Shown here: positions 1 through 64,000 of the stretch, in pieces
How the letters are laid out: every line of letters starts with the position of its first letter
How positions within the stretch are numbered: the first letter of the stretch is position 1
Source: Nitrosopumilus sp.
GTDB lineage: Archaea > Thermoproteota > Nitrososphaeria > Nitrososphaerales > Nitrosopumilaceae
DNA length: 64,000 nt
Reading direction: 5' to 3'
Assembly: GCA_965203315.1 (NCBI GenBank)
Contig: OZ241857.1
Location: 640,001-704,000 of the forward strand
Notes under the pieces: generated by a model
Told to the model about the DNA's origin: nothing
Seen by the model: the letters and a program-made list of their open reading frames with translations, nothing else
Databases searched by the model: none
Program-made: the position numbers and the translations under genes

Positions 1-1904
1 CGGCTATCAAGTATCAGATCATTAATTTCAGCACCATAAGACTCGTCATGTGATTTTAGAGCGTTAAGTACCTGCCACACTGCCTTCCATGTCTTGTTAT
101 CGTCTAGTGCATCAACGGGATTGATTCCAGCAGGTATGGCAACAGGAATGATCACATAACCATACTTTTTACCAGATGCTCTACGCATCACACGACCTAC
201 AGACTGGACTACATCGACTCGAGACTTGCGCGGATTTAGGAATATTACTCCATCTAGCGCTGGAACATCAACTCCTTCAGATAGACATCGGGCATTTGAT
301 ATTATTCTACATGTGTCGGGATCTTGATTACTATCTTTGAGCCACTCTAGCTGTTGGCGTCTCTTGTTGGCACTGGTGCTACCGTCCATGTGCTTGACCT
401 CGACTTTAGATGTACCGCCCTTGATCTCTTCATACTGTGTAACTACTTTGTCGAAACTACGATCTACATCATCCTGATCTTTTATTATGCCAGCAAATAA
501 TTTTGACGCGTCTATACGATTTGTAAAAGCAATGATTCTTTGCAATAGTCTTGGTTTCTCTTCATCACCTGTAGAATATTTTATGCCATGCCACGTAGCT
601 GCTAGATTGGTTCTAGCATCTAGAGGCATCACATTGTCCTCGTTTGCCACAGATTGCTGAAATGTCTTGTCGATGATATCAGCTGGAACAACTGCAACCT
701 TTACTCTAAAGTCAGCTAGTATTCCCTTGTTTACTGCATCTTTAAAACTAAGCTTGTGGAATACTGGACCATACTTGGACTCGTCGTCCATAGAGTATAG
801 ATTGTCAGTCATCTTTGTTTTAATGGCATCGGTATATACACGAGGAGTGGCAGTCATGTACAATCGCCTCTTACCAGAGATGTTGGAATCTTTGTGAATT
901 AGTTTAAAGTATGATTCATCTTCTACTCCTGTTGTACGATGTGCCTCGTCACAGAATATTGCATCAAATGTGCGACCCTTCATAGTCTGTCTGACGACAT
1001 CTAGAGACTGATACGTTGAAAAGATCACAGTCATCTTGTCGCCAGGTATTGATGAAATGTATGATTTTAGGGTTTTAGGATCAGTAGATACAGGACATTC
1101 TAAATCGGTAAGCGAACCCTCTTCAGATGCAGATACAGTTTTGTCAGAGCATACAGCTATGAAATTATATTTTACGTTAGCATTGTTTGACCAATCTCTC
1201 ATACTTTGTTGAATTAAGGATATTGACGGTACAACATACAATATCAACCCCCCTCTACCTTGTACATGTTCAGCTACATGTAACGCAGTTAGAGTCTTGC
1301 CTGTACCACATGCCATTATTAATTGTCCACGATCATGTGTTTCAAAGTGGTCCAGTACGTCCTCTAGAGCATCCTTTTGATATGGTCGTAATGTAAATGG
1401 TTTATGTAATCTCTCAAACGAATCTGGATATCTACTCCAATCTACATTAGCAGATTTAAAGTCAGACTTTTCTATGACTGTACATTTTATTCCTTTGAGT
1501 TTCTTGAGTGCTGTACTAGTAATAGTATCTGATGTATGCGCAAATATTTTTTGTACGATTTTAACGCCTGAAGCTTTTTCAATAGCTGGTATTGCAGATA
1601 TAAATGAAGATACACCTTTGTTGTCTATTGTGTTGTCGTCGTCATAAAACTTGCATTGCACTGCACAATAGGTACCATCGTGTCGCTCCGCCATTATGTC
1701 TATACCAATATCGCGGTCAGTGCGTTTTTGCCACTTGTTCCAACGGTCTACCTTTCTGAATTGATTTCTGTAAATAGGATCAGTTTCTAGAAATCGTTTG
1801 ACAAGTATCTCAAATTGCTCTCCTTTCTCAACATCATTTTTAGCGGATGATCTAATCTCTTGTAAGATATCATCAAATGTCTTGGTCTCTTGTTTGGAGA
1901 CCAA
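1..1904 (-). CDS. Type ISP (LlaGI/LlaBIII-like) restriction-modification enzyme, 5' part; runs off window edge
   Basis: Not in the ORF track (no stop within the window). Manual translation from TTG at 1904 gives an Mrr-like nuclease (..DIGIDIMAE..AVQCKFY), then SF2 helicase motifs MACGTGKT, FCDEAHRT, MTATPR, LSEGVDVPALD, QSVGRVMR. Frame checked at 1316 and 278. Confidence 0.85.
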   Translation of the reverse strand, partial: MVSKQETKTFDDILQEIRSSAKNDVEKGEQFEILVKRFLETDPIYRNQFRKVDRWNKWQKRTDRDIGIDIMAERHDGTYCAVQCKFYDDDNTIDNKGVSSFISAIPAIEKASGVKIVQKIFAHTSDTITSTALKKLKGIKCTVIEKSDFKSANVDWSRYPDSFERLHKPFTLRPYQKDALEDVLDHFETHDRGQLIMACGTGKTLTALHVAEHVQGRGGLILYVVPSISLIQQSMRDWSNNANVKYNFIAVCSDKTVSASEEGSLTDLECPVSTDPKTLKSYISSIPGDKMTVIFSTYQSLDVVRQTMKGRTFDAIFCDEAHRTTGVEDESYFKLIHKDSNISGKRRLYMTATPRVYTDAIKTKMTDNLYSMDDESKYGPVFHKLSFKDAVNKGILADFRVKVAVVPADIIDKTFQQSVANEDNVMPLDARTNLAATWHGIKYSTGDEEKPRLLQRIIAFTNRIDASKLFAGIIKDQDDVDRSFDKVVTQYEEIKGGTSKVEVKHMDGSTSANKRRQQLEWLKDSNQDPDTCRIISNARCLSEGVDVPALDGVIFLNPRKSRVDVVQSVGRVMRRASGKKYGYVIIPVAIPAGINPVDALDDNKTWKAVWQVLNALKSHDESYGAEINDLILDS

Positions 1905-1972
1905 TTAGATGATCTCCTTTGAAGCATATTCATTTGAGTGATTACAGTAAGGATGAGTAGATTTTGTATCAT

Positions 1973-2041
1973 AGTGATGTAAGTTGTAAGTGATGTAAGT
2001 TGTAAGTGATGTAAGTTGTAAGTGATGTAAGTTGTAAGTGA
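1973..2041. repeat. Tandem repeat, 16-bp unit AGTGATGTAAGTTGTA x4.3
   Basis: Read directly; lies about 70 bp upstream of the Type ISP start. Confidence 0.95.
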
Positions 2042-2428
2042 ATCTGTGTCATCCACTGGGGACTAGTTTCTGTCCTATTTGGATTTATACACGCCATTAA
2101 CAAAATCGAGACTGTCGAGTTTTTATATCTATGTGAATGAATCTCTTCGATTTATGTGAGATAGTGTTTCGCAAGGCTTTTTCTGTAATTTTCTCTTATG
2201 GACTCTTGTAGTGTTTTCTGTAACTCTCCATCTCACGTAAACCGAAGAGATCTGATCAGAATTGCCTTACCAAGATAAGAGATGGACAGTACAAATTGTT
2301 CAGGCACATTGTGGGTGACTTGAAGCAAAACGTCAGGCTTGTACAGGAATCAAGACGATCTATATCCAAGCCTCTGCAGACGATGACTGTACACCATAAT
2401 GCCAAGAGCGTATTTTGATGGTCACCAT

Positions 2429-3109
2429 CTAGATTGCTTTTTTGCATACCAGTTCCCATTGATACCAAGAACCAGTATTTGGTTGATCACGTTTTATGGC
2501 TAGTTCACGTATAGATTGCATGGTCATGCCTCTGGACTCAACACATTCTTTTAATTCATCTTTTGCAAAGAAATGTATCAACATATCTTGCTTTGATCCT
2601 TCATCGTATCGTATAGTTAGTCCATCGGTATCTTCAAGGATTGTATGCTTGTGATGTATTTCAGTAGATATTGAATTTACACGTACAAACAACATACCAT
2701 TGTTTGCTAGTAGTTTATTGATCTTGTCAAAGTATGAAGTGATTATTTTCTTGTTTCCATGTTGAAGTACTTGGATGGCGACAATATATCCAAAGGTATC
2801 ACTAGTTTCAAGTCCACTGATACTGACACACCACAAGTCTTTAGCATATTTTGGATACAAGCAGACTAGCTCAGATATGGCATTTTGTGATAGATCGATA
2901 CCCAGAATATCTAGATTTTTGGCTCGTAATGGAATGTAATTTCTTCCATTTCCACAACCGAGATACAATCCACGTTCCTGATCTAGATCATTTGCTTTTA
3001 CGAAATTAATGATCTCCTTTACAAAGTCGATCGGAGACTCGTCTCTATATCTGCCCATACTATACTGATCGTTCCATCTAGATGCTATTGTCATATCTTG
3101 AGGCATCAT
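2429..3109 (-). CDS. Class I SAM-dependent methyltransferase
   Basis: Motif I LYLGCGNGRN, GIDLS. Confidence 0.85.
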   Translation of the reverse strand: MMPQDMTIASRWNDQYSMGRYRDESPIDFVKEIINFVKANDLDQERGLYLGCGNGRNYIPLRAKNLDILGIDLSQNAISELVCLYPKYAKDLWCVSISGLETSDTFGYIVAIQVLQHGNKKIITSYFDKINKLLANNGMLFVRVNSISTEIHHKHTILEDTDGLTIRYDEGSKQDMLIHFFAKDELKECVESRGMTMQSIRELAIKRDQPNTGSWYQWELVCKKAI

Positions 3110-3377
3110 AGTTCTAACTCAAGATTTGATCATATAATGCCTTGTTACAAAACAACATAAATCACAACCAATCACACTATACAACACATCTAGAATGCTA
3201 CGATTTACAAGTAGGGATTTCATACAACATGTGCTCTCAAGAGATAAACTATACTAGACATGTCCAACTTTTTTTATTCTACCAGTATGGTATCTCAACA
3301 CCAAAAGAACCTGTCACATGCTGTGAAAAATGTACATACGGGATCATGGACGATAAAGTAAAAAAAATAGTTAAAGT

Positions 3378-4358
3378 TTATTGAGGCTCTAACTCTTGAA
3401 TTTTATCTTTGGCTTTTTGCAATTCAGCTTCTATTGCCTCTAGTTTTGATTCAGTAGTCTCTAGTTTGGTTTTCAGTTCTTCATTTTCTTCTTGTAGTCG
3501 TTGACGTTCCGAATCTGCCTCTTCGTGTAGTTTTTCTAGTACTGCATGTTTTTCTTCAAGTGGATCATATATCAATTGCAGTGCGTTCAATTTGGACTTC
3601 CATGAATTGATTGTCACTTTCAAGTCTTGTTTCTGGTCTACACATTTCTGGTGTTTTACTTTCCAATGATCTTTTAGTTTAATTTTGTTCTCTCTGGCTT
3701 CGTCTAGTTTCTCTATTCGATCATTGAGTTCTGTGGTTGATAGTGATCTTGTTTGTAATGCTGGTTGATTTTGGTCGTCAAACACGTACAAACATTTTTC
3801 ATTTGTGGCTGGGTTCACTCTTACAGAAAGAAAAGTCCAGTCTTGTTCTGAACCTTCAAATTCTGTATGATTATGTATCCAATCTACATCAGGATCTACA
3901 GAATTATCTTTTTTGTAAAAGGCATGTGTATTTTCGATTGAAATGGCTCCTTGTGTTAGGTCGCTCCAATCAACTGTTCTTTGGCTTTCAATTGTCCATT
4001 TACCATATGTAGATTTGTCGGTTTCGTCAAATCCAAACTCATATTCCGTTTTACTGATACTGTCCAATGATATAGTGAATGAAAAATCACCCTCAGAATC
4101 TGTGACTTGTTCTGTGATCAGTCTCTTGTTAAAACTGAATATATGTTCGCCACTTGAAGCAGTGCCAGTGTATTCATCAAAAACCAATGATGTACTAACC
4201 AAACCATAATTTCCTGTATTACCAGATATGGTGAACTCTGTACAACCATCAATGGTCACATCTATACTTGCTTCTTTGTCCGCATATACGTCAGATATCC
4301 CTACAACTCCCACTGTAGCGAGAATTGCTATGATACTAGCTGTCATTGTTTTCATCAT
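3378..4358 (-). CDS. Secreted/surface protein with C-terminal coiled coil
   Basis: N-terminal signal-peptide-like segment (..IIAILATVGVVGISDVYA), beta-rich middle, heptad-rich C-terminus. Confidence 0.7.
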   Translation of the reverse strand: MMKTMTASIIAILATVGVVGISDVYADKEASIDVTIDGCTEFTISGNTGNYGLVSTSLVFDEYTGTASSGEHIFSFNKRLITEQVTDSEGDFSFTISLDSISKTEYEFGFDETDKSTYGKWTIESQRTVDWSDLTQGAISIENTHAFYKKDNSVDPDVDWIHNHTEFEGSEQDWTFLSVRVNPATNEKCLYVFDDQNQPALQTRSLSTTELNDRIEKLDEARENKIKLKDHWKVKHQKCVDQKQDLKVTINSWKSKLNALQLIYDPLEEKHAVLEKLHEEADSERQRLQEENEELKTKLETTESKLEAIEAELQKAKDKIQELEPQ

Positions 4359-4371
4359 TGAAGTTGCGTTA

Positions 4372-4388
4372 GGGGGGGGGGTTATAAA
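4372..4388 (-). promoter_or_regulatory. TATA box (TTTATAA) followed directly by a C10 tract, 30 nt before the ATG of 3378..4358
   Basis: Plus strand reads G10 (4372-4381) then TTATAAA. Confidence 0.6.
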
Positions 4389-5004
4389 GGTATTCTTTAC
4401 ACTTGTGTAACTCTTGACATGTTGATATCAAGACATAGTCTGCATCTACCAATCCCATATACACCAGATATACAATTCTCAAAACTCTGATACACAATAG
4501 ATCTAACGATCAACACCAAACAATCAAAAGAACTTGAAGATCTGTGGTTGATTGTTCTCTTGGTTTTGATGTAGTCTCTTGTGTGTCATCTGCTGAGACT
4601 CGGTCATGTGTGTAAGTATAGCCAAACACTTGTCACATACAACTTTTTTGGGCGATTCGATCTTTTGTGGTTTTGATCGAAACTTATTCAAGATGAATCT
4701 AATGTATGCATCTTTTGTGTTTGGAAATTATAGTGTAATTCTCAGTAGTGTAGACAAGGCGACTTTTTTGGAAATATGTCTCTACACTTTGGACAGTATA
4801 CTTTACCTGGAGCAGTCTTGCACTCGTGCATGTGATGTGGTTTAGCATTTGTATCAAAGCATTTGTGATCTTTGAATACATGGAAGTTAGACAGCGTTTA
4901 CAGTTCATGCGTTTGAAATGTACTAGATTGGAGTATATCGGATGTGAAGATCAATCTCATACTGTCTAGATTACTAGTTTTCAGCGAGTCCTGCTATTCT
5001 TTTT

Positions 5005-5703
5005 CTATAACTCTTGTAGTCTATGGTCTAAAATTTCAATATCAAATATTTCACTAGATCGCTGACGAGGGTTTGCTAGAATGAATCTCCGTATCTTACG
5101 ATCCAGTTCTTTGTCATTTACTGCAGGTGGTTTAACTCCCGATGCCAGTATCTCCCTTACGTCTTTTCTCATTAGACGTATAGTCTTTTGATGCAGATGT
5201 AAACCCATCCTCATAAGAAATAGTTTGATCAAATGTTGAGCAATATCTCTACGTGTGTTAAATTTATCGAGATAGTCAAAATATCCTTGCACCAGTATTG
5301 GAATCATCTCTATCTCTGGCTCTACACGCATATCTGTTGCGATCTTTGCTATTCTCTGTTTAAATGAGCGATGTTCATCCCGTGCCAATCCTTCATAGTC
5401 CGCCCAATAGTACTCTGCATTGTTTAGACAATACTCATCTGCATTTTCATAAAATTCATCAACGTATTCACTCAATCGTTTAGCGATCTCTTTTGGATCT
5501 TCTTTGCGTAGTTGAACATATCTGCAATGTCTACTATGCTTGTGTGTACATGGCTTCAATACTATCTCTAGCGTACAACACATTATGAATATTACTTGTG
5601 ATCTCCAAAAGAACCGATTCTCAGCCACAAGATAAACCAACATTGATACTGACATATACTGAATGTGTGATCTACTTGTTCTAGATATCATGTTGAACTC
5701 CAA
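5005..5703 (-). CDS. Hypothetical protein (true start probably downstream)
   Basis: Long ORF co-oriented with the element genes. Confidence 0.5.
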   Translation of the reverse strand: MEFNMISRTSRSHIQYMSVSMLVYLVAENRFFWRSQVIFIMCCTLEIVLKPCTHKHSRHCRYVQLRKEDPKEIAKRLSEYVDEFYENADEYCLNNAEYYWADYEGLARDEHRSFKQRIAKIATDMRVEPEIEMIPILVQGYFDYLDKFNTRRDIAQHLIKLFLMRMGLHLHQKTIRLMRKDVREILASGVKPPAVNDKELDRKIRRFILANPRQRSSEIFDIEILDHRLQEL

Positions 5704-5899
5704 AATATACTTGGATAATATGTGGCGTTGTGTTATGATCCACTAGTGTTGTATTATGATCCACTAGTATTCTATACATGACACTTGGGATAGCATCTCA
5801 TGCCCTTGTACTTGTTCCAGTATATGACATCACCCATAGATATCTCTTTACCACATATGGTACACTGATCACTATGCTTTGCTGTTATCTGCATATCAA

Positions 5900-6445
5900 T
5901 CATCTCGACGCAACGATCTCCCACTGTAGATACTTTGTATTGCCTATGACAAGGTTTACGGGTCTCATTCGTTCAATGTCAAAGTCGGTAAGATGTAGCT
6001 CTAGTTCATACTCTGTAAAATAGTGTACATGTGTATCGTTCAGTATGGTGAAACCGCCACGAGGATCACGTTCTGTGACTTTATTAGAGTTGAAGAGTTT
6101 TGGCGTCGCCTTGTTTGCATACATGTACAGTATGGAACCTCTATGCAATATGCGAGATAGAGTCTCAAACAACTCGAAGGTATTGTGTACTTTACCTGCA
6201 AACGCTCTGATGGCGATTGCATAGTCTATTGTACTGTATGGAACATCGTCTAGCATCTGTATGAACGTGCCTGATCTAGATGTATCTAGGTTGATCAAAT
6301 CTTGTACACCATGTAACGAAACATACTCTCTGCCATCACCAATGTATAGTCCATTTCCATTTAGCAACTCACGAGCCTGCAACATCTTGATGATATCAGA
6401 GATGATATATGGTACTCGTACCTCTGGTATGTCTGAATCTTGCAA
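5900..6445 (-). CDS. Divergent SAM-methyltransferase-like protein, paralog of 2429..3109
   Basis: Shared segments GLYIG/GLYLG, HYFTEYEL/HFFAKDEL, QWEIV/QWELV; motif I shortened. Confidence 0.55.
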   Translation of the reverse strand: MQDSDIPEVRVPYIISDIIKMLQARELLNGNGLYIGDGREYVSLHGVQDLINLDTSRSGTFIQMLDDVPYSTIDYAIAIRAFAGKVHNTFELFETLSRILHRGSILYMYANKATPKLFNSNKVTERDPRGGFTILNDTHVHYFTEYELELHLTDFDIERMRPVNLVIGNTKYLQWEIVASR

Positions 6446-7292
6446 GTCTAGAGTAACTTGTACTGTCTAGTTGTGATAGAATTGAGTTGTTTTATCGTCT
6501 TTATTACTGATTCGTATGTGTTTATCAATAGTTCTAGTGGATCAAAATCTGACATTGTACTCTTTCATTTCTTTCTTCTAAATAACCCAATATTGCTTTA
6601 GTAATCTAGTAAATGAGTTAATCCACTCTCATTCTAGATTGGTTTTTCTTTTTTTGATAATGATCTTGTAATGTAGATTGATTCCCGTATTGTTATACTC
6701 TTGAAATCGGGTTTAGGCATTTATCTTTATCATTATAACATCTAACACATATTGGTAGATTCGTAAGATTTTGTATCGTCTCTATATTAGATGTGAAACA
6801 CTTGTGACACAATCCTGTCTTTGTCATTTTCTACATTCCTACAGAATAAACTCTAATTCATTCACTAGTTTTCCAAGCCTTTGATTTTTTTGAATAGAGG
6901 TTTATCACAAGGTAATAGCACGTCTTGTTGGTCGTCTATTCTTTTTTCTAATTTCGTTAGCATAATGGCGTGTTTATTGGTTATGTAATGTATGTCATGT
7001 ATGTCATGTGTGTAATGTGTGTCATGTATGCGTCTCTCAGTCTTGTCCATAATTCTACTGTCTCACCATATCCACCAATATAGTCAAAAACTGATCTCTT
7101 TGTTTCTTACAGATGTTTAGTATCTTGTCTATTTTCGATCTCTAGAATAGTAAACTGCTTGTCAAGAGATATTTTTTCCAAGTCATGTTCTAATTCAACT
7201 AGGATAAATTCACTACCTGTGTCTAGTTTTTGCATCGTATAACAGTCATACGCTTGTGAGTTTCTTTCAATGTCGTGGCTATTTTATCTATG

Positions 7293-7631
7293 CTATTCAT
7301 TTTTCATTTGTTCTTCTATGTTCTTTTTCAGATCATCTACCCACGCCTCTGATCTCTCTCGATAAAACGATAGTTTATGAGCAGAGCCATCTATACTCTT
7401 CTTCTCAGCAATATACTCGTACACGGTGCGTATTAACTCGTAGTCATATTCATGTAGTCCTGTTATGATTACTTTCCAGAACCGCCCTCGTTTACCTGCT
7501 TCCCAACAGGTATCGCAAATCCAATTATCTTGATAGGATTTATGGTAGCCATAATTTCTGCAATGCACACAGGTACTCTTTGGATCTTTTGCATCAAAGC
7601 AACCGTCTGTCATACTCGATGCTCCCCACAA
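7293..7631 (-). CDS. Small hypothetical protein with CxxC...CxxC
   Basis: CVHC and CDTC motifs. Confidence 0.45.
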   Translation of the reverse strand: MWGASSMTDGCFDAKDPKSTCVHCRNYGYHKSYQDNWICDTCWEAGKRGRFWKVIITGLHEYDYELIRTVYEYIAEKKSIDGSAHKLSFYRERSEAWVDDLKKNIEEQMKNE

Positions 7632-8608
7632 TCTTTACAAGTGGCACAATTAAAACACCTCTCACCAAAGGTAAATCCCACGTATATTTCTGTATCACAC
7701 TCTTTTACAACCATCATTACTCCATACCAGACATTCATGTATATCATACTTGTTACATGCTTTTGTATTTTCAGTTCTTCCAAATTACATACAACACTAT
7801 AACGCTAGTCATCATACTAGATCTTGAATGACTCGTTACAGTCTTGACATTTCATTTTAATCGTATATCCTCACCTTCAAACTCGTCAAACCAATTCCCT
7901 TTGATACTCAAGAGGTGTCCACAATTCATACAGAATATTACGTTTAGATTAGATGTAAGACATGCTTTGTTTAGTTTTTTGCAACAAGTCATACTTTCTA
8001 GATTCCTTTCAAATCAGCTAGTTCTTTGGCTTTACGCTCTTTTGAGATAATCGAGTATTCTAGTTGTTACTAGAATTGGTACATATCTACACATGCGAGA
8101 ATGACTCCAATTGTGAAACAACTCCGCCAACTGTATTCTATGCAACTCTATGCGATCAATTCTTGTTGTTTGATCCACTTGGAACGCTTTGGGTCTACTG
8201 CCACCGTGATCTTGCAGAATCTGCAGTAATGTCGTCTCATATGGTGATTACCTCTCCTGGTCATGCGGGTTAGACATTCTGGACATCTCATTCTTTAACA
8301 CCTTTTAAAATTATACGTGTCTAGACCAAAAATAGTGTATGATACAAGTTTGTTCATGTACTGTTCTGTGATTCTTTTCTCGTAACATGGACATTGCATG
8401 AATAATCCATAAATTAACCATAAATTAACCATCAATCAATTTTTTCTGTATGTTTGTTGTATTATTCACAACAGCAATTTCCAACACAACATCATTCCTT
8501 CTTTAAACAATAACCCATTATACTTTCAACTCTTTGTAATCGGAGTAAACACTTGTAACATACCCAGATATCAAGGTAGTGTCTCTCCTTTATTGCAAAC
8601 ACTAGATC

Positions 8609-9424
8609 TCATCTTTTTCTCTTCTTTTCTTTGAGGTCTTGGATCAACTCGCTCGCTTTACTGACATTGAGGGGCATATCTCCAGTATAACCCAATACCT
8701 TTAGGTACTTTATCTGTCGCACTGTTGGACTGGTACAGTTGGAGTGAGTGTTTACTGGTTTTTGGTCGCTTGTGTTTGATGTACTGGCATCAGATTGACT
8801 CTTTATGTTGGTTTGTAATCTATCATTGTTTTGTACACCAGTATTCTCTGGTGTACAAGTATCGTCTGTTGAGACATTTCCGGCAGTTGTACTCGAATCG
8901 GTACTGGGAATTGTACTAGATGAAGAAGCATCATCTCCAATATGTTTTACCTGTTGTTCTGTACAGTCTTTGATCATGTTGTCTATCTCTATTACGGGTA
9001 TGATCTGTCGCATTGCATTTCGCATCGCCTTTCCGTGTGCTTTGGTTCTACCAAATTCATCATAGTCCGTGCATACATACTGACCTGTCTCTTTATCAAA
9101 GCGATATTTCAAGAATGGTGACTCTGATACTCCTATAGTTACTGCACCTGTTCCAGCGTTCTTGACCTTTGCAGTTGAGTACCATATCCACTGCGATTTA
9201 TCATCGGGATCATGTTTTACTAGTTTTGTATCGGCAAATATTGCTTCGAGTGATTGACCATTTTCTGCCATCCTTTGAGCAATCCACTGTATACCTGTGT
9301 AGGAGAGTTCTTTGTTGCCTTGCTTGTTTACATACACTAGAGCTTGAATCAACTCTTTTGATGCATGTACGATCTGATAGTCATCCTCTTGTTCGTACGT
9401 CTCGATATCTGTATCTGGTACCAT
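8609..9424 (-). CDS. Putative Rad52/Sak-like single-strand annealing protein
   Basis: Conserved-looking N-domain ending KAHGKAMRNA, low-complexity linker, C-terminal PTVRQIKYL..ASELIQDL tail typical of viral SSAPs; recognised by pattern only. Confidence 0.5.
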   Translation of the reverse strand: MVPDTDIETYEQEDDYQIVHASKELIQALVYVNKQGNKELSYTGIQWIAQRMAENGQSLEAIFADTKLVKHDPDDKSQWIWYSTAKVKNAGTGAVTIGVSESPFLKYRFDKETGQYVCTDYDEFGRTKAHGKAMRNAMRQIIPVIEIDNMIKDCTEQQVKHIGDDASSSSTIPSTDSSTTAGNVSTDDTCTPENTGVQNNDRLQTNIKSQSDASTSNTSDQKPVNTHSNCTSPTVRQIKYLKVLGYTGDMPLNVSKASELIQDLKEKKRKR

Positions 9425-9457
9425 GCTAGTATATCTCCAATACTGCGTTAAGAGATA

Positions 9458-9973
9458 TCATTTCAGTAATTCTTGTTCAAACTTGACGCTGTTCTCTCTG
9501 ATGAGTCGATAGAACTCTCGTTCTTCTATGGCTAGTTTATTGATCAACTCGGCATTGAGATTGGTAGAGTCTGCAATCTTTACTAGTTTGCCGCGCCTCT
9601 TTCTAAACAGTTCTAACAACATACCTTCGACTTTATCATAGTCATATCGATCTAGCGTACTCGCTGCATCTTTGAGTTTGATGTAAAAGTGTAGGTCCAG
9701 AGTTGCCAGATTATACTCACCAATCATCTTTTCTTTGGACAGTGCCTGTTTGAGGGCCGATATCACACTGGATTTATCATATATGACCAAATTTTGTTGA
9801 GCAAGGACATCTGCAATCCATCTGGGAAGAGATACTAGCTCGCCCTCTTTACCAGATATCTTTGTTTCTTGTATCTGTATACGTATATCTCGTTTGAACG
9901 TGACCTTGATACAGTCTAGCTGATGACCTATTGTGTACAGTCTCGACATATCACTCATTTTGCCAAGTGACAA
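9458..9973 (-). CDS. GINS complex subunit (Gins23/Psf2-type)
   Basis: N-terminal beta domain with LPRWIADVL, helical domain with FYIKLK and RRGKLVKIA; near MCM. Confidence 0.75.
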   Translation of the reverse strand: MSLGKMSDMSRLYTIGHQLDCIKVTFKRDIRIQIQETKISGKEGELVSLPRWIADVLAQQNLVIYDKSSVISALKQALSKEKMIGEYNLATLDLHFYIKLKDAASTLDRYDYDKVEGMLLELFRKRRGKLVKIADSTNLNAELINKLAIEEREFYRLIRENSVKFEQELLK

Positions 9974-10004
9974 GTATTGATATCTAGATACATTGTACGG
10001 TAAG

Positions 10005-10475
10005 TCAAGAGAGCTCTTTCTTGATCCGCTCTGATTCTATAAACTTTACAAACGGCTCCATGTTATACTGGACTAGTGTCTTATTTACTGGATTGCCGAT
10101 ATAGTTCAACACCATATCCCGATATCTCTTGCGTGTACATGCCGATGATGTATGTACGTAATGTTTTATAGTATTATTCAATAACATGGGAGTCACAAAA
10201 GGGTATGATGGAAGTCTCTCCAACGCATCACTGATCCTCCTCAACTGTGCTAGTGTATTTTTATACAGTGGTTTACTAGGAGACTCTTGTATCGATACAT
10301 GTGACATCATGTACATCTCTAATGCATATTCAAGTTCTCTGCCATACACATTCTTGATTGTACCATACCTTGAGAGAAGAAAGTTGTGCCATTTTTCTTT
10401 AATCTCTGCGGATATCTTGGTCGATATGCGACCAGTACGGCGTTCTGGTTTATGACTATTCTTTGTTTCTGTCAT
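10005..10475 (-). CDS. Hypothetical protein, possible RHH-type DNA-binding N-terminus
   Basis: RISTKISAEIKEKW..ELEYALEMYM pattern. Confidence 0.45.
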   Translation of the reverse strand: MTETKNSHKPERRTGRISTKISAEIKEKWHNFLLSRYGTIKNVYGRELEYALEMYMMSHVSIQESPSKPLYKNTLAQLRRISDALERLPSYPFVTPMLLNNTIKHYVHTSSACTRKRYRDMVLNYIGNPVNKTLVQYNMEPFVKFIESERIKKELS

Positions 10476-10935
10476 GATTTATTGTATGTAATCTATATCT
10501 CCTGTTGGATACAGTATGCAGAGTACATATTGATAACATGTTATGGTAATGACTGAAAATGAAAACACATAACATTTGACGAATGTTGTCCATATGCATC
10601 CAGACATAAAATTCTAGGCACGAGATCCACATCTGTATAGTTTTTTGATGTATTTTTTTATTCAATTTGTGTATAAATGTGGAATGTCTGTATCGTTATA
10701 TGGTTTCTGACGTCAGCTGACGTTATTCTTGGATATTTCCTGAAACAGTTCATTTTTGGTTGGTCTTTTGGGCATTTTTGTTCAGAACCACGCCTAGAGA
10801 TTCTCATCTCGGAATGTTTTTTCGTCCGTGTGTCAAATGTCATATGTTTTCAAAAGTTTTTGCCATTCTTTTGTACATCTGGATGATAATACGATGTTAC
10901 TCAATTTGTACATAAACATAAACTGCTTATGTACT

Positions 10936-13089
10936 TTATACAGAAGCAAATTTGCCCGGCGATGTCTCGTAGAGTAGGTTCTCTTGAAACATTTTGTGCA
11001 AGAAATCTCGTGCAGTATCATCATCCCACTTTGTGCTCTTGATCATCTCGCTTATGATCTCTTGTTCTGATACACCGTCAGAGAACTGTGGCGCAATGCC
11101 TTGCATGATATCACGGAATAGATTCATTCTAGATACCATACTTGCAGGTTTGCCACGTTGTACTCCAAAGTCAACCTTGCCCGTGTTTACGTCTACTCCG
11201 CTGGTCTTTAACATCTCGTCTAGTATGTGGATGGCACGCTCTGCGTCATGTATGTCAGCAGTATCTTTTAGCAGAAATTTTGCCCTGGCAATGGTCAGTC
11301 GAACTAGTCCTTCTAGTTGTCGTACTGTTATGGTGAATCCAGACTCGGCATCCTCTGCACGTCTCATGTTTAGATAGTACTGTATGATCTTTGATTCAGC
11401 TGATCTAGATATCTTGGGTTTGAGGCGTTTTGCAATACGCAGATACTTTGCAAAGTCATCTATGTCTATGGGTGTGTGTATTCGATCATGCTCTAATCTA
11501 TGTGACGACATTACATGTTTGGCAATCTTTGTGTCTCGTTCTATAGATGGTATATCACGTACGACAAATATCATGTCAAATCTAGTCAATAGTGGTACAG
11601 GTATAGACGTTACATTCTCTGTTAGATTTCTATATGGATCATACTTGCCGTATGTAGGATTTGCGATTGCAACTACTGACGTTCTCGTGTTCAGACTAGC
11701 TGTTATTCCTGCTTTGGATATACTGGCTTGTTGTTGTTCCATTACCTCATGGAGTGCTGCTCTATCTTTGGTCTCCATTTTATCAAATTCGTCTATTATG
11801 ACCAACCCTTGATCAGCGAGAGCAGTAATACCAGGGTCTAGCATCCATGTTTGAGTTACCTTGTCTTGTACTACTGCTGCAGTCAGACCAGCTGCAGATG
11901 AACCTCGACCTGATGTGTAAAATGATCTTGGTGCAACTCGGTATGTTGCTTTACCCATCTCACTTTTCGCAGTACCTGGGTCACCTAGAATGAATATGTT
12001 GATATCGCCACGAATTCTAGTACCGTCTGATAGTATGTGAGGATTAGCTCCAATCATCGTCAATATCAGAGCCTCTTTGATGAGTGTATGTCCTTGGATG
12101 TGACTAGCAAAAGAGGATATTATCATGTTTGTAGCGTTTGTCTCGTTGTTATTTTTTATCATCTTGCTTATTCGCTCTTTGTCATCACTTGTTATCTCGC
12201 CACCAAAGTCATTCTCGTTGGATAACCGTCGTATGTGGTTTGCGTATAGTCTATGTCTGTATGTTTGAACAGGCACTCCTAACTTTATCTCCTTTGACAT
12301 CTCTGGACGAATCATACCTGATATCTCTACTGTATCTCCCATACGCGCAGTATCCACTAGATCACCTGCTACGAATACACCCAAAGTTTTAGGTAGTTTT
12401 CCAGCTGGTAGTTCATTTGGTAGTTCTTGCAACTGTAGTATCTGATAATCGACAAAGGTAGACTCTTTTGGATTTAACTCAAACTTGCGACTCTTGCATC
12501 TGTCGTTTTCACATATTACTGGTACAGACATGGTATAGTTCTTGTCTGCTTGAATACTAAACACATGACCTTCCTCACATCTGTATACAGCCTTGACGGG
12601 TATGGCCTCGATTGCACTCATGCGGATCAGCATCGCTTTTATCGTCACGAACTGACCAGAATTGTCGCTGTTTATCTCACGAACTCCAAGTATATTTGGA
12701 TAGTTCGACATACGTACAGATATCTTGTCACGTATATCATCAGCATAGTCAGGAAATCGTTGTCGTAATATTTCGTATACTGCTCTTGCAGCTGCTGTAA
12801 GAAAGATGTCCGAGTCTTGCTGAAACACATATGCGATATCATCATCTAGAGCAAAGTCCATGTAATTCATCGTCAATGATGTCTTGTTAGCAGATGGCAT
12901 CAAATCTATCGCATTAACGTATACGTATTCTCCACCTAGCTTGTAATTCTGCATGAACTGTTTTATCACATCTGCTAGTCCAGATTTGGTATAGTCTATA
13001 CTGGTATCCGATTTGATACTAGATTTGATACTAGTATCTTTCACACTAGTATCTTTCACACTAGTATCCTTCACACTAGTGTCTTTCAT
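10936..13089 (-). CDS. mcm: MCM replicative helicase (probably element-encoded)
   Basis: Zn finger, Walker A GDPGTAKS, Walker B IIDEFDKM, HEVMEQQ, LLTRFD, C-terminal wHTH; N-terminal KDTSV repeats. Confidence 0.95.
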   Translation of the reverse strand: MKDTSVKDTSVKDTSVKDTSIKSSIKSDTSIDYTKSGLADVIKQFMQNYKLGGEYVYVNAIDLMPSANKTSLTMNYMDFALDDDIAYVFQQDSDIFLTAAARAVYEILRQRFPDYADDIRDKISVRMSNYPNILGVREINSDNSGQFVTIKAMLIRMSAIEAIPVKAVYRCEEGHVFSIQADKNYTMSVPVICENDRCKSRKFELNPKESTFVDYQILQLQELPNELPAGKLPKTLGVFVAGDLVDTARMGDTVEISGMIRPEMSKEIKLGVPVQTYRHRLYANHIRRLSNENDFGGEITSDDKERISKMIKNNNETNATNMIISSFASHIQGHTLIKEALILTMIGANPHILSDGTRIRGDINIFILGDPGTAKSEMGKATYRVAPRSFYTSGRGSSAAGLTAAVVQDKVTQTWMLDPGITALADQGLVIIDEFDKMETKDRAALHEVMEQQQASISKAGITASLNTRTSVVAIANPTYGKYDPYRNLTENVTSIPVPLLTRFDMIFVVRDIPSIERDTKIAKHVMSSHRLEHDRIHTPIDIDDFAKYLRIAKRLKPKISRSAESKIIQYYLNMRRAEDAESGFTITVRQLEGLVRLTIARAKFLLKDTADIHDAERAIHILDEMLKTSGVDVNTGKVDFGVQRGKPASMVSRMNLFRDIMQGIAPQFSDGVSEQEIISEMIKSTKWDDDTARDFLHKMFQENLLYETSPGKFASV

Positions 13090-13891
13090 ACTCTTTGTAT
13101 CGTTTCACAAAGTTACGTAATGCCATGGTTGTTACACCAGCTGCACTAGATATTGTATCTTGTTTGATAGATTTACGACATACAAGGTAAATTATTCCAG
13201 CAGCACATACACCAGGATGTGATATTACACCAAAAGGACAGCTAGCCAGTATGTCAAACATCTTGTTTCGTGTTTTGTATGATATGTCAAGAATATTACA
13301 TGCCTTGTTGATTCGAATCTTTATGTTGTTACGGATATCATATGTTATGTTCCATCTCTGTAACATGTATCGATATACTCTACGCGTAGATCTCTTGTTT
13401 ACATTTGCTTGGTCCATTATCTCTGTCTCTTTTATGACTCGACCATGTCTCTTGCATGCAATCATTACACATGCTACAGATACTTGATCGAGACGTCTTC
13501 CGTGTGTGAGTCCCTCACGGATTGCACGTCTTGCAAGGACTTTGGCTTCAGTCGCGATGAGCGTGGTTGCGCCTAACCTACCTAGTAGAGCGTCTAACAA
13601 TTTGTATGTCTTGACGAATCTCCTATCGATGCCTTGAACTTGTAAAGAGTTTGAGATAGTTTTATCACCTATCTTTGTAATTGGTTCACTACCTAGTCCA
13701 TTACCAAGTATTATATCACTAGTTTGTATGACAGAGTCACTTACATCTGATTCGACCATTCTAGACTCGATTATTACGCCGCATTTGCTGCACAATATCT
13801 CGCCTTGTTTTATGTCAGATATCAGCTGGGGCGTATTACAGTAACAGTATCGTTTCATTTTACACAAGAGTGTAGATGACCGTTTCTGCAC
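13076..13891 (-). CDS. tfb: Divergent transcription initiation factor B
   Basis: Zn ribbon (..GEILCSKCG), two cyclin-like repeats (GRRLDQVSVACVMIACK; AAGIIYL..AGVTTMALRN). Confidence 0.8.
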   Translation of the reverse strand: MQKRSSTLLCKMKRYCYCNTPQLISDIKQGEILCSKCGVIIESRMVESDVSDSVIQTSDIILGNGLGSEPITKIGDKTISNSLQVQGIDRRFVKTYKLLDALLGRLGATTLIATEAKVLARRAIREGLTHGRRLDQVSVACVMIACKRHGRVIKETEIMDQANVNKRSTRRVYRYMLQRWNITYDIRNNIKIRINKACNILDISYKTRNKMFDILASCPFGVISHPGVCAAGIIYLVCRKSIKQDTISSAAGVTTMALRNFVKRYKEYERH

Positions 13892-13989
13892 ATGTGTGAT
13901 ATTCTAGTCATGGTGTATTCGCGTTGGTTTTTGTTTATGTGTAATGTTTCAGGCATGTATGATTGCATGATAATGACGACCGACTAGTT

Positions 13990-14439
13990 TCATCTCTTGT
14001 TGTCAAATAACATCTGCATATTAGATGTTTGAGAATTGTGGTTTTCAGTCTGTTTGTGGTTACGTTTAGGATCGTACTTTTGGTTGTATATGCCAGCACT
14101 AGCTAGTCTGATCAATGTAGATGATGATGCTGTACCTGTGAGTTTACCAATCTTGTCCTCTCTTTGTACAAGATCCCAGTGAAGTTTTGTGCGTCCACTC
14201 TTTGATCTGTAGAATATATCCAAGACGCCTTTTGCAGATATTATTGTGTACTCTGGTGTTTCAGATATTGTACACTTGTCTATTGCTCGAACGTGTATCA
14301 ATGATTTGGATTCGCGTTCTAAAAATATTGTAGTATCTTTAATGTATATTTCGGGAATGTCATCGTATATAGACAAAAGAAACCTACGAAATACATCCAG
14401 AGATATCATGATAGTGATCTTGGTTTGAACTCTCTTCAT
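13990..14439 (-). CDS. Hypothetical protein
   Basis: ORF co-oriented and upstream of tfb. Confidence 0.55.
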   Translation of the reverse strand: MKRVQTKITIMISLDVFRRFLLSIYDDIPEIYIKDTTIFLERESKSLIHVRAIDKCTISETPEYTIISAKGVLDIFYRSKSGRTKLHWDLVQREDKIGKLTGTASSSTLIRLASAGIYNQKYDPKRNHKQTENHNSQTSNMQMLFDNKR

Positions 14440-14476
14440 GTGTAAAACCCTCGATCAGAACTTTGTATAGGATGTG

Positions 14477-14549
14477 TATATGGCGTATGGTATATGGCGT
14501 ATGGTATATGGCGTATGGTATATAGCGTATGGTATATGGTATATGGTAT
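14477..14549. repeat. Tandem repeat, 14-bp unit TATATGGCGTATGG (7-bp periodicity), about 5 units
   Basis: Read directly. Confidence 0.9.
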
Positions 14550-15280
14550 CACCATGTTGGATCACATTGCCCGTGTAATCTAGATTATTCAAATTTTCAT
14601 ATTGGAAGAAAATCCTCGGCATAGACGGACGAACAACCTCATAATTCCGAGATTGCGTACCAGTATGTTCGCCCGCATGTAATATGCTTTGAACTTGCTG
14701 ATCTTCTTTGAAATCTGTGTGATACAAGCGACGCTGCAGGATTGACCTGGCAGAGCCCGTACCTTGTACCTCGCAAATCTATCACAGGTATTACCTGCCA
14801 GTTCTGATGAAAAGGTACCATACGGTTGGTCTAGACCAACTTGCCCCTCGATATGGTACGATCGATTAGTGAGATGTTTGGTACACATTATTGGTGCACC
14901 TCCAATAGTTTGACTACATTGTCTTGGATTGTAATCTGCTTGTTTAAGATCATCTGTGGTAGAATACAAGCTAGTACCTGCGATGTACATTCTATAGCAA
15001 ATGTCTCGTATAGTGCATCTAGTGTAATTTTTTGAGTATTGTCGTATGTCAATAGAGTGAATATCATGCGTTGTAGCGATGTCTTTAACTCTCGGTCTAG
15101 TCGCTCTTGAATGTCTGCAGTCTCGAGTTGATATTGTTGTACCTTTTCAGATATTGCGGTACACTTGGACATCTTTATGCATACTTTGCATCGAGTTGAA
15201 CCAAACTGTGTATGTGGTTTGTATGTGTAAATGTCATCACCGATCTTTGCTGTACCACAGATACTGTCTAGTCCAATATA

Positions 15281-16561
15281 TACCAAAGTGCAAAAGTATT
15301 TTCCACGATTTGACAATAAATTACTCTAACCGAAACCTTTATCGATCAGATGTTTTTCTGTATTTGTAATGGGCACACACTTTCAAGGATTAATGGAAGC
15401 GTTTCAAAAAGAAAAAGATGATACCAGTTTCTCAAAAAGAGCGTTGGCGGTAATACTAGTCAAAGTTAAAAAAATACCTATAGACGAAGTAGCAGAAATA
15501 TTTGGTTGTGTACCAAAAACGATAAGGAACTGGTTAAATCGATACAAGGAAAGAGGCATCAATGGCTTGAGAGATCGTCCAAAAACAGGTAGACCAAGAA
15601 AGATTTCCAAGTTGCAAATTTTAGCAATAGTTTTGCACATGCCCCAAAAACACCCAATCATCATAAAACGAATTATCTATGATCTAACAAAAATCGAGTA
15701 TTCTGTGTGGAGCATTAGAAGAGTATTACGTGAATTGAAGCTTACCCGAAAGAAGCCCAAGCCATATTACATAAATCGAGCTAGTGCAGAAGACACTCAA
15801 ATATTTCAAGATAGAGTACTTTTAAAAATACAAAAAGCAAAAAGAAAAGGCATACCAGTATTTGTTTGTGACGAAGTCCAAGCCAATTATGACGACAATT
15901 GTAACTATATGGTATGGGAGTTTAAATGGAAAGATGCACGTGTTCCATACGTAAACCAATATGAAAGTGTCAGATACTTTGGAGCTCTTGATTCAGACGG
16001 CAATCTATTTACAATACAATATGAGGATAATTTTACAGCAGATATGTTTAGGATATGTTTGAACATGCTTTACGACAAATGCGGTAAATTTATGATAATA
16101 GCAGATGGAGCTAAAGCACATACTGCAAATAATGTCAAAGAGTTTTGTGAAAAGAAAGGAATAGACCTAGAAATTCTTCCTGCTGGACGTCCAGAACTCA
16201 ATGCAATAGAGACAATATGGTACATGGGGAAAAAGGAACACGTAAATGGCAAGTTTTATCCAGATCGTAGAGAATTAGTGTCAAAACTCAATGAATTTTT
16301 TAGTCAAAAATTCGATATTGACCTAGTAAAATACTTGAAAAGAAAGGTTGATGACTAGTAAACAGTCGCAAATCGATCATAATATGGATATACAAGACAA
16401 TTGCATGAACTTTAATAATTACAATCTCATCTTTCGTTTAAATTAACTAACTCTTTATCAATTTCTTAGTTAAGTAATAGACAAACAGAGTGGCTTGGAA
16501 ACAAAATTTAGACCAATACGTTTTGGGACACAGTTTTGGAAAATACTTTTGCACTTTGGTA
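15281..16561 (+). mobile_element. IS630-family insertion sequence
   Basis: TIR TACCAAAGTGCAAAAGTATTTTCCA at both ends; TA duplication at 15279-80 and 16562-63. Confidence 0.95.
15369..16358 (+). CDS. IS630-family transposase
   Basis: HTH, GRPRK, DE..DGAKAH..PELNAIE DDE motifs. Confidence 0.95.
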   Translation: MGTHFQGLMEAFQKEKDDTSFSKRALAVILVKVKKIPIDEVAEIFGCVPKTIRNWLNRYKERGINGLRDRPKTGRPRKISKLQILAIVLHMPQKHPIIIKRIIYDLTKIEYSVWSIRRVLRELKLTRKKPKPYYINRASAEDTQIFQDRVLLKIQKAKRKGIPVFVCDEVQANYDDNCNYMVWEFKWKDARVPYVNQYESVRYFGALDSDGNLFTIQYEDNFTADMFRICLNMLYDKCGKFMIIADGAKAHTANNVKEFCEKKGIDLEILPAGRPELNAIETIWYMGKKEHVNGKFYPDRRELVSKLNEFFSQKFDIDLVKYLKRKVDD

Positions 16562-16610
16562 TAGTAATGTGTATCTAGTATATTGTCATCTTGTACACGA
16601 GATATCCAGT

Positions 16611-16922
16611 TCATTGTACAGCCACCTCACAATCTAGACAACGACTTCTACCATACAGATACACATACTCTTGACCCGTAAGATATCCTGCTTGGTACAC
16701 CTGTGCTAGTATGTCATGTGTTGGACCATCTGATATCTCTGCTACGAGTTGTTTTATCTGCTGTAATGATATTTGTACAAAGTCTGCATCTATTGGTTCT
16801 CTGCCATAAATGTAATAGTCTCTCTCGTCTGATATGAAACGAGTCAACTCTGAAATACACTGACCACTAGGGAGACGAGATATCATCTCTAGATCATTTG
16901 TAGATATCTTTATAGACATCAT
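16611..16922 (-). CDS. Hypothetical protein
   Basis: Translationally coupled to the next gene. Confidence 0.5.
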   Translation of the reverse strand: MMSIKISTNDLEMISRLPSGQCISELTRFISDERDYYIYGREPIDADFVQISLQQIKQLVAEISDGPTHDILAQVYQAGYLTGQEYVYLYGRSRCLDCEVAVQ

Positions 16923-17091
16923 GTATAGTCCTCCACAGTTAGATTACACGTGGGCCGTTCAGATTTTTTCATAGACTCTAGTATCTGTTGTATTTTAGGT
17001 AAAGTGTGATCATCTTTACGAGATGTGATGCGTAAATATTCATGAATACGTACTAGCTCGTGATACTCTAACGATATTGTGTGTACTCTAG

Positions 17092-17589
17092 TCAAAGAAA
17101 CTCCTCCCGAAATAATGCAGTATTGCCTTTGATGTTGCTACTTTGTATGTCCGAGTGTGCTGCAAGGTGTTCCATAGGATCATCCAGAGTCATTCCACAT
17201 ACACATGTAACAAGAACACGTGTGTTGGAGTGGTGTCGTTTACATCCGCCCGTTGCCATAACATCTCTTTGACATTGTAGACATTCCATCTCGATATCTT
17301 TTAGAAACGATTCACAAGTCTGAGATAGATCGTAGACATTGCTCTGTTCATTAAAGAGATATTTTATGCAGACTAGGACCTCTAGATTTTTTCTGTATAC
17401 TGTTTGTAGAGATCTCTTGCCGTTACTAACACATGTGATTTTATCAGCCGTACCGCCAATCTCTTCAATACTCTCTTCAGATCTGTCTCGGTTTGGTTTT
17501 ATTACTGGGATATATCCTAGACTTTTATACATTATTCTATACAACTTTGGGTTGTTGCAGTATTGATGGATCACTTTTTGTTCGCTCAT
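17092..17589 (-). CDS. Hypothetical Cys/His-rich protein
   Basis: CxxC, CxC and H clusters; ATGA overlap with 17586..18140. Confidence 0.55.
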   Translation of the reverse strand: MSEQKVIHQYCNNPKLYRIMYKSLGYIPVIKPNRDRSEESIEEIGGTADKITCVSNGKRSLQTVYRKNLEVLVCIKYLFNEQSNVYDLSQTCESFLKDIEMECLQCQRDVMATGGCKRHHSNTRVLVTCVCGMTLDDPMEHLAAHSDIQSSNIKGNTALFREEFL

Positions 17590-18140
17590 TTTGTGCCTCC
17601 ATAGTGTGTCTGATAGATGTGATCTAGAGTGATCTCGGCTGCCTTTTCGTTTGCTACACGTTGATAGTTTTGTGGACTCTGCTCCAACTGATCAATCTTG
17701 ATCAAAAAGTAACACACAGCTGCTCTAATCACAATACTGCGAATCGTAGTGACCTTGGAGTTTGGTATGTATCCATCCTCTTCTAATCCCTGGAATATCC
17801 GTTGAACCAAATCAGACGCTACGATCTTGTTGACTATATGAATGGCAGACGGAGTAAGACCAGTAGATATGCTCGTCATGTGCTTACTCCGTCTATTGAT
17901 CTTGTGTTTATGGTCTGGTACGAGATCTCGATATATCTCTGCTAATAGTTTGTCTGTAGATATTCGATTACCACATCGGCGTAGGATCTCAATCTCTTGA
18001 AGTCTTGGCAACTCTTCTAGGAATAGAGCGATTGCACAACGTATCAAGGTGCATTTGTTGAAGGACAGTCCAATCTCATATAGACGCGCAAATACTTTAG
18101 ACTCTGCAATTACTCGATCAATAATGACACTACTGTTCAT
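17586..18140 (-). CDS. Hypothetical protein with two RHH-like segments
   Basis: LIRCAIALFL and VIRAAVCYFL. Confidence 0.5.
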   Translation of the reverse strand: MNSSVIIDRVIAESKVFARLYEIGLSFNKCTLIRCAIALFLEELPRLQEIEILRRCGNRISTDKLLAEIYRDLVPDHKHKINRRSKHMTSISTGLTPSAIHIVNKIVASDLVQRIFQGLEEDGYIPNSKVTTIRSIVIRAAVCYFLIKIDQLEQSPQNYQRVANEKAAEITLDHIYQTHYGGTK

Positions 18141-19075
18141 AGTGATCGAACATGCGATCCCTGTATCTATGCCACTAGACAGGTGCCACCACCATACTCA
18201 TATCCAACATTTGTCCAACATTATTCACACATGTGTTGTTTATAACTGTATCCATAGTCACGAATGGAATTGTTTTTCTGTTTACTCTTGCATGTGTGGT
18301 GAGACGGAATTTACCTCGTGCAGAACAGCTAACATCAAATTATGATACTGAACACCAGGAAAATTATCATGTTCGCAACCATGTTATAGTTCAATACAAT
18401 CAAGTTGGCAAAAAATATCAAATTTTTTTTACACTAGATCTCAATAATATATTATTGCAAAATCAATAACACATTATTAGAAACATCTGAAAAAAAATAA
18501 ATTATTATATGACATAAGCGTATATTGATCGGGTCTTGTGGGGTTAGTGTAAAAGCTATACTCGAACATTTGTCCAAAATGGTTTTGAGCCCCACGAGGC
18601 ACGTCTCTGTAATGGATCATTGTGTGGTTCAGCATATATGCAAATTTCGTATACTGTGGAATTGTTTGTCATCGTAGATGATAAAGTAACCGTCGAATCA
18701 GATATACGAGTTTCTAGATCGGTTCTCATACTGCCGTATATGCAAGATGACATATTGGCAGATATGGTAGCACATACCACAAAATTTCTCTCACACACGT
18801 TTTGTATTATTTGAACATATATTTAAGAATTTACCATACATTACGGTATAAAAGTGGCTTTCATTATACATGATAGTGATATGATAATGACAGCATAATG
18901 ACAGTATGCGACCAACTAGGACCGGTATTCTCAGAAGATCTTGCATCCACGGATGTAACATACATTGATAGTGATGCGACTCTTGTACCTCGTAGGTGTC
19001 ATCGTCAAAGGTTATGCTAATTGTGTGTCTCGGATCTATATCATACAACCACAATTGACCCACCGTTGCTTCTTG

Positions 19076-19256
19076 GGTTCTGTTCAATTGACGGGGGTTG
19101 GCATTTTCTGCACAAAATTCTCGAAACTTTGCAAAATATGGAAACTGACTCATATCGACTAACGTGAATTGTTGCTGTTTTGAGTCTCATACTGTATGTT
19201 CTGAGATAACGTCATAACGATCTCAACCCCTTCTCCTCCGTCAATTGAACAGAACC
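19076..19256. mobile_element. IS6-type MITE (family C)
   Basis: 19-bp TIR GGTTCTGTTCAATTGACGG; second copy at 50047-50214. Confidence 0.85.
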
Positions 19257-19322
19257 TAGCCATATAATATAGATAGTCAAAAAGGATAATATTATAGTAT
19301 TTTACTATAATAACTAGATAAC

Positions 19323-20390
19323 ATGCTGGATTTAACATACAAAGTACTAGACGTACTGTCACGAAGGATAGGGATTCCCACATCCATTAGTGAAAGCAAA
19401 AGAGAGATTAAAGAGAGATATAATAGTGCTCATTACGCCAACACTTATGAAAAGATCAAGCAACTAGAACAAGAAGAGATCATATTACTAGCAAAGATAG
19501 GCAAGTCAACATTGGTGTCCCTAAATTTCGACAGTTATGTTATCGTGGATATGCTTGCAGAGATGGAGTTTAAACGCAAACGTGAATTTGTACGAGGGAG
19601 ACAAGAGTTACAGATTCTTTTGTCAGATATCTATACTCATCTACTCAAAATTCCTCTAATATCTTATGCATTACTGATATATCCAGAAAAGAATGCGAGA
19701 TTGAACAAGATAGAGATGCTAGTGCATCTAAAAGAATCCAATGCCAAAAGAGCAACTGGAACAAAGATCAATATTCATACAGCAGTAAAAAGATTGCAAA
19801 GAATCTACAACATAAGAATAGATTGTCTCACATTAGAAGATATAGCATTTCTAGATCTGCTCAAATCAAACGAACATAACATGATCAGAGAGATGTTGTA
19901 TGACAAGATTGTAATATTGCACCCACAAGACTTTTGGCTGACTGTAAAAGATGAGGTGTCAGGAGTCAAAGTATCAGATGTAAAATGCGAAGATGTTCCC
20001 AAGATAGATCAAAAAGATATCACATACAATCTCGCAAGATTTGGATATACAGGGATCGGTAACAAAGTTGAACAAGGCAAGCTGTTCTGTATAGAGTACA
20101 TTATAACTGCAGTAATGTTTCATGATGATATAAGGACAGTAGAATCCATTCCAGTAATTATTGCAAAGAATCCAAAGATAAAGTACGATCTATTATTGTT
20201 TCTAGCACAAAAGTACGAGTTCGGTGATAGACTACTCGGCATACTACGAGCATTAAGGGATATGCCAATATACGAAATCGAGGTTGTGGACGAGCCAATA
20301 AAGCTGTTAGAAACAACAGGAGTAAAAGAGGCAAACATGGACATCAACGACATCAAGGAAAGATTGAGAGTATACAATGTCACTAGATAA
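19323..20390 (+). CDS. Winged-helix-containing protein, putative antitoxin partner of the downstream nucleotidyltransferase
   Basis: wHTH-like N-terminus; overlaps the next gene. Confidence 0.5.
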   Translation: MLDLTYKVLDVLSRRIGIPTSISESKREIKERYNSAHYANTYEKIKQLEQEEIILLAKIGKSTLVSLNFDSYVIVDMLAEMEFKRKREFVRGRQELQILLSDIYTHLLKIPLISYALLIYPEKNARLNKIEMLVHLKESNAKRATGTKINIHTAVKRLQRIYNIRIDCLTLEDIAFLDLLKSNEHNMIREMLYDKIVILHPQDFWLTVKDEVSGVKVSDVKCEDVPKIDQKDITYNLARFGYTGIGNKVEQGKLFCIEYIITAVMFHDDIRTVESIPVIIAKNPKIKYDLLLFLAQKYEFGDRLLGILRALRDMPIYEIEVVDEPIKLLETTGVKEANMDINDIKERLRVYNVTR

Positions 20391-20886
20391 AGCAAAACTA
20401 TTAAATTTTTTAAATGAGATAGACAGAAAGATCTCAAAAAGAATCACAATAGTTGCAGTAGGAGGTACAGCCATGACTCTGCTAAACCTAAAACAATCTA
20501 CACTAGATGTTGATTTTACCATTCCGTGTGAATATTATGAAGAATTCGAATCTGCAAGAAAAATTGTACAGCCCGGCTTCCGAATAGATGTTTATAAGGG
20601 CGGTAGTGTATTCATAACAGTTCTGCCCGAAGATTATCTAGAAAGGAGCATTCCAATCATAACTAATTTTAAAAGTATCGATCTGAGATCTTTAGATCCT
20701 GTAGATATCGTAATTACAAAAATTGCAAGACTCAACGATAGAGACAAGAGAGACATAAAATCATGTATAACTAATTTTAACATTACACAAACACAGATCG
20801 ATCAGAGAGCAATAGACATAAACTATTCAGGAAATGACGAGATTTTTATTTGTAACCTCAATAAGGTGCTAGTGGAATTTTTTTAA
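20377..20886 (+). CDS. Nucleotidyltransferase (DUF6036/AbiEii-like)
   Basis: VGGTAM..TLDVDF motif, C-terminal KIARLNDRDKRDI. Confidence 0.75.
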   Translation: MSLDKAKLLNFLNEIDRKISKRITIVAVGGTAMTLLNLKQSTLDVDFTIPCEYYEEFESARKIVQPGFRIDVYKGGSVFITVLPEDYLERSIPIITNFKSIDLRSLDPVDIVITKIARLNDRDKRDIKSCITNFNITQTQIDQRAIDINYSGNDEIFICNLNKVLVEFF

Positions 20887-20904
20887 AATATATGCAATTA
20901 TGGA

Positions 20905-21105
20905 TATCAAGCCCCCAACATGTATTGCATTAGCAAATCAAACAGATCGCATTCTCGATTATTGTATCGCCACTTCATCTCTTTGAGACACAGTAAGAAT
21001 TTCTTTGAACTCACACCACGATACTTTACCAAGTTCAATTTAGCAAATCCCCGGCATCCTTCCATGTCGTTGATGTACACATCGCCTTTTGCAAAAAGAA
21101 CTGGC
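20905..21105 (-). pseudogene. IS1595-family transposase 3' remnant
   Basis: Manual translation FAKGDVYINDMEG..KYRGVS..LKEMKWRYNNR. Confidence 0.65.
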
Positions 21106-21122
21106 GATTAGGTATCCATTGT

Positions 21123-22579
21123 GCTCTGTTCAATGAATAGGCACAAAACCGCAAAATTTCTCATTAGTTGATACTCAACTGCGTCAAATTCGAAGATGAT
21201 TAGAGATTATGAAATTAAATTGCATGTTAGTTTGCTTTTAATTATGATTTCATTTTTTGTGATGTAATTTAAAATTAAATGAAAAGATCTATATAGGGTA
21301 TCTATTTTCTACAAGATATTGAAACGTAAAACAAGTCAACATTCAAAGTTTTAAAAGATAAAAAAGTTCAAAATAAAGAAAGAAATAAAATAAGAAGAAT
21401 AGCAAAGCAACTTAGTAATGGTTCAACGGTCAGATATGTTTTGTTATTATTTGAATTTGGAGTAATCGATATTGAGGAACTTGCAGAACTGTTTAGTAAA
21501 GAATTAAAAAAGATGAACGCAAAGAAACGTGGCGGTCAATACGCCTATTCGGAATCTTTTTTGAGATGTGCTGCAATGATAAGAGCTAAGCGAGGATTAT
21601 CGTATAGAGAATTAGAAGACGAATTAAAACGATTTTTTCCTGATTTCGATATACCAGCTTATACTACATTATTTACTAGAATAAATGACAAGGAGGTAGA
21701 CATTTTAAATGATATCGTAGTTGCAGATCATTTTAAAGAAGTCATTCTTTCCCTGGATGCCTCTGGATTTACACAACACGCAGGCGGTAGATGGATCGAG
21801 TTTAGGTTCGAGAAAGAAAAGGACAAAGTAAAGAAGAAAGGATTTGTTAAATTACACCCAATCATAGACGTAAAAACAAAGGCAATACTAGGATGTACCA
21901 TTACAACCGATTCTGAAGCAGATTCATCTCAATTTATTGAACTCGTTGAATTTGCGCTTGGTATGCTCCAAAAATGTTGTAATATTAATGACATAGAGAT
22001 TAAAATTCTAGCTGATAAAGGCTACGACACAGTTGAAATCTTTGAGTACTGTAAAAAGCGTGGGATTAAACCAATAATTCCAATAAGATACACTGCTAAA
22101 ACATATCTTGAAACTGTTAGAAGTAAAACCGCTCAGATTCAGTTAACTTTTGGCTCAAAATGCAAAGATGTGACAAAGATCACAAAAGAAGATAGATTAA
22201 AAAATCAAGCAAGATGGGGAAGAAAAAACGGTTATGGTGAGCGCTCTGCATCGGAAGGTGTATTTTCTACAATGAAGCGTCTGTTTGGTGAAGGTTTAAA
22301 ATCGATATTGTGGGAACACATGGTTCAAGAATTGTTATTTAGGGTTGCCGCACATAACTTGAGAATAATTAAAAAACAAATACTTGCAAACCTTTGATTT
22401 TTTTAATGATTTCTAACTTTTGATTGTCAGAATCTTGTTCATTTTGTAGTAAAAAACAACATTTCAGTACAACAAGCTTTAATTTTAAAGTGAAATTGAT
22501 TCCAAATTGCACATCGGATGTGTTTTCATCTAAACCACCACTAAACCATCATATTGCAAAAATATTCATTGAACAGAGC
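21123..22579 (+). mobile_element. IS5-family (IS903-like) insertion sequence
   Basis: 17-bp TIR GCTCTGTTCAATGAATA; no TSD seen. Confidence 0.85.
21441..22397 (+). CDS. IS5-family transposase
   Basis: LDASG, LADKGYD, YGERSASEGVFSTMKR. Confidence 0.9.
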   Translation: MLLFEFGVIDIEELAELFSKELKKMNAKKRGGQYAYSESFLRCAAMIRAKRGLSYRELEDELKRFFPDFDIPAYTTLFTRINDKEVDILNDIVVADHFKEVILSLDASGFTQHAGGRWIEFRFEKEKDKVKKKGFVKLHPIIDVKTKAILGCTITTDSEADSSQFIELVEFALGMLQKCCNINDIEIKILADKGYDTVEIFEYCKKRGIKPIIPIRYTAKTYLETVRSKTAQIQLTFGSKCKDVTKITKEDRLKNQARWGRKNGYGERSASEGVFSTMKRLFGEGLKSILWEHMVQELLFRVAAHNLRIIKKQILANL

Positions 22580-22924
22580 TAAACAGATGGTAATAGAGAC
22601 ACAATCTGTTTTGCACTGGAAATGAAGGTGTGGGGGCAAGAGATATTGGAACATGTAGTGTGTAAACATGGACACCGAATGCACAAACTAGATGAGAAAA
22701 AGGTACGATACATCATTCGAGAAAAACGTAAAGGCACCAAAGCGACTATTTCAAAAATATTTTACAACCAATATGTAAAAAATCTTAATTACAAAAACAC
22801 ATGTGCGATTTTTATTCGATGAAATAACACATGATATCGAAAAACAATGTCGTTATGAAATTTTAACACTCAACTCGCTGATTAAAAACACCAAAAACAA
22901 CTTCATCCCACGTTAAGTTAAAAG

Positions 22925-23044
22925 AACCTCGAGTTATCATCATTCCAGAAATAATTGTACTGTTCGATTTTTTCATACCTCCGTATACTTTAAAATTGTC
23001 TTGGAGTCATCCATTAAAACGCTCTTCTATGTTGTTGTTTGATC
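22925..23044 (-). pseudogene. IS6-family transposase fragment
   Basis: Near copy of 46993-47110 (NNNIEERFNG..), cut by a MITE. Confidence 0.75.
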
Positions 23045-23045
23045 A

Positions 23046-23184
23046 GACTGTATGCGTATTTCTTACATCATACTCACCTTTTAGGGTACAATAAAACACA
23101 TGTGTAATTTCTAGAGGCAAATTGATCCACGGTTGTCATGTTTGATGATTGGGCGTCAGCACTCTTAATAACATGTATACAGTC
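23046..23184. mobile_element. MITE family A copy 1 (~138 bp)
   Basis: TIR GACTGTATGCG (right end degenerate), conserved core. Confidence 0.9.
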
Positions 23185-23185
23185 T

Positions 23186-23555
23186 TGATGAGTACATAGA
23201 GAAACTAGAAGCCAAGAAAGACAAACTAAAAGAAAAGAAAGACAACTGGAAAGATAGATTACAAGAATTCAAAGAGAATCTAAGAGTAGCCTTTGAAACA
23301 GATACCAAGACTAAAGAACATTTGATCCAATTAGCTAAATCATGTAAAGATGCCACTACTGGACTATCTGATCTGCAGTCTAGATTCAATACTCTAGAAA
23401 CTGAGCATGCAACTCTAAAATCTCAATATACAACTCTACAAACCAACTCCACTCAAACTCAATCTAAACTATCTGAAGCGTTGTTCACAATAGAGAAACT
23501 AACAACTGAACTGAATGAAGCCAAGAAACAGATTGAGGAGTTAGAAAGTCCATGA
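23186..23555 (+). pseudogene. 3' remnant of a coiled-coil protein paralogous to 3378..4358
   Basis: IEKLEAKKDKLKEKKDNWK..AKKQIEELESP vs IEKLDEARENKIKLKDHWK..AKDKIQELEPQ; 5' part lost at the MITE. Confidence 0.65.
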
Positions 23556-23574
23556 GTTATGACTTTACAAGTAG

Positions 23575-24351
23575 CTAGATTGGCTTTCTCACTTCACGTG
23601 TGAATGCATATGCAGAGATCGAGACCATTACCAGAGCAAAGATACCAATTATGCCTATACTGAACGCGACAGAGATGCCGGCTTCGGTCACACCAGTCAT
23701 CAGTCCACGAACCATCAAGACTGCATATGTTACAGGGTTGAATTGTGCTGCAGTTGCAAGCCATTCAGGTAACAAGTCCAAAGGAAAGAGAGCAGGACTC
23801 AGAATAAAGAGAGGCATGCTCAAAAAGTTTACCAGTGCTCCAAATGTCTCATGTGACTTTGCAATGGTAGCTATTAAGACGGATATTCCAGAGAATCCAA
23901 ACGAAAATAGAACGACTGTAGCCATCACAGGAATAATCATCAACAAATTCGGAAACGTGGCGCCTATAGCTATAGCAATGCCCAAGACAACACTAGATTG
24001 AAGTGTCGCAATAAGAGATATCGCACTAATCTTACCAAGTGCTATAGATAGACGAGATGCAGGTGAGATTAATGCACGATTTATGAAGCCGTATCGCCTA
24101 TCCCATAATGTTCCAAAACCACCATATATGCTTGTAAAGATGGCAGTGAGAATTATGATGCCAGGTGTCATAAACTCGATATACTTTCCTTCAAAACCCA
24201 CTGCAGCTATTAGAGACTCGGTTCCAGCAAATGTATTGCCGACCACAATTATCCATATTGCTGGCTGGATCAGTCTGATGATCATGCCGCTACGTGATTT
24301 TTTGTACCGTTTGAACTCACGCCAGAGGATCATATATGTATCATTTATCAT
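23575..24351 (-). CDS. ABC-2 type transporter permease
   Basis: Multiple TM segments, FNPVTYAV motif. Confidence 0.9.
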   Translation of the reverse strand: MINDTYMILWREFKRYKKSRSGMIIRLIQPAIWIIVVGNTFAGTESLIAAVGFEGKYIEFMTPGIIILTAIFTSIYGGFGTLWDRRYGFINRALISPASRLSIALGKISAISLIATLQSSVVLGIAIAIGATFPNLLMIIPVMATVVLFSFGFSGISVLIATIAKSHETFGALVNFLSMPLFILSPALFPLDLLPEWLATAAQFNPVTYAVLMVRGLMTGVTEAGISVAFSIGIIGIFALVMVSISAYAFTREVRKPI

Positions 24352-25412
24352 CTCTTGAGCTCCTCTCTTTTGACACCTTTGTCATAAAACTGTCCAAATC
24401 CCCAACGTCGTGTATTCAAAAATCCTTTCAGTTTAGAACTCGTACTCTTGTTTCGTTTAGTTTCATCACGTATCTCGCGTCCAGTATACGAGATAAATAC
24501 ATCATCCAAGGTTGGTTTGGTAAGTGAGATCGAATCAACCTTTGTATGGTTATTTGCAGCTAGTCGAAATACCTCTGGAATGATCGTCGCACCGTTTGAG
24601 ACAAAGATGGTTAGATTTTCACCGCTGTTTGTTACACGAGATACATCTGGCAGAGATTCTATAGCGTGGACGAGTGATGCAATGTTGTCAGAGTTGCCCA
24701 ACACGACAGATATAATCTCGTTACCTAGAGCGTTCTTCATGTTTGTCGGAGTGTCAATCACTTGAATTTTACCATAGTCGATTATTCCGATGTGATCACA
24801 TAGTTGATCAGCCTCCTCCATATAATGAGTGGTGAGAAATATCGTCATCTTGAACTCATCATGAAGGCGCTGTATATACTCCCAGATCTTTCTTCTAGTC
24901 TGGATATCAAGGCCAACGGTAGGCTCATCTAGGAATAGAATCTTGGGACGGTGCAATAAACCACATGCGATATCTAGTCGCTTTCGCATCCCGCCAGAGT
25001 ACTTTACAACATAGTCGTTCTGTTTATCTCCAAGCTCGATCATGTCGATCAGATTATCGACTCGTGACTCGACATCGCTCTTTGGAACATGGCTCAGGTT
25101 TGCTTGAAAGATCAGGTTCTCTCTGCCAGTGAGGTGATAGTCCACAGTAGAGTCTTGCTGTACATAGCCAATATTTGCTCGAACTTGCTTTGCGTTGCTC
25201 TGTACATCGAATCCAGCAACCTTTACACTACCCAAAGTTGGTTTGAGTAGAGTCGTAAGGATCATAATCGTTGTGCTTTTGCCTGCACCGTTTGGTCCAA
25301 GAAATCCAAAGATCTCACCATCGTCAACTGTAAATGATATGTCTTTTACTGCAACAAGATCGTCAAACGATTTTGTTAGATTGCGAGCTTCTATAGCATA
25401 CATGATCTTCAA
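24348..25412 (-). CDS. ABC transporter ATP-binding protein (DrrA-like)
   Basis: GPNGAGKS, YSGGM, FLDEP, TTH. Confidence 0.95.
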   Translation of the reverse strand: MKIMYAIEARNLTKSFDDLVAVKDISFTVDDGEIFGFLGPNGAGKSTTIMILTTLLKPTLGSVKVAGFDVQSNAKQVRANIGYVQQDSTVDYHLTGRENLIFQANLSHVPKSDVESRVDNLIDMIELGDKQNDYVVKYSGGMRKRLDIACGLLHRPKILFLDEPTVGLDIQTRRKIWEYIQRLHDEFKMTIFLTTHYMEEADQLCDHIGIIDYGKIQVIDTPTNMKNALGNEIISVVLGNSDNIASLVHAIESLPDVSRVTNSGENLTIFVSNGATIIPEVFRLAANNHTKVDSISLTKPTLDDVFISYTGREIRDETKRNKSTSSKLKGFLNTRRWGFGQFYDKGVKREELKR

Positions 25413-25778
25413 ATTACATTGTAATTATAAATCCGTAATCACTTGCTAGTACAAGCAACAATCTCACGCATATGTTCATGGATGCGTCTGCCTTGTCACA
25501 TGTCAGCAACCTTCAAACAGTCATTATCCAACATGAATCGCCTGGCTCGTTCAGATGTGAAAGTTTGTGCTCTTGTCTGAGTCAAAAATAGATACCGATA
25601 GTTCTTTTTAGTGGTTGTCCATACTCTACGATATGAATAACAAGATGTTTTTAGATTCCTCCTATCCACAATCGAGAGATCATTAAAGCACATAAGGGGC
25701 ATGATTCCGAATCAGAATATGTCAAATAGCAAGATTCAAATGGGAGAAAAACTAGCCCCCCATCGGATGATACGGATT

Positions 25779-25990
25779 ACTCAACTCTCAAACTCAACTC
25801 TCAAACTCAACTCTCAAACTCAACTCTCAAACTCAACTCTCAAACTCAACTCTCAAACTCAACTCTCAAACTCAACTCTCAAACTCAACTCTCAAACTCA
25901 ACTCTCAAACTCAACTCTCAAACTCAACTCTCAAACTCAACTCTCAAACTCAACTCTCAAACTCAACTCTCAAACTCAACTCTCAAACTC
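25779..25990. repeat. VNTR, 13-bp unit ACTCAACTCTCAA x~16
   Basis: Perfect tandem array ending about 70 bp upstream of mod. Confidence 0.97.
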
Positions 25991-26058
25991 TTAGAGCAAA
26001 CCTCCGGTTGGCGGAGGATTATTCGACAGGTGGTGGTAAAATTAGAGGTGAACTCTAA

Positions 26059-28572
26059 TTGGTACGTAAAAAGACTACTAAAAAAATACCATCTAAGAAA
26101 GAAGTCAAAGGATATGTACATTCTCAAACCAAAAGAACAAACAATCCGCCGGTTGGGCTTGCCAAACAAGAACAACACTCACAAGAACAACAAAAATACT
26201 CTTTTGATCCTAGGCTTGATCCTCAGCTGTACTGGTCAGGTAAACAAGAAAATACATCATTTGAAATAGATACTGTATCCATACACGTACATGAACGAAT
26301 TGATCCGAGTACAATACTAGAGAAAGTAAAACGAACAAGCTCGTCAAAGACGATGACAGAATTCTTTGACACGGATGAGAACAATCCTCCACTATACAAA
26401 GCGCTAGATTTCTACGAGCATGAACAGGGGTGGTCCAACAGAATGATTGCTGGAGATTCTTTACTGGTTATGAATTCTTTACTGATCAAAGAGAATATGA
26501 GAAACAAAGTGCAGATGATTTACTTTGATCCTCCATATGGAATCAAGTATGGTTCTAATTTTCAACCATTTGTAAATCAACACAGTGTACAAGATGGTAA
26601 AGATGAATATTTGACTTCTGAGCCAGAGATGATCAAGGCATTTCGAGATACGTGGGAATTAGGTATTCATTCATACCTAACACACATTAGAGAGCGTTGT
26701 TTATTCGCTAGAGAATTATTAACAGAGTCAGGATCAATGTTTATTCAAATCTCTGATGAAAACATACATCTAGTAAGAACAATAATGGATGAGATATTTG
26801 GACCAAAAAATTTCATAAGTTTAATTACATGGCGTCGTAAAACAAATTCAATGGGCGCAAAATTAATGGCGTCTGTCTCTAATTATATTATTTGGTATGC
26901 AAAAGATAAAGAAAAAATTAAATATCATAAATTGTTTGAAGAACGTGATCCAGAATTAGGCGGCGTGTGGAGTTGGGCAGAGTTACCTGACGGTACTAGA
27001 AGAAAATTAACAAAACAAGAAATAGAAAAACCAAAATCAATACCCCATACTAGTAAAATATTCAGATTATATGATTTAGCACCATCATCATTTAGTGGAC
27101 AGTATACATTCAATGTTATGTACAAAGGCAAAGAATATGGGCCACCATATAGAAGTGGTGGACGAAGTTGGAAGCATAATAAAGAAGGTATTAAAAAACT
27201 AATAGAAAAAAATAGAGTAGAACCGTCTAAGAATACATTAAATTTTATTGCTTATTGGGACGATTTTCCTTATAATACACTAGACAATCAATGGGATAAA
27301 CAGTTAATTTCAACCAACAAAAAATATGTAGTTGAAACATCACCAAAAGGGATTATGCAATGTATGTTAATGTGCACAGATCCAGGTGATCTTGTATTAG
27401 ATATTACGTGTGGCTCAGGGACTACCGCATATGTAGCAGAAAAATACGGAAGACGGTGGATCACATGTGATACGTCACGAGTAGCATTAAACCTAGCACA
27501 GAGGCGCTTAATGACATCTGTCTATGATTATTATGAGTTAGTGAATTCAAAAGAAGGAGTATGTGGAGGATTCAAATACAATACAGTAACAAATATTACG
27601 CCGGGATCACTAGCAAATGATGAGCCACCTAAGCAAGAAACCTTATACGACAAACCCCACATCGACAGATCAAAGCATCGCATATCTGGCCCCTTTACGG
27701 TAGAAGCAATACCTTCCCCCGTAGGAAAATCAATCGACGTGTTGCATGAAGAGTTTGAAAATATGTCTGATCATATATCATATCAGAAAGAATGGCGAGA
27801 CGAACTATTACACACAGGTATTCGTACCAGAAACAACAAGAGATTAGAATTTACAGATATCAGTACTAGCAAAGAGACCAAATGGATACATGCAGTAGCA
27901 AATACTAGAGAGGATAATCCACAAGTATCTGTTGTATCGTTTGGTCCACCTCACGGACCATTAACCACCGTACAAGTATCAAACGTACTAGACGAAGTTG
28001 AGCACATACGACCAAAGCCAACTATTGTGATATTTGCAGCCATGCAGTTTGATCCAGAAGCATCAAAGATAATCAAAGAGACCAAATGGAAAGGAGTAAC
28101 TATTCTCAAAGTAGATATGAACAAAGATTTGTTGGTATCAGACCTCAAAAAGAAACAAAGAGATAGCGAGTCATTTTGGGAAGTGGGACGACCCGACTGT
28201 ACACTAATAAAAAATAATGGCAAATACATTGTCAAAGTAAACGGGTTTGATTATTACGATACTAGTACAAACAAGATTGTATCAGGAGATACATCTAAAA
28301 TATCCATGTGGATGCTAGATACAGATTACAATGGCCTCAGTCTATATCCAGAACAAGTATTCTTTACAAAAACTGTAGGTAATCAAAACAACGAGATGAA
28401 GAAACTAGCCAAGACATTAAACCGAAGTGATGATATCATAGACGAGTCGTTGATAGAACAATACACAGGCACAGAATCTCTACCATTTGTGCCTGGAGAA
28501 CACAAACGTATAGCAATTAAGATCATCGACGATAGGGGAATATCCACACTAGATACCATAGATGTAGAATGA
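26059..28572 (+). CDS. Type III R-M methyltransferase (Mod)
   Basis: DPPY, LDITCGSGTT; overlaps res. Confidence 0.9.
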   Translation: MVRKKTTKKIPSKKEVKGYVHSQTKRTNNPPVGLAKQEQHSQEQQKYSFDPRLDPQLYWSGKQENTSFEIDTVSIHVHERIDPSTILEKVKRTSSSKTMTEFFDTDENNPPLYKALDFYEHEQGWSNRMIAGDSLLVMNSLLIKENMRNKVQMIYFDPPYGIKYGSNFQPFVNQHSVQDGKDEYLTSEPEMIKAFRDTWELGIHSYLTHIRERCLFARELLTESGSMFIQISDENIHLVRTIMDEIFGPKNFISLITWRRKTNSMGAKLMASVSNYIIWYAKDKEKIKYHKLFEERDPELGGVWSWAELPDGTRRKLTKQEIEKPKSIPHTSKIFRLYDLAPSSFSGQYTFNVMYKGKEYGPPYRSGGRSWKHNKEGIKKLIEKNRVEPSKNTLNFIAYWDDFPYNTLDNQWDKQLISTNKKYVVETSPKGIMQCMLMCTDPGDLVLDITCGSGTTAYVAEKYGRRWITCDTSRVALNLAQRRLMTSVYDYYELVNSKEGVCGGFKYNTVTNITPGSLANDEPPKQETLYDKPHIDRSKHRISGPFTVEAIPSPVGKSIDVLHEEFENMSDHISYQKEWRDELLHTGIRTRNNKRLEFTDISTSKETKWIHAVANTREDNPQVSVVSFGPPHGPLTTVQVSNVLDEVEHIRPKPTIVIFAAMQFDPEASKIIKETKWKGVTILKVDMNKDLLVSDLKKKQRDSESFWEVGRPDCTLIKNNGKYIVKVNGFDYYDTSTNKIVSGDTSKISMWMLDTDYNGLSLYPEQVFFTKTVGNQNNEMKKLAKTLNRSDDIIDESLIEQYTGTESLPFVPGEHKRIAIKIIDDRGISTLDTIDVE

Positions 28573-31295
28573 CGGGCATAAAAAACCTAATAATCTGTGA
28601 TCCATACAAGAAACCGTCGCACTATTGGCAATATAATGATACAAAGAATGAATGGTCCAAGATACCAGGTAGAAGACCGTTCGAGTACATGCCAGGCAAA
28701 GCCACCACACTTGACGATCATACAGAGGTACAAGAAAACCTCGTAAACAAGATTCGTAATCTAGTAGATTTATGGCGTGATGCCGGATATCCATACATTA
28801 CAGGCATAACTCGAGAGTTGTTAAACCATTGGAATGATAACTCTTTTCGAGTTTATCCATACTTTTTCTGCCAACTAGAAGCCATAGAGACTCTGATATG
28901 GCTGATAGAGACGCCTGATACTGAAAAAGAAGATATTGTTATTCCGTCAGATGGAGGATTATTTGAACGATTATGTTCCAAGATGGCCACCGGCACAGGC
29001 AAAACTGTAGTTATGGCCATGTTGATTGCTTGGCAAGTAACAAACAAGGTAGCATATCCTAGAGATGCTAGGTTTTCTAAAGATGTGTTGGTAATGGCGC
29101 CAGGCATAACAGTAAAGTCTCGACTAGAGGTACTAGTGCCATCTAGTGACGATAATTATTACGATACATTCGATATTGTGCCGGATTCATTGCATGATAT
29201 GCTACAACATGGCAATATTACAATACACAATTGGCACAAACTCCAACCAGAAGAAGACAAATCAAAGAGTGTTGTGAAACTGGGTACAGAAAGCAATGAG
29301 ATGTTATCTAGACGAATTTTAAAACACAACAACAAAGATATCATAGTAATAAATGACGAAGCACATCACGCATATAGAAAATCAGATAGTTCGGTAGATA
29401 AGTTTGAACGGGAACGAAACACGATTTGGATAGATGGGTTAGATAGAATCCACAATGCACGAAATATAATAAAATGTTTTGATTTTTCTGCCACTCCATT
29501 CATACCAACTGGAAAGAATATATCAGAAGAGATGATATTCAACTGGATTGTGTCAGATTTCTCGTTAAACGATGCAATCGAATCTGGTTTAACAAAGACA
29601 CCTGCCATATCAGTCAAAGATGACACTAGAGATACTTGGTCAAAGTTTTATCACATATACAAAGAGAGAGCTATACAGGATAATCTCAAATCGTCAACAA
29701 AACTTGACGTACCGTTGCCAGAACTAGTTATAGTTGCGTATACGATGCTAGGTGAGCATTATACAAAAATAAAGAAGAGTTGGCTAAAAAGCAATATACC
29801 GCCAGTAATGATCTCAGTATGTAACAATACAAACACAGCAAAACGAATTCTACACGCTTTTGATACTGATCGGTTTAAACTTGATGAGCTATCTGATCCA
29901 AAGTACATGTTGCATATAGATTCCAAGAGTTTACAACACGCAGAGTCAAAAGATACTATCAACGCCAATCAAGACGAAGACCTCCGAATCAAAGTAAACA
30001 CAGTAGGCAAGGATGGCAAACCTGGCGAACAGATCAGAAATGTAATAGCTGTCAACATGTTATCTGAAGGATGGGATGCACATAATGTAACGCACATCAT
30101 GGGTTTGAGAGCATTCTCTAGTCAATTATTATGTGAACAAGTAATAGGCAGAGGCTTGAGGCGAATGTCTTATGACATAGATCCCCAAACTGGACTATTT
30201 CGTCCAGAATATGTGTATGTTATGGGAGTACCATTTACATTCATACCGCACGAGATACAAGAACAGAGTGAACAAAAAAATCAAAAGCCGCCAGTAAAAG
30301 TATTTCCAGATAAGACAAAGAAACAGTACGAGATATCATGGCCAAACATAGAAAGAATAAATTCAATATACTCAAAGAGACTCAAAGTAAATTGGAACAA
30401 GATTAAACCACTTGAACTGACCAGTGAAAATACCATCATATCTATGAAACTAGCTTGTATTACTGACGGTAAACCTCATCTAGACCAATTAGAAGAATCC
30501 AAACTAGAAGAAATAGCCAAAGAGATAAGAGAACAGACAATAATATTTACTACAGCAAAGAGTGTGTTTGAGAACATAGAATCTGAAAATAAAAAAGGCA
30601 AAGAGATTGATTGGTTTGACACTCGTAACAACATGTATCTATTTGTACAAGTAGTAAAGCTAGTTGAAGAGTTTATTGCTCGTAAAAAAATATACGTGCC
30701 AGACATACTAGAAGATAATCTTCGGAAAAAGATGACAATATGGTTCAATATGGAAAAAATAGTAACGTATGTGTGTAATGCAATAAAAAATGACGACAGA
30801 ACCACAACACATGTTATTTTAAATCCACTAAAACCCACAAGATCGACAAGTGACATGCGTGTACTACCTACCATTAAAAGTACTGTGCCAACAAAGAAAT
30901 CACATCTAAACTATGCAATATGTGATTCCGGGTGGGAAGAAATAGTAAGTAAGGAGCTCGACAGAAATACAAAGATTGTATCATGGTTTAAAAATTATCA
31001 TAGTGGTTTGTTGATATCATACATGGACAAAGATGGAATACACAGATACATTCCAGATTTTATAATCAAACTAAAAAACAACATAAACTTGATACTAGAA
31101 GTAAAGGGTCAAGAGAAAGAGAAAGACGTACAAAAAGAAAAGGGCCTAGCAAACTGGATCAAGGCTGTAAACGACAACGGCAAATACGGCATATGGAAAC
31201 ACGACACGTTATTTGATCCACCAAAGATTACCAACATGATTGAAAAGTACAGTCAGATTCATTCCAGTAAACAATCACTACCAGAATCTGCATAA
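28569..31295 (+). CDS. Type III R-M restriction subunit (Res)
   Basis: MATGTGKT, DEAHH, SAT, EGWD, QVIGRGLR, C-terminal PDF..LEVKG nuclease. Confidence 0.9.
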   Translation: MTGIKNLIICDPYKKPSHYWQYNDTKNEWSKIPGRRPFEYMPGKATTLDDHTEVQENLVNKIRNLVDLWRDAGYPYITGITRELLNHWNDNSFRVYPYFFCQLEAIETLIWLIETPDTEKEDIVIPSDGGLFERLCSKMATGTGKTVVMAMLIAWQVTNKVAYPRDARFSKDVLVMAPGITVKSRLEVLVPSSDDNYYDTFDIVPDSLHDMLQHGNITIHNWHKLQPEEDKSKSVVKLGTESNEMLSRRILKHNNKDIIVINDEAHHAYRKSDSSVDKFERERNTIWIDGLDRIHNARNIIKCFDFSATPFIPTGKNISEEMIFNWIVSDFSLNDAIESGLTKTPAISVKDDTRDTWSKFYHIYKERAIQDNLKSSTKLDVPLPELVIVAYTMLGEHYTKIKKSWLKSNIPPVMISVCNNTNTAKRILHAFDTDRFKLDELSDPKYMLHIDSKSLQHAESKDTINANQDEDLRIKVNTVGKDGKPGEQIRNVIAVNMLSEGWDAHNVTHIMGLRAFSSQLLCEQVIGRGLRRMSYDIDPQTGLFRPEYVYVMGVPFTFIPHEIQEQSEQKNQKPPVKVFPDKTKKQYEISWPNIERINSIYSKRLKVNWNKIKPLELTSENTIISMKLACITDGKPHLDQLEESKLEEIAKEIREQTIIFTTAKSVFENIESENKKGKEIDWFDTRNNMYLFVQVVKLVEEFIARKKIYVPDILEDNLRKKMTIWFNMEKIVTYVCNAIKNDDRTTTHVILNPLKPTRSTSDMRVLPTIKSTVPTKKSHLNYAICDSGWEEIVSKELDRNTKIVSWFKNYHSGLLISYMDKDGIHRYIPDFIIKLKNNINLILEVKGQEKEKDVQKEKGLANWIKAVNDNGKYGIWKHDTLFDPPKITNMIEKYSQIHSSKQSLPESA

Positions 31296-31470
31296 AACAG
31301 TCATCGTCATGTTTGTATGTAACTCGCCAATTGTTGTTATTTAGATCTTTGAGATTCCAATACGTCAGTTTTTTTCTTGGCTCTTCTTGAACAAGCATCT
31401 TGGGATCTTTTCGGTTTGTGTGGGATAGTATTTGACGAGGTTTTTTTCTGATTTCCCCGTAACCGTGCTA

Positions 31471-31681
31471 TACCAAAGTGCAAATGTATTTTCCAAATAG
31501 ATCGTATAATGGCATGCATGTACTTTTGAATACATTTTTACGAAAATCAAAGGGACATAATTTGGACGATTTTGCCCGTAGAAATAAGATATGCGCTGTC
31601 ATCATTACCGGATGATTGCACACATAAAAAGTACATATGCTTTTTTGTTGTCGTCTTGGAAAATACTTTTGCACTTTGGTA
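31471..31681. mobile_element. IS630-derived MITE (family B)
   Basis: Same TIR as the IS630 at 15281, with TA flanks. Confidence 0.9.
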
Positions 31682-31709
31682 TATCTTTTGTAGTGTCATG
31701 GCATGAATA

Positions 31710-32108
31710 CTATTCCCTCTTAAAAACAGTTGTGGTATTCTTTAGATCGTTTGGTTCAACTTCAGATACGCTACACCACATTATATGCATGTCCAAAGAT
31801 GCAAATTGATCATCTAATTTATCAAACCTGTCGAATATTGCGTTACTAGCAAAATCATAATCGTCGTGCTTATAAATCACAATCAATTTTATTACATCTC
31901 GATCAGAGTTGTTCTCATAACACACCTGCTTTATGAAATCAACATCAAATGCTTCAACAATCTTTGGTTTTATGTTATCAATGTCTTGTTGAGCAAGTCT
32001 ATTTACACTAGCTTGTAGTTGATCCAGACTAGTTTGTATCTGTTTGATACGGGTCAACATCTCATCCATATTTGGTTTTTCTACAGACTTTACTTGAATA
32101 CTAGCCAA
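31710..32108 (-). CDS. MNT-like putative antitoxin, paralog 1
   Basis: VDFIKQVCYE..IVIY motif shared with 42020 and 47965. Confidence 0.55.
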   Translation of the reverse strand: MASIQVKSVEKPNMDEMLTRIKQIQTSLDQLQASVNRLAQQDIDNIKPKIVEAFDVDFIKQVCYENNSDRDVIKLIVIYKHDDYDFASNAIFDRFDKLDDQFASLDMHIMWCSVSEVEPNDLKNTTTVFKRE

Positions 32109-32411
32109 TTTTCTTCACTCTGGTATTGTTGCATGATACATAATTGCTTTGCGTGATGGTGATTTTGGTTAAAAATGAGTGCGATTGGAGGCACGATATG
32201 GCCAAACCCGAATTCTGCCAGACGCTAATTCGAATCAGCGTACTAATCTAGACCAGAGGGTTTCGGTTTCGGATCTTTTCGGTTTACGTCGGATGATATT
32301 TGACGAGGTTTTTTTCTGATTTTCCCGTAACCGTGCTATACCACACAAATCGAATAGATCCTCATAAAATCTAGGATCGATAATAAAAAAAAAGGCATGA
32401 TTTGTATCGAG

Positions 32412-32861
32412 TCAAGTCAAGCTCTTGAACTTGTCTCTAGTCATGCCGAGAATAACCTTCTCACCGACACCCCAGATATCTGACTTTGAGATGATCCTAG
32501 AGTGTAATAGTCCATCGCTGATCTCCAACGACTCTACCTCATTTGTTTCAGGATTACGGTGGATGCGTTTTACTTTACCTATCTTTCTACGATCTAGATC
32601 AATTACTGGAACACCAGTTCGTACAGGAGGTCTAGACAGCAAGAGAGTCTCATTCGAGAACTTGTCTATATAGTCATCACCCAGATAATAGTCTCTCTTG
32701 AATCCTTGGTGAACAGTAACTCCACATACAACTAGGGTGTTTTGATTTATGTGTACGTGTTTTACCTTTCCATACTCTATGCCTTCTCTATCAATAACCT
32801 TCTTTCCAGTAAATGTATCTGCCGTAGCAACATTCTCAGGCATTCCATCTATTACTGACAT
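32412..32861 (-). CDS. Tandem PRC-barrel domain protein
   Basis: GKKVIDREG..GKV repeated twice. Confidence 0.8.
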   Translation of the reverse strand: MSVIDGMPENVATADTFTGKKVIDREGIEYGKVKHVHINQNTLVVCGVTVHQGFKRDYYLGDDYIDKFSNETLLLSRPPVRTGVPVIDLDRRKIGKVKRIHRNPETNEVESLEISDGLLHSRIISKSDIWGVGEKVILGMTRDKFKSLT

Positions 32862-33059
32862 GTCAGATAATGATAGAGTTTGTTTATCATATCAAGTGTA
32901 AGAAAAGTCTAGCAATCAAGTTAAATTACTTGACTAACAATGGCTCTACATGGCAGAGACGTTTATTGCAACTTTGATAACCAAAGGGCGAAGAACAGGA
33001 AGAGAGCATGCAGTAAAACTAAAAGCTGTAAGATATGCTATCCATGTGAATAGCTTATA

Positions 33060-33233
33060 AAGATTTACTCTGATTCACGACTATTGTGCATAGCATACGC
33101 TAGGGATGTGTTCCCATGTAAAGGACTGCGAACATATATCCATTCGAGTGGTTAACTCACTATCATTCTTCGTCCATTCGTCAAAATCTGTACATTTAGG
33201 TCGCCGAGTGATATCTCAAATATCTTCCGTACG
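33060..33233 (-). ncRNA. Putative bridge/seekRNA of IS110 element 1
   Basis: Blocks conserved with 39978-40160; target-like CGACCTA and donor-like ATGGATA next to short hairpins; ends approximate. Confidence 0.6.
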
Positions 33234-34370
33234 TTAATGATTTCGACTACAATGTGTGACATAATCATCCCTATCTATAAGCATATGGTACATCAATCGT
33301 AGTAGTTTGGAGGCAGTTGCAACAGTTGCTTTGCTTACCGCGCGTCTCTTTTTAATTCTGTTATGAAATTTTGTAATGTAACTATGGGGCTCACATTTTA
33401 TGTGTACATGAACTGCTTCGGTCAATGCCCATCTAAGCATTTTATCACCTTTCCTCGTTATATGTCCATGATTTTGTTTACCATCTGAATTACGAACAGA
33501 TGGTACTATTCCTGCATACGAACATATCTTACGAACAGTTGGGAATCTCTTGACATCTCCAATACTAGATATTACAACAAGTGCAACAAAGTTTCCAACT
33601 CCGGGAATCGTCTTTAACAACTGTGCATCTTGTGATCTCTTTACCTCCTCACGCATTTTAATATCCAATTGTCTAATCATTTCTTCATGGCAAGTTATCA
33701 TATCTAGATAGTTGTCTATTCTATAATCCTCAAGTTTCTTCAATTCCTCTCTAAATGACTTGCTAAAACTTGAACCAGGTATTTTAATCCCATATTGCAG
33801 TAATATCCCATGTATGAGATTCTTGTATTTTGTTCTACTCTTTACAATTACATCCCTATGTCGAACCAACTGTTTTAATTTAACAGTGTATTCACTAGGA
33901 ACAAAACAAGGCGAGATATAATTTCCTCTTAAAAGATCTGCCAGTGTCCATGCATCCACCTTGTCTGTCTTTTTCTTTGATTCGGCAATAGCCTTTGTTT
34001 GATATGGATTCGATAGTACTACATCAAATCCCAATTCATCTGTCAAGTATCTATACAGCCAATACCATACTGACGATGACTCCATCACACAACGTGTATT
34101 GAGTGGTGTAAATTGTGCAAAGAATTTTTTGAGACTGTCATGATCTGTAGCAACACGCTCATTGAGTATACGCTTGCCATCCTGATCCATTGCTGCAATT
34201 TGCAGAAACCTCTTGTGTGCATCTATTCCGATATAGATCATCTTGTTTTTCTTTTTTAGATGGGTAATCTGTTCGTTTGCATTTTCTCTTTTAGATCGCT
34301 TTACAGGTGATCGCTTGGATCGACTCACATACCTTCTATCATCTGAATGTACTCTGATCGGCTTCTTCAC
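33234..34370 (-). CDS. IS110-family transposase/recombinase
   Basis: YIGIDAHK, ESSS, KTDKVDA, TIPGVG, YAGIVP. Confidence 0.95.
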   Translation of the reverse strand: MKKPIRVHSDDRRYVSRSKRSPVKRSKRENANEQITHLKKKNKMIYIGIDAHKRFLQIAAMDQDGKRILNERVATDHDSLKKFFAQFTPLNTRCVMESSSVWYWLYRYLTDELGFDVVLSNPYQTKAIAESKKKTDKVDAWTLADLLRGNYISPCFVPSEYTVKLKQLVRHRDVIVKSRTKYKNLIHGILLQYGIKIPGSSFSKSFREELKKLEDYRIDNYLDMITCHEEMIRQLDIKMREEVKRSQDAQLLKTIPGVGNFVALVVISSIGDVKRFPTVRKICSYAGIVPSVRNSDGKQNHGHITRKGDKMLRWALTEAVHVHIKCEPHSYITKFHNRIKKRRAVSKATVATASKLLRLMYHMLIDRDDYVTHCSRNH

Positions 34371-34779
34371 ATATGGTTAGATCGTGGTACTTTTCCAGAC
34401 ACCGTCCTGATAGCGACTGGTTTCAGAATGCACTTGCCTACCCCATGGTAAAGATATCACACAAGGAGGAGGTGCTCAATGGTATCGCAAGAGAGATAAC
34501 AGATCCCAAACTAGTACAGTCAATATCAAATGCCAAGTATCCAAACGAAGAGCGTGCAAAAGAACCACGGGTTGTGATCGAGGTCAAGGTACAGGATTTG
34601 TCCGCATCAGACACAACATAGAGATCTTGGATCATGATACGTATTGCAGGTATAGACACGCAACTCGTGGACAAAAGTCTCAATACTCGTCATATATTCT
34701 TAGGATTTGTCCACGATACCCATGACAAGACCATACTAGTTTGAGAACTTTTATTACAGTTGAGGTTCAGAGTCCGAAT

Positions 34780-35340
34780 ATGCCCATGACAAGACCAATA
34801 GTCAGCATCGAGAATGTCGTTGCGTCTGCAGCCGTAGAGCAAAAGATGGATCTAAATGAGATCACAAAGACCTTCTCTGACGTAGAGTATCATCCAGATC
34901 AGTTTCCTGGACTCGTGTTTAGATTAAAGAGTCCCAAAACAGCCACATTGATATTTAGTTCTGGTAAGATGGTATGTACTGGATCCAAATCTGAAGAGTT
35001 GGCAAGAAAAGCGGTAAAGACAGTAGTCCAAAGACTGCGAAGAGGAGGAATCAAGATAAAAAAAGATGCTACGGTCGAGATTCAGAATATTGTAGCGGCT
35101 ATAAATTTGGGTGGAAAAATTCACTTGGAACAAGCGGCACGGACATTACCAAGAAGCATATATGAACCAGAACAATTTCCAGGACTAATTCACAGAATGA
35201 TTGATCCAAAGACAGTAATCCTAGTATTCTCTTCTGGCAAGCTTGTATGTGCAGGTACAAAACACGAGTCAGATGTATATCGAGCTGTAAACACTTTGCA
35301 TTCACAACTAGAAGATAAAGATCTCATGATATACGACTAG
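34780..35340 (+). CDS. tbp: TATA-box binding protein
   Basis: Two repeats IENVVAS/IQNIVA, YHPDQFPGL/YEPEQFPGL, FSSGK; ATG at 34780 preferred over TTG at 34741. Confidence 0.97.
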   Translation: MPMTRPIVSIENVVASAAVEQKMDLNEITKTFSDVEYHPDQFPGLVFRLKSPKTATLIFSSGKMVCTGSKSEELARKAVKTVVQRLRRGGIKIKKDATVEIQNIVAAINLGGKIHLEQAARTLPRSIYEPEQFPGLIHRMIDPKTVILVFSSGKLVCAGTKHESDVYRAVNTLHSQLEDKDLMIYD

Positions 35341-35493
35341 AGTAGTCATGGACAAAAACAAGTTTACTCTCGTTCATGACTTGTTGATGAATTGTTTTGC
35401 CACACGGTTATCAGAGTAAGAGATTGATCGATAACATGATAGGCAAGTGTGACTGTAAACTCGATTGTATCCAAACCACACATGCAAACAAGA

Positions 35494-35820
35494 TCAGATG
35501 ATTCTACTACCTGGTGGCACATCGCCAGGTACTGTTAACCAAAACGGTTTATCGTCCACATCTGCGGCTAACAGCATCGCGTTGGATTTGACGCCAGCAA
35601 TCTCTTTTGGTTCAAGATTAGTTATAACAACTACGGTTTTGCCAACTAGATCTTTTGGAGCATAGTATTGTGCGCCACCAACAATAACTGTACGTTGATC
35701 TCCATTACCGAGATCTATAAGCCCTTGAACTATTTTGGACTTGCCCGGTATAGGAGTGATCGATGTTATGCGAGCTGTACGTAGATCGATCTTTTTAAAA
35801 TCATCATAAGACACATGCAT
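35494..35820 (-). CDS. tRNA-binding domain protein (Trbp111/CsaA/MetRS C-terminal-like)
   Basis: YDDFKKIDLR, NLEPKEIAGVKSNAMLLA. Confidence 0.9.
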   Translation of the reverse strand: MHVSYDDFKKIDLRTARITSITPIPGKSKIVQGLIDLGNGDQRTVIVGGAQYYAPKDLVGKTVVVITNLEPKEIAGVKSNAMLLAADVDDKPFWLTVPGDVPPGSRII

Positions 35821-35938
35821 GACTAGTGTATAGAATTGGGTTTAAAATGACTTTCTAATATTAGTGAACATGTGGATAATTTGTTCTAGTCCAGATAAGA
35901 TATGTAACATTACAGTACAACGAAGAATGTTTTTCATA

Positions 35939-36075
35939 GACTGTATGCGTGTTTCTTACATCATATGCACACTTAAGTACAATAAAACACACGTGTGATT
36001 TCTAGAGGCAGATTGATTCATTGTTATCGAGTTTGGTGATTGGGCATGGGCACTCTTAATAATACGCATACAGTC
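35939..36075. mobile_element. MITE family A copy 2
   Basis: TIR GACTGTATGCG. Confidence 0.9.
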
Positions 36076-36266
36076 TCATGCATTCTAGTAAATTGGTAGC
36101 GATCAACAGTTTTTGTATGAGAATTCTAAAAACTTTGCAAAATAAGACGGTCAGCGTATTGTCTATGACAAATTATCCTCACTACACCCATGTTTCTGAT
36201 CACATAGCACGTGTTGATTCACACAGTATCACCTCGATCTCAACCCCCTACCAGCATAACAGAATC

Positions 36267-36734
36267 TTATCTGGTTTCAGCAATATCTAATAAACTTTTT
36301 AAATTATCTTGAATATCTTGTAATATTTTTTCTGCTTCTAGTTGAGTCATATTACGTCGATGATGAGCGACCTCACTCAAGAATTTATATTGTCTCGCAA
36401 GTTGCTCGCATAACTCTTGTCTTTTTTTATATGTGAGTTTTGATTTTTTGTTCGTGCCATAAATTAACATTTCTGTATTATCCAAAAGGTTGTTAACTCT
36501 ATCGCTGTAACCTCTTACTTTGAGTTCCGCAACACCATAAATAGATCGTTTAATCCTTGCTAAAAGATCAATCACTTCTCTCAACGAATGTGCAAAATGT
36601 ACCATTCTGTCATTATGGCGTAAATAAAGTACATCTACTGCGCCCAAATAAGCTGTCTTGATCAAAGGAGAATACTCTCCAAGATTCTCAGACAACAATA
36701 TTTGTTTATCAATGCGTATCATCCTCAATAGCAT
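36267..36734 (-). CDS. Hypothetical helical protein, possible HEPN-like nuclease
   Basis: FAHSLRE and SEVAHH motifs; AT-rich; flanked by MITEs. Confidence 0.45.
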   Translation of the reverse strand: MLLRMIRIDKQILLSENLGEYSPLIKTAYLGAVDVLYLRHNDRMVHFAHSLREVIDLLARIKRSIYGVAELKVRGYSDRVNNLLDNTEMLIYGTNKKSKLTYKKRQELCEQLARQYKFLSEVAHHRRNMTQLEAEKILQDIQDNLKSLLDIAETR

Positions 36735-36806
36735 ATGTGAGATATACTATAAATCTATAGGTTATTACACAATAACCCATAAATTGCCATAATTTTTATA
36801 GGATTA

Positions 36807-36943
36807 GACTGTATGCGCGTTATTAAGAGTGTCCATGCCCAATCATCAAACACAACAACAACGAATCAATTTGCCTCTGGAAATCACACCTGTGTTTTAT
36901 TGTACTTAAGTGTGCGTATGATGTAAGAAATACGCATACAGTC
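36807..36943. mobile_element. MITE family A copy 3 (inverted)
   Basis: TIRs with TA on both sides. Confidence 0.9.
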
Positions 36944-37060
36944 TATAGCAAGACGTAACCGGTTAAGTCCCTTTTAAAGGAATACGTATAGTTCACAAAA
37001 CATCACTATCAGATACCAGATATGCAAATGCTCTGCTAGAATCGAGTTTTGGTGTGAAAA

Positions 37061-38680
37061 TTATACGCCGTTTATGAGATCACTGACGTCTTGTTTCTTT
37101 AAGATTCGCAACAATACGTCATGAATGTTCTTGCCTTGTTTGCGACACGTCAGAAAGATTGTCCACAGAATAGACCAATTCTTTCTTCCTGTTTCTGATA
37201 CGATGTGTTGTGATATTTTACGTTTGATCACAGGTTTGCGAACATATCTCTCGGTCTCGTTGTTTGTTGGGTCCATTCCAGGATGTTGTACAAACGTAAG
37301 CAGATCTGGTGCAGCATTGCGCAATGTCGTGGCAAATTTCTTGTTGCCTAGCTTTTCATGTTGGTTTGCAATCTCGTACAGTTTGCCCAGTAGATCAGAT
37401 ACGTCTCCTGGCGGCCGTTTTTTTGCAGTATGAAATACCCACTGTAGCTCTCGGTGTAGTGCCTGCGTTGCTGCTGCATATTTTGTTGTGTCTAGCGCTC
37501 CTTTTGAGTCACGTATGACATGCACCCAACATCGCTGTTTCTTGATTCCCAACAGTTTACAGAGGATTTGATATACGATATATCCGTCAACAGTCATCGA
37601 CATACGCAGAAATTCTTTGAAAAACTGTTCCAAAACAACTCTTGAACGAGAGGTTGCGATATATACAATTACATGTCCATCTGTGACTGCTATCCAACCA
37701 TATCCTCTTGCTAGTTTTACTTTATATGGAAATTCATCGAATTTTACGAATTTGGTCTTTTTTGCTGCTGTTTTAATTGCATCTGCGACTGGCTCTGCTG
37801 CTGTGGCTAGTGCATTGATGGCATTATTTATTGAAGATTTTGTTACGTTTATATCATAAACCTCTTGAAAATGGTCTCTAATCATACCTTGAGACAGATT
37901 ATTGGCTAATAGACTGCCCATATTGCTAACGAGATTTGCACCAAACTCTGTACCTTTGACCTTGTCTGGGATATCGTCTGCTGTATTCCATGTGTATGAA
38001 CAATCCATGCAGGCATATTCGTGTCCGATGTTTGTTGTCGTTGTAGCAGAAATTTGAGGTGGAATGTCTGTAAGTCTATTTACTGTTGGTTTTTTGTGTT
38101 TGATGTTACGGCTCTTACACTTTGGGCATTTACTGGCCTTGCGTTGTATAACCTTTACAGATTTTCGTTTACTAGTGCGTGACCCCGCATGGTTTTTAGG
38201 TCGACCTGCTCGTTTGTGTTTGTTTTCTGGTTTCTTTTTTTCCTTACTAGCTCTTTGTGCTGTAAAACTGATTGTAGATGATGACATGTGTGGACTGTTG
38301 TAGAAATTGAGTGGAATGTCCTGTGCTGTAAGTTTTTTATTCTGTTCATCGATTATACTATACAGATGCATGGCTAGATCGTTATCTTTACTTTCACCTT
38401 GACTCATATCTCGTATAATCTCATTTAACTCTGTAATCTTTTGTTCTTTCTCTGCAAGTCTATACTGCGTATCAACTAGTTGGTTACTCTGTTCGGTTAG
38501 TTGATGAGTCATCTCGGCAATAGTTAGATCACGTTCTACTATCGTTGCTGTTTGTCTATCGTTCTCTGATTTTAGAGTGTCTCTTTCTTTTACAATATCA
38601 TCATACATTTCCCATACTCGACTCAACTCTTTTCTGACCAGCACAGTTTCTTGCTTTGACATGTTCATATCTAGTACCAA
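37061..38680 (-). CDS. IS66-family transposase
   Basis: Coiled coil, Zn finger, DE..DGY..QRCWVH, PTNNETER. Confidence 0.92.
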   Translation of the reverse strand: MVLDMNMSKQETVLVRKELSRVWEMYDDIVKERDTLKSENDRQTATIVERDLTIAEMTHQLTEQSNQLVDTQYRLAEKEQKITELNEIIRDMSQGESKDNDLAMHLYSIIDEQNKKLTAQDIPLNFYNSPHMSSSTISFTAQRASKEKKKPENKHKRAGRPKNHAGSRTSKRKSVKVIQRKASKCPKCKSRNIKHKKPTVNRLTDIPPQISATTTTNIGHEYACMDCSYTWNTADDIPDKVKGTEFGANLVSNMGSLLANNLSQGMIRDHFQEVYDINVTKSSINNAINALATAAEPVADAIKTAAKKTKFVKFDEFPYKVKLARGYGWIAVTDGHVIVYIATSRSRVVLEQFFKEFLRMSMTVDGYIVYQILCKLLGIKKQRCWVHVIRDSKGALDTTKYAAATQALHRELQWVFHTAKKRPPGDVSDLLGKLYEIANQHEKLGNKKFATTLRNAAPDLLTFVQHPGMDPTNNETERYVRKPVIKRKISQHIVSETGRKNWSILWTIFLTCRKQGKNIHDVLLRILKKQDVSDLINGV

Positions 38681-38849
38681 CTAGTATATTGATATGTACG
38701 TCAAAGTTATACGACACATTGCTAAAATATTACGATCAATATTGTTATGCAAATTACTTGGACACATCAATATACGATGATATCTGCTGAACTTTGATAT
38801 TTCACAAGAATCCCACACAAATTGGCCTTTATAAGGAACTTAACCGTAT

Positions 38850-39977
38850 GTGAAGGTGCATTCAACAAAGATAGATGGTGATAAGCATGCTGGTCGATCC
38901 AAAGAATCGTCTACAAAGCCCAAGACAGATGGAAACACACACATTATACGACTACCCAAGAGAATCAAGATGATCTATGTAGGGATAGATGCTCACAAAA
39001 AGTTTCTCCAGATAGCAGCAGTAGATGAAAAAGGCAAATTGCTACTCAATGAGCGTGTAATTAATGAACATAGGTATGTTAAAGAATTCTTTGCTCAATT
39101 TCCTAGGGATAAAACAAAATGTGTGGTAGAGTCATCATCAGTATGGCAAGGGTTGTTCAGATACATTAGAGATGATCTGGGGTTTGATATTATACTGTCT
39201 AACCCATATCAAACCAAAGCTATTGCTTCATCAAAGAAAAAGACAGACAAAGCAGACGCCAAAATACTAGCAGACCTACTCAGAGGAGATTACGTAACAG
39301 AATGTTATGTGGCTGATCTGTACACTATGGAATCAAGAGAATTAGTTAGATATAGAAACAGTCTCGTACAACATAAAACAGATTTTAAGAATCTAATTCA
39401 TGCAATAACACTACAAAAAGGAATCAAGATAATAGGTACACCATTTACTCGAGGATATACAAAACAATTAGAAACAATTGGAGACAGACGTATACTAGGA
39501 TATCTAAATCTAATTAATTCAATTAACGATGAAATTACTAGGACTAATTTTGAGATAAAGAGAAGAGTAGAAGAATCTAAATCTGCTCAATTACTGAAAA
39601 CTATTCCTGGCATTGGAGACTATATTGCACTTACAATATCTTCAGAGATTGGCGACATATCTAGATTTAACGACGCAGACAAACTATGCATGTATGCCGG
39701 AATAGTTCCTGCAGTATATAACTCGGGAGAAAAAAAAATAAAAGGAAGAATAACAAAACGAGGAAGCGGTATAATGAGATGGGTTCTAGTTGAGGCCATA
39801 CGAGTACATGTTGTTCATGCTAAAGATAGTCATATTACAAAATTTTACAACAAGCTCGCAAAAAAGAAAGGAAAGAAAAAAGCAGCAGTTGCAGCAGCTG
39901 CAAAGCTACTCAGAATTGCGTATTACATGCTCAAAAAGGAGGAAAAATTTGATATACATTATGGTCAGAATCGTTAA
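38850..39977 (+). CDS. IS110-family transposase/recombinase
   Basis: YVGIDAHK, KTDKADA, TIPGIG, YAGIVP. Confidence 0.95.
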   Translation: MKVHSTKIDGDKHAGRSKESSTKPKTDGNTHIIRLPKRIKMIYVGIDAHKKFLQIAAVDEKGKLLLNERVINEHRYVKEFFAQFPRDKTKCVVESSSVWQGLFRYIRDDLGFDIILSNPYQTKAIASSKKKTDKADAKILADLLRGDYVTECYVADLYTMESRELVRYRNSLVQHKTDFKNLIHAITLQKGIKIIGTPFTRGYTKQLETIGDRRILGYLNLINSINDEITRTNFEIKRRVEESKSAQLLKTIPGIGDYIALTISSEIGDISRFNDADKLCMYAGIVPAVYNSGEKKIKGRITKRGSGIMRWVLVEAIRVHVVHAKDSHITKFYNKLAKKKGKKKAAVAAAAKLLRIAYYMLKKEEKFDIHYGQNR

Positions 39978-40160
39978 AGTGCGTGCTACCGGTTGGGAGA
40001 AAATCATCCCGTGAACTTAATTGCATAGATTCTGATAAAAGGACGAAGAATGGTGGTGGGACATTGCGAACCCGGATGGATAATTATCCGAAATCCTTTG
40101 ATTGATAGGAACACATTCCTAGCGTAAGCTATGCACCACAATCATAAGATCTCTAAAACC
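39978..40160 (+). ncRNA. Putative bridge/seekRNA of IS110 element 2
   Basis: ACCGGTT and GAACTTA match both halves of its own target; ATGGATAA matches the circle junction; ends approximate. Confidence 0.7.
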
Positions 40161-40247
40161 TTTATAAATACTTCACATGGATAACCGGTTACAGCAAGAC
40201 CAACACAAAATATAAATATGACGCAATCAATAAAAATATGAGAAAAA

Positions 40248-41612
40248 TTGCTAGTTGAGAAAGCAAAAGGCATTTCAGAGTTTTTACAATCTTTTGAAGA
40301 GTCTGAACCAAACTTGGATGGTGAAAAAACGTTCAGAGAATTTGTTGCGAATCACATAAGAGAGGCTTCCAAGCATGCCGACTCGATAACTACTCTTCCA
40401 TCACAGATGCAAAATGAATATCTACAAGCTATGAGTGATTCGGTCTATTTTCGAGGAGAGCCTGACTGGCATCCACTTTTAAATTTGATCGAGCAGATAA
40501 TCAACGACTCTAAATACCATCCAGAATTGATCAATAGTGATATGACAAATCTTGCATCAGACATACTTGAAAATGGAATGCGTCGGAATGTTATCAGTTA
40601 CTCCTTAAAAGAACGAGTATGGGATATTATTCTAAAGATAGTTGAGATAGGAGACATGTACAATGAACCAGAACATGCCACATCTATGGCAGCTGAGTCT
40701 TTTAAACAATCAGTAAAAAATATCGGTGGAAAGTCATACCATGTGTTGTACATGTATTTGGTTTGGTGCAACGATAATAATGAACCAAATAACAGATTCA
40801 AAGATGTCAAACAAATCTTTGAAAGGTACCTAACAAATACCAAAAAATATACAATATCTAGGCATGCAGTATTTGGGTATTTTTTATCTAGATCGTTATA
40901 CATAAACAGACAGTGGACACTAGATGTGGTGATAAAGAAGATAGAATCAAGTTCATTATATTTCAAGATATCTTTTTGGCATTGTTATCTGTTTAATGAA
41001 AAAGAGAGAGAGTTGTTCATTACAATGAGATCATGGTACCGTGAATTTCTCACTAATCGTGAGATCATACATGTCATACATGACAATAGACTGTACAGGA
41101 AAACTATTGAACATGTTACAATAGCCTTTCTGTATGATGTAAAAGGTTTTGATGAAATATTGACAGAGTTTATCAATGATGCTGACGACAAGTCGTTAGA
41201 ATGCTGTTTCAACATTGCGTTTATCGCTTCAACAGACAAAGAGAATAGCATCAGAGTTAAACCTAAAATACATTTATTGTGGAAAGATAAGAGATTTGTA
41301 AACTCGTCCAACTTTGAAATCTGGTTCAAGGAGAGCATATTTGACAAAGATAACATTGATCTATTGTTGTATTATATTCAAAACCGAACTAGAGAGTTTC
41401 CAGACAGTGAATTCCCCATTGATCGACTTGCAGAATACATAGACGATTGTCCATTAAAGGTAGCACAATGTATAAAGATGCTTGTAGGCAGACATGTAGG
41501 TCTAACACACAAGACTATACAACCACTACTAGACAAACTATGCAAGAACAATAATCCAGAGATCATCAACATGTGTAGAGAGATTGACAAAAAGATCAAA
41601 ACTACAACTTGA
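40248..41612 (+). CDS. Hypothetical alpha-helical protein, possibly 5'-truncated
   Basis: 454-aa ORF starting with TTG right after the IS66 end. Confidence 0.55.
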   Translation: MLVEKAKGISEFLQSFEESEPNLDGEKTFREFVANHIREASKHADSITTLPSQMQNEYLQAMSDSVYFRGEPDWHPLLNLIEQIINDSKYHPELINSDMTNLASDILENGMRRNVISYSLKERVWDIILKIVEIGDMYNEPEHATSMAAESFKQSVKNIGGKSYHVLYMYLVWCNDNNEPNNRFKDVKQIFERYLTNTKKYTISRHAVFGYFLSRSLYINRQWTLDVVIKKIESSSLYFKISFWHCYLFNEKERELFITMRSWYREFLTNREIIHVIHDNRLYRKTIEHVTIAFLYDVKGFDEILTEFINDADDKSLECCFNIAFIASTDKENSIRVKPKIHLLWKDKRFVNSSNFEIWFKESIFDKDNIDLLLYYIQNRTREFPDSEFPIDRLAEYIDDCPLKVAQCIKMLVGRHVGLTHKTIQPLLDKLCKNNNPEIINMCREIDKKIKTTT

Positions 41613-41645
41613 GTCCAAGTACACGAGTTAGAGATAGCAGCTGTA

Positions 41646-41784
41646 GACTGTATGCGTATTTCTTATGTCTTGTGCATATTTTGAGACACAATCAAACACA
41701 TATGTGATTTCCAGAAGCAAACTGATTCATTGTTGTCATGTTTGATGATTGGACATGAGCACTCTTAATAATACGCATACAGTT
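41646..41784. mobile_element. MITE family A copy 4
   Basis: TIRs, TA flanks. Confidence 0.9.
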
Positions 41785-42019
41785 TATAGAATCTTGTAGT
41801 GATTTTTCTGTAACAGTCATCCCACATAAGCCACAAAGATCCCAACAGATGTATTTACCAAGAAGCAACCTCCAAAACAGTTGTTGCTGAAGAATCACGA
41901 GATAAGTATCATGTCAAATGAGGGGACGAAATACTTTCCGGATCCTACACAGCCCACACGAAACCGTCATGTACATAAAGGATTTATATCATAAATGGTA
42001 GATATTAGAGTGACTGGAA

Positions 42020-42430
42020 TTGACTAGTGTTCAAGTAAAGAGTACAGAAAAATCAGAGATGAATGAGATGTTAGCCAACATCAAACGACTACAGTCCATA
42101 GTAAGCAAGGTTCAAACCACAGCAACAGATTTGGCCCAAAGAGAAAAAACATGCATGGATAAAGTAAATTTAAAAATTATTGAAGTGTTTGATGTTGATT
42201 TTATAAAGCAGGTGTGTTATGAAAATGATGTTGAAGATAACGAAATAAAAATAGTTGTGATTTATGAACATAATGACTTTCAATACGCAGTTGACATAAT
42301 AGTTAATAGATTCGTACAATTTAAAAAATGTTTTAGGGGTATGTATCTAGAATTAATGTTTTTTCACACTACTGAAGTTAAACCAAACCGCCTAGAGGAT
42401 ACAACAACAGTTTTTAAAAGGAATATGTAA
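42020..42430 (+). CDS. MNT-like putative antitoxin, paralog 2
   Basis: VDFIKQVCYE motif. Confidence 0.55.
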   Translation: MTSVQVKSTEKSEMNEMLANIKRLQSIVSKVQTTATDLAQREKTCMDKVNLKIIEVFDVDFIKQVCYENDVEDNEIKIVVIYEHNDFQYAVDIIVNRFVQFKKCFRGMYLELMFFHTTEVKPNRLEDTTTVFKRNM

Positions 42431-42432
42431 TT

Positions 42433-42775
42433 ATGTGGCATTACGAAAAAAGTAATCGCAACATTGACACATATAATTACCTTCATAAAAAAAACTTCTG
42501 ATTATGTGGATTGGGAGGCAACCACTATATTTTATGCAGGATTGCATCTAGTTGATGATTATTTTGAGGATAGTAATATCAAAGTGCGAAAGAATCACAA
42601 GAAACGAAAGATAATGGTAGAGAAATATCTTTCAGATGTAGAGGCAGATTACGAACTTTTATTTACTCCAAGTATTCGTGCAAGATATGAAGACATACAG
42701 ATATCCAACAATGATGTAGATGTTGCACTACTTGCTTTTTCAAGGCTAAAATCAAAAATTCAGGCTCTTAGATAA
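42433..42775 (+). pseudogene. HEPN-like putative toxin, frameshifted at an A8 run (42487-42494)
   Basis: MWHYEKS.. start aligns with 48440; A7 restores ..DWEATTIFYAGLH..RARY. Confidence 0.65.
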
Positions 42776-42790
42776 CTAGACATCATGTAC

Positions 42791-43184
42791 CAGTTTACCC
42801 AATTGTCTATCCAACACGCCACCGCAGATTTCGGTGGTGGCTCTGGTTCGATATCTGGGCCGATAAACGATTCGGTGTATTCGTATGTCATTTCTAGAAA
42901 AACAAGTGCAGTAATTTGATTGCAATAATCAAAGAGATCGTCTTCGCATTGTATGTTTCGTGCTAGAATCCATGCGTTGTAAAACAATACACCGAAAATA
43001 AACATCAATTCTCGTACTCATCATAGCTAAAAGTCTTTAATCTCATACTAGACGGTATGCGTATTATTAAAAGTGCCCACATCCAATCATCAAACACGAT
43101 AACATGAATCAATTTGCCTCTAGAAATTATACCTGTGTTTTATTGACCTTAAAATGTACGTATGTAAGAAACACACGTACAGTC
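42791..43184. repeat. ~395-bp unit (transposase-like 3' fragment plus MITE A copy 5, 43051-43184), inverted duplicate of 58939-59339
   Basis: Near-identical sequence, including the variant TIR GACGGTATGCG. Confidence 0.85.
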
Positions 43185-43462
43185 GGGTACAGATTTAAAA
43201 ATACTAGATGGATTAATTTATGAAAATGCAATCATTACCAAATATTCGAGTTTATGAGAACGCAGTTTGCGTGGCAAATAGTCATGAAACGGTGTCTTTT
43301 CAACTAGAATCCTGCACGAATCTCGAGTCAGTTATTCGTCAATACATTAATCAAATTAGATGTTTGTGATCGAGTCAGTGATGTATAGTTGAACTATACG
43401 ATATCATTGTAGAACCACAAATGACACAAGGATAAATAGTCCTAAATCGATAGCCTCTATTA

Positions 43463-44632
43463 TTGAGTAACATTGTTCTAAACTCAGAGAATTTGAACCT
43501 AGTCCTAGATGGCAATATGGCATCACAAGAGATGATTCAAGAGATATACCATGACGCGTTGACCAAACCTGAAGAGTTGTTTGCTAGTGCACAATACTTG
43601 AGAACAAAGTTTAAGCAAAACATCGTGACATTCTCAAAAAAGGCGTTCCTGAATGTGATAAACTTGTGTAGAGACACATGTTTGTACTGTACATACAAGG
43701 CTGAGCCGGGCGAAGAAAAAGCAACACTCTTGTCAGAGACGCAGATCAAAGAGATATTGAGCATGGCAAAACGATATCGATGTGTTGAGGCTCTGCTCGT
43801 CACAGGTGAGAGACCAGAACAGCGATATCCACAAGCAAGAGAGTGGCTTGCCAAGAATGGATTCAAGACAACAGCAGAGTATCTGATACATGTATCACAT
43901 TTGGCGCTAGACATGGGACTATTCCCACACACAAATGCAGGCAATCTAGAGTATGATGAGCTATGCGAACTAGGTAAAACAAACGCTTCCATGGGAATAA
44001 TGTTAGAGAACTCGAGTGATAGATTGAGCAGAAAAGACATGGCACATCATCTAGCACCAAGCAAACATCCACGTGCAAGATTAAGAGTCTTAAAGGATGC
44101 AGGCAGACTAGGCATACCAATGACTACAGGAGTCCTTGTAGGCATAGGAGAGACGATACAAGAGATCATCGACTCGATCATCACGATACGCAACCTACAT
44201 CAAGAGTATGGAAACATCCAAGAAGTAATAATACAAAACTTTCAACCAAAGCCAGACACCGCAATGTATAACACAAAGACTCCAGAGACGCAATACTTTA
44301 AGATAATAGTAGCACTATGCAGGATCGCGATGCCAGAGATGAATATTCAGATTCCTCCAAACCTATCGCCATCATCGTATTATGATTTTCTCAAGGTAGG
44401 GATAAATGACTGGGGCGGTATATCACCACTTACACCAGACTTTGTCAATCCCGAGTTTGGGTGGCCAGAGATCTCGAGGATAGACGAGTATGCCACAAGG
44501 GCTGGTTTTCAACTAGAGTGTAGATTTCCTGTATATCCAGAGTTTCACCATATGGTACATAGAGATATCAGAGAAGAGATGAGTCACATAATGGATAGAG
44601 ACGGACTAGTTTGTGAGGACTATTGGCGATGA
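43463..44632 (+). CDS. cofG: FO synthase subunit 1
   Basis: Radical SAM CRDTCLYC, PHTNAG, IPPNL, NDWGGISP. Confidence 0.93.
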   Translation: MSNIVLNSENLNLVLDGNMASQEMIQEIYHDALTKPEELFASAQYLRTKFKQNIVTFSKKAFLNVINLCRDTCLYCTYKAEPGEEKATLLSETQIKEILSMAKRYRCVEALLVTGERPEQRYPQAREWLAKNGFKTTAEYLIHVSHLALDMGLFPHTNAGNLEYDELCELGKTNASMGIMLENSSDRLSRKDMAHHLAPSKHPRARLRVLKDAGRLGIPMTTGVLVGIGETIQEIIDSIITIRNLHQEYGNIQEVIIQNFQPKPDTAMYNTKTPETQYFKIIVALCRIAMPEMNIQIPPNLSPSSYYDFLKVGINDWGGISPLTPDFVNPEFGWPEISRIDEYATRAGFQLECRFPVYPEFHHMVHRDIREEMSHIMDRDGLVCEDYWR

Positions 44633-45858
44633 GATGTATAGATGCATTACTCTCTGATGCTGACCCAATAGTAGCATCCATCTTGAATGCCGCATTGTCA
44701 GGAAGAGAGATATCTGCCAAAGAGGGAGCAGAGCTGTATAGATCTGAGAACGATCTATATCTGATCGGACTGGTGGCAGATGAGCTCCGAAGACAGAGAG
44801 TGGGCGATACCGTAACCTTTGTGATAAATCGAAACATCAACTTTACAAACGTGTGTATAAAACAATGCAAGTTTTGTGCCTTTAGTCGTGACTTTAGAGA
44901 GGATGAAGGATACATATTACCAAATAAAGAGATCGTTAGGCGCGCAAAAGAGGCACATAAACTAGGTGCGACCGAGGTATGCATCCAAGCAGGTCTCCCA
45001 CCCGATATGGACGGTGACACATATGAACGAATATGTAGAGACATTAAACAAGAGATTCCAGATATCCACATTCATGGATTCTCGCCAGAAGAGATATTGT
45101 ACGGTGCAACTAGATCAAATATTACAACAGCAGAGTTTCTCGCCAGATTGAAAGAGGCTGGAGTCGATACACTACCTGGTACATCAGCAGAGATTCTGAA
45201 TCAACAACTACGTGACAAGATATCACCTGGAAGAATCAGTGTCAAAGAGTGGCAAGAGATAATCACACAGGCACATAAACTCGGCATAAAGACTACTTCG
45301 ACTATGATGTTTGGCCATCTAGAAACAATAGAGGACAGAACCCAACACATTGCAAAGATTAGAGATATTCAAAAAGAGACAAGAGGGTTTACCGAATTTG
45401 TGCCTCTCAACTTTGTTGCATCAGAAGCGCCAATGTACAAACACCAAACATATGCAGGAATTCGAGATGGCGCCACAGGAAGAGATGTCTTGTTGACGCA
45501 TGCGATATCGAGAATAATGCTGAACAATATTCCAAATATACAAGTATCATGGGTAAAGGAGGGCCACAGTATGTCCCAGCTGTTATTGACATGGGGTGCA
45601 AACGACTTTGGTGGAACTCTCATAAATGAGAGTATATCTACATCGGCGGGTGCAAGATATGGTCAACTTGTTAGACCAAGAGAGATAAAACAACTCGTAA
45701 ACGAGATAGGGAGAACTCTGGCACAGCGAGATACATGCTATAACATAATACAAAAATATGACAACGACGAGTATACCGAGTTAGACACGGTAAACCAAGA
45801 TCAGTTTGGATCATATGCAGATCTGATAAAGATCAAAGAATTTCGGTACATAAAGTAA
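44623..45858 (+). CDS. cofH: FO synthase subunit 2
   Basis: NRNINFTNVCIKQCKFCAF, PGTSAEIL, GANDFGGTL. Confidence 0.93.
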   Translation: MAMRCIDALLSDADPIVASILNAALSGREISAKEGAELYRSENDLYLIGLVADELRRQRVGDTVTFVINRNINFTNVCIKQCKFCAFSRDFREDEGYILPNKEIVRRAKEAHKLGATEVCIQAGLPPDMDGDTYERICRDIKQEIPDIHIHGFSPEEILYGATRSNITTAEFLARLKEAGVDTLPGTSAEILNQQLRDKISPGRISVKEWQEIITQAHKLGIKTTSTMMFGHLETIEDRTQHIAKIRDIQKETRGFTEFVPLNFVASEAPMYKHQTYAGIRDGATGRDVLLTHAISRIMLNNIPNIQVSWVKEGHSMSQLLLTWGANDFGGTLINESISTSAGARYGQLVRPREIKQLVNEIGRTLAQRDTCYNIIQKYDNDEYTELDTVNQDQFGSYADLIKIKEFRYIK

Positions 45859-45879
45859 CCGCATCGTATAAAAAATCAG

Positions 45880-47377
45880 GATTCTGTAAACTTGGCTGAT
45901 GGTGTCGGTTTTTTCATAAACTTGTCAAATGTTTAATATTGCACATAAAAAACACATCAAATGTATTACAATTACTGCCACAAAACAATATTATTCTGTC
46001 TCTTTAGATACATTGTTTTTAAATAATAATGTGTCATGTTGCTAAAAATTATAAAAGTATGTATCATAATTTTGCAATAATATAACAAAATGTAAAGATC
46101 TACATACTAGTAATTTTCTAGGAATTGTATGGTTAGAAAAACAACTTGCAAAATAAATTCTCATAAAGAAGAATATTAGATAATCAAGATAAACCAAAAT
46201 GAATACACCGTTAAAGACAAACAACAAGGAACACCATATCATGTACATGTTGAAGGAAATATTTTTCGTGTTCTTATGATGACAAGACAGTAATAAACAT
46301 ATGCAAACACAGTATGCTAGTTTACTCTGTAATCAAAAAATTTATCATAAACCACATAATTGAACCACAGTCTGTTAACTGCTGTCCAAAGTGCAAATGT
46401 AAAAAATACATCAAAAACGGCAAGCGTAAAAAGAAATTGGGATCCGCTCAACGCTACCTTTGCAAGTCATGTGGTCATAGATTCACGGATAATTTGGGGT
46501 TCGAGGGCATGAGAATGACGCCAGAGATTATAACGGATGCAATCTAATCGTTCTTTACACACAAAAGTCTTCGGAACATTGCAGAAGGATTTGAACAAAA
46601 AGGCATTTCAATATCACATACTGCTATATGGAAATGGGTTCAAAAATACATTCCAAGAATAGTAAAGTACCTGTCAAAATTTGTGCCAAATTTGAGTGAG
46701 AAATGGCACGGCGATGAAACATACATAAAAGTTCTTGGCAAGGGTCACTATCTATTTACAGTAATGGATCATGATACAAGATTTTGTATTGCACATCAAA
46801 TGAAACAACAAAAATACGGTAATGCGCCAACAAGACTATTTAGAAAAGCTAAACAAGCTGCAAAGACAGTACCAAAAATATTTGTATCTGATTCATCACG
46901 TTCATTTGCTAAAGCATTTAGAAAAGAATTCCTTGAGAAAAATCCTACAAACAAACGTGTCAAACACATAAGAGAAACTCATCTGCGCAATCAACGATCA
47001 AACAACAACATAGAAGAGCGTTTTAATGGATGGCTCCAAGACAATTTTAAAGTATACAGAGGTATGAAAAAATCTGACAGTACAATTATTTCTGGACTGA
47101 TGATAACTCGAAATTTTATTACACGGCATATGGGTTTAGACGGTGAAATACCTTGTACTATGGCAGGAATTGTAATACTTGGAGACAATAGGTGGAAAAC
47201 ATTAATTCAAAATTCAAGTCTAAAAAAGTGAATTTTAAACTCTAGTTGATAAATAACATCTTGTTTGATAAATATCCAGCATATTGTTAATTTTATGGTT
47301 GAATTTAGATGAAAACAATTTGAGAGATTTAGAAAATTTTGTTTGGTAAAACCACCACCCGCCAAGTTTACAGAATC
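45880..47377 (+). mobile_element. IS6-family element with inactivated transposase
   Basis: 17-bp TIR GATTCTGTAAACTTGGC; in-frame TAA at 46545-47 separates the Zn-ribbon part (46314) from the DDE part (WHGDETY..ERFNG). Confidence 0.85.
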
Positions 47378-47541
47378 GTTGAAAGTACTGTTTATCGACA
47401 AGCAACCGCTAAAAGGAGTAGAAATCGATGATTTGTAAGAAGAATGTTGCATCATGCAGTGGCCGAACAACTTTTTGATCCCACATTTTATGTCGTATCG
47501 GCTAACACTTATATATATTTCATGTCAAATACAATCAGCGG

Positions 47542-47961
47542 TTGTTTATGGAACAGAACTTGTCAAATGTTAAAGAGTTGTTCAAAAGTCCACTTGAAAA
47601 AATGATAACACAAACAGAGCGTGGGAATTTTCTAGGTTGTAGTTATATGGCAACTGATCTAATTAGAGCGTCAATATTGCATAATGATGCAGATATTGTG
47701 ATGATCTTTGAAGTTTTAGAGTCAGTATTTTATCAAACATCTCGTGTGACGCGGTCGTTTAACATCACAGACGAGGTTATGTCTAAATTAAAAAGTGATA
47801 TTATTATAAACCTGCGGCAACTATTGAGTGCATTAGAAAATAATGATCAGGAATCTATCTATGTTAGTCTAAGAGATATTCGTCATGCTGGTACCAAATT
47901 TCAATTCAACGCATTCCACACATTGCCAAAAAACAACTCGAGTAGAATTAGGGGGGACTGA
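47542..47961 (+). CDS. Hypothetical protein heading the MNT/HEPN-like operon
   Basis: TATA-like sequence upstream; 3-bp gap to the next ORF. Confidence 0.55.
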   Translation: MFMEQNLSNVKELFKSPLEKMITQTERGNFLGCSYMATDLIRASILHNDADIVMIFEVLESVFYQTSRVTRSFNITDEVMSKLKSDIIINLRQLLSALENNDQESIYVSLRDIRHAGTKFQFNAFHTLPKNNSSRIRGD

Positions 47962-47964
47962 TTA

Positions 47965-48438
47965 TTGGTAATTATGTCAAAGCCGTATAGAGAAGATCAA
48001 GAAATCGAAGACGGATTAAGTTCATATGAATTCCGCTATAAACTAGCATCGGATTTAGAAGAACAAAGTACGAAAAGTACTTTGTCTGATGCAGAAATAG
48101 AAAAAATCGTAAAGATTATGAACCTACACGATACAATTACAAAACAACAAGAGTTCAACATGGACATAAAGTCAAAAGCTATTGAAATATTTGAGCCTCT
48201 TGATTTTGTAAAGCAAATTTGTTATGAGAGCGAATATACGAATAGTGATAATGGACTACTACTTGTAATCTATGAGCATGATGATTTTGAACATTCAATT
48301 AGAACAATATGTGATGGATTTTTATCGTTAGAACGTCAATTTCCAAACATGCATATGGATTTATTATTCGCACATACATCTGAAATCGGACCTGGTGGAT
48401 TAAATAATACTATCACTATTTTTAAAAGGAAAGATTAA
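47965..48438 (+). CDS. MNT-like putative antitoxin, paralog 3
   Basis: LDFVKQICYE..VIYEHDDF. Confidence 0.55.
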   Translation: MVIMSKPYREDQEIEDGLSSYEFRYKLASDLEEQSTKSTLSDAEIEKIVKIMNLHDTITKQQEFNMDIKSKAIEIFEPLDFVKQICYESEYTNSDNGLLLVIYEHDDFEHSIRTICDGFLSLERQFPNMHMDLLFAHTSEIGPGGLNNTITIFKRKD

Positions 48439-48439
48439 C

Positions 48440-48784
48440 ATGTCCTGGTACTATGAAAAAAGTAAATATAATAAAGACACTGCTGATTACTTGTATGACA
48501 AAACACCAAATCACATGGATTGGGAAGTGGTCGTTATATTTTATGCAGCAATACATTTGATTAACTACAAGCTTGAAAAAAAGAACAAACCAGTACCAAA
48601 ACGACATGAAACACGACTTGAGAGTGTTGAGAGATTTTTCCCCGAGATAGCTAGTGAATATCATACTTTGTATAGCTTAAGCAGAGCTGCACGATACTGT
48701 AATATAAAAATATCTAAAAATAGCAGAGACTTTGCAAAAAAGTGCCTCTCGTCGATAGAATCACAATTAGAAAAACGTGGTTGA
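48440..48784 (+). CDS. HEPN-like putative toxin (intact)
   Basis: DW..FYAAIH, KRH, SRAARY motifs. Confidence 0.65.
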   Translation: MSWYYEKSKYNKDTADYLYDKTPNHMDWEVVVIFYAAIHLINYKLEKKNKPVPKRHETRLESVERFFPEIASEYHTLYSLSRAARYCNIKISKNSRDFAKKCLSSIESQLEKRG

Positions 48785-48901
48785 AGAATCAGTTTATTCT
48801 AGTCATACCTATAAACAGTACTTTCAACTGTCTGCTCATTAACAAGCCGCAACAGCAATCTTTGGCGGAGGCCATTTTTCTCAAGAGTTAGATGCGATCT
48901 A

Positions 48902-49070
48902 GGTTCTTTTAACTTAGCAGGTGGTCGATAGTTTTCACGCAACATTCTCTAAAAATTTTACAAGTTATGAAAAATGTCTAGATCGCCCATTGTGGATTAT
49001 TACCATAAGCTGCATACAGTACGTTTCTTGAAATACTTGTATCTTAACCCCCCGATAAATTAAAAGAACC
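48902..49070. mobile_element. MITE family D (IS6-like ends)
   Basis: TIR GGTTCTTTTAA; second copy at 61499-61812. Confidence 0.8.
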
Positions 49071-49082
49071 AAAAAATCAAAA

Positions 49083-50006
49083 CTATCTAAAGAAGACAAG
49101 AGTCAGATAGATCACATATCCAGCAACGAGACATGTACCTACAACTCGTCCTATAGCACCCGTCTTGAGTGCCATAAACAGTGATGCACTAAACAAGATC
49201 ATTATTGTATAATCCACATAGACATCTGATGATATCAATACACCTCCCAATAATGAACCCACACCCATAATCATCAATATATTGTAGATGTTGCTGCCGA
49301 TTATGTTACCGACGCCGATATCTGTATGTCCTCGACGTATAGCCATTATCGATGTGATGAGTTCAGGTAATGAAGTTCCGATTGCAATTACTGTCAGTCC
49401 GATGAGTTTCTCGCTCAAACCAAACGTTTCAGCAAGTATGACCGCATTATCGACAGTAAATATTGCACCTACATACAAAAAGCCGATACCCAAACCTACA
49501 AGACCTATTGGTTTTCCAAGTCCAGTATGTTCTGCAACATCAGTTATGTCTCGATGTCGCATTGCGCTGCGATACGTATAGTATCCAAATATCGCCAAAC
49601 CTGCAAGCAAGATTGCTCCATCATGTGTAGCGAGTTCACCATCCAGAGATACAACAACTAGCAGTATTGACACAGCAATCATCACAGGAATCTCACGACG
49701 TAACATTGTACGTTCTATTGCAAGAGGTATCAAGATACCAGTCACTCCTATTACCATTCCAATATTGGCTATATTGCTGCCTATCACATTTCCAAGAATT
49801 ATTGCACTGTGTTCACCAGCAGCTGCTATACTAGCTGCTAGTTCTGGCGTAGATGTACCATATGCTACTATGGTCATCCCTATTACCAGATTACTGATTC
49901 GAAACCTTTTAGCGATGGATGCACCACCACCAACTAGCCAATTTCCTCCAAAACACAACATAACGATACCCAGCAATGTAAGCGCAGCGCTGATTACTAC
50001 TTCCAC
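49083..50006 (-). CDS. Calcium/sodium antiporter (YrbG/NCX family)
   Basis: Two alpha repeats GTS(T/L)PE..GN(V/I)IGSNI. Confidence 0.92.
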   Translation of the reverse strand: MEVVISAALTLLGIVMLCFGGNWLVGGGASIAKRFRISNLVIGMTIVAYGTSTPELAASIAAAGEHSAIILGNVIGSNIANIGMVIGVTGILIPLAIERTMLRREIPVMIAVSILLVVVSLDGELATHDGAILLAGLAIFGYYTYRSAMRHRDITDVAEHTGLGKPIGLVGLGIGFLYVGAIFTVDNAVILAETFGLSEKLIGLTVIAIGTSLPELITSIMAIRRGHTDIGVGNIIGSNIYNILMIMGVGSLLGGVLISSDVYVDYTIMILFSASLFMALKTGAIGRVVGTCLVAGYVIYLTLVFFR

Positions 50007-50046
50007 AACATTACCGTTGATCTAGACATTTTAAATTATAGTGATC

Positions 50047-50214
50047 GATTCGGTTCAGTTGAGGGGGGTTGAGATCGTTATGACGTTATCTCAAAGAACG
50101 CACAATATCTGACTCAACAGTAGCAATTTACGATGGTCAGTGAGGCCGTTTCCATATTTTGCAAAGTGTCGAGAATTTTGTGCAGATGCCAACCCCCATC
50201 AATTGAATATAACC
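50047..50214. mobile_element. IS6-type MITE (family C) copy 2
   Basis: Inverted homolog of 19076-19256; 8-bp TSD TAGTGATC (50039-46 and 50215-22). Confidence 0.85.
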
Positions 50215-50472
50215 TAGTGATCTTGATCACAAACTAGTAGACCACATATCTTGTATCTTTTGTCTATAAAATGTAGCGACTTGGTCGATTCACAGCTAGT
50301 TACAAGTATAGTGGGTATGCCATAGTGTGTATACTAGTCGTGAACATAATAGTTCCTAGTGTTGTGTCATAATTTGGCGTCATCTGTTCGGTCAGATGTA
50401 AATTCCGTCTCCGATATCACATGTGCGAGAGTAAACAAGAAGACAGTTCCGTTCGTGATTATATTCAAGAGT

Positions 50473-51600
50473 CTAGTTGATGGTTGGTCGCTCTTGTAAT
50501 GTTATCGTTATACTCATCTCTACACCGTCCCGCAAGATGCCTAGTGTCATCTCATCTCCTACAGTCTTGGCCCTTTGTAGATGAATCAATATGTCGTCGA
50601 TCTTTCTGACATCGATACCATCTACAGACAAGATGACGTCGCCTCCTATCATGTATGTAGCATCATCTACTGTTATCGTACTGCTAGAACCAATCAGACC
50701 AGCTCTTGATGCAGGACTGTTATCGACTACGCTGATCACTAAAAATCCTACTGCATCATCGAGGTTTAAGATATTGGCCAAATCTGGATCAATATCTCTG
50801 CCAGATATTCCAATCCATGGATGATTGTACTCGCCATCTTTGATCAGTATTGGAACTATCTTTGCAATAGTCTGTGACGGTACGGCAAAACCAACGCCAG
50901 TGAATTCGCCAGTAGTTGATTGGATGGCAGTGTTGATCCCCACAACCTCGCCCCTCTGATTCAAGAGTGGACCACCAGAGTTTCCAGGATTTATGGCAGC
51001 GTCGGTTTGTATTATATCTGGAATAGAATAGCCAGAACCGGATGGTAGTAACCTTCCCAGCTGACTAACGATTCCCGATGTCATGGAACCTGATAACCCA
51101 AATGGATTTCCTATAGCAGATATCTCTTCTCCAACTTTGAGATTTCCAGAGTCTCCCAATTGAAGCGGATGTAACAACGAGAGATCAGCGTCCACTTTTA
51201 CCACTGCAATGTCGGTATATTGATCTGCGCCGATTATCTCTGCATTGTATGACCGACCATCCAGAAATGTAATCACCGTCTTCTTTGATCCATCTACAAC
51301 ATGATGGTTTGTTATAATGTGCCCACGCTTGTCAAACACAAATCCAGAACCGACTCCAAACGGTACCAGTTCGGTATCGTTACGTTGAATGTTTACTCGT
51401 ACTACACCTGGTTCTGTTCTCTCAAATATCTCGATCAGTGTAAGATCTGAATAACTAGATGTATCAGTATAATCTACATTGCCACTTGCTGTAGATAATG
51501 TTGGAATTGATTCTGGTACAGCTATAAACATTGCAACAAATATTACCAGCACGAGTGTAGCTCCAAAAGCTCCTGACAGAATCATGCTGGGTATAGTCAT
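50473..51600 (-). CDS. HtrA/DegP-family serine protease with PDZ domain
   Basis: TNHHV, DIAV, GNSGGPL, PDZ. Confidence 0.95.
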   Translation of the reverse strand: MTIPSMILSGAFGATLVLVIFVAMFIAVPESIPTLSTASGNVDYTDTSSYSDLTLIEIFERTEPGVVRVNIQRNDTELVPFGVGSGFVFDKRGHIITNHHVVDGSKKTVITFLDGRSYNAEIIGADQYTDIAVVKVDADLSLLHPLQLGDSGNLKVGEEISAIGNPFGLSGSMTSGIVSQLGRLLPSGSGYSIPDIIQTDAAINPGNSGGPLLNQRGEVVGINTAIQSTTGEFTGVGFAVPSQTIAKIVPILIKDGEYNHPWIGISGRDIDPDLANILNLDDAVGFLVISVVDNSPASRAGLIGSSSTITVDDATYMIGGDVILSVDGIDVRKIDDILIHLQRAKTVGDEMTLGILRDGVEMSITITLQERPTIN

Positions 51601-51644
51601 CGATTTATCATGTATGGTTTGTATCTAAAAAGATTACTGATTAT

Positions 51645-51794
51645 GGTTCTGTAAAGTTGTAGGGACCTGAGATGTTAAACTCTAGATCTCAAGGATCAAC
51701 CAAAATCATACTGAGAAAACATAGTTGTGTCGATCTCTTGTAGAGACTCGCATTCTGAATTATGGTCTTCCACTTGTTAAGTCTATCTATTATA
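51645..51794 (-). pseudogene. 3' end and IR of an older IS6-family element that was the insertion target
   Basis: IR GGTTCTGTAAAG at 51645; encodes ..IIDRLNKWKTIIQNASLYKRS; continues at 58688. Confidence 0.85.
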
Positions 51795-51872
51795 GGTTCT
51801 GTATAATCTTCGAGACCTGACATTTTGATATAAAAACCATTAAAGATAGATAGTATTCTAGTTATCATAATA

Positions 51873-53243
51873 ATGCCCACACTAGATTGGATCGGCAAGT
51901 CAGCTGTTAAAGACCATCATAAGACGATCCCCTATCACCTACTAGAAAAAGATGAGAAACTATCCATTGGGAATACCAAAAACATGTTGATACAGGGTGA
52001 TAATTTACTAGCACTCAAGAGTCTCTTACCGTACTATAAGAACAAGATCAAATGCGTGTACATAGATCCACCATACAACACAGGCAATGAATCATGGATA
52101 TACAACGACAAGGTAAACTCACCCACCATCCAAAGATGGATTGACAAGGTGGTTGGCAAACCAGACGAAGATCTATCCATGCATGACAAGTGGCTCTGCA
52201 TGATGTATCCTAGACTATCTCTATTACGAGAGTTGATGTCAGATGATGGTGTGATAATAATCCACATCGATGAACATGAACAAGCAATATTACATTTGTT
52301 AATGTTTGAAATATTTCATAAAAATAACCATCTGGGAACATTGATATGGAATAAGAAAAACCCTAAAGGTGACTCTAAAAAGATTTCATATCAACATGAG
52401 GAAATAGTAATTTTTGCAAAAAATGCTGTTCATTTTGTAGAAAAACATGATTTAAAACGACCAAAAGAACATGCACAAGAAATGATAAAAAAAGCAAAAT
52501 ACTTTTTTTCAAAACTAGATCAAAGCAAAATACCAAACGATATCTTGTACATTACAAAAAAATACAATATTCCATATGACTGGAGTCAAAAGTTTTCTAA
52601 AACTGTAACACTTGGTGACATAAATAAAGAATATTCAATATGGTTGAAAGATCAAAATTTTTCTGCAGGTGAAAAAGCATACTCACATATATCTGAAATA
52701 GGGAGGGTGTACAGACTGGTATCAATGGCATGGCCGAACAAGAAGAAAGCTCCACGGGAATATTTTGTACCATTAATTCACCCAATAACCAAAAAACCAT
52801 GTCCAGTTCCAAAACGTGGTTGGAGATATTCACAGAAAACTATGAATGAACTTTTGCAAACAGATCAAATTCAGTTTGGTAAAGATCATACTACTCAACC
52901 AAACAGAGTATATTTTCTGAATGAAAATATGAATGAAAACATATCTTCGATACTGAATTATGGTGGTAGTGATGATATGATTCTAGAAAAAATGGGTATT
53001 ATTTTTCCTAACTCAAAACCAATAGTAGTTGCAAAGACACTATTGAAGTGGTTTACAGATAATCATGGATTGGTACTAGATTCTTTTGCTGGGTCAGGTA
53101 CTACTGCCCAGGCAGTCATGGAACTAAACAAAGAGGATGGAGGTGATCGTCAATTCATTCTGATAGAAATGGAACATCAAATTACCAAAGACGTGATTCA
53201 TAAGAGGCTAACAAGGGTTATTGATGATTTGTGTTCTACATAA
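51873..53243 (+). CDS. Type III Mod A (TRD variant A, no C-terminal extension)
   Basis: DPPY, LDSFAGSGTT; first 128 aa identical to Mod B. Confidence 0.9.
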   Translation: MPTLDWIGKSAVKDHHKTIPYHLLEKDEKLSIGNTKNMLIQGDNLLALKSLLPYYKNKIKCVYIDPPYNTGNESWIYNDKVNSPTIQRWIDKVVGKPDEDLSMHDKWLCMMYPRLSLLRELMSDDGVIIIHIDEHEQAILHLLMFEIFHKNNHLGTLIWNKKNPKGDSKKISYQHEEIVIFAKNAVHFVEKHDLKRPKEHAQEMIKKAKYFFSKLDQSKIPNDILYITKKYNIPYDWSQKFSKTVTLGDINKEYSIWLKDQNFSAGEKAYSHISEIGRVYRLVSMAWPNKKKAPREYFVPLIHPITKKPCPVPKRGWRYSQKTMNELLQTDQIQFGKDHTTQPNRVYFLNENMNENISSILNYGGSDDMILEKMGIIFPNSKPIVVAKTLLKWFTDNHGLVLDSFAGSGTTAQAVMELNKEDGGDRQFILIEMEHQITKDVIHKRLTRVIDDLCST

Positions 53244-53282
53244 CATTCAAAAATTTATATATTGACTAATCTAACTTAAATC

Positions 53283-53483
53283 ATGGTAACAAAGCCATGT
53301 AGAGAATGTCAAAAAGTACTTGTCACAAATGGAGAATTATGCGATGGGTGTTGTAAGAAAAATACTAGTTTGGGAGCAAAATCTACAGTTAATATGATTA
53401 AATCAACTAAACATAATTCTAAATATATGTCAAAAATTAAAAAATTATTTGAAAATAAAAAAGAGAGAATGAATAGATCATAA
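53283..53483 (+). CDS. Small Zn-finger-like protein
   Basis: CREC..CDGC. Confidence 0.45.
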   Translation: MVTKPCRECQKVLVTNGELCDGCCKKNTSLGAKSTVNMIKSTKHNSKYMSKIKKLFENKKERMNRS

Positions 53484-54689
53484 TGATCTCTTGTACATAC
53501 TCGCATTCTGGATGATCGTCTTCCATTTATTGGGTCCATCGATCAAAATCAACGCTTCTTCAGCTGGTGTCTTACCACCCAGACCCTCATGTTTTTTGGT
53601 ACAGTTGTAGAACGTTCTAAATCCACCGATGAGGGATGTATCGTCTTTCTTGAGACCTCTAAATGCGACTTCACGATCTCGGATTGTACCATTCAATCTT
53701 TCCATCTTATTATTATTATCTCTAGATCGTTTGCCTGTCAAGTGAATGTGTTTGATGTGTCTGGTCTCTTTACCAAATACTCGTTTACTAGATTTCTCAT
53801 ATGCTGGAAGTCCATCAGTTATGAAATTGGTTGGTCGTTTACCAGTCTGTTCCAGAGTTTGAAGTAGAAACTGATCGGTATTGTGCATGTATTTTGAATC
53901 TGCCAGTTCGTGAGTAATCCAGTATCGTGTGTCGTCATCCATGGAACTGTACAGGTATCGTTGTTGTCCAGATATCTTGAGATACAACTCGTCAGCTCGA
54001 TACCACTTACCAACTCGCGGTATGATGCTGTCTATGTATGTACATGATTCATCAGAGTATTGATCTAGCCAGTTGTAAATGGTCATGTGACTGATCTTGA
54101 TTCCCTTCATTTCAAAATGGTTTGCAATATCACGAACAGAGTTACCTTGATTGTACAGTTGCATTGTGTCGGTTATTATTTCACTATCGAACTGTTTTCG
54201 TTCAAATCCATGATTAGGGGTGAATCGACTCTTGCAATCTTTGCACCAAAACAGTTGTACTTTACCTCTCTTTGTATTTCGGAATCCCTTTTTGATTACT
54301 CTGCCCGAATCACATTTCTTGCAGAGATGTAGTTTTGCTCTATCCATTATTTGGACTATATTATTTTGCCAACACTTGTTCTTTTTGATTATGTGCAGAA
54401 CGACCTTGATGTGTTTGCAGTCTGCCTTGCGGTATCGGTGATCGGGGCACTCACATACTAGACCGCGATCAGTTCTTGATACGTTGTATCTTGTTTCTGG
54501 ATTAGTCTGGGATCTGACGCTAAACGTGTCTCTGTCGATCTGGGAACAATGTCCACTCGTACTCATGATCTCGATTGATTTTTGAGTTCTTGCGTTCATT
54601 GCGTGAACGAAGCGTCGTTTTTCAATATAAAGAGTTGGGAGATACTGTTGTTTGTGTGGTGAGTATAATACAGGTGAGTGTTGAACCAT
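53478..54689 (-). CDS. IS6-family DDE transposase with N-terminal SWIM and Zn-ribbon domains
   Basis: CECPD..CKH, CKKC..CKDC, WYRADE, ITDG, MERLNG; likely start at ATG 54599. Confidence 0.9.
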   Translation of the reverse strand: MVQHSPVLYSPHKQQYLPTLYIEKRRFVHAMNARTQKSIEIMSTSGHCSQIDRDTFSVRSQTNPETRYNVSRTDRGLVCECPDHRYRKADCKHIKVVLHIIKKNKCWQNNIVQIMDRAKLHLCKKCDSGRVIKKGFRNTKRGKVQLFWCKDCKSRFTPNHGFERKQFDSEIITDTMQLYNQGNSVRDIANHFEMKGIKISHMTIYNWLDQYSDESCTYIDSIIPRVGKWYRADELYLKISGQQRYLYSSMDDDTRYWITHELADSKYMHNTDQFLLQTLEQTGKRPTNFITDGLPAYEKSSKRVFGKETRHIKHIHLTGKRSRDNNNKMERLNGTIRDREVAFRGLKKDDTSLIGGFRTFYNCTKKHEGLGGKTPAEEALILIDGPNKWKTIIQNASMYKRSL

Positions 54690-54742
54690 TAAATCTATTA
54701 AATTTATAATATAAAATCTTTAGGTCGATTCATTATTTTATT

Positions 54743-57046
54743 TCAATCTGAAGACACAACAGAGTTATTTATTTCATCAATAAGTTCATTTATTTCTTCC
54801 TTGAATATGATCTTAGTTTTATAGTTTTCACCTGCAAGTGTAGATAAAATATCTAACATTTTTTGTTTATACACGGTCTTCTCATTACCCTTTAGGTGTT
54901 CACCCTTGTACTCTATAATATAGTAATGATCATTATTTGTTTTTATTATAAAATCTGGATAAATTAAATTTGGCTTCCAACCCATGACGTAAAATGCATT
55001 TTCGTTTTTAACAGGATTTCTATACCACCACTTTACTGTATCCAAACTGTCAATTTTTGTAGCAAAATCCTCTTCTTCCTTATTCATTCTTTCGAGATTG
55101 TTAAATAGATGTTTTGTAAATGTATTCTCTTGTGGATTTGTTAATGGCATATCATTTGATAACGATCTATACATACATACTAAATTACCTTTCTCTAAAT
55201 GTTGCATAAACTTCTTTTTGGACTCATCTTGCTCATACATGTTTATGCTGTTGTTTATTTTTTCAATAACAATTCTGATGTTTTTAGACAATTCTTTTAT
55301 TTTTTCTTTTTCAGATTTAGTTATATCGTTTTGAATATATCTATCTACTATATCATTTATATATTTTGTCATGTCTTTAGAACTATATCGCGCTCTCCTT
55401 ACCTCTCTTCTAAGTTTAGTCATAAGTTTATCTTTTGTGTAAGAATCAGAATCATCAGGAAATAGAGTTTTTTGTACAGTGGATTTTATTCCTGATTCTG
55501 TTACATCAATTTCTCGAACTTCAGATATACTTGTCAATTGCCCAATATTGATTATATCTGGGTTCGGTAGCATATCTGGCAATAAATCTTCATATTCTAA
55601 CATATGTTTAATTGGTTCAGTGATTGTAATACAAGGTAATTTAATATCATTATCATCAATAACTTGTCTAGTTTGTGTTACATCTTTCTTCTTTTTTGAA
55701 GGTATCATATCTTTTTTATCATATCCATTTCTTTCTAATTCTGATTCTAATTCTTTTACTATTTGATCCATATTAATCGATGATGTAAACACATAAGCAC
55801 AATTCAGTGCATCAATGGGTTTTCTCTTTTGTTTTGGCATTCGTAATATTCTTCCTATTATTTGTTCACCTGCTGTTCTTGACTTTGTGTTCATTATAGA
55901 TACTAGGACATATGCGAATGGATTATCCCAACCTTCTGCTAACGCTCTTACAGTTATGATGTATCTAATTGGACTACTTTTTGAGTTCAGATTCTTCCCT
56001 TTTAGATCATCGTCTTTACTCGTCTTAATGGCTATCTGTTCTTCAGGAATTTTATGGTTTTTCAGTAAATAATTTTTAACCTGGTTGGTATCAATTACTT
56101 TTTCTGATTCTTTATTTTGTTCTGCTTGAAATAGTATGATTGGACGTATGTATTCTCCAGTAATTTTTTTCAATTTATTACACTCTCTTTCTAGAAAATG
56201 TCTCTTTTGAATACCAAGATCAATTACTCTTTCCCAATCAGGTTCGTTAGTGTGGATGATGGGAAGTTTTACCATCCCTTCATTTTTTAGTTCTACAGCA
56301 TTTACATTCACTAGTACATTGGATTCTTTACCCAATTCATTTCTTGGAGTAGCTGTAAACTCTATTACAAAACTTGGATTAAAGTTTTGAATCATCTCGT
56401 ATGATAGATGTGTTTTTGTGTGATGTGATTCATCTAAAATAACTATTGGATGATATAATTTTATTACTTCATGCAAAGATGGTGTAACAGTAGAGGTTAA
56501 TCCTTGAAAATGATCCATTAATGAACCATTTTCTTTAAAGACATTCTTTTTAGACATCTTTTTTGGAGTATCTTCTGTCCTAAATACAGCAAATGTCGCC
56601 ACTATGATACATAAATTATTCTTAATATCAGATCTTTTAATCGATAGTGCTTCTTCTATACTAAATACTTTGATGTCACTAAAAGATTCGTTTAACGTAG
56701 CATAATAAATATCTCCAAAATTACATAATTTTTTAATTGTTTGATATAATATGGCATCGGTGGGAACTAACCACAAAACTAAACCAACATCATCTATACG
56801 ACTAAGATATTCTCTATGAATGGTTTTGATGGATTCACATGCTACTAGTGTTTTACCGCCTCCTGTTGGTATCTTTATACATATGGAAGGGGCGTCTATG
56901 TTGTGGTTGTTATATTTTGTTTTTGTTACTACATAAAACGCAGTATCTTTAGGATCTCCATCTTTATCCAAACTATGTATTTTGGTAATATAATTAACCA
57001 AGTCTTCAATAGATTTGGATTGATATTTTTTAAGAATGTTCGTCAT
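54743..57046 (-). CDS. Type III R-M restriction subunit (Res)
   Basis: IPTGGGKT, DESHH, TAT, EGWD, QIIGRILR, YPDF..IEYKG. Confidence 0.9.
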   Translation of the reverse strand: MTNILKKYQSKSIEDLVNYITKIHSLDKDGDPKDTAFYVVTKTKYNNHNIDAPSICIKIPTGGGKTLVACESIKTIHREYLSRIDDVGLVLWLVPTDAILYQTIKKLCNFGDIYYATLNESFSDIKVFSIEEALSIKRSDIKNNLCIIVATFAVFRTEDTPKKMSKKNVFKENGSLMDHFQGLTSTVTPSLHEVIKLYHPIVILDESHHTKTHLSYEMIQNFNPSFVIEFTATPRNELGKESNVLVNVNAVELKNEGMVKLPIIHTNEPDWERVIDLGIQKRHFLERECNKLKKITGEYIRPIILFQAEQNKESEKVIDTNQVKNYLLKNHKIPEEQIAIKTSKDDDLKGKNLNSKSSPIRYIITVRALAEGWDNPFAYVLVSIMNTKSRTAGEQIIGRILRMPKQKRKPIDALNCAYVFTSSINMDQIVKELESELERNGYDKKDMIPSKKKKDVTQTRQVIDDNDIKLPCITITEPIKHMLEYEDLLPDMLPNPDIINIGQLTSISEVREIDVTESGIKSTVQKTLFPDDSDSYTKDKLMTKLRREVRRARYSSKDMTKYINDIVDRYIQNDITKSEKEKIKELSKNIRIVIEKINNSINMYEQDESKKKFMQHLEKGNLVCMYRSLSNDMPLTNPQENTFTKHLFNNLERMNKEEEDFATKIDSLDTVKWWYRNPVKNENAFYVMGWKPNLIYPDFIIKTNNDHYYIIEYKGEHLKGNEKTVYKQKMLDILSTLAGENYKTKIIFKEEINELIDEINNSVVSSD

Positions 57047-58609
57047 ATTTTCACCTCATATGGTATTTGTTTGAAGATGCAACGCCATCGTTCTAGTTTT
57101 TTGTGTGATATACTACACAAATCTGAATAGACTATTTTCTGTACATTTTTGTCCATCTCTTTTAGATGTTTGAAAGTAAAGATATTCTTAGATTTGGGTT
57201 TGTATATTAGATGAATTTGAACTCCATCATTTGTTGTACCCAACAGAGTACCCTTTATCCGATGTATTGTCTTATTGGTCTCTGTCAAGTAAATGTGGTG
57301 TGCTAGATTAGTAAAAGTACATTTTGTTATATTGCCATCACAGTCAAAGAGTTCATTACCCAGCGTGTAAAAGTCAAATCCAAATTGATCATTGTCTTGG
57401 GGGGGGGGCGGTCTCAGCTTTTAGTTTTTTTGTCACGATATCTAATCTTTTGTGAGTAACTGATCTTACGACATTTGGATCCATCTCTATTAAAATGAAT
57501 TTTCTACTACCTTTATCTTTTTTGTTTAATTCCATTACAGTTTGTGCTGTAGTACCAGACCCTACAAAAGAGTCTAGAATGATGTCGTTATGTGATGTAG
57601 AAGCAAGTACCAAATCATGTATCAATTTAACTGGTTTTACTGTATAAAATGGTACATCTCTACCTTCTTTGATATTGAATAATTTTTTAATTTCACTTTT
57701 TGCATCATTATTAGACGTATTATCGATTATACTGTCAAATTTAATCTTTCCGTCATTATCAAATTCATAATATTTTTTATACACTTGATACTCTCCATTT
57801 TGTTTCTTTTTGAATAATATCCTCTTATCTTTTAGTAATTCTTTAAATTTTGGTTTTGCAACTAACCATTGAGTTTTAATTTCCTTCCCATCTGGAAGTT
57901 TAATTGGATAAACAAGGGTCGGTCTACTTTCTAAATTTGATTTTAATGGTCTAATGTAATACCTACCTCTACTGTTAATGAATTCGTCATCATAAACAAA
58001 TTTAGATTTGTCTTTTTCAGGGCGTGGTATCAAAAATTCGGTTACTTTAGATTTATTTTTTCCAAATACCAATATATATTCATGTAGATCAACAAAATGG
58101 TTTGAATGTTTACCTCCAGTATATTTTTTCTTCCAAACTAATTCTGCAATAAAGTTCCTTGCTCCAAATATCTCGTCACATAGTATCTTGAGATGTGCTT
58201 GTTCGTTGTCATCTATTGAGATGAATATCACACCATCATCTGACATCAACTCTCGTAATAGAGATAGTCTAGGATACATCATGCAGAGCCACTTGTCATG
58301 CATGGATAGATCTTCGTCTGGTTTGCCAACCACCTTGTCAATCCATCTTTGGATGGTGGGTGAGTTTACCTTGTCGTTGTATATCCATGATTCATTGCCT
58401 GTGTTGTATGGTGGATCTATGTACACGCATTTGATCTTGTTCTTATAGTACGGTAAGAGACTCTTGAGTGCTAGTAAATTATCACCCTGTATCAACATGT
58501 TTTTGGTATTCCCAATGGATAGTTTCTCATCTTTTTCTAGTAGGTGATAGGGGATCGTCTTATGATGGTCTTTAACAGCTGACTTGCCGATCCAATCTAG
58601 TGTGGGCAT
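57043..58609 (-). CDS. Type III Mod B, split by a frameshift at a C10 tract (ORFs 57389..58609 and 57043..57288)
   Basis: DPPY, LDSFVGSGTT; C9 gives ..APPQDNDQFGFDFYTLGNELFD..HIYLTETNK.. in frame with 57043..57288, which overlaps the res start. Confidence 0.85.
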
Positions 58610-58687
58610 TATTATGATAACTAGAATACTATCTATCTTTAATGGTTTTTATATCAAAATGTCAGGTCTCGAAGATTATACAGAACC

Positions 58688-58938
58688 CTATTATAATCAA
58701 TGCTTCTTCAGATAGAGTCTTGCCGACCAACGCTTCATGTTTCTTTGTACAATTGTAGAGTGTTCTGAATACACCTATCAAACTGGTATCATCTTTCTTG
58801 AGACTCCTAAATGCGACTTTACGATCTCGAATTGTACCGTTCAATCGTTCCATTTTGTTATTGTTGTCTCTTAACTTCTTACCAGTTAGATGGATATGTT
58901 TGATGTGTCGAGTCTCTTTGCCGAATACACGTTTACTA
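58688..58938 (-). pseudogene. Upstream part of the disrupted older IS6 transposase
   Basis: MERLNGTIRDR..EEALIII; truncated by MITE A. Confidence 0.85.
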
Positions 58939-59077
58939 GACTGTATGCGTATTTCTTACATCATATGCACGTTTTAAGGTACAATAAAACACAAGTGTGA
59001 TTTCTAGAGGCAAATTGATTCATTGTTATCGTGTTTGATGATTGGATGTGGGCACTCTTAATAATACGCATACCGTC
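58939..59077. mobile_element. MITE family A copy 6
   Basis: TIRs, TA flanks. Confidence 0.9.
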
Positions 59078-59465
59078 TAGTATGAGATTAAAGACTTTTA
59101 GCTATGATCAGAGTACGAGAATTGATGTTTATTTTCAGTGTATTGTTTTACAACGCATGGATTCTAGCACGAAACATACAATGTGAAGACGATCTCTTTG
59201 ATTATTGCAATCAAATTACCGCACTTGTTTTTCTAGAAATGACATACGAATACACCAAATCGTTTATCGACCCAGATATCGAACCAGAGCCACCACCGAA
59301 ATCTGCTGTGGCGTGTTGGATAGACAATTGGGTAAACTGAACAATATCAACGATGATTTTTCTAGGAGTGTATTACATTGAGTGATTTGATGTTTATTGT
59401 ACAGGTGTAATTGCATAGTTGATAGATCAACAAGAATCAGATGGATTATGGAGGGACTATTCCAG

Positions 59466-60671
59466 CTAGATCTTTATCGAATCTTGCTTGTACTCTTTGA
59501 TGGTGTAACTCCTGTCTCGCCATGTTACAGACGAGTCACTCTTTGCATGTAATAGACCACTCAAGAATCCACACACTACAAACAGACCGCCAACAGGTGC
59601 AAAGATCGAATAGATAGTCTTTATTCTCAATGCGATCTTTGTCTCTATTACTGCTCCCAGATATATCAGTACAGCGGCAACGCTAGACGATAGAGTGAGA
59701 ATCGAGTGGGATACACTAGCGTCAACATCTAGTACCAGTTGTGTTAACGAGTGTGTTGCTACCAGAAACGGCGCAAACAGTAGAAATGCAACAGCGAAGA
59801 ATATACCTACAGCAACTTTGCTACTTTGTATGTATAGTGGAATCATCAATCGTTTCAGTCCTTCCCAGAGTGTTTTACGATCTCTTGCCCAAGCTGCATC
59901 GATCAAATGCTCACCACGTATCATCTTCATACTATAGCCTGCAGTTTTGACCTTTTTTCCTAATGCTCCATCTTCAATGATCTCTTGCTTAACGCCTTCG
60001 TGTCTGCCCACGCCATCATATGTGTCACGTTTTAGAATAAAGAAACTGCCAAAGAAATACCCCGTAGCCTTTTTCGGATTGTTTACATTTAGTGCAGAAA
60101 ACCGTGTGTGTAAAAAGGTAGAGATCATTGGCAATGTGACCCGGGTCCAAAAGTCAAATGTTAAAATTCTAGGCATTGCCGATAACGCATCTAGTTTGTG
60201 AGATATCATGTATGCTACTGCAAGTGATATTAAATTTGACGCGTGGTGAGTATCTGCATCGGTAAACAACAACAGTTGACCTGTTGCTTTAGCATATCCT
60301 TCCATACATGCCCAATTCTTCCCCATCCATCCATCTGGCTTTGGTCCTGCAGACACTGGCACTATTTTTGGATTACAGCTATGTGTTGCAATTATCTGCG
60401 ACGTTTTGTCAGTAGACGAATCATCCACAACTATTATCTCATAGTTTGTATAATCTTGTGCTTCTAACGAGTCTAAACAATCACTCAGAAACTCTTCTTC
60501 ATTTCTTGCAGGTAGAATTACTGATACTTTGGGAGGATCATCCAAGTCAACAGTCTTGTTCAAGTAGGGAGTCTTTGTGAAAGTAGCAATCATGGATCGA
60601 AGTAATATGATCCATGCCGCACAAACTCCAAACATCGCCCCAGATAAGATATAGTTGATGACATCTATCAA
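59466..60671 (-). CDS. Family 2 glycosyltransferase, membrane-bound
   Basis: PARNEE, VVDD, GK, FTDAD, ED. Confidence 0.9.
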   Translation of the reverse strand: MIDVINYILSGAMFGVCAAWIILLRSMIATFTKTPYLNKTVDLDDPPKVSVILPARNEEEFLSDCLDSLEAQDYTNYEIIVVDDSSTDKTSQIIATHSCNPKIVPVSAGPKPDGWMGKNWACMEGYAKATGQLLLFTDADTHHASNLISLAVAYMISHKLDALSAMPRILTFDFWTRVTLPMISTFLHTRFSALNVNNPKKATGYFFGSFFILKRDTYDGVGRHEGVKQEIIEDGALGKKVKTAGYSMKMIRGEHLIDAAWARDRKTLWEGLKRLMIPLYIQSSKVAVGIFFAVAFLLFAPFLVATHSLTQLVLDVDASVSHSILTLSSSVAAVLIYLGAVIETKIALRIKTIYSIFAPVGGLFVVCGFLSGLLHAKSDSSVTWRDRSYTIKEYKQDSIKI

Positions 60672-60672
60672 T

Positions 60673-61098
60673 TTACAACTCGGCCTGCTTTTTTATGCTT
60701 TGTAATGCTTGTTCAGTTCCACTCTGAATATGTTTCTTTAACATTCCACTAAACATGCCCATCATTCCAGTGAGTTTGATATCCCACGTTGCTGTCAAGA
60801 TTGATCCTTGATCGTGAGATCGCAGTGATATAATCTTTTGACCATCTAGTATCCCTTTTGTAAACTCTGCAGATATGGTTGATTTTGGCGTAATGACTAC
60901 TTTTTGAATGCACTTTTGATCACGAAACGCAATAGTTACCTCTCGGATGATCTCGTTACCTTTTCTGCTGATGTTTCGTACTTTTTTTGTCCCCTTCCAG
61001 AATATTGGCTCACTGTCAATATCTGATATGATCTCCCAAACTTTGTCACTTGCTGCATTGATCTCAACATCAACCTCTATTCTAGCCACATGCTCCAT
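60673..61098 (-). CDS. SRPBCC/polyketide-cyclase family protein
   Basis: INAASDKVWEIISD N-terminus and C-terminal helix. Confidence 0.8.
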   Translation of the reverse strand: MEHVARIEVDVEINAASDKVWEIISDIDSEPIFWKGTKKVRNISRKGNEIIREVTIAFRDQKCIQKVVITPKSTISAEFTKGILDGQKIISLRSHDQGSILTATWDIKLTGMMGMFSGMLKKHIQSGTEQALQSIKKQAEL

Positions 61099-61498
61099 AT
61101 CAATTAGATTAAATATATTGTATTGCTAGTCATACTATACTGTGGTGGGCAATATGTCTAAAATCCGGAACCGTAACTCCAGTTCTAATGACAGTTGCCA
61201 TTCTTCCATCACAGTATAGTTACATACTTGGTACACTAGCGATCTATATGGTAAGCAGTATCATGCAAGGTGAGGTAAAGCCAACACGAGAGTCAAGCGA
61301 TCAGATGGCTGTCTGAGAGTAGAATTGCTTTCGAGTTCGTATTTGTGTGTAAAAATTACATACAGCACATGTAGAAGACTAGGCTACGATATCAAATGTT
61401 CAAAAGACATAGTCAATACGGCAAACAACTAGAGAACGCCATCTTGTCGCTGTACAGCACATGACATTAAAAAATTTACCAACCACTGCATTCTGCCA

Positions 61499-61812
61499 GG
61501 TTCTTTTAACTTAACAGGGGGTCTATAGTTTTCATGCAACATTCTCTAAAAATTTTACAAGTTATAAAAAATGGTTATAACACCAATTGTAGATTATTAG
61601 ACTGTATGCATATTTCTTACACCATACGCACATTTTAAAGTACAATAAAACGTAGGTGTAATTTCTAGAGGCAAATTGATTCATTGTTATCGTGTTTGAT
61701 GATTGGACATGGGCACTCAATAATACGCATACAGTCTATTGTTGTTTTAAGTTGCATATAGTGCGTTTCTTGAAATACCAGCATCATAACCCCCCAATAA
61801 GTTAAAAGAACC
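61499..61812. mobile_element. MITE family D copy 2 with nested MITE A copy 7 (61600-61736)
   Basis: GGTTCTTTTAA ends; TA-flanked insertion absent from the 48902 copy. Confidence 0.85.
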
Positions 61813-61887
61813 TTCCATTGTTACATGCCTCGATCATGTTTTCAAAGTTTTTTCCATGACCTTGATTATGTGATTTTTGTTCGATCA

Positions 61888-62694
61888 TTAATGAGACTTG
61901 TAAATTTCGTCCAATTTGAATGCTATTTCTGCTTTCGATAGGGAACGTGAACCCGCTGTTTGAGACGTGATTTCTGGCCAATCCACCGTTTTTATCAATT
62001 CTATTATACCGTGGGTCATTTCTTGTAAAAAGTAATGACTCGTTTGTGATAGATTTAGAATTCCACTGGTGAATACTCTACCCGAATAGAACCCCACTCG
62101 TCTCATTGCAAACTCGGCTTTTTGAGGAGTCGTATAAGAGATTAGGTGGTCTATGTTTGGAACAGTTAGTAATTTTCTTGGTGTTCGTTTTCGAGTCCAT
62201 ATCTGCCACGCGGATGGCACGTCATAAGGATTACCCATTCGAATAAAAGAGCGATCTGGGATATCCTCATCTTTGACCAAGTGGAAATACTTGTTCAATC
62301 TGGCATGTATGCTCCTCTTTCTAAACGTTCTCGGAACGATGAAAGCGATCTCGTTTGCGTGTTGTGCAGCGTGATTAAAGAATTTGACTGCTAGACTGGC
62401 GTTCTTGCCAAAAGGCGGATTTCCTATTACGACTATATTTTCGTGATTCCCTCTAAACAGTCCATTGGGTTTAAAGAAATCGCCTTGTTTTATACCCGCG
62501 GATTTGGGATAGAGATCCAGACCTCGTACAGTGTGACCATACTGTTTGATCGGGTTTAGAAACGCACCGTCTCCCGCAGAGGGTTCCACATACAACACGT
62601 CCTTGTCTTTCCATCTTTGCAGGACAGTCCTTGTTAGTTTGTATGCCAAAGTATGATTCGTATAGAACTGGTCTACGCGTGGGCCTAGTACCAT
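61888..62694 (-). CDS. Orphan N6-adenine-type DNA methyltransferase
   Basis: EPSAGDGAF followed by GNPPF. Confidence 0.8.
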   Translation of the reverse strand: MVLGPRVDQFYTNHTLAYKLTRTVLQRWKDKDVLYVEPSAGDGAFLNPIKQYGHTVRGLDLYPKSAGIKQGDFFKPNGLFRGNHENIVVIGNPPFGKNASLAVKFFNHAAQHANEIAFIVPRTFRKRSIHARLNKYFHLVKDEDIPDRSFIRMGNPYDVPSAWQIWTRKRTPRKLLTVPNIDHLISYTTPQKAEFAMRRVGFYSGRVFTSGILNLSQTSHYFLQEMTHGIIELIKTVDWPEITSQTAGSRSLSKAEIAFKLDEIYKSH

Positions 62695-62920
62695 ATCTTC
62701 TCTATGTGTATATGTGTATATATAATATAATTTATTTGGTTTGAGATCTAGAGATATTGTACATCGGATTTATTTCTTGTTGAGAATATCTATGTATATG
62801 ACTTTTCTAACTAACTCTTTTTCTATTCTTTGGGTAAAAAATAATCCAATACAAGCATAAAGAGAAACAACAAATTTGTGTTTGTTTGGTACAAAATCAT
62901 CAGGTATTTTACATTTGATA

Positions 62921-63134
62921 TACCAAAGTACAAAAGTATTTTTCAAGTAAATCACATAATAACATGTGTGTAAGTATGAATCAGCCTTACGGAAATCAAA
63001 CGGACTCCATTTGAACTATTTTACCTATAGAAATAACATATACGCTGTCGTCATTACAATATGAATACGTTCATAAAAAAAATACATATACGTTATTTTG
63101 ATCTCGTTTTGGAAAATACTTTTGCACTTGTGTA
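62921..63134. mobile_element. IS630-derived MITE (family B) copy 2, degenerate
   Basis: TACCAAAGTACAAAAGTATT ... GGAAAATACTTTTGCACTT. Confidence 0.75.
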
Positions 63135-63336
63135 TGTGAACACGGCCCATATCTTTATCATGTTTTAATGATGATTCTTCTAAATTAGATCTGTGTTCAA
63201 TTTCAAGGTTTTTTATTTTTTCATAATCTTTTTCTGTTGTCAATTTGAGAATTTATTTGTAATGAGATCTTTTTTATTGATTTGTTCATAATGTTTATAA
63301 TATATTTTTGTCTCATATGGAGAACTTAATTGAATT

Positions 63337-63822
63337 TTGAAATATCCAAAAAAGAAATCATCAACAAATTTTATAACAGATGGATTACCTGCATGTGAGA
63401 AATCAAGCAAAAAAGTATTCGGAAAAGAAACAAGACATATTAAACACATTCATCTCATGGGTAAGCGATCCCGCGATAACAACAACAAGATGGAAAGATT
63501 AAACGGTACGATTGGGGGGGATCGCGAGGTGGCATTTCGTGGTTTAAAGAGTGACAATACCAACTTGATAGGTGGATTTAGAACGTTTTACAACTGTACC
63601 AAAAAACATGAGGGTCGTGGTGGCAAGACTCCGGCTGAAGAAGCACCAATCTTGATCGATGGACCCAACAAATGGAAGACGATCATTCAAAACGCCAGTC
63701 TCTACAAGAACTCGCTATGACCAATCTCTCTTTTTGTTTATGATATTATACATGTGTGTATGATTAAGCGATCTTTGATTTTCATGTCTAAATTCCCCAG
63801 CTCCCGATAACGTAACAGAACC
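63337..63822 (+). pseudogene. IS6-family transposase 3' part and right IR
   Basis: ITDG..MERLNG..KWKTIIQNAS; ACAGAACC ending at 63822. Confidence 0.8.
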
Positions 63823-64000
63823 AAAAAAGGAACAGTTGTTGACGAGTCGTCAGTAGATGAATATCATGTCAAATGAAGGAGTAAACGACTTTTCATATCC
63901 CACACCCGCTTTTAGGCAGTTCTCTTACATTTACCGAGTTGTACCGCAAGTCCAAGATTAGAATGAAGAGATCGTTCTTGCGGCATCTGAATCGTCGTAT

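Follow-up and report, generated by a model that had tools for sequence, protein, structure and literature searches.

An archaeal IS1111-type element of the IS110 family with a probable 3′ guide RNA and a TA core

INTRODUCTION

Elements of the IS1111 type, within the IS110 family, carry a non-coding region downstream of the gene that encodes the transposase, and within this region the segment matching the top strand of the target lies 5′ of the segment matching the bottom strand (PMC11187229). For 93% of IS1111 elements, whose subterminal inverted repeats are 7 to 17 bp long, a bridge RNA has been predicted within the right end (PMC11208160), and the transposases are recognized by a length of 330 to 350 amino acids and a G(L)-P----S/T-G motif (PMC11187229). 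Characterized members of the group include ISEc11, ISPa11, and ISKpn4 (Siddiquee et al. 2024, PMC11187229; Durrant et al. 2024, PMC11208160). The element described here resembles them in its DEDD transposase of ~335 amino acids, and it resembles the IS1111-group seekRNA systems in having subterminal repeats, a long non-coding region that follows the gene, and strand matches that come in the same order and overlap at the core. Its stem-loop 1 measures 73 nt and its whole conserved RNA ~130 to 170 nt; the sizes reported for IS1111 RNAs are 70 to 100 nt (short) and 145 to 170 nt (long). Unlike the characterized IS1111-group elements, this one resides in an archaeon. Its donor loop is a simple internal loop with the same form as the target loop, whereas multi-loop donor binding is noted for many IS1111 orthologues (PMC11208160).

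In archaea, 662 IS110 recombinases have already been catalogued (bioRxiv 10.1101/2024.06.21.599552), the seekRNA authors state that bacterial and archaeal IS1111 elements use such RNAs (PMC11187229), and a 2026 preprint reports large-scale clustering of the non-coding regions beside bacterial and archaeal IS110 recombinases (10.64898/2026.10.21.760802). A search of the literature on archaeal IS110/IS1111 bridge RNAs and seekRNAs, with supplementary tables that perhaps list such elements lying outside its scope, found no detailed description of their guides. Here, we analyze a 1.34-kb element in an archaeal chromosome. Positions refer to the window, which is the whole 64,000-nucleotide stretch of DNA that was analyzed. 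From its sequence, the segment from 38843 to 40183 is very probably an IS1111-type IS110-family element with an RNA-guided recombinase, a 3′ seekRNA or bridge RNA, and a TA core.

RESULTS

The element has defined ends and a TA dinucleotide at both junctions

The coordinates of the element and its parts are collected in Table 1. The host is an archaeon, as the sequence-only reading had supposed: within the respective Rfam clans, the archaeal models give the highest scores for the SSU and LSU rRNAs of the genome. At the left junction the sequence is GGAACT-TA-ACCGTATGTG, with ACCGTATGTGAAGG directly after the TA, and at the right junction it is CACATGGA-TA-ACCGGT. TA is the dinucleotide common to both. 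The target GGAACT-TA-ACCGGT with its TA core, which had been reconstructed by the sequence-only reading, is borne out at both junctions. Six sister copies (family A, described below) part from each other exactly at TA-AC-CATATGTG on the left and at CACATGGA-TA on the right (in full, TA/AC-CATATGTGAAG and TTCACATGGA-TA/, with a slash at the point of divergence), and the ends of the present element are those of family A. Homology to multi-copy sisters, whose ends are set by the points of divergence among their copies, confirms both ends.

Table 1 Features of the element and of its predicted 3′ RNA (window coordinates)
Feature	Coordinates	Strand	Size	Remarks
IS1111-type element, IS110 family (very probable)	38843-40183		1.34 kb	In an archaeal chromosome
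Left target arm	38835-38840	+		GGAACT
Left-junction copy of TA core	38841-38842	+		From sequence; TA-AC-CATATGTG junction also in sister elements
Left end and 5′ non-coding region	38843-38969	+	127 nt	
Subterminal inverted repeat	38848-38855 facing 40171-40178			ATGTGAAG facing CTTCACAT
Transposase/recombinase gene	38970-39977	+	335 aa	
Stem-loop 1, with putative target-binding loop	39964-40036	+		MFE fold, RNAalifold, pair counts
P1	39964-39972 with 40028-40036			5′ half within the gene's final codons
P2	39979-39983 with 40022-40026			GTGCG with TGCAT; closes target loop
Target loop, 5′ side	39984-39993	+		TGCTACCGGT
P3	39994-40011			Inner hairpin of stem-loop 1
Target loop, 3′ side	40012-40021	+		TGAACTTAAT; GAACT (left flank), TA (core), AT
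Stem-loop 2, with putative donor-binding loop	40041-40089	+		
P4	40041-40045 with 40085-40089			GGACG with TATCC; closes donor loop
Donor loop, 5′ side	40046-40056	+		AAGAATGGTGG; holds ATGGT at 40050-40054
P5	40057-40074			Inner hairpin of stem-loop 2
Donor loop, 3′ side	40075-40084	+		GATGGATAAT; ATGGA (right end), then TA
Two small hairpins	40108-40131	+		GGAACACATTCC and TAGCGTAAGCTA; kept in first alignment A1 and in MFE fold
TATA-box-like A/T block	40155-40170	+		TTTATAAAT; 8-nt block given as 40161-40169
Right end with TA core	40171-40183	+		CTTCACATGGA; TA at 40182-40183
Right target arm	from 40184	+		ACCGGT

The subterminal inverted repeat spans 8 bp, within the length range given for IS1111, and lies 5 and 3 nt inside the core. 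The longer non-coding region is downstream of the gene (204 to 206 nt on the 3′ side versus 125 to 127 nt on the 5′ side), by a margin smaller than in typical bacterial IS1111 members. At gathering thresholds, no Rfam family was matched anywhere in the window, and a search of the element at E values up to 10 returned nothing relevant.

A search of 20 other genomes of the genus recovered neither of the flanks of this copy, so the reconstructed target could not be compared with an uninterrupted site. Recent activity of this copy is unsupported, since the element occurs once in its genome, no second copy of the target GAACT-TA-ACCGG was found in that genome, and the 20 genomes yielded no empty site. 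A search of sequencing runs for the locus returned no RNA run. Contigs from four sequencing runs contained neither a joint across the element nor a circle junction at the locus and were uninformative. Elsewhere in the window, and unrelated to the element, positions 25727 to 26038 hold a tandem array with a period of 13 nt and ~24 mostly perfect units.

The gene product is an IS110-family transposase

The ORF lister placed the start of the gene at GTG 38850; homology begins at ATG 38970, and relatives align from residue 1 or 2 of that product. The protein matches Pfam families PF01548 (DEDD_Tnp_IS110; E = 4.4e-22), for the N-terminal DEDD/RuvC-like domain, and PF02371 (Transposase_20; E = 1e-23), for the C-terminal domain, and its score against NCBIfam NF033542, "IS110 family RNA-guided transposase," is 236.4 bits (cutoff, 140). 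Similarity to the IS621 transposase (8wt6) is distant and confined to two short stretches (E = 3e-11). GID, the E of VES/IEA, KTDxxDA, and the SG of VYNSGEK/RYESGSS are retained in the alignment, and we take the aligned D, E, D, and D positions and the serine of SG to be catalytic. The length of 335 amino acids and the sequence AGIVPAVYNSG fit the IS1111 criterion, a placement made by these two features rather than by phylogeny. A run of nine A residues (39730-39738) lies in the gene directly after the SG motif (SGEKKIKGR). Such runs are prone to slippage; the frame here is intact.

The nearest public protein relatives are fragments in two Nitrosopumilus metagenome-assembled genomes, with 63 to 65% identity. 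A scan of public genomes with the transposase alone returned mostly distant bacterial loci (25 to 32% identity) together with two short Nitrosopumilus fragments.

Sister elements share a covarying 3′ RNA fold

Twelve full-length copies, in five sequence families, are present in the genome. Family A comprises six copies and family B three, and the remaining three families are single copies, the present element among them; the 11 others have 51 to 62% protein identity to it. Many more relatives occur in related genomes. We aligned 22 sister 3′ regions from 13 genomes. From this alignment RNAalifold predicts five helices unaided, and the conserved 3′ RNA is predicted to consist of two stem-loops, each with an internal loop of ~10+10 nt (Table 1). 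Across the 22 sequences, 97.6% of pair cells are paired, compared with 30.9 to 44.1% when the 3′ partners are slid by 1 to 3 columns. Both sides change in 15 of the 23 pairs, and none of 500 shuffles reached the observed pair values. When 29 distinct sequences were aligned with a covariance model, 17 of the 23 pairs were compensatory, in an alignment that is fitted to the model. Three G-U pairs that are nearly invariant (21/22, 22/22, and 20/22 sequences) fit only the (+) strand, which is that of the transposase gene.

The MFE fold of 39960 to 40135 recovers stem-loop 1 exactly. Its stability is no better than that of shuffled sequences (z = -0.36), so the fold is supported by covariation and not by the folding energy of this copy, in which one P4 pair is C-A. 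In alignment A2, the register of P3 was inconsistent, and for this reason just 2 P3 pairs were counted. A first MAFFT alignment (A1), in which the guide region was misaligned, was rejected. The two small hairpins at 40108 to 40131 may be the tail of a longer form of the RNA.

The sequence-only reading had described two hairpins, one with GGGA and TCCC arms and a second downstream of it, and these are present at 39995-39998 with 40007-40010 and at 40057-40074. Its extent for the guide-bearing region, 39978 to 40183, needs revision at both sides: the fold begins at ~39964, inside the end of the gene, and the guide part ends at ~40089. The last 50 nt hold the TATA-like box and the inverted repeat and contain no guides.

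A covariance model of the homologous 3′ regions, a check that had been proposed along with those coordinates, was built from the 22-sequence alignment and supported the proposal. Fifteen matches were obtained in the genome. Of these, 12 immediately follow the 12 full-length transposase genes, and the other 3 (G000 C5:139555-139701, C1:936488-936638, and C1:89954-90114) are remnants with no intact transposase gene within 1.5 kb. The remnant at C1:89954-90114 carries the same left-arm guide, GAACTTAAT, as the present element and a different 5′ side. In 60 sources the model found 32 places, including sequences outside model building. Among 150 other genomes sampled from the host class, 21 had matches, in 5 of 12 families, and two genomes had at least 20 copies. 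The model found nothing in 19 loci fetched with the transposase from public bacterial and archaeal genomes (mostly bacterial, 25 to 32% identity) and nothing in 11 loci with more distant archaeal IS110 genes.

One of the family A copies lies within the window, on the minus strand at 33039 to 34377, and has its own 3′ RNA (model match, 33112-33262) with guides AAGATAT and GACCTAA. Its right flank reads TA-GC-ATATCTTAC, so its guide match lies two bases away from where it falls in the other copies. At four loci of another genome (L092 to L095 of G177), insertions are nested, with one IS family inside the left end of another. The 5′ guide of the inserted element, TTTTCACAT, matches ATGTGAA of the host element, and from this match one bridge-RNA element would be aimed at the end of a sister.

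Sides of the first loop follow the flanks of each element

The sequence-only reading had proposed that the 3′ region holds guides matching the element's own target, and had located ACCGGTT at 39988-39994 and GAACTTA at 40013-40019. Recomputation found both motifs at these positions. ACCGGT(T) corresponds to the right flank, (A)ACCGGT, read as its reverse complement, and GAACTTA is part of a longer match, the 8-mer GAACTTAA. Complementarity to the top strand is found 5′ of complementarity to the bottom strand, with an overlap at the core. Because ACCGGT is palindromic, the strand of its match is ambiguous in this copy alone. When a 22-nt target is searched on both strands, 2.9 chance 7-mer matches are expected per shuffled 1.34-kb element, and 12% of shuffles contain two opposite-strand matches within 40 nt (P ~0.12); one such chance match lies at 39704, inside the transposase gene. 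The motif matches of this copy alone are not beyond chance, and they become significant only through the related elements.

We compared loop 1 sides with flanks in 47 usable copies, using our own segmentation to extract the guides, counting distinct own pairs, and excluding the core on the right side. Rows left out of the counts were L070, which was mis-segmented; L086, which coincides with a G000 copy; L106, L073_2469, and L107_3062, whose anchors were false and fell within coding sequence; L073_1406 and L107_1984, which yielded no segmentation; and L103, L077, L078, L084, and L080, which lacked the anchor motif. An exact run of at least 6 nt between the right flank and the reverse-complemented 5′ side was found in 21 of 40 own pairs and in 23 of 1,428 non-self pairs. 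On the left, a match of at least 4 nt outward from the TA was found in 17 of 31 own pairs and in 1 of 854 non-self pairs. In all five families of the genome, both sides of loop 1 differ and each matches its own flanks. The present copy has 5′ side ACCGGT(T) and 3′ side GAACTTAA for the target GAACT-TA-ACCGGT, family A has AAGATAT(T) and GACCTAA for GACC-TA-ATATCTT, and family B has GGTTCT and AAGTTAA for AAGT-TA-AAAGAACC. This natural variation extends over five sister families in one genome and ~20 families overall. The first-loop sides change together with the flanks across sister elements, in agreement with the proposal that the guides match their own target.

These data bear on the possibility that the motifs are chance matches in a 3′ non-coding region without guide function. 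The shuffle statistics of this copy, the match at 39704, and the unremarkable folding z-score would all fit such a reading, but it leaves unexplained both the excess of own over non-self flank matches and the covariation of the helices around the loop positions, and we regard it as exceedingly improbable.

The right-arm guide has no single position. We looked for a fixed position relative to P3 and found none: in runs of at least 6 nt, the offset was -1 in 11 cases, -3 in 6, -4 in 6, -2 in 3, and another value in 2. A rigid RNP does not obviously explain an offset that differs among families by up to 3 to 4 nt. On the other side of the loop, in 11 of 15 families, the two bases after the TA are identical to those with which the left end begins, a pattern similar to the handshake guides of IS621.

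The 15-nt target of family B (TTAAGT-TA-AAAGAAC) has 22 unoccupied occurrences in the genome, which identifies the family B targets as a dispersed genomic repeat. One occurrence lies near window position 22913, and the genome repeat families D2, D4, and D7 may be related to this repeat. Many bacterial IS1111/IS110 elements target REP-like repeats.

The unoccupied sites are pertinent to a further alternative, in which a guide RNA is made but its loop is rewritten from the flank after insertion, for instance by conversion, and so records the site. A sequence correlation by itself gives no direction. However, in each of the multi-copy families, A with six copies and B with three, one guide pair is shared by copies at unrelated places that have the target motif in common, so the guide more likely chooses the site than copies it; the 22 vacant family B targets also speak against recording, and reprogramming in bacterial relatives shows that the guide sets the site (PMC11187229). 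We consider a recording loop very unlikely.

The second loop corresponds to the element ends

In the second loop, the sequence-only reading had taken ATGGATAA at 40076-40083 as a match to the circle junction. Its position after the hairpin at 40057-40074 and the ATGGA-TA portion hold. The eighth base is probably incidental, since this position varies in relatives while the left end is constant. A second donor arm, absent from the sequence-only reading, is the ATGGT of positions 40050-40054. It is opposite the left end, which in this copy is ACCGT, and one of the pairs between them is G-U. The 3′ sides of both loops have the same layout, namely one base, a 5-nt arm, TA, and two bases.

In 17 of 18 families, the ATAGA variant included, the donor 3′ arm is identical to the final 5 nt of the right end; in one more element, which automatic segmentation had missed, the arm and the right end are both ATAGG. 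The donor 5′ arm ATGGT sits two bases before P5 and is the reverse complement of the left end ACCAT. Across families, it is the exact reverse complement of the left end in 8 of 15 and agrees at 4 or more of 5 positions in all 15. Matching changes in arm and left end are seen in two families (ATAG with ACTAT and ATGAT with ATCAT), and four sister families of the genome have an A-C mismatch (ATGAT against ACCAT or AACAT). The two bases after the TA in the donor loop, compared by eye with the first bases of the right flank, showed no correspondence. Because the ends vary little, the evidence for the donor loop is weaker than that for the target loop.

Could the conserved segments work as DNA, that is, as transposase-recognized sites or hairpins without any RNA guide? 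The right-end-like ATGGATA could be a site for protein binding that is repeated inside the element, and transcription of the 3′ RNA is a prediction here. Yet the near-invariant G-U pairs would be C-A on the opposite strand and meaningless in duplex DNA, the variable loop sides follow the flanks and not a fixed protein site, and the family is experimentally RNA-guided in bacteria (PMC11187229, PMC11208160). We judge a DNA-only role unlikely.

A guide RNA might instead be located in the 5′ non-coding region, as in the IS621-like IS110 subgroup, with the 3′ structure having some other role. The left non-coding region is 127 nt and so not very short, and long non-coding regions are found at the two ends of some elements in ISfinder (PMC11187229). 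Against this, 38843 to 38969 contains no 7-mer match to the target, and both target arms and both donor arms are found within the 3′ structure. We give a 5′ guide very little credence and retain the 3′ RNA as the candidate guide.

A TATA-like block lies at a fixed distance from the right tip

All 25 distinct right ends that were compared, even those rich in G+C, have an 8-nt A/T block (TTTATAAA-like) that stops 14 nt short of the tip. In archaea, the TATA box is centered ~26 to 27 nt upstream of the transcription start. At this usual spacing, a start would fall ~8 nt past the element tip, and we predict that it would be in the flank when the element is integrated and just inside the left end when it is circular. 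The block may be an archaeal promoter that acts outward or at the circle junction; in the present copy it points at a downstream ORF (40248-41612). In contrast to the IS1111 group, the promoter-like element at the right end resembles an archaeal TATA box rather than a -35 box, and it could be the archaeal counterpart of the bacterial junction promoter, from which the transposase mRNA and the long RNA are expected to be co-transcribed (PMC11187229).

DISCUSSION

By sequence-level criteria, the element belongs to the IS1111-type seekRNA/bridge RNA systems. Everything expected of such a system at this level was found: the transposase, the repeats, the 3′ location, the fold, and both loops. The protein family, the element ends, the covarying fold, and the correspondence of guides with flanks and with element ends were observed across many sisters. 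The concept of these systems is unchanged, and the conceptual surprise is modest.

By analogy with IS621 and ISEc11, we infer that the RNA is made, bound by the protein, and able to direct recombination. The RNA would come from the strand of the transposase gene, starting in the last codons of the gene, and would fold into two stem-loops, with loop 1 binding the target and loop 2 the donor. The 5′ side of loop 1 would pair with the right target arm on the top strand, and its 3′ side with the bottom strand of the left arm and the TA core. Loop 2 would act likewise on the excised circle, where the two ends are joined, with the 5′ arm ATGGT facing the left end and the 3′ arm ATGGA-TA facing the right end and the core. 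A tetramer of the DEDD/serine recombinase holding this RNA would exchange strands at the TA, and the circle would be inserted in one orientation.

The core of IS621 is CT, in contrast to the TA found here. The bridge RNA of IS621 (PDB 8wt6) is like the predicted RNA in having two internal loops, target then donor, each pairing with both strands around the core; it differs in lying in the left end and in the reversed order of its strand matches (PMC11187229). The closest named insertion sequence that we found is ISHvo9 of Haloferax volcanii pHV4, an archaeal IS110-family element whose transposase is 34.8% identical over 98% of the query. It has a 3′ non-coding region of ~230 nt, as here, and different ends, and the covariance model found nothing in it (best E, 0.82).

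A broader proposal is that the sister elements form a clade of bridge recombinases adapted to archaea, with a fixed loop geometry (one base, 5-nt arm, TA, two bases) and a TATA box 14 nt from the tip, in which transcription across the circle junction drives both the transposase and the RNA. We put this forward tentatively, as a possibility with the odds somewhat against it. If true, the TATA-containing end would correspond in archaea to the junction promoter of bacteria, and the clade would be the first natural bridge system for TBP/TFB-type transcription; if the TATA-like element is a promoter, it would show how elements of this kind are linked to transcription in archaea.

With a single protein, bridge/seekRNA recombinases provide a programmable means of inserting DNA, and their published characterization has so far been bacterial. 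The clade is compact, with a 335-amino-acid protein and an RNA of ~130 nt, uses a TA core, and is archaeal, with its closest relatives in Nitrosopumilus genomes. Its five naturally reprogrammed sister systems in one genome offer a ready comparison of which loop positions are free to change.

Follow-up and report, generated by a model that had tools for sequence, protein, structure and literature searches.

The 6,893-bp element at positions 51795 to 58687 of the window (the whole 64,000-nucleotide stretch of DNA that was analyzed) is a cargo transposon belonging to an archaeal branch within the IS6 family. It carries the Type III operon mod2-res, which reads from the right tip toward the transposase gene, and a second methyltransferase gene, mod1, reads inward from the left tip. 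Taken as a whole, the structure is best explained as an R-M cargo transposon of the IS6 branch in which one end was rebuilt from the other, a reading that we regard as likely. The features of the element and of its insertion site are collected in Table 1.

Table 1. Features of the element and of its insertion site, in window coordinates
Feature	Coordinates	Strand	Basis or remark
Terminal inverted repeat of sister element	51645..51676	+	GGTTCTGTAAAG..., 30.1 bits on family end matrix
3' remnant of sister transposase gene, left of insertion	51689..51794	-	Alignment with paralogues
Left target duplication copy CTATTATA	51787..51794	.	8 bp; present once in paralogues
Left 462-bp terminal inverted repeat	51795..52256	+	Reverse complement of 58226-58687
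mod1, Type III-like N6-adenine methyltransferase	51873..53243	+	456 aa; PF01555, 118.5 bits
Small Cys-rich ORF, doubtful reality	53283..53483	+	66 aa; in 235-bp spacer unique to the element
IS6-like DDE transposase	53478..54689	-	403-aa ORF, intact-looking; PF13610, 61.2 bits
res, Type III restriction subunit, apparently intact	54743..57046	-	767 aa; PF04851, 67.7 bits
mod2 C-terminal domain, frame shifted by one base	57043..57402	-	tblastn with 8 homologues
C10 tract (G10 on + strand) at mod2 frameshift	57399..57408	-	Exact point of frame change
mod2 body	57389..58609	-	406 aa as assembled; PF01555, 151.6 bits
Right 462-bp terminal inverted repeat	58226..58687	-	Identity with left arm, tip score, two-copy unitig
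Right target duplication copy CTATTATA	58688..58695	.	8 bp; paralogues carry one copy
Sister transposase remnant, continued right of insertion	58696..58940	-	75-81% nucleotide identity to paralogues

Results

The element has IS6-type tips on identical 462-bp arms

The arms at 51795-52286 and 58196-58687 are 98% complementary across 492 nt, and their outermost 462 nt are identical, with the first mismatch at 52257/58225. Each arm consists of an IS6-type tip, a 78-nt leader, and mod codons 1 to 128, DPPY included. A first-pass annotation of this DNA had described an apparently perfect inverted repeat of this length, with about 80 bp of upstream DNA and 128 mod codons per arm; the arm alignment bore out the repeat, and the mod ATGs sit 78 nt inside the tips.

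Both tips read GGTTCTGTATAATCTTCGAGACCTGACATTTT, a string that was matched twice in the window and never in 100 shuffles. IS257 ends start with GGTTCTG. The tips of the element belong to the GGTTCTGT type. When an end matrix derived from 30 further ends of the family was scored along the window, both tips reached 36.0 bits and were the top two of ~128,000 positions. In the terminal repeat test against IS6, the tips matched the short family ends, yet the repeat continued to 462 bp.

The reported 8-bp duplication CTATTATA on both flanks was confirmed, the paralogous transposase genes containing this stretch singly. Alignment with these paralogues is unbroken, base for base, from one side of the insertion to the other (for example, 51794 aligns with C1:518374, and 58696 aligns with C1:518373), and because the flanking sequences are adjacent in them, CTATTATA represents a true target duplication. 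The tip match and the flanks thus support the earlier proposal that this is a transposon whose tips are of IS6 type and whose insertion duplicated 8 bp of the target. Since neither the arms nor the target duplication contain a mismatch, the last move of the element was recent. IS6 elements transpose either replicatively, through a cointegrate, or by targeted conservative transposition; in the light of IS26 biology, the target duplication argues against a conservative, duplication-free route for that move.

Long perfect repeats are a familiar cause of misassembly, and the 462-bp duplication could in principle be such an error. The read check covered Logan contigs from four runs (X1 to X4), representing three samples and two studies. 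In these short-read contigs the repeat came out as a unitig of its own, covered about twice as deeply as its flanks (393.5 versus ~196 in X1 and 803.6 versus ~431 in X2). The flank-to-repeat junction was bridged by contigs covering 51500-52256 (X3 and X4), the repeat-to-mod1 junction by a contig covering 52227-53607, and the res/mod2-to-repeat junction by a contig covering 54629-58255, so that independent contigs from two studies bridged three of the four junctions. Each arm continues in frame into a different gene, and the exact target duplication agrees with the paralogues. The duplication thus survived the check for an assembly artifact, and misassembly has a negligible probability. No empty-site joint, inversion isomer, or tract-length variant was present in the contigs of the four runs, where rare forms are invisible.

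The transposase lies on a distant IS6 branch

The relatives of the transposase begin at residue 51 of its ORF, so the transposase start is likely near 54539. The protein scored 61.2 bits against PF13610 (DDE_Tnp_IS240), for which the cut-off is 27, and 113.7 bits against the NCBIfam IS6 equivalog model, under its cut-off of 125; the latter score places it on a distant IS6 branch. Matches by tblastn were to the IS6, IS257, IS1216, ISS1, and IS240 transposases, at 25-28% identity over ~270 residues (~110-390). Residues C123, C126, C149, C152, D233, D292, and E330/E340 are invariant across 14 relatives, and the N-terminal part contains a CxC...CxH (SWIM-like) motif. The PF13610 match, the tblastn matches, and this motif uphold the original naming of the protein as a SWIM-DDE IS6-like transposase. 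The PDB contains no solved relative. By analogy with IS6, the transposase would act on both tips, probably by copy-in transposition.

The Type III mod-res cargo has a frameshift in mod2

Both Mod1 and Mod2 carry DPPY at residues 65-68, FAGSG/FVGSG near the end, and PF01555 with a 100-160-residue insert, and the source names of their homologues are Mod or adenine-specific methyltransferase. Res matched EcoP15I Res with an E value of 1.5e-7, contains GGGKT, DESH, QIIGRILR, and PD...EYK, and shares 50.7% identity, across residues 5-762, with a Cenarchaeum MAG homologue. The locus therefore has the sequence features of a Type III R-M system, whose enzymes hemimethylate an asymmetric site and need ATP and a pair of inversely oriented sites for cleavage: a Mod with DPPY, a variable domain, and FxGxG and, just after mod, a Res with an SF2 helicase and PD-(D/E)xK. 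The cargo had been called a Type III mod-res system at the outset, and that call is sustained by PF01555 in both Mods and by PF04851 and the motifs in res. A homologous mod-res pair in a Cenarchaeum MAG (L075) does not have this transposase beside it.

Beyond codon 128, a near-C-terminal part of Mod1 and Mod2 re-aligns, with 33% identity over 165 residues. The best Mod1 homologues (571-595 aa, ~55% identity) aligned only to their residue ~450; Mod1 lacks the C-terminal domain, and the homologues run ~120 residues further. No Mod1-type C-terminal piece, a possible mark of the donor site, was found anywhere in the genome. Among the matches listed, the closest protein was 57% identical for Mod1 and 63% for Mod2, and thus none of them is a sibling sharing this 5' part. 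The 66-aa ORF had no family match, and neither it nor its spacer had a convincing relative in the genome or the collected loci (best E value, 0.012).

The best Mod2 homologues are 518-530 aa long and 60-63% identical. The last 115-122 residues of eight of them mapped by tblastn to the shifted segment, in frame -2, and this domain is conserved through the terminal ...FKQIPYEVKI. The ORF at 57043-57288, unnamed in the earlier gene map, is thus the C-terminal domain of mod2. The stop codon of the shifted frame overlaps the start codon of res (ATGA), coupling translation of the domain to that of res. The C10 tract lies in a variable linker, and Mod2 homologues have no poly-proline there. A tract of C9 or C12 instead of C10 would give a full-length Mod2 of ~520 aa with its stop overlapping the res start; the tract may therefore plausibly be a slippage switch for both mod2 and res and, to judge from the assembled frame, would at present be OFF. 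Its length is identical in the contigs of all four runs, contigs being prone to drop rare variants. Long G/C runs number ~40 in the genome, this tract among them. The two working specificities proposed in the first-pass annotation are unsupported, as mod1 ends before its C-terminal domain and the mod2 reading frame breaks at C10; the Mod heterodimers and TRD exchange suggested there are speculative.

The element is inserted in a decayed sister element

The insertion interrupts a transposase gene that belonged to a sister IS6-like element, older and now decayed. This location was one of two omissions from the first-pass annotation, the other being membership in a large family that carries R-M genes (see below). 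The end of the sister element ranks fourth of the ~128,000 window positions on the end matrix and resembles the ends of the other copies in the genome. Left of the insertion, 51731-51790 matches the 3' ends of the paralogous transposase genes at 82-88% identity; the remnant on the right encodes a segment with 86% amino acid identity to the intact transposase over residues 299-383 of that protein. A MITE cuts off the sister transposase remnant at ~58937. Neither an empty-site genome nor a second copy of the element was found among the paralogues, 60 related genomes, and the contig collections.

Related archaeal elements often carry R-M genes between short ends

A sibling element in the same genome (C1:511494-518527) has ~31-bp ends, the target duplication GATATTTG, and an MmeI-like gene, and its transposase (C1:517235-518440) is 88.6% identical to that of the element. 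In other archaeal genomes, perfect 8-bp duplications bounded 17 of the related loci in one set of 61 and 7 in another set of 50. The bounded relatives are 1.1-7.7 kb long, with the transposase beside one end and the cargo beyond it. Methyltransferase or restriction-nuclease Pfam domains occurred in 14 of the 24 bounded elements versus 1 of 150 flanking ORFs, and the cargo of these relatives spans Type II, IIG/IIL, III, and IV R-M systems. These counts are limited by the boundary script, which looked only for tips of the GGTTCTG type no more than 450 bp from the transposase and failed to bound 73 of the 111 loci; an element laid out like that at 51795-58687 would escape it. Relatives seen numbered 466, with Bathyarchaeia, Methanoperedens, and Methanoregula among their lineages. 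The host of the element is an ammonia-oxidizing Nitrosopumilus-type archaeon.

Terminal repeats were 19-44 bp long in all 17 bounded relatives that were measured. As these relatives and the sibling have short ends, the 462-bp ends are an exception, and the long-end layout put forward earlier is not the family design. None of the 111 loci had long inverted repeats with IS6-type tips; the long inverted repeats at L033 (737 bp), L054, and L092 have no such tips and were rejected as long-ended relatives. No rebuilt end was found in any other family member seen, and no close DNA sibling was found in 60 related genomes. The exact tip pattern had no matches in metagenome contigs or in genome contigs, and a degenerate pattern found two short contigs, neither of which matched tnp, mod, or res.

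Because the sibling and the element have nearly the same tip cores, the element could be a dead or non-autonomous composite that was moved, if at all, in trans by the sibling transposase at C1:517235-518440. The incompleteness of both mod1 and mod2 as assembled is in keeping with such a composite. Against it, the transposase ORF is full length and retains every residue that is invariant in the 14 relatives, and the perfect arms and target duplication speak for a recent last move. We therefore consider a dead or non-autonomous element quite unlikely.

Origin of the long ends

The first-pass annotation found no short inverted repeat beside the transposase, and the matrix scan likewise detected no family-type end there: the best score near the transposase stop was -8.0 bits, equaled or exceeded at 544 window positions. 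Candidate relics of a lost end that had been picked out by eye at ~53232 (-13.6 bits) and at 53367-53395 (-8.0 bits) were dropped because 544 to 1,960 other window positions score as well.

In the reading that we prefer, the ancestor would have had the order tip-mod2-res-tnp-tip and would have lost the tip on the transposase side. The present left end would be an inverted copy of the right tip, the 78-nt leader, and the first 128 mod codons, these codons having been copied from either mod2 or mod1. At a conserved methyltransferase motif, the inverted copy would have become fused to another mod gene homologous to the first, either through recombination between the two mod genes or through copying during repair of a broken end. 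Matched ends would thereby have been restored and mod1 trapped, and the whole rebuilt element would then have transposed to its present site. Three observations favor this reading: the absence of a family-type end close to the transposase stop, the truncation of mod1, and the termination of arm identity at a codon boundary inside the conserved motif. The shared 128 residues are 59.2% identical to the 20 best Mod2-type homologues and 60.6% identical to the 20 best Mod1-type homologues; as both values are near 60%, the donor and the direction of copying cannot be told.

Similar identity to both sets of homologues in this conserved N-terminal part is also what might be expected if mod genes stood at both ends of the ancestor from the start (tip-mod1 ... 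tnp, res, mod2-tip) and gene conversion, anchored by the already matching tips, later homogenized the 5' parts with no end lost or replaced. The abrupt stop of identity within a conserved motif fits such conversion, and perfect identity is consistent with ongoing homogenization. On the other hand, the transposase of bounded relatives lies within 450 bp of an end (partly by design of the search), whereas here 1,683 bp separate its stop from the tip; the loss of the 3' domain of mod1 suggests a rearrangement on the left side; and the conversion tract would have to cross the 78-nt leader, which may be non-homologous. Gene conversion between two original mod genes thus appears unlikely.

With inverted repeats in two genes that bear specificity and enclose the rest of the system, the layout also brings to mind a methylation-specificity switch that works by inversion, as Type I hsdS systems do. 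Such a switch fails on logic here: because both arms share the leader and the 5' half, inversion only flips the middle and recreates the same two genes. In addition, the ORFs of the element include no tyrosine or serine recombinase, and inversion joints were absent from the contigs, where rare forms would be invisible. An invertible switch is accordingly highly improbable.

Discussion

It has long been asked whether R-M systems spread as selfish genes and which vehicles carry them. Here a vehicle is visible, in that elements with IS6-like transposases in Nitrosopumilus-type and other archaea have R-M cargo in 14 of 24 bounded cases. They offer a testable route for the exchange of defense genes among ammonia-oxidizing archaea, which are abundant and genetically hard to manipulate. 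If the end was rebuilt as outlined above, the 462-bp ends would exemplify both the rebuilding of a lost end and the pickup of a second methyltransferase. With the C10 tract, contingency loci in an archaeon become a possibility.

The long ends might also serve as a capture device, in which the module of tip and 5' mod recombines with a resident, inverted mod homologue. If so, each event would graft on a new recognition domain and create a new outer end that mobilizes everything between. Archaeal IS6-like elements would then both spread and reshuffle R-M specificities, with slippage-prone G/C tracts giving ON/OFF control. We consider such a device distinctly improbable.

Comparison with known systems

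The element resembles IS6 family members (IS26, IS257, IS240, and ISS1) in its homologous DDE transposase and its 8-bp target duplication. The part of the IS6 review used here describes 14-bp ends, 8-bp repeats, and members of ~0.7-0.9 kb, up to 1.76 kb, in which the transposase is the only gene (PMC7986276). At 6.9 kb and with five genes (mod1, tnp, res, and mod2 included), the element lies outside this compact size. Its Cys-rich N-terminal extension is shared with IS6 clades h and i, described in that part of the review as having a long transposase with an N-terminal zinc finger (PMC7986276). ISDsp3 is the single member with a passenger gene named there (PMC7986276), whereas the relatives of the element routinely carry 1-6 kb of cargo. 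The transposase of the element is 25-28% identical to those of named members. The archaeal lineage of the element is absent from the archaeal IS6 groups named in the same part of the review (PMC7986276). No description of the family was found in the literature searched; in the main text of Krupovic et al. 2019, "IS6" never occurs as a whole word, although the per-genome IS tables of its supplement may differ.

Cargo rich in defense genes is also a feature of Tn7-like transposons, as reported in the portion of Benler et al. 2021 consulted (PMC8649781). Tn7-like transposons differ from the element in having several Tns proteins, site-specific targeting, much larger size, and bacterial hosts.

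In phasevarions, a simple repeat within the mod frame sets the frame, as C10 at 57399-57408 may do here. All examples in the sections used of a 2026 review come from bacteria (PMC13076061), whereas the element is archaeal. Its tract also differs in preceding the C-terminal domain rather than lying near the 5' end, and it has one length in four contig sets.

A similar layout is that of the units of Furuta, Abe, and Kobayashi 2010, which likewise have R-M genes between inverted repeats and an 8-bp target duplication; the excerpted text gives 60/65-bp repeats for the Xanthomonas oryzae R-M unit and also lists Type I systems whose S genes contain repeats (PMC2853133). According to the same text, no archaeal R-M unit survived that screen (PMC2853133). 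Those units have no transposase, and the authors were unable to name what moves them (PMC2853133), whereas the present element carries a transposase on board, belongs to a large family, and has a long terminal repeat that includes the 5' part of a gene.

Results

The first-pass annotation had described a recently inserted IS6-type cargo transposon with a perfect 462-bp terminal inverted repeat and an 8-bp flanking duplication. A repeat search of the window returned inverted arms of 492 nt at 98% identity, and base-by-base comparison confirmed identity throughout their initial 462 nt, up to a first mismatch at 52257/58225. Both ends carry the tip GGTTCTGT..., which as a 32-nt sequence occurred twice in the window and in none of 100 shuffles, and the duplication was verified as CTATTATA directly outside each of the two tips. 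Each arm comprises a 78-nt leader and mod codons 1 to 128, including DPPY, and arm identity stops at a codon boundary inside a conserved motif (...DDGVI). Past codon 128, Mod1 and Mod2 diverge; the part that realigns near the C terminus is 33% identical over 165 residues.

An assembly artefact, raised earlier as a possible source of the 462-bp repeat, was ruled out with four public runs containing the stretch (three samples, two studies; the source sample is possibly among them). In the Logan contigs, the 462 bp form their own unitig, exactly as long as the repeat, whose depth is about double that of its neighbours (in two of the runs, 393.5 versus ~196 for X1 and 803.6 versus ~431 for X2), and contigs bridge 51500-52256, 52227-53607, and 54629-58255 with no differences.

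Features of the transposon and related sequences (window coordinates unless a contig is named)
Feature	Coordinates	Strand	Description
Inverted arms	51795-52286 / 58196-58687		492 nt, 98%
mod1	51873-53243	+	456 aa, PF01555
Transposase	53478-54689	-	403-aa ORF; PF13610 DDE_Tnp_IS240, 61.2 bits
res	54743-57046	-	767 aa, PF04851
81-aa ORF	57043-57288	-	Mod2 C-terminal domain (tblastn with homologues)
mod2	57389-58609	-	406 aa
G/C runs	4372-4381; 57399-57408		second is the C10 tract of mod2
MITE	58937-59079		~145 bp; 20-nt inverted ends, 58934-58953 / 59063-59082
Partial transposase copy	63362-63822		same transposase, residues 284-403, 88% identical; its end at 63822
MITE-like units	19076-19256; 50047-50214		~170-180 bp; IS6-type tips (GGTTCTGTTCAATTGACGGGGG...) facing, no ORF between
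Distant Mod-like methyltransferase genes	26437-27531; G000:C5:308618-309760		22-31% identity to Mod homologues
Sibling transposon	C1:511494-518527 (L001 1494-8527)		7,034 bp; ~31-bp ends

The host genome (G000) comprises 2.47 Mb in seven contigs, with the window at C1:640001-704000, and encodes an archaeal AmoA sharing 97% identity with the AmoA of a Nitrosopumilus MAG. No second copy of the cargo or of the 462-bp arms was found elsewhere in this genome. The element lies within the transposase gene of a related, decayed IS. That IS has its end at 51645, followed by the last transposase codons, which run to 51794; the gene continues from 58696, and the MITE truncates the IS at ~58937. In intact-paralogue coordinates, 51794 maps to C1:518374 and 58696 to C1:518373, and the same abutment was seen in a second paralogue (C1:538097 and 538096). 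Because the two sides abut, exactly 8 bp were duplicated with no loss. This paralogue comparison takes the place of an empty site. The MITE has roughly 85 to 90 BLAST matches genome-wide.

The sibling transposon has the target duplication GATATTTG and a transposase, 87 bp from its right tip, that is 88.6% identical to that of the element. Alongside a coiled-coil ORF, it carries an MmeI-like Type IIL gene that is split into two ORFs by an IS5-like (DDE_Tnp_4) element.

The element's transposase scored 113.7 bits against the NCBIfam IS6 model, below the cut-off of 125, and was 25 to 28% identical to annotated IS6, IS257, IS1216, ISS1, and IS240 transposases over its residues ~110 to 390. The SWIM-DDE assignment made at first pass was borne out by an alignment with 13 relatives, in which a CxC...CxH motif, four invariant cysteines, and invariant D233, D292, and E330/E340 were seen; the relatives start at residue 51 of the 403-aa ORF. 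With the tips, the 8-bp duplication, and the PF13610 transposase, the reading as a recently inserted IS6-type cargo transposon was right in kind. Res matched EcoP15I Res, retains helicase motifs I, II, and VI along with a PD...ExK motif, and over residues 5 to 762 shares 50.7% identity with a Cenarchaeum MAG homologue.

The proposed two-specificity system, by comparison, proved wrong or unproven, with mod1 lacking its C-terminal domain and mod2 frameshifted. Homologues of mod1 (571 to 595 aa, ~55% identical) match up to their residue ~450, and a Mod1-type C-terminal domain was absent from the whole genome. In tblastn with eight homologues, the mod2 body lies in one frame (58609 to ~57404) and the last ~116 residues map to the next (57402/57381 to 57046), thus identifying the 81-aa ORF as the Mod2 C-terminal domain. 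The frame changes within the C10 tract, in a linker that is variable among homologues and has no poly-proline in them; conservation of the downstream domain extends to its final residues, and its stop codon and the res ATG overlap. A tract of C9 or C12 would place mod2 in frame. All four contig sets carry the assembled C10 length, which excludes long-read homopolymer error.

G/C homopolymers of at least 8 nt number 40 in this genome (~39% G+C), and most are 10 to 17 nt. One repeated context, just past a TATA-like TTTATAA, accounts for about 14 of them; ~7 fall within IS6-type ends (GGTTCTTTTAACTTAAC-Gn), and 3 precede a repeated gene start. Along C1, the runs consist of G as far as ~697 kb and of C from ~708 kb onward. 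A G11 tract lies ~400 bp upstream of the matched region in the C5 Mod-like gene.

Relatives of the transposase were sought in one genome per species, giving 61 loci, mostly from Nitrosopumilus or Nitrosopumilaceae MAGs. A boundary script (GGTTCTG-type tip at most 400 bp after the transposase, with an inverted partner upstream) delimited 17 by perfect 8-bp duplications (1.1 to 7.7 kb), paired 11 without a perfect duplication, and left 33 without a pair. A second scan with an alignment query returned 466 relatives, some of them from Bathyarchaeia, Methanoperedens, Methanoregula, and a few bacteria; 80 were kept, and the 50 new loci among them comprised 7 bounded by duplications, 3 pairs without one, and 40 without a pair. 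Pfam was run on 58 of 82 cargo ORFs (transposase ORFs omitted) and on 17 ORFs from the second set. Of the 24 bounded elements, 14 contained DNA methyltransferase or restriction-nuclease families (among them N6_N4_Mtase, EcoRI-like methylase, CfrBI, BglII, BsaWI, GmrSD, HNH partners, and Type IIG fusions), a family context that the first-pass annotation lacked; three had no cargo, and seven carried other or unknown genes. All five imperfectly bounded elements tested had methyltransferase/nuclease genes. As a control, 150 ORFs drawn at random from 238 in the flanks of the same 24 loci (minimum length 150 aa, versus 80 to 90 aa for cargo ORFs) yielded one Dam-like methyltransferase and no restriction nucleases.

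Transposase relatives from Methanoperedens, Bathyarchaeia, Methanoregula, and a few bacterial MAGs are 39 to 44% identical, and most of their loci were unbounded by the tip-specific script. The cargo of a Methanoperedens locus (L046) holds a Type IIG gene, and that of a Bathyarchaeota locus (L111) holds BsaWI-like nuclease and methyltransferase genes. Since the flanks of loci L029 and L028 hold other mobile genes (Cas12f/TnpB-like, IS66, IS110), family elements tend toward transposon-rich regions.

Discussion

We place the element in a branch of archaeal IS6-like elements that carry R-M genes, as a member with one probably rebuilt end. Ends were 19 to 44 bp in all 17 bounded relatives measured, and no long inverted repeat with IS6-type tips was present in the 111 loci scanned. 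A 737-bp inverted repeat (99%) without such tips surrounds ~11 kb with several transposase genes at L033 (G061:C1:457690-470132, approximate; a Nitrosopumilus MAG). Near the element's transposase stop, no family-type end was found; similarity to other copies fades 20 to 43 bp beyond it, and 235 unique bp then lead to the mod1 stop codon. We suggest that the long ends arose by rearrangement and recombination or repair copying: a rearrangement would have cost the element its transposase-side end and mod1 its 3' part, and recombination or repair copying would have put an inverted copy of the tip, leader, and 128 codons before mod1. The shared part of the arms is equally close to the homologue sets of Mod1 and Mod2, which is compatible with copying in either direction. 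A less likely alternative is that two mods always stood at the element's ends and were made alike by gene conversion. An invertible specificity switch is excluded by logic because the leader and 5' half are the same in both arms.

The G/C runs could represent archaeal contingency loci or reflect a property of the genome's repeats; the phase-variable Type III Mods in the portion of a 2026 review considered here (PMC13076061) are all bacterial. A full-text literature search turned up no publication describing IS6-like transposons with R-M genes in these archaea, and the main text of Krupovic et al. 2019 does not contain the whole word "IS6". IS6 members, in the sections of Varani et al. 2021 (PMC7986276) drawn on, are ~0.8 kb with 8-bp repeats, have a passenger gene in ISDsp3 only, and bear zinc-finger extensions in clades h and i. 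The excerpted text of Furuta et al. 2010 (PMC2853133) holds no archaeal case among its R-M units, which lie between long inverted repeats with 8-bp duplications and without a transposase.
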